A DNA stretch of 64,000 bases, taken from the NCBI GenBank assembly GCA_965644295.1, contig CBFFRP010000199.1, forward strand, positions 310,001 through 374,000. The letters run 5' to 3'. This DNA is from Paraphysomonas bandaiensis. Lineage: Eukaryota; Protista; Chrysophyceae. The notes beneath the pieces are model-generated. The model was not told the DNA's origin, made no database searches, and was given only the letters and a program-made list of their open reading frames with translations. This document shows positions 1-64,000 of the stretch, piece after piece. Every line of letters starts with the position of its first letter. Within the stretch, counting starts at the first letter, position 1. Position numbers and translations under genes: made by a program.

Positions 1-781
1 GCTGCTCCCAAACCCAAAGTGCTAACTCTGTCACACGATGTTCATGCTCTGGCGGAAATATCTTTGATAGCTCCTGGCGCTCACTCTCCTCCACCGGCCA
101 GTATAGTTCGCACTCTCGCGCTGCATGGAGGTACGTTGTTGCCCACAACGCTTTCTGTAGCTTAGAGAGGATTGTATCACTGGCCCCAACAGTGCGAAAC
201 ACATCAATGAGGAAGTCTTTGTTTTCTTCCGTTTTAACCTTCCAGCTCTCCTCAGTGTTCTGTCTGTTCTTAATTATATCAGCCTTATCTTTAAAGACCT
301 TCCAAGGACGGAAGTAGTTATCCGCATCCACAGGATAAAATGATGGTTTAGGGCCCACAACCTGGATAAATATAATAATCAGAACACAGTGTACATAAGA
401 AATATATTCACCTGGCCCCCCATGGCCCTATTAAATCCCACAATAAAGTCATCTCCGCTTTCCTTAGCCCTGTCAGATTTGCTGCATCTCCAAAATATGC
501 GGCTACGCTCTGCATCCACCGCACCAGATCTGATATAACGGTCGACATACCACTCTCCTAATAACTCACACTGCATATGACCAACTGAACTAAGATTCTC
601 CCTCTCATTTTCTTTCCACTGAGATTTAACGGGGTGATCATCTGGCCAGGGTGTCAGTTCGGATGCTAGAAAACAACAACAACGATTACATCTTAAGCTG
701 AGAGGAGTTCTGTACATACATACCGCCCGGGCCCCTTGAACCATGGCGGTGAAGTATGGATACCGAAAGCAATTTAGGCAT
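1..781 (-). CDS. Histidine acid phosphatase (branch 2) family protein, 5' part; runs off the window start
   Basis: ATG at 781 gives MPKLLSVSILHRHGSRGP (RHGxRxP motif). A GT-AG intron at ~666-723 joins it in frame to ...LSSVGHMQCELLGEWY...RCSKSDRAKESG. A second intron lies at ~363-411. Confidence 0.85.
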
Positions 782-1201
782 GTTAGTTGAATCCTTCTAA
801 TTCTTCTGACTTGTGTAGCAGGGAGGCACCTGGCAGTGCTCGGAGGATTATCACACTGCGGATTCCTGCCTGTTCTTGTAGCGAAATATTTGATCCATAT
901 TTTTTAGCATACAAAAATAACAGCATCCAACAGTCACTTGTATCCTACATACGGCGGTACACCGTGAGTATCTTTGCACAATGAAATACAACGTATCACT
1001 GCGTATATGTATGGTACGCACTTACGAAGTAGCAGGATACAATGCTGTACTCTGCAGTACGGCGTACTGTTCAATGAATAACTATCCAATAAAACATCTT
1101 CACTCAGATCAGCGACTTTTTAATTGGGTAAATTTCGTGGAAATGAACAGGAAATTTACTCGTGCATGAAGTGCAAGTGATGTGTGCAGCAGGTAGGCAG
1201 A

Positions 1202-1239
1202 ATACTATACTATACTATACTATACTATACTATACTATA
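1202..1239. repeat. (TATAC)n pentanucleotide microsatellite
   Basis: About 7 tandem copies of tatac/ctata upstream of the oxygenase gene. Confidence 0.95.
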
Positions 1240-1329
1240 TGCAATCAGTCAGTTGGCAGAACAGGAAACACACAGATACCAGCCCTGAGTGAGTATTTTT
1301 AGCAGAATCTATTAGTTTGTATAGGAAGG

Positions 1330-2328
1330 ATGACTTCCACACATGATTATATTCCTCTCATCGATGCAAAGTGCCTCTTTGACGAAGACCACCCCCTGCA
1401 TGGCGATACAGTACACAATTTGCTTCATTCCGTTCAAACATCAGGTTTTCTTATCTTACGGAATTCTGCTTTATCCCCTTCTATTATTGATGATGTAATA
1501 TCATCCTACCAACAGTTCTTTAGTCTTCCAAAAGAAAAGAAGGAAACAGTGGATATGACCAGGAGCTCCTCGAATAGAGGGTGGGGATACAGTGGAGCAG
1601 AGCGTGTCAGCTCCATTTATAATTCTGACTACAAAGAGTTCTTTGACTGTGGCATAGAATTACCTCCCAACTTGCCAGTTCAAGGGGTTCGATATTACGA
1701 TCCTAATTTGTGGCCCAGTGAGGATTTAGCTCCCAACTTTCGTGCTAAAATCTTATCTTATTATGATGCAGCAAGCGAAGTTTCGCAACAGCTTCTTGTA
1801 GCAATTGCCAGGTGTCTTGGCCTTCCCGCGGAATACTTTTCGTCGTGCTTTACCTGTCCGATGTCTCTCTTGAGAGGCAACTACTACCCACCCCGCCCTG
1901 ATTGGGCATCCGAAAAAGATTTTGGAATTGCCCCTCATACAGATTACGGGTGTCTTACTTTGGTCGTATCTGACGGTACACCAGGTTTAGAAGTTCAAAC
2001 CATTACAGGAGAATGGATAAACGTTACTCCCAGTGTTCCTGGAGATATCGTGGTGAACTTCGGCGATATGCTTGAGTTGTGGTCAGGCCACAGTGTACGT
2101 GCAACCATGCATAGAGTTGTAGGTTCCTCTGAAGAACGCTACTCCTGCGCATTTTTCTATAACCCGAACTACAACACTAATATTGCTCCGCCGACATCTC
2201 AAGATGTCACGTCAGAATCAAGCGAGCCGATATATGCTGGGGAGTACTTGACGAAGCGATACGATGAAACCTACGTGCATATCTCTGAGAAAAAGCTTAC
2301 TGATAATTCAATTACTCAGCCAGAGTAA
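1330..2328 (+). CDS. 2OG-Fe(II) oxygenase, isopenicillin N synthase-like (DIOX_N + 2OG-FeII_Oxy), intronless
   Basis: 332-aa ORF with the HxD..H triad (APHTDYG ... TMHRV), the RxS 2OG-binding motif (ERYS) and N-terminal GF/NRGW/DYKE motifs. Confidence 0.93.
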   Translation: MTSTHDYIPLIDAKCLFDEDHPLHGDTVHNLLHSVQTSGFLILRNSALSPSIIDDVISSYQQFFSLPKEKKETVDMTRSSSNRGWGYSGAERVSSIYNSDYKEFFDCGIELPPNLPVQGVRYYDPNLWPSEDLAPNFRAKILSYYDAASEVSQQLLVAIARCLGLPAEYFSSCFTCPMSLLRGNYYPPRPDWASEKDFGIAPHTDYGCLTLVVSDGTPGLEVQTITGEWINVTPSVPGDIVVNFGDMLELWSGHSVRATMHRVVGSSEERYSCAFFYNPNYNTNIAPPTSQDVTSESSEPIYAGEYLTKRYDETYVHISEKKLTDNSITQPE

Positions 2329-2947
2329 AAATTGTTAAAATAGCAGCGTGTTGGTAGTGAGCTTCATTGCACACTTCAGTTCATTCTTTAGCGCTACACA
2401 TCAGACCAGATTTCCTTGCTTCAAGTTGATATACTTTTTAATATATATTTTCCTGTATTGTAATTAATTTATTTCTAATAGCACCGTTTCTAAATATTTT
2501 AAAGCATATATATGAATATTTAGGAATTACGTAGAAAGTGCACGAGTTTAAGTTATATGCAAATATGTGCTACCAATAGGATAAAAGAGTTCACTGTCGG
2601 GACTGTAGAGCACGGAGGAAATATATCTAATGTAAATTTCTTCATTGTAGAGAAAAGAGAAGAGTAAAACCCAGCAAGGTTACATATTCTTGCTTCTTTT
2701 ATAAACGTTTTGGAGTCCGTTCCTCCATTTACTTCAATAGCTAACGCGATGGAAATTATTAACGTACTATGAATGAATCAAAATTTCGTAAGTTCTGTTT
2801 TTATTATTTCGCAAGAACCACAGCACACTCTGTATTCTGTTTAATACTTTTCTTGCATTAGGTATGAATAAGCAAATAAAAGTCCAACTCAAGACATGTA
2901 TCTCACTCTTTTATAGGTATAAATTAAATCAGTATATGGCCGTATAA

Positions 2948-5236
2948 TTACACTTGCAGGTACTTTTTCGGGAACAGTTGAGAGTCGCAGTAAGTTGTCC
3001 TCAGATCGTCATTGTCATCACCACCTTCCTCCATGACTTCGCCTTCACGAAGAGTTCGTCCCTCACAGACTGTCATTTGGGAATGGGAAATTTCAAGAGG
3101 GAAAGAACATGTCCAGGTGGACAGCATTTGCTGATTAGAATTTTCCCCACTATCTGAAGAGCTAATGGCATCTGTCACATGAAGCAGAGTAAGTGCAATA
3201 TAGAATAACGATATTGATCATATCAAAGCATCATTGCTTTCACCTGCAGTGTAGAAACGGCTACTTGGAGTAAAACAATGAGTATCACCGTCCACAAGGT
3301 AGGCTAGAAAGTTATCGTATATGTTGTAACTCTACAGAATATCACATAAGACTGTTATCGACAGCTAGCAGAAAACCGACAATAGATAGAAAACACAAAG
3401 CGTTCATTGGTTGTAAACATCAAATGGACACACACTAGGTGGCTATAATCATACATATATTGCCTGCTACAGAGTATTGAGTGATCATCTGGTACTTACT
3501 TCGAATATTTCATTGACACCTGCATAGAATTTTGTCGGGCTAATCAGAATATCCATATCTTGTGACAAAGCCACAGCCATGTAGTACGCCAGTTGAACTG
3601 AATCTACTTTAGACTATACAAGTCATGTCAGTCCATTACATATACATGGAAAACAATAATAGCAATCTTCAGGTATTCGCGCATGTCAAGTTCAAATAGG
3701 GCATATCAGATATAAGTAAGAGTATCAATGAAAACAAACACCGATAAATGTATTCTTTTGACACAAATTGCAGGTATCTAGCGAAAGGTCGCCAATCTTA
3801 CCTGAATAAAAGAAAACGGAACAGTAGGGTGCTTCTGAATATTGTCAACAGTCATGTCTTGCAGAGAGAGTAATTGATTATAACATTTCTCCAAGTTATC
3901 ATCACTTAGAAATTCCTTGCCAATATCACACAGCCCCTATAATGATGTGTTAGCAATCTATCACCCCACGACAACATCGCATGTGTTGAGCACTTGCAAT
4001 ATCATCTTGATTCGTGTACAACACGTATCTGCAAACGTTTAGTTACAATCCATCACAGTAAACTCACATAGTCATAAAATATTGCCCCCATGGAATTCTC
4101 TGGGAAGACCCCAGCATAACTGTCGGGTATAACTGCTGCCTAAGGTAACATAGATTTCTACGTTACAACGAAAACTGTACATAGACGTATTTTGACCGCA
4201 GGCCAATATACAATACATTCACACTCTTACATTTTTCCACTTCAACGAGTTCAAAACCCTATCTGCCCAAACTTGCGCCCCAATTGAGCCAGCCGAGCAT
4301 CCCATAATCACCAGAGACGTGAGGGTTGGTGCAAGAGCTCCTGAGAGTTGTTGAGCGACGGTCCAATCCAGAACACTCTGCGCATTGGCAAAGCCTAAAC
4401 AAAATATAAACTATAAATAAATATATGTTCAGCATGGCGAATAGTGCCGTGACGATAAGGCAATCAACAAAATTGCTGTGAGTACCTTTTTGTGTCACCG
4501 GGACGCCCGCTCTATCGGTATAGCTCCTCACCACATCCCCAACATAAATGTCTCCCGAACAATATAAAATATGTACAAGAGTATAGTCCTTATATGCGTT
4601 GTCGATATTGGTACGGTTAAATACACCCGACAACTTATCAGGAATAGCATCAGTGTTACAAAATTCCAGCCGGGTTGTGTGCTCTGTCCAGCATGCTCCC
4701 CCGCCTATGATATTCAATATTCGTGAATATACATATCACATAAAATATGTCACGACATTGCAGAGGAAATGATATATATAAGATAATGAGCAAATACCTT
4801 GGAAAAAGAATAGCACTTTATCAGTATCTCCTGGGATAACTTCGAACGCAAAAGGCGAGGAGTAAGAATAGATGCAACGTGTCTCTCCTCCTATAAACAG
4901 GTAATATAGTCAGTTCAATAATCGCAGTGAACCATAAAATATTGTAGTGTTAATATCAATGTTATCAATCGGTTTCACATGAAATCAAATGTATCACGTA
5001 AAGTCATTTGGCAGTAGCATAAGATCACCTGGTAAGACCATTGTCGAACTGTTGCGTGGCATTGTGTTCATGCCACATGAATCCGTATCTGTAATATTAC
5101 AGCAGGTATTGTCAACACATAGCGGCTCATCAGCTTGTGGTCTCGACCGAATGTATTCATGAATTATCTCGGTGTGGTCAAAGCACCATACTCGTGCAAT
5201 CAAAGTTACAGTAATGAGAAGAAGGCACCGCAGCAT
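2948..5236 (-). CDS. Secreted pectinacetylesterase/Notum-like alpha/beta hydrolase, multi-exon
   Basis: Signal peptide MLRCLLLITV, spliced FFFQGGGACW, LYCSGD, nucleophile GCSAG, and C-terminal DGDTHCF with the catalytic His. The last exon ends at TAA 2948-2950. Many short introns. Confidence 0.85.
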
Positions 5237-5676
5237 ATGTCACACAACACTACTATGCACTCTCAATAGACGCCTTCAGGAGGAAACACTGACAACTACG
5301 TTAGGCAGGTAAGAGTATCAACCGCTCCATCGCATCCTACTTCAGGTGTATCTGTAGATGTGTATATGTACGTATATATACTGCTATATATATATGTATG
5401 TACGTCAATTGTGCTGCTGCTGTATGTTTAGATGTGTGCACTGTACTTGTATGCATGTACTTCAATGCCGTACCAGTATACAAGTGGGAGTTTGTGCAGA
5501 GGTACTATACAGTGAAGTGGAGGTGTGGACTGACAACACACAATAAAAGTGATATCAACGTTTTCAGTTATGTGCTGCAGCGTGTTCAATTCGACTCTCA
5601 TCTCATTGCAACAGTGACGATACCACTTCGCGATCAGTGATCAGAAAACATTGTTAAGCTCACGAGTAATTAGGAA

Positions 5677-7613
5677 ATGGCGGACGACAATGGTGGGTTG
5701 GTTAATCATTTTCGTTTATTTACTCTGAGGTTTGTGTGATGTCAGACTGGATATTCGATTATGTGCTGCAATTTCTGGAATCGGATAAATTCGATGCAGC
5801 TGTTATGGATTTTGTAGACGAGAAGTGTTATGTGTTCGACAATGACGAAGAAAATAAGTTCATCTACACTGACATATACCATGAATTTCTTGATCATGTA
5901 GGTTTGCACTTTGCATTGCCATATCACGACGTTTGATAATCTGCATTTACCGCAGATGGAAACTATTATTTCCTCGAACCTCGCCCAGCTAGACATCAGT
6001 ACGGATACATTTTACGAAGCATGTCAGACAAGTCGTTCCAATCGAGATATTAATCGTCGAGTGTTCGAAAAAATCGTTGCAATGGAAGATTTCACAGTAT
6101 TTAAAAAGATAATGGTTAAACGCAACATGGAACTCCAGTATGAGGCTATGATGTCGTACAAGGCATTTGCAGAGTTGGGTAGTGATTTGGGTGAGTTGTC
6201 AGGTTTACCGGACCCGGATGAGCTGGAAGCAATGCTTGACACGAAGAATGAGTTACAGGAGAGGGAAGATGAGAAAGATGATACCATGGAAAAGACAGCG
6301 GAGCAGGTAGTCAGGCATGTGATAATGGTAATTTTTCATATACTTACGGTGTTACATCTCAGCTTGAGGCCATATACAGAGAAAGTCTGTTGGAACTAGA
6401 GATGATTCACAAGCAGGAGGAGATGGAGCAACTGGAACTAGAACAGGCACTGGCCATGTCACTCATTGCAGAAGAAGAAAGGCTACGACGTGCACGAATT
6501 GAAGCTAAGAATGCCCCTGACGATGACGAAGAGGTATCTAATAATGCAAGTTGTTTTGGATAGATATTAGTTTCGTGTAATTGTGGTTGTATTCCAATAT
6601 TTTATTCTCGTAGTCTCCCGTTACATCACAATATTTACTGACAACTGTTTGAATCTTGGCATATTTTAAAGGAAGTAACTATGGAAAATCAATCCTCTGC
6701 TGACGCCAAGGCCACTCGCACCTCCACGACCTCGAAACATTCTTCCAAGCCTTCACCTGCTTCTCATTCTGACGAACCGAAGCAAGAATTTGCTGATCCG
6801 AAGCCACTACGAACAACTGGTGGGAGTTCGTCGTTATCTCCAATGAAGGCGCTGCCACCCATTAGCAAAGGACCAAAACCTGATTTGGTGGAATTGAATG
6901 CTCAGTACCAAGGTATGCCTATCATATGTTGGCCCAACAGTAGAATAGAAGCAACTGATTAGTACAATCTTTCACGAATATGAAGAAACCGGACATGCTG
7001 CTTTTTTCAATGCCTGCTAGTAGACGTCTTACTTTTGTGAACAGGCAAACGCAAACAAGCCGAAGACGCCTTTCGGCGTAACCAGGCGCACCTCGCCCAG
7101 AAACGTCAGCAGCAAGATGAGATCACCAAAGATATACCTGTGGCCAGTGCAGAGGCAGAGAGGAGAGCTAAGTACATGGCAGAGCAGCGAGATCGACTCA
7201 TTGCACTAAAGAAAAAAGAGAGAGAAGAGAAAGTTAGGTTGGAGGAGGAGCGACAAGCAAAACTCCAAGACGAAAATAGGAAGAGGGCTGCTGCAGAACG
7301 CTCTAGTGAACTGGATTCAAAGGGATCTTGTAGCGATGAGGCTGACGCACAGGAGCAGCAGCGATCTATTATGCGAATGGCTCTCGCTCGTAGGATGAAG
7401 CAGTCATTACTTGAGTCTGAGGAGCAGAGATTGATGCAGCAGCATGAAGATCAGTTCAGTATGCTTGATAAGAAACTCCAGGAGGTGGAAAGGCAGAGAC
7501 AAGAAAATCAGCAACGAGACTTGCTGTTACAGGAAAATTTGCGAAAACAGCAAGCGCAGATGGCACGAAATGTACAGCGATCAGCAGCCCAGATGAGGCA
7601 TCAGGACCGCTAA
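5677..7613 (+). CDS. CFAP36: Cilia- and flagella-associated protein 36-like (ARL2-binding BART domain + coiled coil)
   Basis: DFVDEKCYVFDNDEENKFIYTDIYHEF...AMEDFTVFKKIMVKRNMELQ is a BART domain. The C-terminal RRAKYMAEQRDRLIALKKKER...LARRMK coiled coil is typical of CFAP36. Multi-exon. Confidence 0.85.
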
Positions 7614-8806
7614 TGTGAATTCGTGGGAACTCTGACTATTTATGTCAATAAGACGTATATTTTCATTTAGGGTATTACATTAGTTGCTGCTCTTATTGAC
7701 TACTTGTACAGAGTTGTGAAGGTGTTGTGCCTAGATGTTTGGTGCTACAACCTTTTCCTGCTTTTTTAAGTAATATATCTCCATTGGTGAGAAGTAAGTG
7801 AGGAAAGATATGTTTTTCTAATGCCTTCAATGTATAGTATACTCGCTCTCAACCCACATTAGCTGTCGTGTGCGATTATGGGAATTGTGAAAGTACCTAA
7901 GTTGTGCCACTAAAATTTACCGATAACCCTATATAATACGTGGATTAAAGGAACGTGTATTAATTTTAGTATTCATAAGTGACTATGTACAGAAAAATAC
8001 ATTTCACGATTATAATGTACCTAATTAACTGAACTACCGAGCAGCACGTTGCATTATAGAATAGGGAATAGGTTATATACGTACTCTATACAGATGTCCC
8101 ACACGAATTAGGAGTTCGGAGACTTCAAAACACTTGTTACTGCATTGTTCAAAAATAATTAATGTACATATTGACACTTAAAAGAAGCTCCAAATCAGAA
8201 TCAAACGTACATTTCATCATCTGTTTTTCATCCTGGAAAAGAACTGTGATTAACAATAGCGCTTCCAAAATTACGGAAAGAGCTTCACTACAATATAAAC
8301 ATCCTCTACTGTGAATCGTTTATCATCACCAGCCCACTGCCGATATATGTTGAGAGTTGAGAGTGTGCAGTCAAGTCATCAACTGCATGCTCATGTCACA
8401 CACGTAAGCTTAATGTGTGCATTACAATGCATAACTCCTGCTGTGGATGAAATCCATGTCCCAAATTATAAAAGAAAGAATCCTTTCAGCAGAGTACACA
8501 GAGGTGTAGGAAACTTCTAAAAACACACCACTTATATAAAAACTAGGGGTTTTGAATGAACTGACTGTTCCGTAGGCGTAGTGCTCTCTGCATTGCAGGG
8601 AAAAACCAGAGCACCATACGGAGAGATTTACTTACAGACATGTGCAGCAGCAGTATACCGTATACGGTGTACCGCCTCATAGGAATTCCTAGCTATACAC
8701 TGCACATATGCATCATCACATAGCAATACACTGTAAATCTGTTGACTCCAACTGTCTCTAGTACATTATATCCTGTGACACATATCCACCAAGTCATATT
8801 GTGTGT

Positions 8807-11221
8807 ATGAAGCAGTCTGTTCTTATTTCAATGGCGTTAGGCTGGGCCGCAGTCCATGGGGATGATTGTTCAGTATCTAACAGTGATAAACAGGATTGGT
8901 AACTATCATACACGCAGACATATCTGTGACTAATCATAGTGTTGCAGTGGGTTTATTGGTATCACTGAGTCGGAGTGTACGTCCAAGGGATGCTGCTGGG
9001 ACTCCTCTGTTAATGACGGCACGCCCTGGTGTTTTAACAAGGCCGGTGCCAGCTCGAACTGCTTCGTGATGAATTACAACATGAAGAGACCATTTTCTGA
9101 CGATGAATTAGATACAATGAGAGGATATTTTGAAGCCAATATTAATATTGAGTCGAAAGGAGGTGTTGTGGCCGCCCCCGACTATGACACTCCAGGAGGG
9201 TCTTATTATTACCACTGGATGAGAGATGGTGCACTCACGATGCGTACATATCAGGAAATTTACTCAAATTTTACTGAAATTGAGAGTACTATGAAAAGCT
9301 ATGTCCAATGGGTTCTGGATGCTCAAGCCGAGGAGGATCCTAATGGACAGGTAGAGGATCTACTTTTTCTTTCGTGGATTAAGTAGTGAATTATTATAAC
9401 ATTTGTATCTATAGGATGTCAGGACGGAACCTAAGTTCGAATTACCAAACGGTGAAGTATTCACTGGCGCGTGGTGCAGACCACAGAATGATGGGCCTGG
9501 GCTACAGGTATGTATTGCGAAGTACTGTATCTGACAAATCATTTTATTTAAGATGAGATGTGTAGTAGCCATAATATCTCTATACCATTTTATTTTAAAG
9601 GTGTAGCTATACATATGTGAAACATTGATGTATAGATGTGAATAAGCTATGGTTATAATATGTGAGGTACTGGTGGTTTGTAGTCACATTTGAACAGGCG
9701 ACTGCTCTTATGATGTTTGCGGACACTCTCATTGCCAATGATCAATCGGATTATGTGTCTACGTACCTCTGGACGAATGATCCCACTGAGTACTATGGAG
9801 GCGCTATTAAACGGGATTTAGATTATATAGTCTCTGGCTTTGCGACAAGTACTTGCGATCTGTGGGAGGAAATTCGATCCACGAATTTATTTTGGAATCG
9901 TCTCACAATGAAAAAAGCTATGGGAATGGGAGCAGATTTCGCGTCTAGAATGGGTGACGAAGCTACTGCAAATAGTTATCGTGATACTGAGCAAAAAATT
10001 AATTCTACTCTCTACGACGACCATTGGAGCGGGTCGTACGTATTGGAAGACACTTCGCGCACCAAGGTCTGTAGTTCTTCATTTTCTTCTTTGAATACAT
10101 TGTGTATTTTGTTTTCTATGGTAGCGATTGATGTTCTCTCTTTGTGACAAATTGGAGCTCGACATAATGCAACATCCATTTTCAGGATTCTGCTGTTATT
10201 GTTGGTTTCAATGCGGGTTACGATAGTTCTGATGGTATGTACAACCCGTCGTCGTATGAAGTTGCATCCACTGTCAGCTCATACAACTCGTTGTTTTGCA
10301 ACGAATACAAGGTGAGTAAGTGTATAAATAATACATGCTATGTATATCATATATAATGTTAGTACATGTTTTTTCGTTCATAATTTGACTTGTGGGTGCA
10401 TTTCTGCTTAATAACGTTGTCGCTGCGTATATTTGAATCTGTTTATGCTTACCGATTTTAGGTGAACACCGATGATAGCGCGAAGGGAATTACTGGTGTG
10501 CTGTATGGAAGGTATTTCGACTTTTCTTCTCGATGGTGTATTACTTGAATGCTATATATGTTATATCAGTGTTACGCGTAGAGCTAAGTGATGTATGGTT
10601 ATATGCACAGGTATGGTGGAGATACGTACGCTGGTGGTAACCCTTGGGTGTTGAGCACTGCTGCACTTGGGCAGCTACTCTATGTAAGTGATCTGTATAA
10701 ATTTCGAAGCAATATATTATGTCAGTATTGTTACTTAGTACATACTTGTCTAAATAAATGCCTACGTGTTTATGTGTCTATGTGTTGATTGCATTTTGCA
10801 CCGGGTAATCTTTTATCAGCGCGCTGCGTCTTATATCTTGGACAATGGTGTTCCTGACTCTACCACTCTCGCGAAATGGGCAGAGGCCTTTAATGCGGAT
10901 GTCAAAGACCTTCCCACTGATTCTGAGTTGTTGGCGGAAGTGTTTGCCGCCGCTGGAGATGGTGTGTTGCTACGACTACGAACTCATGTACAGGGATATA
11001 ACTGGCACTTGGCCGAGCAGCTTGATCGTAATACAGGTATTTTATTTCACGCCGTTCGTTATGCTCATGTCGTATGCATTGATTCTAAAATATGAGTAGA
11101 GAGCTGTGATAGTAATACTCTATATTTAGGTGCCCAGATATCTGCGGAAGACTTGACGTGGAGTTATGCTGAAGTGCTGAATGCTATGCGTCAGCGTGAC
11201 ATCTACATTTCTAAAACATAA
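8807..11221 (+). CDS. Secreted glucoamylase (GH15) with N-terminal trefoil (P-type) domain, multi-exon
   Basis: Signal peptide, then spliced CSVSNSDKQDCGFIGITESECTSKGCCWDSSVNDGTPWCF (trefoil). GH15 motifs follow: YYYHWMRDG, EPKF, WCRPQNDGPG, DLWEE, GGNPW, LAEQLDR, SAEDLTWSYA. Confidence 0.93.
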
Positions 11222-11829
11222 CAACGTGGAGCTATTGAGTACAATGCTTTCGCGCTTTTAGAGGATTTTGTTATTCCTGCTGAAAAACTGAAAACCTCAC
11301 AACTGTACTCTATTCTGTCACACTTGGCTTTGACACTTTGATTGGTATTATTGAATGAGGTCTATCGTTATACCTCCTTGCTGCTGAACATATCTTGGTT
11401 CGCATTTCACTGTGATAAAAGACTGCCGTATAACGTAAGCATAAAAAATATCGCAGGTCATCGCAAGGGTTTTATTGTTGAGGCTACATTTTTTCAGGTT
11501 ACAGTAGGTAGCTACATTTTGGGCAACGGTTGACTAAAATATGCCCCACAACTACATGTGTATTCCACGGAACACGATAAATCTTATCTGCCGTAGAGTA
11601 AAAGGGCGACTATATAAAATAAATAGAGTAATCGTTGTTATGAATTAGTAGATATCTTTACGATAGTGTTGCCATCTGCTGGGTGACCCTTATCCGCACC
11701 CCAACCTCAACTTGCGGGGTGCAGCGATTGTCAGACTTCCACAAAGCGCAACTGGAGAACCCACAAACCAAATTCTCCGACCCAAGGTCCCTCCAACAGC
11801 CACCCTCGGAGTCAACGCCTACACATACC

Positions 11830-12094
11830 TATTAGGATTCAGCTTAATACATGATTGTATCTGTGAGTTATAATATTCAATGAAATATACCATGAACTGA
11901 ATTAGAGAGAGTATCTGTCGAAGATACGTGATCGTCATCATAACGTCGTCATTATCAGTTACACTTCTAACTATTCCGTTGTGCATGATAGTACGTTCTA
12001 TATTGTTATTCATAATTTTCACTCTATCGTGTTCATTACTTACACTCTAATAATCACAACATTGTTTTACTATTATAAAGATCAATTCTTTATT
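11830..12094 (+). repeat. 5' LTR of copia element
   Basis: Identical by eye to 17302-17566. Begins TATTAGG and ends CTTTATT. Confidence 0.97.
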
Positions 12095-12104
12095 TGGTAG
12101 CGAG
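12095..12104 (+). promoter_or_regulatory. Primer binding site, probably for initiator tRNA-Met
   Basis: TGGTAGCGAG is complementary to a tRNA 3' end CUCGCU-A-CCA (U72/A73 as in initiator tRNAs). It abuts the LTR, and the gag ATG follows immediately. Confidence 0.7.
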
Positions 12105-15100
12105 ATGTCAGTTCAAGTTACAAGTTACGACTCAACCGACTCGGATTCGACAACCGACAAGCGAAAGGACTCAATGCCAAAATTCGATGCGAAGAACTTC
12201 TCCAGGTGGCAGAAGAAGTGCCGTGCATGGTTCTATCGCAAGCCTAAGATCGTTTATACTCTACAGAACGATCACCCAATTGAGCCTGAAGCAGGAGAAA
12301 ACTCAGATGACGAGGACTACCAGTATCGACTCGAACAGTATCAGGATGCGAAACGATATTATGATGAAGGTAATAACTACCTATGGTCAGTCATTGCAAG
12401 CTCTATCATTGGTCAGAATGAAGAGGCTGAAGGGATTTTGGAGAACGTCCCCGATGGAGACGGTAAAACCGCCTGGACGGACTTGCTCAACCACTTCAAA
12501 GAAAAAACGACTAACGATGTAATCACCGATCTGATTGGCCAGTTTCAGAGCATAAAAATCAAAAAAGGTCAGTCGATAATCAACTTTCTTGACGCTGTCG
12601 AAAAGCTCCGAAACAAGCTGATTAATTATGGTCATCGGATAAGTGACCAAGATCTCATATCACGCATTCGACAAGGCCTGGTATCCAAAGAAAATATGAC
12701 GTATCGTGAACTGGCGATCAACCTGCAGATGCACCCTATCGATGACTACAAAACACTCATACGCAGACTACGCGGATTAGGAAGCTCGTCTGTTGGAATG
12801 CTCTTGTCAAGCAACGAAGAATCAAAAACCGACAGTATTCAGCTTGCAGCCTCAAAACCCCCATTTTCCCGAAATAAAGTGAATTCTAAACGCAAAAAGG
12901 GGACATCTTTCAGAAACCGTTCCAATAAACCGAAACATGACAAGAGAGCTGACAAGGACATTAAGTGTTTCCGATGCGATGGAAAAGGACACATCGCTTC
13001 AGAATGCAAACACTCATGGGAAAGGATCCAACAAATGAAGAGTTCCTCTGGAAACAAATCAACCAGTAGGAAATTCAAAAAAGTTAGATTCCAGACCCAC
13101 CAGAGCACTGAAAACGACGAATCCGACCAGTTTGCAGATTATGAAGACAGTGGTCCACTACAACAGAAAGGACGAGACTTCGGAGGAGTCGGATATCCAA
13201 CAAACGACGAAACAAACTTCGTTTTTGATCAAGAAGCCGGAATGGGAACCCTTGATTCTGGCTGCACAGTCTCCATTACACCTGAAGCCGGATACATCAC
13301 CAATTATGAGGAATGCCTCACCGACATTCAAACAGCTAAGTCAGGATCGACTATGACCTCTTCAGGACATGGAAGACTTGGTATTATCCCCAAGTGCAAG
13401 CACGTGGACCATGCTTCAAGGACACTCGTGTCCATCAGCCAATTAGATGACCTAGGGTATAAAATCTTGTTCGGAAACCAATCAGTTGAGATATATAAAG
13501 ATGAAATACTGCTATCAAAGGGTAAGAGAGTTGGAGGCCTATATGAAATTCCGTTAACAGACCTCGGTACTCCTATTGACGTATCCCACCTTGCTTCAAC
13601 TGCTTCAGGCCCACTCGCAACTCTAGCACATAAGAGATTGGCACATTCTTCAATTGGACTCATACAGAAAGCTGTACAGTCAAAATTAGTAACGGGTATT
13701 AAGTTAACGAAGTCGGAGATGAATGCTACTTCTTTACCGGGTGGCCTATGTGATGGTTGTGCTAGTGGTAAATCTCATCGCCGAAAACATAGACACGCTA
13801 TCAGACAAATGCTGCTCAAGCGTGTAAGAAGAGCAAATGAGCTGGGGGAGCTAGTAGTAGCCGATTTTTCTGGACCCCATGCACCAGAGGCAATCATTAC
13901 TGGCAACCGTTACATACTCGGGATGACAGATGTAGCTTCCAGACACCAATGGGACTCCTACGGACCAACGAGAGATGAAGATTTCGTCATCCAATCCATC
14001 CAGAAAGTTGTCATGTATCTACATAGTAAAGGCAAACGACTACAACATTATCATGCGGATGGGGGGAAGGAGCTGGTATCAAGAAAAGTTCTAGAGTATC
14101 TTCAATCAATAGGGGCTACATGGACTTTCAACTCCCCGTATACCCCCGAGGATAACCCATTCCAAGAGCGATCATGGCGGACAACTAAAGAACGAGCACT
14201 CAGCAGCCTTATCGACTCTGGACTCCCACCGAATTTCTGGGAACAAGCCTCAAAGGCGACAATACACATCAAGAACAGGTTACCGTGTCAAACAGCTAAA
14301 GGATTTATGTCTCCACTTCAGTTTATCGAAAACGAAATACCAGACTTGAGTTATGCCAGAATATGGGGATGTAAATGCTTTGTGAATATCGATTCCAGTC
14401 TCCGAAAGAACAATTGGGACAGACATAGCTGGCCTGGGTATTTTATGGGCTATCGAGAGGATGGTCCTGGATATATAGTCTTCGTTCCCGCATTAAGAGA
14501 CTTTGTTATATCAGGACATGTATTTTTCAACGAATGTGTTCCACCAGCGGATAAGAGATATTTTAAGGAGATAAATGAGATCTTCAGAGAGAATGAGACC
14601 TCCAGGACAGTAGAAAGTTTCAAATATCTCATAGGTCTAGCTCATGTAGATCCAGACGATGGATTAACATATGTAACGACTCAAATAAAGCTCAGAAAAG
14701 GATTAATCGCAGCGTATCGTGGTCTAGTGGACGACAGCGGTGACAAGACACGACTCATCCAGCTCGAAGACCCCATTCATGCTGCAGACGTCGAAAAGTA
14801 TACTGAAGACTACATTGAACTCAAAGCAGTTGGTCTCAAATGTAATACTTCTCGATCGAAAAATCCAATACATAAATCCAGCAAATCAGATCGAGACCCC
14901 GATACAGTTAATGGATCTCCAGCGCCAGACGCTACTTCCAGGGGGAGTGGCGTGAATCTAAGACATCATGATGCCGCGCAGGAGAGAATCAGCAGCCATC
15001 GGTGTGAACCTACCCACTCCGATGCAAAGATAGCGAAGACTCGCCCTCCGAAAAAATTCAATGGGAATCTAGTGCCGAATCCGGCACCACACGGTCAAGT

Positions 15101-15449
15101 GGATCGTGTGCGTCAGCGTGTGGCCAAACGCTGCAACAAGCCTGCTGATTCATCGGGAGATTGGGAAAATCAGGATACACCTGAAGGGCCAAGTAAGGTC
15201 CGTGCTACAGCAAAACAACAATTTTTAGCTGGTAAAAAGAGTGTTCTCCGAAGCAAGAGAATGGCCAGGAAACGGGTAATTGTAAATATACATAAACTTG
15301 GTGATGGTGTATATACATGTGATGTAAATGCCAAACATGTAGTAAATCATATGGCACATGACACACAATGTATATCAAAATTACATACAAACAATATTGA
15401 TATTGTTATGCATGCTATCAGTAATTGCGATGACATTGACGAGCTATAA
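12105..15449 (+). CDS. Copia Gag-protease-integrase polyprotein
   Basis: CCHC knuckle CFRCDGKGHIASEC, protease LDSGCT, HHCC-type AHKRLAH..CDGC, and integrase core VADFSGP/HADGGKE/QER. Confidence 0.95.
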   Translation: MSVQVTSYDSTDSDSTTDKRKDSMPKFDAKNFSRWQKKCRAWFYRKPKIVYTLQNDHPIEPEAGENSDDEDYQYRLEQYQDAKRYYDEGNNYLWSVIASSIIGQNEEAEGILENVPDGDGKTAWTDLLNHFKEKTTNDVITDLIGQFQSIKIKKGQSIINFLDAVEKLRNKLINYGHRISDQDLISRIRQGLVSKENMTYRELAINLQMHPIDDYKTLIRRLRGLGSSSVGMLLSSNEESKTDSIQLAASKPPFSRNKVNSKRKKGTSFRNRSNKPKHDKRADKDIKCFRCDGKGHIASECKHSWERIQQMKSSSGNKSTSRKFKKVRFQTHQSTENDESDQFADYEDSGPLQQKGRDFGGVGYPTNDETNFVFDQEAGMGTLDSGCTVSITPEAGYITNYEECLTDIQTAKSGSTMTSSGHGRLGIIPKCKHVDHASRTLVSISQLDDLGYKILFGNQSVEIYKDEILLSKGKRVGGLYEIPLTDLGTPIDVSHLASTASGPLATLAHKRLAHSSIGLIQKAVQSKLVTGIKLTKSEMNATSLPGGLCDGCASGKSHRRKHRHAIRQMLLKRVRRANELGELVVADFSGPHAPEAIITGNRYILGMTDVASRHQWDSYGPTRDEDFVIQSIQKVVMYLHSKGKRLQHYHADGGKELVSRKVLEYLQSIGATWTFNSPYTPEDNPFQERSWRTTKERALSSLIDSGLPPNFWEQASKATIHIKNRLPCQTAKGFMSPLQFIENEIPDLSYARIWGCKCFVNIDSSLRKNNWDRHSWPGYFMGYREDGPGYIVFVPALRDFVISGHVFFNECVPPADKRYFKEINEIFRENETSRTVESFKYLIGLAHVDPDDGLTYVTTQIKLRKGLIAAYRGLVDDSGDKTRLIQLEDPIHAADVEKYTEDYIELKAVGLKCNTSRSKNPIHKSSKSDRDPDTVNGSPAPDATSRGSGVNLRHHDAAQERISSHRCEPTHSDAKIAKTRPPKKFNGNLVPNPAPHGQVDRVRQRVAKRCNKPADSSGDWENQDTPEGPSKVRATAKQQFLAGKKSVLRSKRMARKRVIVNIHKLGDGVYTCDVNAKHVVNHMAHDTQCISKLHTNNIDIVMHAISNCDDIDEL

Positions 15450-17101
15450 CCGATACACCAAAGAGTGTTCAAGATGCTATTTCAGGTAAATATAAACAGC
15501 AGTGGATCGATGCTATCAATAGAGAAATATCCACTCTTCAGAGGAAAGGGTGCTGGAGATACACTGCGTTACCACCTGGAGCAAGAGCCATAAAGGGGAA
15601 ACTCATATTCAAAATAAAAAGAAAACAGAATGATATCAAATTCAAGGCTCGACTAGTCGCACAGGGTTTTACTCAAATCCAAGGCATCGATTACAATGAT
15701 ACATACAGCCCCGTCGCGAAGGCTACATCACTACGTACAATTATTGCCCTTTCGACTATTATGAAACTCAAATTGCACCAAATCGATTTCACAACTGCGT
15801 ACATCAATGCTGACCTCGAAGAGGACATATACATGCATCCCCCTCCTGGCATGGACGTCCCTGACGGAAAAGTCCTCAAACTGATGAAAAGCATCTATGG
15901 TCTAAAGCAAGCAGGTCTTAACTGGTATAAGTGCTGTACAAATTTTATGCTAGATATGGGTTTCACCAGACTAATATCTGACCCGTGTATATTCAAAAAG
16001 CAGATTAATGGCAGGATTATGCTAATAGCCATGTATGTGGACGATATTATTATAGCATCCACATCCGACACTGATATCCAACAATTCAAAAACCATTTAT
16101 CCAAAAAGTTCGAAATTACGGATCTCGGACTCCTAGATTATTACTTGGGCATCTCCATTCATCAAGATTTTGACAAAAATATCACAACTCTCAGTCAGGA
16201 GCAATATGTCAGAAAACTACTGGACAAATTCAACATGTCCGACAGTAAACCCATGTCAACACCTATGTTACTGTCTTTCAACTATGATTTACATGAATAC
16301 AATCATCTTTCAGAGTCAAATCAAAGTTATGTTCAGAATTTCCCCTACAAGGAGCTCATAGGTTCCCTGATGTATCTAGCTGTATGCACTCGACCGGATA
16401 TCGCCTATGCAGTCAATACTCTTGCCAGATTTTCTGATATGCCTAATCTAACTACCTGTAATGCTGCGTTACATGTTCTTAGGTATCTCAAAGGCACTGC
16501 TAAGCAAGGATTGATATATTCTGGATCCCACATAACATTATCAGGATACTGCGATAGCGATTGGGCACGGTGTCACCTCACTCGACGGTCCACTACAGCT
16601 TTTACATTCTTCATAGGTAATTGTCTTATATCATGGCAATCTCGATTACAGACAACTGTGGCATTGTCATCTACTGAAGCTGAGTATATGGCCTTATCGT
16701 CAGCAGCTCAGGAAGCATTATGGCTACGCTCTTTATTATCAGAAATTGGTTTCAAACTTCCATTCTCAACAACTATTTGGTGCGATAATAAAGGGGCAGT
16801 CCAATTATGCTACAATCCTACTCATCATCGTCGTACGAAACATATTGCGATACGGTATCATTTCATTCGAGAAAATATTGCCGAAAACCAATTGACTGTT
16901 GACCATATTCCCACCACGTCAATGTTAGCCGATCTTCTCACGAAACCACTAGGAGCCACTAATTTTCTTCAATTGCGAACTACATTGATGGGGGGAGCTG
17001 GGTTCGACATCCCATCCAGCAACAACAGAAAGCGATCAACAATATCAGAGACACCTAAATCACAATTAACAAGCCACAAGCGACCTAGGTGGCTAGTTTG
17101 A
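15440..17101 (+). CDS. Copia reverse transcriptase-RNase H, in the -1 frame relative to ORF1
   Basis: The frame is open from 15440: TPKSVQDA..WIDAINRE..KARLVAQG..YVDD..YCDSDWA..ADLLTKPL. Confidence 0.93.
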   Translation, partial: RAITDTPKSVQDAISGKYKQQWIDAINREISTLQRKGCWRYTALPPGARAIKGKLIFKIKRKQNDIKFKARLVAQGFTQIQGIDYNDTYSPVAKATSLRTIIALSTIMKLKLHQIDFTTAYINADLEEDIYMHPPPGMDVPDGKVLKLMKSIYGLKQAGLNWYKCCTNFMLDMGFTRLISDPCIFKKQINGRIMLIAMYVDDIIIASTSDTDIQQFKNHLSKKFEITDLGLLDYYLGISIHQDFDKNITTLSQEQYVRKLLDKFNMSDSKPMSTPMLLSFNYDLHEYNHLSESNQSYVQNFPYKELIGSLMYLAVCTRPDIAYAVNTLARFSDMPNLTTCNAALHVLRYLKGTAKQGLIYSGSHITLSGYCDSDWARCHLTRRSTTAFTFFIGNCLISWQSRLQTTVALSSTEAEYMALSSAAQEALWLRSLLSEIGFKLPFSTTIWCDNKGAVQLCYNPTHHRRTKHIAIRYHFIRENIAENQLTVDHIPTTSMLADLLTKPLGATNFLQLRTTLMGGAGFDIPSSNNRKRSTISETPKSQLTSHKRPRWLV

Positions 17102-17301
17102 GTTACACGGAGTTTTTACCATTTTTTTTTACTTTTATTCAATACATCATGCTGGACTAGAAGGATAGTCTCACAATACAGCATCTCTGCAGTTCGCTTG
17201 TTATTGGATAGTGACTGCTACTCTGGTTTTTACTCTCAGTGTGCACAAGTTCATATTCTCTCTATTATTTACGGTTCACTGATTATTTCATTGAGGGGGC
17301 G

Positions 17302-17566
17302 TATTAGGATTCAGCTTAATACATGATTGTATCTGTGAGTTATAATATTCAATGAAATATACCATGAACTGAATTAGAGAGAGTATCTGTCGAAGATACG
17401 TGATCGTCATCATAACGTCGTCATTATCAGTTACACTTCTAACTATTCCGTTGTGCATGATAGTACGTTCTATATTGTTATTCATAATTTTCACTCTATC
17501 GTGTTCATTACTTACACTCTAATAATCACAACATTGTTTTACTATTATAAAGATCAATTCTTTATT
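17302..17566 (+). repeat. 3' LTR of copia element
   Basis: Follows the polypurine tract and is followed by TSD ATACC at 17567-17571. Confidence 0.97.
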
Positions 17567-18415
17567 ATACCTAACACCAAACCCTCTTGCTGCACTCACA
17601 CCTATCGAGTCATTGTTCCGCTAAATCCCCATATACCATACACACACCGACCACAGACTGCCAAGCCGTCCAAACCAGAGCCACAGAAACCAGAAACCCT
17701 TTCCCGCAATCGCAAAGTGCCAGTAAAGATACCACTGTAAGGATCTCCCTGCTCTTATCTGCCAACGCAGATCAGATTACCTGGGTCCTTTCTCATATCC
17801 CGAGCGCCGGAACACAGACAAAGTCATCTCAACTTTCAAAAACCATATGATGTATTTCTCTCAAAAGCGGTGGGAGTATAAATAAGAAGACAATAAATGA
17901 AACTCTAGGGACACAAAACCACAAGGTCACATCGCTTCCAGCTCACACACCATATACTCAACGTAACCGTCATCCCACGAAGCACATCCACTTGGCGTGT
18001 TTAAGCGCTCTGTCACCCCCTACAGACGACAACAACTCTTACACTTCTGACCACAATCCCTCACACGTAGTGCATCCATCCAACGTACTACACTCATATC
18101 AACCTTATACCCCCACCATTAACCGCAAGATACATGCCACCTAAAGGACGTTTTCTCGACTAAGTACCATCTTCGAAACGGCTGTGAACCATGATGCTTG
18201 CAGTAATACACAAGCAGTTCAACAACGCAGGGGGCTGTGCTCATACCAAAGCAGAAAGTAGCTACATGTAAGTTAAAATGAGTCGAATAATATTGCTTCA
18301 TTATTTTCAACTTTCACACTTTATACTCTATGATAGTAGTTCACAATAACCTTAGCTTTTAGTACAGACATTAGCCATTCAATACGTTTGTGCTGCATGT
18401 CTGCAATGGTCTATG

Positions 18416-18618
18416 GTAAGAACGGAAGTGGTTGCACCTTGGTACTTGCGTACTTGCGGCGCCGCACAAGCAGCTTCTGTAGCGTTAAATAGTAGGATAT
18501 GAGAGTTTGTACTAGTTAGTTACTGGTAGAGGTCGATCTAGCTTGACTAGTCTTCAACTAACTACATATCTCGTGTCGGTTATTAACGCCTACTGTTAAT
18601 AACAAGACTTTCACACAC
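18416..18618 (+). mobile_element. Short 5'-truncated non-LTR retrotransposon copy (3' UTR only)
   Basis: Matches the blocks at 30840-31030(-), 38157-38342(+) and 58758-58945(-). Flanked by a 10-bp TSD ATGGTCTATG (18406-18415, 18619-18628) and has a short (CA)n tail. Confidence 0.85.
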
Positions 18619-18835
18619 ATGGTCTATGCGTCTATGCCAGGGCCTTAAATCATTAAAACTATAATGTTGACCATTTTAGTACGCATAAGTACCAAAGTTG
18701 ATAAAAAGATAGCGGAAAAATGCATTATTTATTGTAAATGATGCGTTGGATGACACCAAAACTAAAAACTACACAAGTATAATCTCCATCACACGATTTG
18801 ATTAATAAATGATAACATTGTAAGCTTCCTTCAGA

Positions 18836-19993
18836 CTACATTTTTGACATTAAGATCAGACCATTTTGCAGCTTGCGATCGAACTGTTTTAACCAATCAT
18901 CATACACACGAAAATGCTTTTTAACTTGATTCTGATAATCGCGATGTGTTTTAGCTTTCAAAGCCGCCGAGCGATTTAGATCAGCCTCTGAAGTACCTGC
19001 ATTAATATCTTTAGTGCCAAGCAGTCCATCGCAGAGTGGTGGGAGATGATTCGAAGTACTTCGTAGTGGATGCTGGGAAGGTGACTTACGTCCTCGTAAT
19101 TCAGAGACTCTGTCCGCCGATTGTGGCGCTTTATAATTGGTTCGAGCTATCGCAGCACTATCATTTGGTTTATCAGCATAGTCTGTACTCAACATCACAG
19201 GTTCTGTAAATGCCCCAACTCTTTCAATGCCTTCGCAAAGAACTTCAAGAGATATTGCCTTTTTGTTCTTGATATCTAAAAAATTGAAGAGGTCACGCAC
19301 TCTAATTTGCCTGTCACGCATGAAGTCCTGTAGGTACGGAATAATCGGACCAGAGCTCATCATTATTGCTTTGCAGTCAGCAGTTCGATGGATCCGCCTG
19401 AAACCTTTTGAGACTTCTTGATAACTAAGATCACCATCTCCGTTGGGGTCCAAATACTTTAGCATGATAGTGAGGTCGTGCTTAGTGAACAATGATGCAC
19501 CTAAGTCCTCGCACAGTTTATTCATACCTGTCTCGAACTCTAGCCATGTTAACTTTCCATCGCCTTTGTTCGCTTGACTCGTATCAACTTCTTTGAACCA
19601 CATTTTCGGTGTCAATGATTTTATCTTTAGTAGAAACTCAAAAGTATTCATCAACCGTCGAGCGTGATACTCTTCATCTTTATTCTTATGAGCTCGTTTA
19701 ACTTTACGAAAGGCAGATTCCATTTCATCTAGCGTGATGCCATATGACTCATCACTTCCACATGATTTCATGAATCTATACACCTGTCGAATATCTTTCA
19801 CTGTAAAGTATCCGTATTTGTCGTTATTTTCTAGTGATAACCGCTCTGTGGGCTTTGAAACGGGCGACATGTGAATCGACTCTTTCGATACTTTTAATTT
19901 CGCGTTGTCTTGAAATGCATCAATGTGCGGTAGAGTTGGCCGCTCAGAGAATGGGAAGGGAGAGTGACCGTAAGACAAGTCCATCTTCGCCAT
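18836..19993 (-). CDS. EF-hand domain protein, intronless
   Basis: 385-aa ORF with EF-hand loops DPNGDGDLSYQE, DTSQANKGDGKLTWLEF and DIKNKKAISLE. Confidence 0.85.
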   Translation of the reverse strand: MAKMDLSYGHSPFPFSERPTLPHIDAFQDNAKLKVSKESIHMSPVSKPTERLSLENNDKYGYFTVKDIRQVYRFMKSCGSDESYGITLDEMESAFRKVKRAHKNKDEEYHARRLMNTFEFLLKIKSLTPKMWFKEVDTSQANKGDGKLTWLEFETGMNKLCEDLGASLFTKHDLTIMLKYLDPNGDGDLSYQEVSKGFRRIHRTADCKAIMMSSGPIIPYLQDFMRDRQIRVRDLFNFLDIKNKKAISLEVLCEGIERVGAFTEPVMLSTDYADKPNDSAAIARTNYKAPQSADRVSELRGRKSPSQHPLRSTSNHLPPLCDGLLGTKDINAGTSEADLNRSAALKAKTHRDYQNQVKKHFRVYDDWLKQFDRKLQNGLILMSKM

Positions 19994-20770
19994 GAGTGCA
20001 GCCTTACCGTACAGGACGTTACGTGTTATCTATTGATAGTTTAGTTAATTCGGTTCGATGACCATGGTATGAATCAGACCGCACAGGGTGGCAGTTAGCT
20101 ATATATATCTGATGGAATGATGACACTGACAGTCACAGTGACCCGCACAGTCGTATGTCACGTACGTAGATGTCTATATGTGTGAGGTCTGTATGTGTGT
20201 GTATGCATATACAGTGAGAACATGAAATGTGTGAAACGCCATATGATACATACATACAGAGTGTATACTGCACTTTTCGCATCGATTATTCCCATATTTT
20301 CCACTTTTTCTAATATTCCGCCCTATAAACTCCAATATGTCGAAAAAACTCCTAAAAAAAGGAGTTCTGTACATATATATACCCGTTATACTCAGTAGTC
20401 GTGTAACTGCTAGCCCAGCATACTGCTGTATGTGTGTCTGTATACATACACCCGCATACATACATATACATACATGCATACACAGACATCTACAGACTGT
20501 TACTGCATGAGCCTGGCACATCACATACATATCCACATGAGTCCAGTTATAAACATACTGCCAAGAAGGTAGAAGCGACTCACAATCAAGTTTAGTCGTT
20601 TTCATTCTTACCCATTGATAGGTGCTTATAATCGTGCTGTATAATACATTGTGAAGATCTTTACGCTCACTGCACACGCTATCAGCCATAGAGTGAACAC
20701 ATAAATAACCACACGATAAACAGTAACTGTCGCTGCTTATAAGCATCCAACTGTGTTCAAATATTGCAGT

Positions 20771-23700
20771 ATGAAGAAAAAACAAGTACTAGTAGTGAAA
20801 AAGATTGAGAAAGTATCTCCAAAGAAGGAGATATATGTCTCAAGGAAGGCTCAGACCTCTCTGGGAAATGCCGCTGATGTTGAGGAGACTTTCGTGGGAA
20901 ATTCTTCCCCTCAGGTTATAACTTTAATGAATTCAAACTGTTGATTTTCTAACATAACTTTTATACATAGCACCCTATACGAGACTCAACTGATATAGTT
21001 ATATCACGGAGTATATTGGGTGATCCGCGATATTTTGAATCCCTGGATGAAAGCCGCGCTTCTGATGAGCACCCATCTCTGTTGAATACGACTGGAAAAG
21101 GAAAGCTGGGTACTTTAAGCCGTGCGGGAACTGCAAATTCTTCTGTTTTGGGGGGACTGAATTCAACCGGCTCCAGGAAATCTTTTACGAAATCTGGGAG
21201 CACAGTGGTTCCCGATATAGACAAAGACCAGTATATCGACTCTTTGAAAGCAATGACGCTTAGAGCTAAGAAAGTTCGCACGCGGGAGCTTGAGAGAGAA
21301 GCTAGTCTAGTCCAGTATTTGCCTGTTAACGAACGCTTTGATTTAAACAAGGAGGGAAAAGTATTGGCAATGTGGCAAGAGAGACAGAACAAGTGGAATG
21401 GCATTCAGAAGAGGTTAGGCAAAAAGGTTGGGACTTCTGCGACGTCACTTGTCATGAATAGTGGAGATGAATATAGAGCACGGAATGAAGAATACGATAT
21501 TCTTCAAGCTGCGATCCCAGTGCAGGAACGGTTTGGGGCAGACAGTTGGCAAATGCAGTTGCGAGATGGAACTGAACGTTCAGTGTCCATTGGTCACGTG
21601 TTTTCAGGTCTAACATGTGGAGTAAGCATTAAAAGAGTGGTCCCGCCAGCGATTAGAAAGCCAAAGCGTATGGGTCGCAAGAAATTGTCAAATACATTTG
21701 TAGATCCAACTCCATCACTTTTACATCGTCAAAAGCAGCTTCATAAAACTTTGGTTACTCTCCGACCGCATAACCTTGGACCAGCCCATGTAGAAGGCTT
21801 AATCATTGATAGCCAAAGCTTATTTGAATGGGCAATTCAGTCGTCTGAGGAATATTTTTCAAGAAAATCAGACACTGCTGTTCCTGATGAATGTAATACT
21901 CAAGAGGAGGAAATAGAGAATCAACAAAATTCGAACCAGTGTCCGAGTGGCGATACAACTCAGATTTTATTTTTATCTCCGAGAAATATACTATTTAATT
22001 GCGAAGACACGGGTGTTGCTCATCAAGCTGTGATGGTTAAAAACACCGGGACAACAGCAATAACGTACGTGTGGAAGGCCGTTCCAGAAAAGGAGCTGCA
22101 CGAGCCTTCAGACGTTGCTGATGTCATGCTTCGGCGCCAGAATTCCCCAAGGTGTCACACGCTGAGTAAAGCACGATCATATTTTCATTGCTTTCAACCT
22201 ACTGGTCAGATTCTTCCTGGTGACAGTGTTGCGACAATGTTTAGTTTTTCAAGCAGAGGAATGGGTGGATCATTTCATGAGACGTGGATGTTAGACACAT
22301 TGCCTAGGGCTATTGTTTCCTATCAAGAAAATCCGCAATCGGGTCTGCATATGGATAATACAAAGCCGAAAGTGGCTGCTACTCTTCCTTCAACTGTGTA
22401 CATTAAATTGAAAGGTCATGCAAACACATTCGATGAGGACAAACACCTAAGGGATCAAGTTGCATTAAACGTTTCTAGTCAATGCCGCATTGAATATCTA
22501 AAAAATGAGGCTTATCTCAGTGTGCGAAGAGTGAGATCTCCAGTTAGTATATCTGCTCTGAAAGAGAGGAAGGTTGCAAAGTTTATTGAAATTAATGGGT
22601 TACTTTTGGCAGAAAATTGTTCGTTTATGGCACATCCATCGGGACTTCATTTGACATACGATCGGTTTGAGGAATTTATTAATATGTGGGCGAAAACAGT
22701 CGAGTTTGTATCTAATCTACAGTCGTTGTATTCGGACAGAATAGCATCAATCCCTTCTTCTTTGGGTATCGAAGTTTCTGGAGAATCATGTTGCACAGAA
22801 TTGTCCAATCTTCTTGATAAGTCCCAGAAAAGTGCTCGCGATTTACTTTTTCCAGAGAAGAATTTGGTAAGTTTACGAGATTCTTATTTGCGCATTTGTA
22901 ATGTCCTATGCAGGAAGTGTTTGACAGTGTGACTGAAGAAGATATATCACTTAACTGGGATATGGACTTATGCAGATTTTTGGAGATTACAAAATTGTGC
23001 ATTGAATTGGCCGAGTGTATTATGCACATTGATGTTGCAGTGGCTGCTGTAAGTAGAATATGTTTCACTTTCTACTGTTCACTGTATCACAGGCTGAGCG
23101 TGATGCGGAGAAAAAAAGAATTCGTGCTGCTAGAGTTAGTGCAGACTCAGATGAGGATGAGGATGAGGAGGAAGACATCGATGATGAAGACGAGGAAGAT
23201 AATGATGATAGTGGTCTGAAAAGTAGTGACAAGCAAAAAAGTGCTTTAGAGTTGGAGGCACATCGACTGCATAGCTATTTGACACAACAGATGATGTCCC
23301 TTGCTATTAGCCCACATCCAGAGCTTTCGTCAACTTTTCAGCGTGTTATCACCAACACAGTTGATAATTTTTCTGACTTTAAAAACGAATCGTTAGAAAT
23401 TTCATCAATTAACGTGGATGCTGAAATCCCAATTATTCCGAGTGCATTCACCACAAATGAGGGAGCTGAATTTTGGAATAGTATATTGAATCAAGATGGA
23501 GTGACCGGAGGAAAAAAATCAGGGGGGAAATCTCAGAAAGGTGCTATTTCTGACGACCAAAAGAAGAAATATTACTTAAGCATGTATCAACGTGTCCATG
23601 AATCATTGATTCGAGAACTAGTCAGCGGGCTTTGTGCTGTTGACGAAGTATGCCACAATAGTACTGAAAAGAAGCTTGCGGAAACAGGATACAATGATTT

Positions 23701-25552
23701 GCCATTAGTGTCAGCACTGCGGACAGAAGATATCGGGATTAATGACAAAAATACTCCAGTATTTGTGTATGTTGATACTACCTGCTTTATCTTTTCTGAC
23801 GAAGATTGTATTTCGGAAGCATCAGTGCGTATTAGGAAGCAGGAAGCCCTAGAACCTGTTGTACGTGCTGTTGAATATGGGGCACGAAATCTTGTGTTGT
23901 TATTTTCACTGAAAACACGGAGCGCTCTTGAAAATCCTTCTCAGCTTGGTAGCTCTATCGAAACTTTTCTATCGAAAGAGTTTAGTGTTTTGTCTCGCTC
24001 TCGGGTGACATCGAATATAGAATTCCGAGTTACGTTTGTCCCATGTCTACCCACACTAAAGCATTTGCTCTCAGAATATGAAACTGAAATCAAGGATATA
24101 TCTGTGAATATAGTGAATATATTTCTTTTGGATAATATTAATTCGCCTTCAATTGTTCCATCCGAAATTCCATATGTCGAAGCTGAAAGTGATGACGAAG
24201 CCGATTCAATTCCTATAGGTCTGGATGAATTTGCTGCAGAAAAGCTGAGTATTTGGAAAGAAGGCCGTCCAGGAACTGTTGCAGTCGATTTACCGGAGTC
24301 ATGTGGGAATAGCACGGTTTACTGCATTGCCGATGTTTGTGCTGCGCTTTCTGATATAGTAAAATCCACTGGGGGGTTGTGGGTAGAAGGGCATGCATCG
24401 CATTTATTTCCCTCTTCAGACGCAACACCTTACTGTGTTACGCCTAAAATGTTTGTATCAGAAAGTGTTCGAAATGTCGCGATTTGGGTTGGCTTGGTGT
24501 GCCAATTTCCCGGGCTTTCTTTAATACGAGATCAAGTACAACACAAGGATATGCCTGATCTTTCGTCTGATTGTGACGCGATATTTTCTTTTCCTCAGTT
24601 TGTTGCAAACCTTTTTCCCCCTGAGATAGTGCACCCAAAACTCATAGTAACATTGGGAGGTAATATCCAACCCGAAAAGTTTAGTATGTTGGATAATCTC
24701 ATTGAATTGGTAAGTGACAGTCGTATATATATGAAAGTTTTTGATCATACTACTCTATTCTAGGCTGATACTGTTATTTTGCTGGGTGAGTTCTGTGTTC
24801 CTTTTTTGCGCGCTCAAGGAGTATCATTCGTGCAAATGAATGATGTGTGTGAAACATATACTAGTGCTTGCAATCTTATTATTCAAAAAGCCCGTGTGCG
24901 TGGTGTCAATCTCTTGCTTCCCATTGACGTTATAACTGGCGACGAGCAACTGACCTTTGACAGTCCTTTACCATCCGTAAGTTTAGATAATGATACACAA
25001 GATGAGGGTGTTGATTACGACGGGGAGAGCACTGTTGTTTCGTTGTTCGATGATGACAATAGGCTCCTAACATCTGAAGTACAAGGCTTTCCGTATGACG
25101 TTGGCCCGTCGACGTGTCACATGTTGACAAATGAAATTAAAAATCATCATGTTCATTTCTCGTGGGGGTCTGCGGGTTGCTGCGAGTATTCATCTTTCCA
25201 AGGAGGTCAACGTGCAGTGATCAGTGCTTCGACACCACCGCGCTGTATTGAATCTACTGTTAATAGCACTGAAATTTCCCATGTATTACCCTACAATGTT
25301 ATCGTTGGTGAGTCGACGGTAGAGTGGTGGAGCCGTATTGCTGATTCCGATAACGAATATGATGGCAACATAATGAAGAAAGGCGTAGCCAAACTTTCGA
25401 CTAGAAATTCCAAGTCAGTTTCATCAATCATTTGTCAAGTTCCTTCCGGGAAATTGAGTGCTTTCGGAAAACGGACGCCATGCAAAAATGAATGGGATTA
25501 TTTCACTCCTGAGCCGGATAGCGAAGCTGAAAGCGACGACGAAGATGAATAG
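20771..25552 (+). CDS. MYCBP-associated protein (MYCBPAP) fused to a degenerate phosphoglycerate kinase fold, five exons
   Basis: MYCBPAP-like W..IQKRL..LVMNSGDEYRARNEE, NTGTTAITYVW, GQILPGD..FSFSS..GSFHETW, then an acidic linker and PGK-like N and C domains. In-frame GT-AG introns lie near 20914-20970, 22867-22913, 23049-23091 and 24710-24763. Confidence 0.82.
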
Positions 25553-25879
25553 ATCATCGTCTGTAACCTAAGTTATTATTCGTACCAGAGTATTTGCATA
25601 CTGATAAGTGTTTAATTAAATATTATATAAGCATTCCCACAACTATTATCACGTACGGTCAATATAAGACAAAATCTGAGAGAACACACAATAGCCGTGA
25701 AGAAAAGAATAAGTAGCACTATCAAGAATTTGATATTGGGATGGTTAAAACTTAAGCAACTGAGCGTTGAACTCACTCAATAATTAATTTTAGTATATAT
25801 TTTAATAAGCACTTCTCATTCACTAAATATATATATCTTCTCTTCACTATTCACTATGTGAGATCATTCTATGGACATT

Positions 25880-26990
25880 ATAGTTTTTCAACAATCTTCG
25901 ATTTTTATCCTAAAAAAGTGTCTTTCATATCAAAATTGCAATTAATTGAAGCGAGCTGGATATTATTATATTATTATTGTAATTGCAATTTCAATATTTA
26001 ACAATTAATTGCAATTGATATGCAACCCTGGAATACAGTATATCTAAAGACTGTTCTCTGTACTATATGATTTTTAATGATATTATTGCTATGAGAGAGT
26101 TCGATGCACTGAAATATATTGATTATACTAGAGCGCGTCTATCTAATATCTGATTATATTGATTGGTTAATTCATTTAACTTAATTAGCGATATGAGCGA
26201 CAAACTGGCTGCAGAAGACATTGCATGAGTGTTATTTGAGAAAAAGTAAATGATAATAACGACGAGGCTACAATGAAGATTTGTCCTGTAGGAAAAGGGG
26301 CTCCACATTTGCAATGATTGACCGCTACTTGCTTCTATCTAATCATATGCCATCATCATTCGAGTTTAGTTCCGACGTGTAAAGACTAATGCCATGTGAA
26401 ACGATGCATGCTAAGCTCGTGCGATACGAGAGGTATAGGAATTGTTTCAACTAGTATAATCCTTACAATTACTGAAGTAAGAGGTTAACACCAGCTTGAC
26501 CTTCACGACGTTTGTTTGACGAACTCATCACAGGGCACCCGATTGATGAGCGTCATCTGGGCGTCAGCTGCTATTATTCATAACGCTGCTTTCGAAAAGG
26601 CAGTTGTGAAGATTCAATGTGGCAACGAAGCCGTAACTCGGACGGAAAAGATCAAATTAAAGTATTTTTGCTTGATGAAGAAGAAGAAGATTATATGACG
26701 GTGCGAGTCTAGTTCCGAATGACGACGAAGCACAACGTTTGATTGATGGTGGCAGGCAGCGGAAGCGAGCAAGACGTAACCACAGCATGAAACACTTGCA
26801 TGCCACAACCAATATGGTTGAGAGGTTGTTCAGTAGAGCTACGATTGTTATGAAGGGCTTGCGCAAAAGCTTGACTTCTCAACATTTAAGAGCTACTAAT
26901 GTTTTTACCCATGAATCGTCGCCTCTGGAAAGAAATGACAATTGAGGTAGCTATATTGGCAGCTAGGGTATTTTAGTACTAATTAATTGC
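25880..26990 (+). mobile_element. hAT transposon relics (terminal ...CAACCCTG at 26030 and decayed transposase C-terminus)
   Basis: ATTGCAAT-rich subterminal repeats end in CCCTG. Fragments FEKAVVKIQCG and TTNMVERLFSRA..LRKSL (hAT dimerisation domain) contain stops and frameshifts. Confidence 0.7.
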
Positions 26991-27319
26991 ACTAGTATAC
27001 CAACAAACAGCTGAGTGCTAAAACAAGTTTAATTCTAAAGGTCAGTGTAGTTATTGTACTGCATTAATAAGAAATCATCATACAAATTGTGTATCAAAGG
27101 CAACTGAAAGCACATCAGTCACACTTCTACGATGCTGCTCAAAATTAAGTTATTGCAAGAAAAGAATTTTCTTACAATCCAGTCTTACAATCCAGCGTGC
27201 TTTTGCAACTAACTTAACTAGTAGACTTTCCAACAGTTCGAGGGCTCACACAATAGTCTAATATATATCCCAGAGTTCCCATTATTACCCAAGTATCAAA
27301 TGTGTACAGCGATATTCAT

Positions 27320-27820
27320 CTAATAAAAGAAGCCTAGAATCTTACCACCTGTCTTCTTAGCACGGGCTTCCTCGTGGTCCATGATACCAAAGGTAGTGGT
27401 GAGCACAATGTGTCCAAAACCACGAGAGGGAAGGACATTTTGCACCCACTGCTCAACCTCCTATAATATTAAATATGTTTATTAAAACGCAGTTATTACA
27501 TACAAACAAACAGACTCACCCTAACGCTGCAGTCAAAGCGAGGAGAAATAACACCGCACTTATTAATGCGACCAATAAGATTCACAACGATCTTTCCTGA
27601 GCGGTGATCATCTAGGACCTCAAACTCTCCAATGTATCCTATCGATCCCCATTAAGAACAACAATCTCAATTATATATTGCATCTACCATTTTTCTGCAT
27701 CACTTGGAGAAACTTGACAACGACCTTGGAAGAAGGTCTGATGATAACCTGTCTCTTTCCACGCTTCTCAGCGTTGGACATCTTCTTGAGACAATCGGCA
27801 AGTACAGACATTTTCGTCAT
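27320..27820 (-). CDS. RPS15A: 40S ribosomal protein S15a (uS8), two coding introns plus a 5' UTR intron
   Basis: [85 protein letters not shown]. Confidence 0.98.
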
Positions 27821-28279
27821 CTGTAAAGACACATAAGAGAAGATATGAAACAAAAAAAATAAAGAAAGGACCTTTGAAACGATAGCAACAATGGGAACCA
27901 GTAACTAATAACTGTTTAATAGTTCTCCGGTCAATCACTATGGAACACTCTACACACTGCACTGCACCACTATACAAAACTCCTCATCACTCATTGAAAG
28001 ACAATCTTGAATAGCCAAAAAACTGAAAATATAAACACCAGTACAACAATACTGTGGAGGAATACGGTATACTGTATACACTCAGTACATGTTAAAAGAA
28101 TAATTTCGGTGGCTAATACTATTCATATACCTGTGCCTACACCTGTACATATACATACACTGTAGGTACACCACAGTACACACATACATACACTACAACA
28201 TCAGTGAGATGTATGTACATACCACACACACTGAGAGTCATTATTAATATATTTCATTGAGTAGATAACTTACAACGCC

Positions 28280-30442
<2,163 letters not shown>

Positions 30443-30839
30443 TGATATCACATTTTGTTTACAATATTCATGTGCTGCGCGCTAGTGACCAAAACCGAAT
30501 GTTCTCACGTAGACTTCTAGTAAGCCAATCATTATTGGGAAATAATTTGTTGTTGATATATCTTTTCGTTGAACTAGCGTGTCTGTTTATACATGTTGGA
30601 ATACACCATTTTGCATAAGACTTCTATATCTTCCAAACGTATGAAGTATACGACGCAGTGTTGTAGAAATAACATATTGTGTCACAGGGATAGGGAACAA
30701 TATATTGTATTGCAATATATTGTACAATATATTGCAATATATTGTAAAATATATTGATTGGTGGACTGGTCAAATATTCCATCAATAGTGTTTCTGTTAA
30801 TAGAGCTCACAATACTATTGCAATATATTGCAATCAATA

Positions 30840-32349
30840 GTAGTGAATGTCTGATTATTTAGCAATAGGCGTTGAGACCTTGCATCAATTAGTGGCTAGA
30901 AGAATGCTAGTCATACTAGTTAGACCACTACCCGTAACTAATCAATACAAACTCTTTTATCCTACTATTTAACGCTACGAAAGCTGCTTGTGCGTCGCCG
31001 CAAGCACCAAGGTGCAACCACTTCCGTTCTTTTTGTGTGATATGAAATTCGCCTTTATCGTGTGTCCGTGGACTCACCGGCGCTTTTGATCTGGGGGTCT
31101 CCCTTTGGGATGGGTCTCCATTGGTTTTGGAGGGGGCTCAGCATTCTGAATTAGGGTCCTGAGTGCACCTAGGTCCGATTTGCTGGGTCCGTCACCGCTG
31201 TTATCGGAGGAGAATTCCTTCCCCTGAAGGGCGTGGGAGGGATGGTTGATGGACCTGGCACGGTGGACTCCTTGCATTCCCTTGGAATGACATTGCAACA
31301 CATTTTGGAGACGCATGATGACAAGGTCAGGAATTCTCTCGAGTAGCGCGTGTAGTTCCAACTCCACCGGGTATTTGGTGTCCAGGAAGAAGTGATCGTT
31401 GGAGCAAAACACATCATAAGATGGAAGGAATTGAGTTTGTGGAAGGAAGGAGGAATGGTGGGTGGACCAGTACGCCCAGTAAGGGAGAGGCGATAGTTTG
31501 TCTGTGGGTTTTCTAGGAGGAGGTAGAGTGTACTGTGTGTGTGTATGACACTGCAGTGGTGTTATGAGTGTGTTGGACAGAGAGAGAGAGCTGGTGATGT
31601 GTCCAACAGTACCGGTATACAGGTACATGGACATGGTGATGTGTCCAACAGTACAGGTATACAGGTACATGGACATGGTGATGTGTCCAACAGCAGTAGA
31701 GGTATACACGGAATGGTATACATCCTGTAGGACACAGTAGTACAGTAGTCGAGTAAACCGTATGCGGAATACAGTGTCTATCCAATGAGATGGATGGGCT
31801 GTGGGGGTGATAGGTGAACAGGGTGAGGGGGTAGCCTGCTGGGTGGATGGACCACAGACAAACCATGTTGGGTTGGGCTGAGTGGGCGGCAGAAGGCAGC
31901 CCTGTTGCACAGTTGAGAGGGATCGAGAGTATTCAGTGATTGCATAGGGGGTCCATGGGGGTCGTTTTCGTGAGCCTGCTCGCACGAGCCATGTTCTGAG
32001 AGGTTGTAGCCGTAGAAAGCGATGGGTGAGACGAAGTTGTCTGCTGAGGGGATAGCACGTAGGTGCGGTCAGCGCTGCATTGGTGCAGGCACGTGGTTTA
32101 ACTGAAGTAGTTGAGTAGGGTGAAGGTTGCAAGGCCAGGCAGGGGGGCTTGGAGCGTGTACAACATGGTGTGACAGGTAATTTGTCGGAAGCGTGGTGGT
32201 CAACAAAATGCAGCAGTAAGGGAGTGTAAAAGGCCCTGGGCACACTGATGTGACTCAGCCACAGTCTCAATAGAGACATTGGGCTTGGAGCTGGTTAATA
32301 GAGTGAAACTTTATGTTGGACTGTATTTGCCATCGTAGGGCAGAGAATT
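30840..32349 (-). mobile_element. 5'-truncated non-LTR retrotransposon inserted in the hAT left arm
   Basis: 14-bp TSD TATTGCAATCAATA (30826-30839, 32350-32363). The ORF remnant ends HPKGRPPDQKRR* and is followed by the conserved ~250-nt 3' block. Confidence 0.85.
31592..31707. repeat. 42-bp tandem repeat (~2.7 copies) inside the non-LTR copy
   Basis: TGGTGATGTGTCCAACAGTAC(C/A)GGTATACAGGTACATGGACA units start at 31592, 31634 and 31676. Confidence 0.92.
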
Positions 32350-32585
32350 TATTGCAATCAATATTATGATAGTCATATAAGAGAAGATCCTCAACTGTAT
32401 GGTGCAAAATATACGCCTCTGTATACAAATATCCGGAAAATAAGAAAAAAAGCCTATTTTTGATGTTATTTTCTATTTTTTATGTATCGCCAGCTCAAAC
32501 AGCACTCTACACCTCTCCACATGTATGTACAGTACTTCTCTTAATATAGTATATATATCCTATAGTGACAAGAAGAGACAACTGA

Positions 32586-33451
32586 ATGATGAGTGCATAC
32601 AAGAGTAGGGACATTTACCGCTGTTTTTGGAGTCCGGTCGAAGGTGTCCCGAACAAACACGAGTGTAAAATCTGCGGACGTAAACGACAACAGAATATTC
32701 GGAATGGATACAACAATCTAAAGGATCACACTTTCTCTCATGATGTGTGGGAGGAGACATTGAAGAGGTATTTACGGGCTGTCTGCACCAATGGTCCCAT
32801 GGATGCTTTTGTTCTGCAGCCTTCAGACAAGGCGAAAACAATTTATGAGTGGGTGGAGTGGATTGTCGAGGAAAATCTTCCATTAAATTTCTGTGAGAAG
32901 AAATTAACTAGAAATAAGACTTCTTTGGGTAAGATAACTACAAAAACACTGAAAAAAACACTGTTTTACAGAAAAACAGTCCCATTGTTAATGATCCGAA
33001 TTTCGAGAATGGAATTGCAAAACTCCAAGCAGGCGAAGAATTGGACTTGACAAGATCTGAGAAAGATGCTGTTAGAATATATCTCCGTTCAGACAGTGAT
33101 TATTGCAACAATACAGAGGATGATGAAGCTGAAGTTGGCTATGCGGAAAAAATTCTTCAATCAGCTCAAAAACTTAAGAAGCGAAAAGTTGAAATATCTA
33201 AGTACAGGTGCACGAGTCATGTAGTATGTACTTCCAATACGTGTGAACGCCTGTTCAGCGCAGCAAAACTGATTATATCAGTGTTGCGCAAACGTATGCA
33301 TCCTACTACACTTAATATGCTGTTGTTTCTGAAAGCTAACCGACAGTTGTGGCCGGATGCAAGCATATTTCAATCAATATTGAATGAATATGGTGATGAT
33401 GATGTCACCGATGATGGCTCAGAGGATGAGTATGAGGAAACTTTTAATTAG
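32586..33451 (+). pseudogene. hAT transposase remnant: BED finger joined out of frame to the C-terminal dimerisation domain, most of the DDE core deleted
   Basis: HECKICG..NLKDHTFSH (BED), EWIVEENLPLNFCE, a junction near 32960, then NFENGIAKLQAG and TSNTCERLFS..LLFLKAN. Confidence 0.92.
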
Positions 33452-34489
33452 TTAAGAGTAGTGGGTTTGATTATCAAGTGACCTTAGACCTTATAAAATA
33501 TGGCAAGTACTAAAAATGAAAACTACAGATGTGTTTACTTACTGATTAGTCATACTAATATATTGCAATATATTGTACAATATATTGCAATATATTGCAA
33601 TAGTATTGTAGGGCCGGTTCAAAAAAAATCCATCAATACTATTGATGGAACGCTACCTAACAATAGTATTGCAATATATTGTTCCCTATCCCTGTTGTGT
33701 CATACAAATTATTCTGAACAAAAGATTCGCAAAAGTAAAAGAAGCTATGCGTAATTCAATTTCATTGCTACATATGTTGGAAGGCATGTGTTGTTGGATA
33801 GTGTTTCTAACTTGTTTTACAAGAGATTATCTGTGGAAATAGCGACATATACACTTATACCTTACACTAGAAATACACTTATAGTTATACAATACTAAGT
33901 ACCACATATTTGGACATATGGATTGTACGCACCCCACATCGTTAGCTTACATCGTATAAAGAGTAATATACTGTATACTGTACCCATACACAATGCACTG
34001 TATTCAACTACGCTCCTGTATAGTAGTATGCAGCTGTGGTGTGAGGAGCCTACCTCTCACCCCAAGGACAGCCAGCAATAGCCCACTCTTTGATTTCTAA
34101 TCTCTTGCACAGTGATGGTGCTGTGTGTTATATATATCCGATATGTTACAGGACAACAGGCGTTGGACTGATACACAGATACACAGATACACAGTGCATG
34201 CCAGAAGAGCGTATGATGGTATACGTACTGTATTCCAGAATATAACTGCCCAGTGCCACTGCTCGGTATATATATACATACATGCAGCAGTACCTGCACC
34301 TCTGTATATGTACCATATGTACCCCAGCACATACATACATACATACACACATACTACATACATGTACAGCAGCGTATTGTTGTGTATAGTAGTGTGAGTG
34401 TATCATCACAGCTGTGATCATGTGACCCCATCATATAGTCATACATATGAACCCTGTTGATAGTGAGATAGCCAATCGTGAAGTATAAC

Positions 34490-37400
34490 ATGTTTCTCCA
34501 TAGTGATGATTACAGAGGAAAGAAGCAGAAGCAGAAGGATTATCATGCGGCTCTAGACAGAGATGCTCAGTTAAATATGGGGGAGCTCAGTCAAGGCCGT
34601 GACACGGGGAAGCTCCCTCTTCTTGATGCCGCTAGACGAAGCACGAATCCTGTTATCAAACCACAGAAACTCCTTCCATCTGATGACTTCTCTGCTCTGA
34701 ATAATAAAGTCGATGCGCTTGCGAGTCATCTGTACAGTAATGACATGCGGATGAACCGACTTGAAGAGTATATTAGGCGTCTTGAGGGGGGACAGCCCGT
34801 ACGTATGATGGTACACAATGCCTTATTACATACAGTCTGTTTTGTAACTTGTTATCTGCTAGGGTGATAATGATCTGAACCCTTCACCATTTTTACAGTC
34901 AGATGTTGAGAAATTAGCCCGCGACAGCATCAAGTTAAAGGCTAAAGTTGAAGAGTTGCAAAGCATTTTAGCATCTGAGATCAAATCTCGTAATCAGAGT
35001 GAAGAAGAGCTAAGTAAACAGATCTTGTTAGCAAGAGAGAATATGACAGAGTTTTCCAATCAAGCCTTGGATGAAAATGGTGTTGCAGGAGTGAGTTTGT
35101 CTAGTGTGGTTGGTCGAGTGGATGCACTTTCCGACCAGTTGCGGTCTGTTGAGGACGGACAGGAATCCGATCGAGCGTCATTTGTTACACTCAAGGAGGA
35201 AGTAACGCAAGAGGTCGCGCAGCGACTGGAGGAGCTACGTAAAGACGTTATGAGTATAGAGCAAGCATCTCGTGAGGATGTAAAGGGGCAAACTGAAGCG
35301 ATTAGGGAACTAGAGAGCGCTATTAAAATCCAAGGAGATCAATTGGAAGGGGAGATTGCTACCCGAAAGTTGTTTTCGGAGGAAACACAGAAGCAAATTC
35401 ATCATCTTAAAGCAAAGAGTAACGAAGAGGTGTCACACTTGCAGGATATATTTGACTCCGTTCAAAGGGATCTGCGCCAACAAATGAAAACAGAGGAAGT
35501 GTCCCGTGCGAGCGCGGTGAAAGACATCTCTTCCCACATATCTTCATTGGAGAGACAGATGCGGAGTATGGAAGATAACTGGGAGTCTGCACTAAATGAT
35601 GGCTTCCGTTCGGTGAATAATGACATGCGGTCAGATAGAGAGAGTACTGCTGCCGCCCAACAAGAGCTACGAGAAGTCCTCTCGGCGGAGATAACTTCCA
35701 GGCGCAAAACTATCAGCAAAGTGAATGCTAGTATGGACAAACTACACGCTGTTTGTGAACACACAGAGAGGTCTCTGCAAACCTTTTCGCAGGGTGTTGA
35801 AGAGCGGTTTGTAGGTGTCGATGGGAGCCTCTGTAAGGTCACGGCCAGTTTCGCGGAGCAGCTCTTGTCTCTTCAGACTGCGACCAAGAGTGCAGTACGA
35901 ACGCTTCAGGGTGATATCAAATCCTTATCAGAGGATCTCTCAAAGGCTGTAGAGGAGTACAAGAGTATGATTGGAAAATGCGACGATAAGCTGGTATGTG
36001 TAGAGTCAACACTTCGCCAACGCATAGACGATACGAGTGATACGCTGTTGACATTGCGGGCTACGGTGGATAAGGAGACACTGACTCGTGCGGAGGAGGA
36101 CAGTGACATCCGCAATGTCATGGGAACCACGACTGCAGAGCTTCGCGATATAATAGCAAGCGATTCGAAGAATCACACTGCTAATCTCTTGTCTCTTCAA
36201 AACCAACTCATTGCAGATATTGAACGGGATAGAGATGCAGCGTCTAGTAATGTGAGTGCACTGGACGAAAAACTTTCCGCAGAGTTGAAACGTATGGAAT
36301 CCGCTGAGGCTGAAGCACGTTGTGATTCCATCCAGTTTCTAAAGACTGACATGAACGAAAAAATTACTGCGGTGACAACAAGCATTGAAGACCTTGGTGA
36401 AAAAATATTTACTGAATTGAGTTACTCTGCAACTCTTGAAGCACAGACACGTACTCACAAGATCAACCAATTGGCAGCACAAGTGAAGGATCTTGCCGAG
36501 CGAATGGAAATAAGTATGGAGGAACTTCATAGTGCTATTTCTGTGGACTTAAGCTATGCAGTTACTATTGAGGCGCAAACTCGAGCACACGTTGTCGAGT
36601 TGCTCAGGAAAGATCTGAATTCGGCAGTTGACCCCCTCTATGCGCAACTAGAATCCTTGAGATCAGATGGCGCTTCCTTGCGTCAAGTGTGTGATGAGGT
36701 GGCTCATCTGAAGGGTGGAATGGTATCCCAGGAGCAAATTGACGATCTGGAGGCGCGGTATGCTGTGGACAGAGTTGTGATGGACGTAGTTGCGAAGGGA
36801 ATGCAGGAGGAGCAGGACCAGGATTTGTCAGACACATGCAAGGCTTTGGAAGATGCGATGGTCACAGAGTTGTCAAGTGTCAAGTCAATGATAAAAACCG
36901 TCACAGAGACCCTCAAATCTGATATGCAGTCGTCCCGAAATAAGCAGCGCGTAACTGAAGAAAATCTGCGCTCTCAAATTACACGTGCTGCTGATGATGT
37001 CAAAAAATATGTGGATGAAAAGATGCTAGGGTTTTCGGAATACAAATCTGACAGTGGAGAGTCGGGTGTAACAAAGTACTACGTCGACAATAGCATCGCA
37101 TCCTTCAATAAGGAACTTAGCAACAGGCTAGAATGTGTTGAGGTAAAGCGAGATGTTGGGGCTGTTCTTGCTGGGGTCGTAGATAGTGTAGTAGAGGGGG
37201 AGTTGGCGTATTCTATTGACGATACACTTGATAGTGTGAAAACCGAGCTTAGAATCGAGTTCCTAGCTCAGCTCAATAAAATGTTAATGGATCCAATGAC
37301 TGAAATCATGGAGCAACAGCAGGGATTCAGTAATAGAATTGGTGAGATTGGCTCAATAAGTGAGCGCGTCAGGTCTCTAGAGCAAGCGGTTGACGAAGCA

Positions 37401-37490
37401 ATTGACGGTCTTGAAATCCTAAAGTCTGATGTTAACGACGACCTGAAAGAAACTTTAAAACAAGTGGTAGATACTGTAGGGAAAATGTAG
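34490..37490 (+). CDS. Long coiled-coil protein (~980 aa), possibly cytoskeletal fibre protein
   Basis: ATG 34490. Intron 34799-34862 joins in frame to the 844-aa ORF, which is heptad-rich and has recurring E-x-x-x-R motifs. Confidence 0.8.
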
Positions 37491-37978
37491 TGAAATAAAA
37501 GTTGCTGTGGAGTAGCGATCGTGCGGAGTGTGCTAGTGTGATTATTTATTTTAATATGGTATGTGTGAATATACTTGATGTCACTCGATGTAGTATATGC
37601 AAGTGTAAATGAATAATTTCAGATGCTGTTTGTGATGAGGATTGAGGACAAGTAAAATGTATGTGCTATGCTGTATAGAAACAGATTGTAAATGATAAAG
37701 CTGGACACGGTTCATTCGCTGCTAAATATAGACATGAAAACCATCAACTTATACCTCTCCATTACTCTTAATTGGTGCTAGTGCGGCAATATATATATAA
37801 TGTATGCATATACATTATACATGTTTAAAATGTAATCACTTTCTTTCGGACGTCGAAATAAGAAAAAAAATGCAATTATAATTTACCATTTACTAGGCTA
37901 TTTACAACTCAGAATACAGGAGTCTCCTATACATTTTTATAAACTATAAAAACCAATAATATCGTCCTCTACAGAACC

Positions 37979-38045
37979 CGTGTTCATTACTTACACTCTA
38001 ATAATCACAACATTGTTTTACTATTATAAAGATCAATTCTTTATT
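37979..38045 (+). repeat. Truncated copia LTR (last 67 bp)
   Basis: Matches the 3' end of the 265-bp LTR and ends exactly at CTTTATT. Confidence 0.95.
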
Positions 38046-38345
38046 CCCGGTACCACCACAAAGCCCTGTGGAGTCTCATCCCAAGGGGAAACCCCCTGAT
38101 AACACGCGCCAGTGAGTCTTAGGTCACACGGTCATGGCGAAACTCGCAATCAACATAAAGAACGGAAGTGGTCGCACCTTGGTGCTTGCGGCGACGCACA
38201 AGCAGCTTCTGTAGCGTTAACTAGTAAGAGAAGAGAGTTTGTGCTGATTAGTTATGGATAGAGGTCTAAATAGTCTATCTAGCATTCGACTAGCCACTGG
38301 TGCAGAATTTTAACGCCTACTGATAAATAATAAGACTTTCAATAT
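38046..38345 (+). mobile_element. 3' fragment of the same non-LTR family
   Basis: Encodes ESHPKGKPPDNTRQ*, then the conserved 3' block ending AAGACTTTCA with an (AT)n tail. Confidence 0.85.
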
Positions 38346-51035: not shown

Positions 51036-52419
51036 ATGAACCCCAATAACCCCCACTCCACCTCTATATCTGTAGACACTGTTGATAAGGTGTTATGCAG
51101 GATAGATTTTCTTATAGAAAACTGTCGTCTGTTAGCTGCGAGAAGATTATACGATAAGTTACTGCGTTTAGTAGTTATATCGAAAAACTGCAGTGATATT
51201 GAATCCATTCGTTGTAAACTGGACACACGTAAATCTCAGCTAGATCAGCTCGTGCTTCGATCGGATGAAATCCAACGTATCATTGGCGAATGCTCAAACA
51301 ACTACGACAACTGGACTTTAGGGTCAGAGATGTTCGGTGTTCGCTCCTATTACCGTGTCGAAGAGGATGGCTTGTTGTGCGTTCGCATGGAGGGTATACA
51401 AGACATACCCATCTTTGAACAGATTGCTGTGTTTTATGAATGTTCCCTTTATAAAGAATGGGTCCCATTCTGTAAACAGTCAGATTTACTGAAAAAAATA
51501 TGTAAGCCAGATTAATCTTGTATTGACGTTTGTATAAACTTTTACTGCAGCCCACCCGGAGTTAGTCTTTCATACTGCGGTGTCAACCCCTTTCATGGTC
51601 CGTGATATGGTACTCCATGCATATGCTTCTGACTGTATGATGGAGCATGGTGCTATTGCATTTATGGGACGATCGGTAGAGGAGTTCGAGGGGGTGAAAA
51701 TTCCCCCGCATCCGAACCCATTCTTTGGATGCAGGGCAGATGTAAAGATGCTGTGCGGAGTTGTCAGTATCATCAGTCCCAGCACAGCAAAGGTTGTGCA
51801 TTCCCCATCTATGTAGCTGATTCATATTCACCGATAATATTTATTATAGACTGTTATTATAGTGAAAGTAAATCCTCGACTAGCATTACCTCAAACGATT
51901 ATTAATTTCGTCATGCGTCAAATGGCAGGTGCGGTTGATTTTTGTGCCTTTACTATTAGTAATATTATGGTTATATTATGGTCTGGATATTGCAGGAGTA
52001 TTCCTTTACTTTATGCAGAAGCAAGCTTTAAGGGTTCGTCCATATATATGTCTATTAATATATATTGTTGGAAGTGACGGTTGTGTTATTTTAAGGTTGC
52101 ATCGGATCCGGACTGCGCTCATGCTATGAATGTGCGAGCTAACTCTGATTTTTATAAGAATTTTCTTCTTCCTAATGTGCGGGCCTACTGCCAACTTCGT
52201 GGCTGGGAACAAGTTACAATTCCAGTGTTAGGAAATGAAGGTATTGCTATACCGGGTAAAGATTACTCGAGACCAGATCTGTACGAGGATACCGACTGTC
52301 TTCTTACAGACACAGCACCAAACAGCGAGATACATAGCTTTGAAAAGTGCACTAATACGAGAGAAAATGTCTCCATCGAGAATAATAATGTCAGAGAAGC
52401 TATGAGTTCAGAGTTGTAG
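51036..52419 (+). CDS. START-like lipid-binding domain protein, multi-exon
   Basis: WTL..FGVRSYYR, LYKEWVPFC, RDMV and VNPRLALPQTIINFVMRQMAG motifs. Confidence 0.85.
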
Positions 52420-54498
52420 ACGAAACGAAACGGAAGCTTTGTTAAATCCCTCTGTGTAAGTATTGTGGAGTTATTGAACCCAGTGTGTGTAAATGTAGAA
52501 TGATATAAGTAAACGTTTGATATCTGCGATGTTATATATAGCACCGTAATAGATGTTTTGACTTCATTGCTCACTGAAACGAATATATATTTAAAATGTC
52601 TGTTTATTTGAAAACACGAGGAGAACTGAAGCACTCGGTAATCTTTGCTTGACAGCGTAGTGGTTTTGGTGGTGTCATTTTGGGTTGCGACCTAACGGTG
52701 GAATTAAGTAACACACGAAAATTGGTTTAAAAAACCAGTCAAGTGGATGAAAAACCAAATCATTAAATAATTACTATGTGTTTATGATATACACCTAAAA
52801 CTCTTAGTCTTTGTGAAACACGTAATTGCATTCATTAATTTAACGACATACCTTCTTGAGAGATAGTGGAATCATGCCCTCTAAGCTGCATTGGTTTTAC
52901 TTAACCTGCTCTGCCCTTATATATCATATACTATATGCTGTAATATGTAATAGCTATATGCAAGTAGAATTTATAAGCAGGTAGGGAGTAAACTCTAAAA
53001 TGTCTGTTTGCTTGGCAATAGGAGTTCAAGAGTCAGAACCAGACCAGAGTAGTAGCTAGATGGACAGACTAGGTAAGTATCTACCATTTACTACACTCCA
53101 ATATCCTACATATAAAGATACGAGAATTGCTTATGTGATCATTCTCGCATTATTCATAGATGTGTTGGTAGGAATCAGAGAAAGGGGATAGTTGGGATAA
53201 GTAGGTTTATAACAAAACTTTGAATTATTTATTACTTTGACTAATTGGTGTGACGTGTGACTAAATCATTCAACTAATTCGACTGGGTGAATAATATTTC
53301 CGGTTTGGTGATCATGTGATCTGTCTAGAACCGAATATTTAGCTAATATTGATGGGACTTTCACAATATGAAGTATCCTAACCCATATATACGCATATAT
53401 CCTTATGACAGATACTTGTTTACCAACTTGATCATGGACGTATTATGATATTCTCATCAGAAAGACCAATATGCATTCAGCTAGTACCTCATTGGTCATT
53501 GCTTCTAAACAATTTGGAATTACCCATCTAGCCATAACCGAATTCCAATTTAAATGACAACAGCTAGTGGGGTATATCTGAGGAATCACTTCAACATAAA
53601 TATACTCCTAACCCCACTAACTCCAATAAACTTTATACCTACTAATCGACAAATCAAGTGTTATAGGAGAAAGAGAAAGTTTCACTGACGTAGTCAAAGC
53701 TGAGCGAATATAAGATTCAGCGGAGCCAATCAGCAAATGTATGTCCTTGTGATAGAAGATTGGAAAAATGATCTCCCAACTGAGTCCCCTTAAGCCAATA
53801 AAATCCACAGTCTCTGTATAACTATTTATGTTGTCATAACAAGATCTCACTCCATATTCGAACCAAGAATATCCTTCAATTTCAATGTACAACATCAAGA
53901 TGATCATTCCCTAGCCCAGAATTGTGTTTCTCGTGGTCTCTGAAGGGAAGTAACCTTTCCTCGCTCCACACATCCACATACACTCACTCTCCCCACATAT
54001 CTTGTTATGCACTGAGTCCTTGGAATCGAATATAACTGACGGGCATCCATGTAGAGTTCATAGGCTGTTAATATGATCTGGGGTTGACTTATATACACAT
54101 TGGTGATTGTAGATCTGGCCACAGGCACGTATCCGCAGTCAGCATCTTATTTTTCGGAAATAAATTGAAGCAAATATTCTCTATGCTACTGAGATATAAC
54201 TACGGCTTGTATATAGATAATTATTGTCTCAATATTAGAGGCATCTGGGAACAAAAATATACCAAGGATGCATAGTATACGTGTATGATATACGGCACAG
54301 TGGAGTGAGGGGTATTGTATTCCTCTATCGTATTTGTGGTATTATCATACACAGCAATACAGAAGTGTATAGGTATACAGCACTGCTCTATTGTGTGTAT
54401 ACTCTGTGCATACAGAGCATATAACTCCTAGTGCTCCCTCATCATGCACACAATTACCAGGACGCATATTGCATACTTGAAGCACTAACTATATTGAA

Positions 54499-55796
54499 AT
54501 GGAAATTGAGGCCTCAACCCTTCAAGATGAAGGTCTTCGCAGGTTAGTAGTGGATGCATTTAATTATCTGTCTGATTGTTTGCAGCTATTACATCAACAA
54601 GATCGAAGAGAAGCAAATCATGATTATGGAAAAGACTCAGAATCTTGAACGCTTGAAAGCCCAGAGAAATGAACTGAATAGTAAAGTGCGGTTGATTCGG
54701 GAAGAGCTGACTGAACTTCATGAACCAGGATCTTATGTCGGGGAGGTCGTCAAGCCTATGGGGAAACTGAAAGTGTTGGTCAAGTGTAGCCCAGATGGAA
54801 AATATGTGGTTGATTTAGACAAAGATATCGATATTAACAAATGTACCCCAAACACGCGGGTTGCTCTCAGGTCCGATTCCTATACGCTGCATAAAATATT
54901 GCCGACGAAAGTTGATCCATTAGTTTCACTCATGAAGGTACAGTATTGATGGCAATAGCGATATTATTGTGTGGTCTAAGTATACTAAATAGGTTGAAAA
55001 AGTTCCTGACTCTACATATGATATGGTTGGTGGCCTAGATAAACAGATTCAAGAGATAAAAGAAGTAATCGAGCTACCTATCAAACACCCAGAGTTATTC
55101 GAAGCTCTTGGTGTAGCCCAACCCAAGGGCGTACTGCTATATGGTCCACCTGGTACCGGAAAAACCCTCCTTGCTAGAGCAGTAGCACACCATACTGATT
55201 GTACATTTATTCGTGTGTCTGGAGCGGAGCTGGTACAGAAATATATTGGAGAGGGATCGCGAATGGTCCGCGAACTCTTTGTGATGGCCCGTGAAGCTGC
55301 CCCTACAATTATATTTATGGATGAGATCGATTCAATTGGCAGTACGAGAGTTGAGGGCTCACAAGGAGGTGACAGTGAAGTGCAGCGAACTATGCTTGAA
55401 CTCTTGGCTCAACTTGATGGATTTGAAGCGACTCAAAATATCAAGGTTATTATGGCCACCAACCGAATTGATATACTGGATAGCGCCTTGTTGCGCCCAG
55501 GTCGTATTGATCGAAAGATTGAATTTCCCAATCCTACTGCGGCTTCCCGAGCGGATATAATAGGCATTCACAGTCGAAGAATGAATCTTTTGAGAGGTAT
55601 TGATCTGAAAAAGGTTGCCGAGATGATGAACAGCGCTTCGGGTGCTGAATGTAAGGCTATATGTACCGAAGCAGGGATGTTTGCCCTTCGAGAGAGAAGA
55701 ATACATGTCACACAAGAAGATTTTGAGATGGCAGTTGGTAAAGTCATGAAGAAAGATGCGGACCAGAATACATCAATGGTAATGCTGTGGAAATAA
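54499..55796 (+). CDS. PSMC5: 26S proteasome regulatory AAA-ATPase subunit RPT6
   Basis: [52 protein letters not shown] and a C-terminal LWK. Two introns. Confidence 0.98.
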
Positions 55797-56378
55797 ATGT
55801 GTAGTACTTTGTATCGATTTGCAGACAGGAAATTTGCCAACAAAAATTCGAGTACTTGCCCATGTTAGTTTTTGGGCACATTAAAATATCTCGTAGTAAT
55901 AAATATTATTGATTGTACGCTTTAATGCGTGTTTAATCCTTCGTTTAGTATCGTTCAAATATCATATTTTGGGTGAAATTCTAGTGTGTAATATTGTGCT
56001 GAATGCACGCCTTTCGAAGAAGTATTTACGAATTACAACTACATAGCAACACGGCGGATTAGGCATTTCTTACGTTTGGAATTAAATATGATTTGTAATA
56101 AATTGTGATATTTAGAGAGAGATACTATTCCTTATTAGTCAATAAAGAATGTACAACAATACAATTTCAAGGAAAATTAGAACTAATCACATAAAATAAT
56201 ATTTTGTACAGTGCAATATCTAATATCTTCAGTCAGCTGTTATTGTTTCATTATTTCTTGATATATTCACGTGTATAATAAGTATGTTCAAAGCTACATG
56301 TGAATTAGAGACTCTTAGTAGAGCCAAACACAAAACTCCACATTAAAAGATAATTATTTAAAAAAACACACTTGCATC

Positions 56379-57392
56379 CTAAGTACAAAATATCATTTTT
56401 CCAAAAAACACGCTTGCCACCATAGTAAGTAGAATGGATACAGCATTGACTTGCTCATTGGAAAGGACGTCTATGCCACAGATACAACGAATAGAGTCAT
56501 CTTTCTGGAAATCCGGGTCTGACTTTTTAACTATGCATTTCCTTTCCTTAGAATAGTATGTGGCTTGCAAAGATCCCCCTAGAATGGAGTCAAAAAGAGA
56601 CCCTAGGACTCCACATATGCAGCCCAGGTATACCATAGGAAACTGAGAAGTCTCCGGTGACACATCTTCTGCCCCACCAAATAGAGATAAAGCATAAAAC
56701 GTTAAACCAATAAATAGCCCTCCAGCTGCACTTGCAAGAGTCCCTACAATGGACATCCCGCCATTTGTCCCTGGTGGAACAGTTTGAATGAAGAACGTCG
56801 TAACAAGTCGTGGAGGATATTTCGCAAGAACGCCTAACTCTGATGCCCAAGTATCCGCGGTTGCACAAGAATAATGAGCAAGATACATGCACCATAGGTA
56901 AAACGCTAGCTGCTTTCTAAAGAGAGAATAGCCGAGTACTGATATGGTATTCGAACTTTCTGAGTATTCACATGTCACCTATAACAGCATATCACAAGAC
57001 AAAGTGTACAAATTCAACCTACATACGTGATCATCGTCTCCAACAAAATACATATACACCACAGCAATGATAGTTGCTGCCAGACTGTTTGCAAATACTT
57101 GAATATAATTTCTTTGGCCTCCTGATTGATAGTGTGCTTCAAGTTTCGATTTTCGGCTTTCATCGACTTTAGTTAGTTTTGAACTGGTGTAATAAAATAC
57201 AATTAGTATTATGCCGAATCTATAGGACGACACAAAGCTGCAAAAGCCAACTAGAAAAGCGGCAACCGCTCCCGAGTAGTTTAAAGATGATTTCCTCAAC
57301 CCATGAACCGATAAATACCCCGCCAACAAAACAGCACATAGAGTGCGAAACTCAGGAGCTAGCATAAAGGGGGGTACAATAATTGGGGTCAT
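56379..57392 (-). CDS. TMEM19: DUF92/TMEM19 family membrane protein
   Basis: GGQRNYIQVFANS, ADTWASELG, VPPGTNGGMS..GT, GSLFDSILGG.LQ and LSNEQVN. Intron ~56979-57025. Confidence 0.92.
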
Positions 57393-58646
57393 AGTCACTA
57401 TCTTTGAGCTTCAGTTATTGATTGTGTTAAATATGTTAATACCCACCTGCTTGTTAAGATATTGGAGCTTTATTAATCATATGCAGAAATTCCACTTTTT
57501 TTTGGAAATATGGGAAATTAAATTTCCAAAAAACCTGCTTTTGAACCTAGCCACTGCTTTACACACTGTATATTTCTAAAGGAAAATACACCAATACATC
57601 TACAGTAGATACAGCAGATCTATGCATGTTAAACTTATTTGGGTGTGGCAGGATAGAACAACCAGTTTGACGCCTTGCAAAAGAATATTATTGACGGAAT
57701 TCAGATCATGTATAGATATGACTCAAAGGACGTTTAATTGGGATAAGTCTTCTTCTATGACGGCATGATTATGTAGCAGAGTAAATGAGAATCGTAATGG
57801 AATGGATACTACGCACATATCTGGCTTACAGTTAGAGAAACCGTAGTAAGACAGCATATTCCTATGCATCAATAGCTTCTACTTTCTAATGCTTTCATTT
57901 CTGAAATATGTTCTAATCTTACAATCGTGGCATACTGTTTCATATACAAGCATTTTAGTGCACACTGATTTCAATAACCTGTTGGGTATGAAAGATTCAT
58001 AAGTTTCAAAAGTTATGACGCGGAGAATATTCCTTTAGTCAATTAACTTGAAAATATGCCATATAATTGGTTGGCATATTCATACTTATATCTCTTCCAT
58101 CAGCGCCAGTTCTCATATGCACTCCAACCGTCGGTTCTTCTGCACTCGTCGCAATATCTACATCCCATCAGGTACATGTGAATAAATACAATGATATAGA
58201 GGTAATGAACACATGACTGATAATTATGTACGATGAATCCGCTCATGCACTACAGACTCTTGAGGAAACGCTGAAACCCCGAATAAACCAAGATCTTCCC
58301 ATGCGGAAATTGTTCACCTTTTGATATTGTAGTTATTGTAATTTCTACCTGCTGGTGTAAATTTTAATTTTTGTAAATACAGAAATTCTGATTAGGGTCC
58401 CAATTGTATAAATAAAATTGATTGTGAAGATGTTGATCTTCCAGTAGCTACAGCGCTATTATTGATGCTGTAGTGATAAATTGTCAAGGAGTAGACAGAA
58501 AAACATATATTAATGCGTAAGCTAGGCACTATAGTTTGTATTACGAGGGTCGCTACCCATATCTTGAAATATATTATTTGGATAAGGAAGGAGTTGTGAC
58601 AAGACCTGACCAAGGCATTAGACCTCTCATTCGGCGCGTAGACTTA

Positions 58647-59837
58647 CTTATGGGGAAGTTTAAGCAGCCTAAGAATTAATTTTGGATAAATATGGTGATG
58701 TTGACGTCAGTGATGATGGCTCAGAGGATGAGAACGAAGTGGATTTTTATTAGCTATTGAAAGTCTTTTTATTTAGCAATAGGCGTTAAAAACCTGTGCC
58801 AATATAGTGGCTAGTTGAATGCTAGACATACTAGTTAGACCTCTACCCATAACTAATCAGCACAAATTCCATTATCCAACTATTTAACGCTACAGAAGCT
58901 GCTTGTGCGTCGCCGCAAGCACCAAGGTGCGACCACTTCCGTTTTTGATGTTGATTGCGAGTTTCGCCATTGTCGTGTGTCCTAGGACTCACCGGCGCTA
59001 TATGATAGATGTGTATGTAGGGGACACGTTGTGCAACGTACAGCATGACAAGTGAAAGCAGTGATCTAAGTCTATTACTACAACAATGGAACGCTTAAGA
59101 CTACACATACATTGTGTGCAATTTGCATCCTCGGGGACTGCCTTATGTACCTCACGGCAACCAGGGGAACACAGTACTATACCCTGCTTATATTGGCGAT
59201 CTGGTGGCCTTCCTTTAGGCATTGTGCCAAGTGGATTAAGGTCTTGCAAAAGGTTATGGCCTACTGTGAAGAAGCGTCGAAATCGACTCTTTTGCTGTCT
59301 TAGCCAACGGTAGAGAGAACATGCAAGAGAGTGTATACTGGACAGAGGTGGGATATGAGGGTCATCCGGTGTGTCCAGCAACAGGGAGTCGAGAGAGAGT
59401 GTGATGGTGCAAAAGAGGCAACATCTGATTGAGGAGAGTGGAACTGCGCAACAGAACTAGGTCAGCCAAGGTCGGGTACTCTGATAGCCCTATGCACGAG
59501 ATGATGATGATGATGGTCTGGAGGAGAGACTCGGACGTCCTTATGGGGAAGTTTAAGCAGCATAAGAATTAATTTTAGATAAATATGGTGATATTGACGT
59601 CAGCGATGATGGCTCAGAGGATCAGAACGAGGTGGATTTTTATTAGCTATAAGCAGTTGTGGGTGTGGTTGCCATATGATCTTAATGACTAATACTAAAA
59701 ATGGAATCTACGGATGTGATTACTTACTGATTAGTCATACTAATTTATTGCAATATATTGTAATTGTATTGTTCAGCCTGTTTAGAATCTCTACCAATAG
59801 TATTGTTAGTATTGCTCTATATTGTTTCCTAGCCCTG
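58647..59837 (+). mobile_element. Right arm of a hAT element (ends ...ATTGTTTCCTAGCCCTG), interrupted by a non-LTR copy
   Basis: Similar to 33388-33694 (GATGGCTCAGAGGATGAG; TACTTACTGATTAGTCATACTAAT; CAATATATTG repeats; CCCTG end). The left TIR was not found. Confidence 0.8.
58758..59539 (-). mobile_element. 5'-truncated non-LTR copy flanked by a 111-bp direct duplication
   Basis: Conserved 3' block and a PKGRPPD remnant. Flanks 58647-58757 and 59540-59650 differ at 6 positions by my count. Confidence 0.85.
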
Positions 59838-60031
59838 TATATTTGGTGAACACTGCGTTTATAGTTCATCTATAGCACATAAGTGAATATGTACATATTT
59901 CAAATACTGTAAGTCGTTATATTGAATACAAAATAGCACATTTTTATTCTGACATTTCAAACCCTCTGTTAAATGGATTTAATATTTTATTTACAAAAGG
60001 TAACAACTAAATTACAATGATTTCCAATCAC

Positions 60032-60553
60032 TTAATACCGTTGACGGCGATAATCAAATTGTGTCATAGCATTCTTCCTGCGGATTTGGACACCCCAATA
60101 TGCTAACCCACCAACAATTGCCATTGACAACTGAAAGGTAATGACGTGTGTTATATGGTTGTGGTGGTTATTTGTTTCATGTATGGGATAGCAGCCGCGG
60201 TAGTCCACCCTTGTGTCGCCGTCGCCCTCACAATTCATTTCCATTTTCATTCCTGTGGCGCGACAATATTCTGCAATGCTCTATAATATACCATTAGTTA
60301 TTGTAATGTAACTCCAACTAGGGTTTATACCATTTCGTTTGGATCACAACGCTTACATCTACCCACATCTGAGCAGACCATACTAGCGGGGCAAAGGTGA
60401 AGCAATGCAAAGAACATTACACATAAGGTGTAAAGGAATCGCATTATTGCTGTGAAATGCTCACTTATGCGCAAGGACGGATAAGATTCCTATCAGTGAT
60501 ATGAGTATTGATTTCTTTACTGTCGCTCTGCCCTCCTCCTCATGCTGCTCCAT
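60032..60553 (-). CDS. JTB-like small Cys-rich single-pass membrane protein, three exons
   Basis: Spliced product: hydrophobic N-terminus, CSDVGRCKRCDPNEMSIAEYCRATGMKMEMNC..YRGC (six Cys, C..TG), TM VITFQLSMAIVGGLAYWGV, basic tail IRRK. Confidence 0.72.
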
Positions 60554-60815
60554 TTATATCTCAACCATAAAACCCGTGTTTTAAATACGTTTTCTAGGAA
60601 AAGCGGGGGTTTGTGAAGGTATACATTGACGAATAATACATCTTCTTTGCTCTCTCAGGAATCCTGATTGGATATCAACTCCTAATATCTACCTTTTTTT
60701 TGCAAAAATTTCATCAACAGAGAAGTTAGGCCCGCGGTCTTTATTCAGACCAGGTCATCCCTTCCCATTGGTTTCCATACAAAAAAAAGCTCACACACCT
60801 CCCAAAAAAAAATTC

Positions 60816-61204
60816 AGACCTGGTACAGTTTTTTCATCCAAGTCTAAGAAATTTTTGGCCTGGCCCAACATTTTTTAGACCAGGCCGAAAATATTTTTCA
60901 TCAAGTCCGCAAAATTCTGGACCTGGCCCGGCATTTTTTAGACCAGGCCGAAAATATTTTTCATCAAGTCCGCAAAATTCTGGACCTGGCCCGGCATTTT
61001 TTAGACCAGGCCGAAAATATTTTTCATCAAGTCCGCAAAATTCTGGACCTGGCCCGGCATTTTTTAGACCAGGCCGAAAATATTTTCCATCAAGTCCGCA
61101 AAATTCTGGACCTGGCCCGGCATTTTTTAGACCAGGCCGAAAATATTTTTCATCAAGTCCGCAAAATTCTGGACCTGGCCCAACATTTTCTAGACCAGGC
61201 CGAA
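60816..61204. repeat. 63-bp tandem subterminal array (five near-perfect units plus one degenerate and one partial)
   Basis: AGACCAGG recurs at 60877, 60940, 61003, 61066, 61129 and 61192. Confidence 0.97.
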
Positions 61205-61901
61205 TCTAGGGCCAGGTGCTATGTCGGAAATGGCGTTGGAGACATGCTACCTGGTCGATATATATCTACTCCATAGTTCACCACAAATATACATATTCCA
61301 CTCTATATCTGTACTATGCCAGTCAAGAGAAAGCAATCCAAGACAGATACTGAGACTCTGCTGGATTCGGCACAGGCTATGAGAGACGAGGCCTGTGAAA
61401 TAAGCGAGTGCAGTTAATGTCGAGTCTGGAAAGACAGCACCGAGTTGAGTGCAACATACTCAGGTGAATTAATAAATCCTTTCAATAATGTGTTCATAAC
61501 AGTGCTATATCACTACAGACTTGCGTACTGTTTAAGCGTGCAGTACCGAACACAAATTCTACTTTTGCCCAAGTATTAATGGTATGCCCAAGGACAGAGA
61601 TGTCGAGACCGATGTAGAGATCGTGAAAGGTATGATAAGTAATGCGCATTCATGCTGTATTGGGTAATGGTTTCCTTACACAGGTCTCACTAACATGACC
61701 GCATGCTTCAAGAATTTGATGCCGATACTACAGGATCCAACAGTAGTGTTCGATCAGTACAAGGATGAGCACAGCTGGGATTTTAATATGTCACCAAAGG
61801 TGGGGTTACTTTCCCTGAGAAGTTGTTGTCGCCGAACAACATCTACATGAACACGGACGCCGAAAAGCCTTTCCGTCTGAAAAAAAGCGACAGAAGAGAC
61901 T

Positions 61902-62133
61902 TATTAGGATTCAGCTTAATACATGATTGTATCTGTGAGTTATAATGTTCAATGAAATATATCATGAACTGAATTAGAGAGAGTATATGTCGAAGATACA
62001 TGATCTAACTATTCCGTTGTGCATGATAGTTATGTTCTATATTGTTGTTCATAATTTTCACTCTATCGTGTTCATTACTTACACTCTAATAATCACAACA
62101 TTATTTTACTATTATAAAGATCAATTCTTTATT
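61902..62133 (+). repeat. Solo copia LTR inside the Harbinger element
   Basis: Same family as 11830-12094, with a ~34-bp internal deletion and several substitutions. 5-bp TSD AGACT (61897-61901, 62134-62138). Confidence 0.97.
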
Positions 62134-62329
62134 AGACTCCTTTAGTGGGAGCGATAGCGACATGCAATTAGTAGCAAATCTATCTCTCATTCCTAATGCT
62201 ACTCTTCTCAGTACCTTTTCATTCTGCTCGACACTCTCAGAGGTGGTATTCAAACCTGGAGTGCGGTAACTATCCACATGCAATCTAACTTTTGGTACGA
62301 CACCATTCTGTGGACAGTCTGGGCGGAAT

Positions 62330-63254
62330 GGATGCGCCTGTAATTCCGCATGATTTACAACTATACCAGTCGATAATCTATCCCTCAGACATAGATTATG
62401 TAGCTAGCAACGGACTTTAAAAATTTTCACCATAGCTCTGATGGTAAGACGCTCTAAAGGTGCTACAAGAATGCGCCACCTAGTCAGTACTGCTATAAGC
62501 AACACTATAACGTATATTGCTACGCATTATTACCTACTGGTCATCATTCCGAAAGCTCTTTCGATGACCTGTCGTCCTTTGGATAAATAAAGATTGAATA
62601 AATCTTCTCGAGTATTGACTCCATGTGCCCCTTCAAATGGACACAGTAAACAAGGCATCAGGCTGTATGCCGCATCTCCAACAAAGAAGTTCCCTTCAGA
62701 GACTTTGAATTCATCGTCTTTGCAGCGCTGCCAGAATCGCGATTTCCTTATGGCACATCCATCCGCAGTTGCACCCTTATGACCTACATTTACGTACAAG
62801 AACTCGTCGTTGTAATCAGCTACTCCTTGCATATTCAAAGCGTAGAACGACTTGTAACAGCGATAAGGACGGGCATTTCGAACTCCAGCTGGAAGTTTGA
62901 TATGAACAAGTAACCCATCAATTCCACCGAGACACTCATCCTGGAGATGGAGACATTCTGAAGAGACCCTTATATTCCTCCGGAGATAGCTGAGAAATGT
63001 ACTTTTCCGCAGCTTCCCGGCAAAAATTTAAGTCAGATCTATTTCTAGACTTTTCCTTCATGATTTCCTCTGCTTCATCTACTGTCGATGCCTCTCCATT
63101 TTCTATCATGCTCAATTATCTGCTGCTTCTTGTAATCGCGTAATTCTTTCGGATTTTCTTTACAATAGCGATGAAATAACTCCCCTCTCCGGTCAGCTTC
63201 ATCGAATAAATACATAAGCCTGTCATGTCGACTACTTGTTGGGAAGATATTCAT
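62330..63254 (-). pseudogene. Harbinger (DDE_Tnp_4) transposase remnant
   Basis: CLGGIDG, YKSFYALNMQGVAD, GATADG, VGDAAY, VIERAFGM, then an intron and WRIL..LHNLC with an in-frame stop. The HTH region appears deleted. Confidence 0.9.
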
Positions 63255-63586
63255 GTCTCAATCATCTATAATGGTCACTGTGTATCCACACTTTAAGAGG
63301 TTAATATTGTAACGTGTGTTTCTATATGTTACTGTTTTGTCGTTTTTTTGAGGTTTTCAGGCCTGGTCTGAATAAAGACCGCGGGCCTTAGTTTCCTCTG
63401 CGTTGGTCTGTGTGAGGATGAAGGATTTCTTTCCTTATAAGCGTGCAGTGGACACAAAGTGACTACTTGCCACTGACAGCTACTGTTCTGATGCTGTATC
63501 AAGTCATTGAAAGTGATTTATTTGTGCTTGACTGAGGCTATATCTGGATATAAGATAGTAGATATATAGCACTACAGGTACCTGTG

Positions 63587-64000
63587 ATGCTCCCTGGACT
63601 ACAGCAGGGTCGAAGAACGACTTATGATGATGACGATGATGAAATTGAGCTCGGAAATCATCAGTCTCAGTCTCAGTCCCAGTCTCATTCTCGTATTCAG
63701 AGGTTTGTCAAGCGCAGGCAGGGATATACCCCAGCAGACCCGGATGATGAACCAGTAATATTAACAGAAAATGAGCGGAGGGTTATTTCTCTAACAGAGA
63801 GAAGCATTCGAGCAAGTAGTTCCTGTCGTCAATTATTTACACTATCTACACTGATTATTGTTGTCCAGGTAAAGCGTAAGATAGTATTATTTTGATTTAC
63901 TCTGATTTTTATTGCATCAGATTGGTGTACTGATATGGATTTATCGCAAGGACGGATTCGTATCATTCGAAGAGAACCCCATGTTTGGACCTTCTGCCTA
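63587..64000 (+). CDS. Rhomboid-like intramembrane protease, 5' part; runs off the window end
   Basis: Hydrophilic N-terminus with QS repeat, TM LFTLSTLIIVVQ|IGVLIW, then ENPMFGPS resembling the ENPxxGPS loop of RBL-type rhomboids. Confidence 0.7.

Follow-up and report, generated by a model that had tools for sequence, protein, structure and literature searches.

A single gene of Paraphysomonas bandaiensis, a flagellated golden-brown alga, is transcribed as one mRNA and encodes a protein in which a MYCBPAP part, related to the flagellar protein FAP147, is followed by a phosphoglycerate kinase (PGK)-like part. Judged by its residues, the latter is unable to catalyse the PGK reaction. As a whole, the evidence makes it probable that the organism's sole MYCBPAP orthologue carries this dead PGK fold as a head on the central-apparatus projection C2a, with a structural or binding function and no catalysis.

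Gene structure and transcripts

The gene was analysed in a window of 64,000 nucleotides, i.e. the whole stretch of DNA under study. The model deduced from the sequence has five exons and four introns on the + strand, opens at the first in-frame ATG (20771) and yields a product of 1,526 aa (Table 1). An independent transcript contig, L001 (JGI 3300017004, 4,884 nt), aligns with the model in five blocks of 99.3-100% identity, with exactly the four introns missing, and the protein called on it (P0001) has the length of the model product, with 5 residue differences. Skips of 56, 47, 44 and 54 nt, all GT..AG, also appear among RNA contigs from X1, X4 and X5, which represent three studies, and one X1 contig of 4,898 nt runs across all five exons. 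As for DNA run X18, it is colinear with the window and retains the introns.

The sequence-only reading had proposed that four introns join a MYCBPAP-like region, a linker and both PGK lobes, and had suggested RNA as the check: each intron is indeed spliced out, and one transcript spans all five exons. Its description of "in-frame introns" stands only in part: the exons are joined in frame, but the introns themselves are not in-frame, intron 4, with an in-frame TAG at its end, being the only one whose length is divisible by three.

Table 1. Features of the MYCBPAP-PGK gene and protein (nucleotide positions are those of the window)
Feature	Position	Strand	Residues (aa)	Evidence or remarks
5' UTR (minimum extent)	20555..20770	+		L001 and the X1 contig reach back to 20555-20565 or further
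Exon 1 CDS	20771..20914	+	1-48	Gene model, transcript, RNA contigs
Intron 1 (56 nt, GT..AG)	20915..20970	+		Absent from L001 and RNA contigs X1, X4; present in DNA run X18
Exon 2, with MYCBPAP Pfam domain	20971..22866	+	49-680	Pfam, FAP147 profile match, genome search
MYCBPAP domain (PF14646)	21352-22545	+	176-573	Pfam
Intron 2 (47 nt, GT..AG)	22867..22913	+		Transcript L001, RNA contigs
Exon 3	22914..23048	+	681-725	Gene model, transcript, RNA contigs
Intron 3 (44 nt, GT..AG)	23049..23092	+		Transcript L001; skip in X1, X4, X5
Exon 4	23093..24709	+	726-1264	Linker, helical adaptor, PGK-like N-lobe, C-lobe start
Acidic linker	23138-23236	+	741-773	Exon 4 translation
Helical adaptor (~145 aa)	23258-23692	+	781-925	Exon 4
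PGK-like N-lobe start	23702	+	~929	Exon 4; structure prediction, hhalign
GGNIQPEK segment of C-lobe	24665-24667; 24677-24679	+	Ile1250 (Lys215 position); Lys1254 (= Lys219)	Exon 4
Intron 4 (54 nt, GT..AG, in-frame TAG end)	24710..24763	+		Transcript L001, RNA contigs
Exon 5	24764..25552	+	1265-1526 plus stop	Remaining PGK-like C-lobe, return to N-lobe, acidic tail
PGK fold end	25474	+	about 1501	Exon 5
Acidic tail	25508-25549	+	1513-1526	Exon 5
3' UTR (minimum extent)	25553..25639	+		Transcript contigs extend to 25639

A Pfam scan of the protein recovered MYCBPAP and PGK as the sole domains, and no CNB domain. The acidic linker expected between the two parts is present, and exon 1 provides a basic N-terminus (KKK..VVKK..SPKK..SR) which is kept in the homologues.

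The MYCBPAP part and its flagellar context

Pfam profile PF14646 matched exon 2 (E value 2e-22, 80.1 bits) and P0001 (4e-20, 72.6 bits) well above the cut-off of 24.5, the match spanning profile positions 3-400 of 439, so that the HMMER search suggested for MYCBPAP gave a positive answer. The family profile aligned its positions 168-588 with residues 136-575 of Chlamydomonas FAP147 (7n61/7som) with an E value of 8e-19, phmmer reached the same protein at 8e-9, and mammalian MYCBPAP (9ijj) was matched by the family profile at 1e-7. A genome-wide profile search of the 62.6-Mb genome returned a single PF14646 match, at the present gene, which is the organism's only MYCBPAP/FAP147 orthologue. Concerning CFAP65, a C2a partner, CFAP65-type Ig domains were found at two loci of the same genome.

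FAP147 had been cited beforehand as a central-apparatus projection protein; the literature agrees and is more exact, as cryo-EM has resolved it in the C2a arm, a projection of microtubule C2 in which it serves as the stalk, also called rachis (10.1101/2022.01.23.477438), and the mouse C2a requires MYCBPAP (PMC13345628). The composition of C2a is under study in both Chlamydomonas and mouse, and MYCBPAP loss has been tied to PCD-like phenotypes (PMC13345628). By orthology, the P. bandaiensis protein would therefore belong to C2a as well.

The PGK-like module and its family

PF00162 (PGK) was detected at aa 1242-1420 (E value 8e-14, 51.8 bits vs. a cut-off of 27), and at 3e-8 on exon 5 alone, which settles the second HMMER search in the same sense. 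A profile-profile comparison (hhalign) of the family with 34 bacterial PGKs gave a probability of 99.7% and an E value of 1e-24 over 390 columns, end to end, and the family profile matched PDB PGKs at 4e-19. Structure prediction, fold search and hhalign all recovered the bilobal fold, in which two Rossmann-like lobes are followed by the return of the C-terminus to the N-lobe; a complete two-lobe PGK fold, as first proposed, is therefore supported for the predicted C-terminal part, and the fold match covers the region encoded by ~23690-25500, which had been set as the test. The structure-based alignment to canonical PGKs displays 14-18% identity. Homology of the N-lobe was seen solely with family profiles and structure, a phmmer search of the N-lobe piece alone against PDB sequences giving no match.

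Compared to canonical PGK (PF00162; e.g. 1php and human PGK1), about 190 residues are extra, mainly as N-lobe insertions, which include a conserved acidic SDD[DE]EAPI motif, and a conserved insertion of 15 residues (EWW.R..D.DGE) follows the GDST motif, while K215, H62, R65, R122, R170, N336 and several glycines are gone. In the site table derived from the profile alignment, catalytic Lys215 of the GGAK motif corresponds to Ile1250, and the relatives have L, I, A, C, V or F at this position, Lys being found in none of the 47. The basic patch (R38, H62, R65, R122 and R170) becomes R973, F996, K/N999, N1075 and E1157: four of the five residues are lost, only the R38 position is basic, although unconserved across the family, and the R170 position is acidic (E/D) in 44 of the 47 relatives. 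N25 is replaced by T. Note that N-lobe residues were mapped by profile alignment at about 16-20% identity, so that the assignments of R38 and R65 may be one residue off. Since the transition-state Lys215 is an Ile and the basic patch for 3-PG has been lost, and has even become partly acidic (Arg170 to Glu), the PGK reaction should be impossible for this module. A separate, normal PGK of cyanobacterial type, with all motifs, is encoded elsewhere in the P. bandaiensis genome.

At the nucleotide site, G212, G213, K219, G237, G337, G340, E343, G373 and S375 are kept and D374 is a Glu. All the glycines of this series are invariant in the family, K219 is present in 47/47 and E343 in 16/16, and position 374 is D in 9/16 and E in 3/16 relatives. 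Lost residues comprise G236, G238, G371, G372 (deleted) and G394-396, as well as N336; the replacements of G238 by Glu and N336 by Trp are invariant, family-specific changes in the former adenine/phosphate pocket. The degenerate landmarks listed in the sequence-only reading were all reproduced in the profile-profile alignment with the bacterial PGKs (VRVDFNVP to VYVDTTCF, LLENLRF to LLDNINS, ILGGAKVSDKI to TLGGNIQPEKF, LPVD to LPID, LDxGP to YDVGP, WNGPxGxFE to SWGSAGCCE and IGGGD to VGEST), and its diagnosis of catalytic death with loss of the basic patch agrees with the site table. Its statement that the Gly loops are lost was too broad: it is right for G236, G238, G371, G372 and G394-396, but wrong for the six invariant glycines.

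The fusion forms a family with members in Mallomonas, Dinobryon and Ochromonadaceae sp. CCMP2298. MYCBPAP is followed by PGK in one polypeptide in Dinobryon divergens (P0066) and Ochromonadaceae sp. CCMP2298 (P0070, KAJ1421692.1), and precomputed Pfam annotation gives the same order in Mallomonas annulata (P0036). The homologue search by full-length alignment yielded 16 matches, mainly unnamed, from a word index that is insensitive for this family; with the PGK region as query, the same insensitivity left no match except the query, and a protein-atlas feature search gave no usable match. Among the named relatives, which are chrysophytes and synurophytes plus one MAG protein mislabelled 'archaeon', no ciliate or other alveolate member was found. 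One distant homologue (L092) was considered as a ciliate-code gene, and this was rejected: the standard code reads through, revealing another intron-split fusion.

Conservation varies along the protein. The C-lobe is the best-conserved part (mean pairwise identity of 40%, 14% invariant columns), the MYCBPAP domain reaches 38% and 13.6%, respectively, and the N-lobe, which holds the substrate site, is the least conserved (26% and 3.5%).

Proposed role, rival explanations and known systems

In the preferred reading, the MYCBPAP/FAP147 part would form the C2a stalk, its location being deduced from orthology, and the linker, helical adaptor, PGK fold and acidic tail would constitute a C-terminal extension of this stalk. 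The PGK module would act there as a non-catalytic head or adaptor, with a putative scaffold or binding role, and the C-lobe, i.e. the former nucleotide lobe, would be a functionally constrained surface. A 'pure scaffold' is perhaps too narrow a description, because K219, E343, D/E at 374 and several glycines are kept and nucleotide binding is possible.

It is conceivable, if on the unlikely side, that the module is a ligand sensor, the C-lobe binding ADP/ATP or some other nucleotide but transferring no phosphate, and closing of the hinge or occupancy altering the contact between C2a and the radial spokes, thereby coupling the beat to the axonemal energy charge. The nucleotide-contacting residues that stay invariant (G212/G213, K219, G237, G337, G340, E343, G373 and the acid at 374) and the high conservation of the C-lobe favour such a sensor, and the predicted model is closer to open-form than to closed PGKs in the fold search, which may be compatible with a hinge; however, this conservation is equally explicable as a protein-protein interface, the Glu at G238 and Trp at N336 could fill the former pocket, and G371/372 and G394-396 are lost. 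A broader version, which we consider speculative and rather doubtful, would make the module a dedicated sensor of nucleotides in the central apparatus, of ancient origin: its invariant C-lobe would bind ADP/ATP and its hinge would act via the C2a stalk on the radial spokes to set the beat by energy charge. It would be older than the stramenopile-alveolate split, might share a common origin with trypanosomatid PGKL, and would have been lost from green-algal and animal MYCBPAP.

That the module has kept enzymatic activity, as a PGK with replacement residues or as a kinase acting on a different substrate, and regenerates ATP locally in the flagellum, is very improbable. Glycolytic enzymes do occur in the flagella of several organisms (reviewed in PMC7729029), the same paper treats the fusion of Tetrahymena as a PGK isoenzyme, and an Arg directly follows the lost Lys215 in 9/16 relatives; yet this Arg is a Gln in P. 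bandaiensis, the substrate-site lobe is the least constrained, and the state of Lys215 and of the basic patch in the site table led us to reject residual PGK activity. Hardly more credible is a non-ciliary role, be it nuclear, Myc-related or linked to conjugation, as speculated for the Tetrahymena protein from its expression timing in conjugation (PMC7729029): cryo-EM places FAP147 in the C2a arm and the mouse C2a needs MYCBPAP (10.1101/2022.01.23.477438; PMC13345628), the only MYCBPAP gene here belongs to a flagellate genome which also contains CFAP65, and the Tetrahymena protein is present in ciliary cross-linking data (10.1101/2025.09.22.677704). Finally, a wrong joining of neighbouring MYCBPAP and PGK-like genes, for which one could invoke the prokaryote-style ORF callers that assign MYCBPAP and PGK to different ORFs in several homologues, is refuted by single 4.9-kb transcript contigs that cover every exon in each of two independent assemblies and by the splicing of intron 4, at the N-/C-lobe junction, in three RNA studies, the split in the homologues falling within the PGK fold, at or near the intron 4 position (L089, L090 and L091; L092 by ORF colinearity), and not between the domains.

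In stramenopiles and, according to the literature, in ciliates, the C2a stalk protein would bear an extra pseudo-enzyme-fold module of about 600 residues, in which the conservation of the former nucleotide lobe equals that of the MYCBPAP core. The long-standing puzzle of metabolic-enzyme folds in the central pair thereby gains a concrete object that can be tested. The adenylate-kinase domain of CPC1 and the enolase of C1b are metabolic folds recruited to central-pair projections; they are borne by C1 projections and keep at least part of their enzymatic activity, whereas the P. bandaiensis module would be located on the C2a stalk protein and be inactive as a PGK.

The gain is moderate, since neither the fusion architecture nor the notion of an axonemal PGK without activity is new to the literature, and P. 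bandaiensis adds a member to a little-studied architecture. The same architecture is described for Tetrahymena thermophila TTHERM_00856750 in PMC7729029 (2020), and in the trypanosomatid PGKL (Tb927.11.2380; Brown et al., reviewed in PMC7729029) a catalytically dead PGK domain forms part of the axoneme. PGKL thus shows that a pseudo-PGK can serve as a structural or regulatory component of the flagellum, but its PGK is N-terminal and followed by cyclic-nucleotide-binding and HTH-like domains, with no MYCBPAP, whereas the P. bandaiensis PGK is C-terminal and without CNB; T. brucei is reported to lack a homologue of FAP147 (PMC12154619).

With the Tetrahymena protein, the likeness, as far as the described architecture goes, lies in the N-terminal MYCBPAP, the C-terminal PGK and the ciliated SAR host. 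The available text of PMC7729029 takes that fusion as a PGK isoenzyme or moonlighting enzyme with its metabolic function kept and makes no link to the C2a projection; through the shared architecture, the present data would correct this moonlighting glycolytic reading. Tetrahymena lends itself to genetic work, and its central apparatus can be imaged by cryo-ET. As for FAP147 and mammalian MYCBPAP (7n61, 7som and 9ijj), the MYCBPAP core is homologous and the protein is a single-copy C2a stalk protein, but they count 976 and 932 aa, respectively, without a detectable PGK-like part, the ~750 aa added in P. bandaiensis corresponding to the linker, the helical adaptor, the PGK fold and the acidic tail.

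Gene model and transcript

The region of the MYCBPAP-PGK fusion gene contains three long and one short forward-strand ORFs separated by short gaps, which are joined through four introns of 56, 47, 44 and 54 nt, all GT..AG, into a spliced CDS of 4,581 nt coding for 1,526 aa without internal stop. Among 1.84 billion representative proteins, a full HMMER search retrieved one of the same length (P0001), with five residue differences from this model. Its source, L001, is a 4,884-nt JGI transcript-type contig that matches the window over five aligned blocks (99.3-100% identity), precisely the four introns being absent. Contigs from four public runs were also aligned onto window 20555-25639. The same four skips are present in RNA runs X1, X4 and X5, the last a polyA marine metatranscriptome, and DNA run X18, which is colinear with the window, retains the introns. 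As one 4,898-nt X1 contig spans all five exons, two separate transcripts are not borne out; the gene model and a single fused mRNA are therefore established with data from three studies, confirming the four introns proposed in the sequence-only reading.

The transcript contigs and X18 differ from the window at twelve single bases (21168, 21878, 22353, 22389, 22449, 23039, 23914, 24176, 25216, 25237, 25378 and 25515). These substitutions result in five amino-acid differences, among them K999N at the Arg65-equivalent position, and are probably strain or haplotype variants. Concerning the flanks, a divergent 385-aa ORF lies ~560 nt upstream of the fusion transcript start, and a bidirectional promoter region may serve both genes. 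A very AT-rich segment is found just beyond the 3' UTR.

Coordinates of the fusion gene, its protein and related loci (exon junctions read from the sequence)
Feature	Position	Strand	Remarks
Exon 1	window 20771-20914	+	
Exon 2	window 20971-22866	+	
Exon 3	window 22914-23048	+	
Exon 4	window 23093-24709	+	
Exon 5	window 24764-25552	+	
EF-hand ORF	window 18836-19993	-	EF-hand pair, Pfam E 1e-7
AT-rich segment	window 25600-26200		27% GC, short palindromic AATTG/CAATT repeats
MYCBPAP (PF14646)	aa 176-573		Pfam E 4e-20
Conserved segment between MYCBPAP and PGK	aa 574-725		
Asp/Glu-rich linker	aa 741-773		
Predicted helical bundle	aa 781-925		AF2; 45-residue helix runs into PGK N-lobe
PGK fold	aa ~929-1501; window 23702-25474	+	intron 4 within
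PGK (PF00162)	aa 1242-1420		Pfam E 8e-14, 51.8 bits vs cut-off 27
Intron 4-type break	window 24710-24763; L089 7810-7871; L090 ~7591; L091 5803-5854; L092 4188-4204		L089-L092, homologue loci
Canonical PGK gene (L002)	G000:C283:11965-13387	-	at least 7 exons
PGK-bearing part of a homologue	L093 390-6201		BBS7 ~1 kb away

The PGK fold and its catalytic residues

Single-sequence searches gave no match for the PGK N-lobe. An AF2 model of aa 926-1526, using an MSA of the 47 family members only and no templates, reached a mean pLDDT of 88.5 and a pTM of 0.90, and the 16-member family alignment matched 34 bacterial PGKs in hhalign over 390 columns, end to end (probability 99.7%, E 1e-24). The fold is therefore complete, with both lobes, as had been claimed from the sequence. 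It holds ~190 residues beyond canonical PGK, chiefly N-lobe insertions, which include a conserved acidic motif, SDD[DE]EAPI.IG; a conserved 15-residue insertion follows the GDST motif. The longer model (aa 781-1526) has a pLDDT of 84.3 and a pTM of 0.84, and the C-terminal tail of the protein is acidic. In the PDB, chain O of entry 9io5, one of three chains there named 'Phosphoglycerate kinase' (511 aa, ~100 residues longer than usual PGKs), matches the family C-lobe profile (E 2e-13).

PGK sites were mapped via the hhalign alignment, in human PGK1 numbering set by motif context, and tallied over the family. Lys215 is replaced by Ile1250, the 47 relatives all having L, I, A, C, V or F and none Lys. 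Also lost are Asn25 (Thr955), His62 (Phe996), Arg65 (window Lys999, transcript allele Asn), Arg122 (Asn1075), Arg170 (Glu1157; E/D in 44/47, a conserved charge reversal), Gly236 (Leu), Gly238 (Glu, 16/16), Asn336 (Trp, 16/16), Gly371 (Val) and Gly394-396 (Ser-Val-Ser), and Gly372 is deleted. The residues kept are Asp23, Gly212, Gly213, Lys219 (47/47), Ser375 and, in 16/16 each, Gly237, Asp314, Gly316, Gly337, Gly340, Glu343 and Gly373. Arg38 is kept in the window protein, family conservation being absent, and Asp374 is Glu there (family Asp 9/16, Glu 3/16). The eight degenerate motif pairs listed earlier all match this alignment. Because Lys215 and the basic patch are absent, the PGK reaction is not credible for this protein, and the residue losses tallied over the family support a dead PGK.

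An ordinary PGK gene lies elsewhere in the genome, on contig C283, with RVDFNVP, SHCGRP, LENVRF, AFGTAHR, GGAKV, GGGM, WNGPMGVFEF, GGGDS and STGGGAS present. It is 66% identical to cyanobacterial PGKs (Thermosynechococcus) over 98 aligned residues of one exon, and this cyanobacterial type is probably a plastid-derived enzyme. The six-frame genome search, whose counts are lower bounds, yielded this canonical PGK only and no separate cytosolic or mitochondrial one.

Family spread and uneven constraint

The HMMER search gave 52 cluster representatives at E<=1e-3, and MYCBPAP is present in all 16 long ones (1,196-1,705 aa). Eight seemingly have no C-lobe, all ending exactly at the intron 4 position. 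At three of these loci (L089, L090 and L091) the next same-strand ORF, 0-60 nt downstream, matches the C-lobe (E 2e-64 to 3e-88), and a fourth locus, L092, carries four colinear ORFs of one gene, with further breaks near the intron 2 and 3 places; these are therefore intron-split calls of complete fusions. In homologues only 25-27% identical, the break after LID[LV] inside the PGK fold is again found at or near the intron 4 place, and because of it prokaryote-style callers divide the gene into two ORFs, 'MYCBPAP' and 'PGK'.

Named members come from Mallomonas annulata, Dinobryon divergens (1,619 aa), Chromulina nebulosa and Ochromonadaceae sp. CCMP2298 (NCBI KAJ1421692.1, annotated solely as a MYCBP-associated-protein-domain protein); both Pfam domains are present in the proteins from Dinobryon and CCMP2298. 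No other member exceeds 37% identity to the window protein, which therefore belongs to a distinct ochrophyte lineage. A 418-aa MAG protein titled 'hypothetical protein [archaeon]' (P0044, NCBI RYH22342.1) is a clear family member by its PGK-like N-lobe (hmmsearch E 2e-68); its contig is probably eukaryotic and wrongly binned into an archaeal MAG. At L093, the fusion gene and BBS7 (Bardet-Biedl), on opposite strands, are two neighbouring cilium genes.

Among eight complete members (alignment A1), mean pairwise identity and invariant columns are 40% and 14.0% in the PGK C-lobe, 38% and 13.6% in the MYCBPAP core, 26% and 3.5% in the PGK N-lobe, and 22% and 0.7% in the helical adaptor. The dead module is thus under selection, unevenly so. 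The main argument for a specific C-lobe function, possibly the binding of a ligand or a fixed contact between proteins, is that its invariant residues cluster at or beside the former nucleotide-binding motifs (GG...K, GE..PF, LP.D, D.G, WG..G.CE..FQ.G and IG[DE]ST.EW); the former 3-PG site has decayed.

Likely role and known systems

In the flagellar central apparatus, FAP147/MYCBPAP forms the stalk, or 'rachis', of the C2a arm and organises FAP65 and FAP70, a portion of it threading between C2 protofilaments (10.1101/2022.01.23.477438); in the mouse, MYCBPAP loss leads to C2a collapse (PMC13345628). The fusion gene is the sole MYCBPAP gene in the genome, in which a CFAP65 homologue is present. 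The most economical reading, which we consider likely as a whole, is that the protein would be the C2a stalk of Paraphysomonas bandaiensis, carrying as an added head a non-catalytic PGK-fold module with a structural or binding role. That the C-lobe still binds adenine nucleotide, acting as a sensor, seems rather doubtful: the pattern of retained residues fits, but an invariant Glu and Trp sit in the old pocket. Residual enzymatic activity is unlikely, as are a non-ciliary role and an annotation artefact behind the fusion. The earlier observation and its core interpretation, MYCBPAP fused to a dead PGK, are upheld by transcript, fold and residue losses.

The match of the fusion protein to Chlamydomonas FAP147 (976 aa) and to mammalian MYCBPAP (932 aa) is confined to the MYCBPAP core, and no PGK-like part was detected in either. 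A 2020 PGK review records a Tetrahymena thermophila 'MYCBPAP-PGK' (TTHERM_00856750), which it regards as a multidomain PGK that may have nuclear or moonlighting roles (PMC7729029), and in a 2025-26 preprint 'phosphoglycerate kinase (MYCBPAP-PGK)' is listed as a ciliary cross-link partner (10.1101/2025.09.22.677704). No paper found in our literature search links the fusion with the C2a projection or calls it a pseudo-enzyme. The fusion is less novel than first assumed: this domain combination has been described in Tetrahymena, an ochromonad protein that has it sits unremarked in NCBI, and a dead flagellar PGK has precedent. New are the transcript and fold data that prove the fusion, the disappearance of Lys215 and the basic patch throughout the family, the asymmetric constraint (C-lobe conserved vs N-lobe decayed) and the proposed link to the C2a stalk. 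T. brucei is reportedly without FAP147 (PMC12154619). The trypanosomatid PGKL is described in the 2020 review as a catalytically dead, axonemal PGK-like protein, its architecture being unlike that of MYCBPAP-PGK (PMC7729029).
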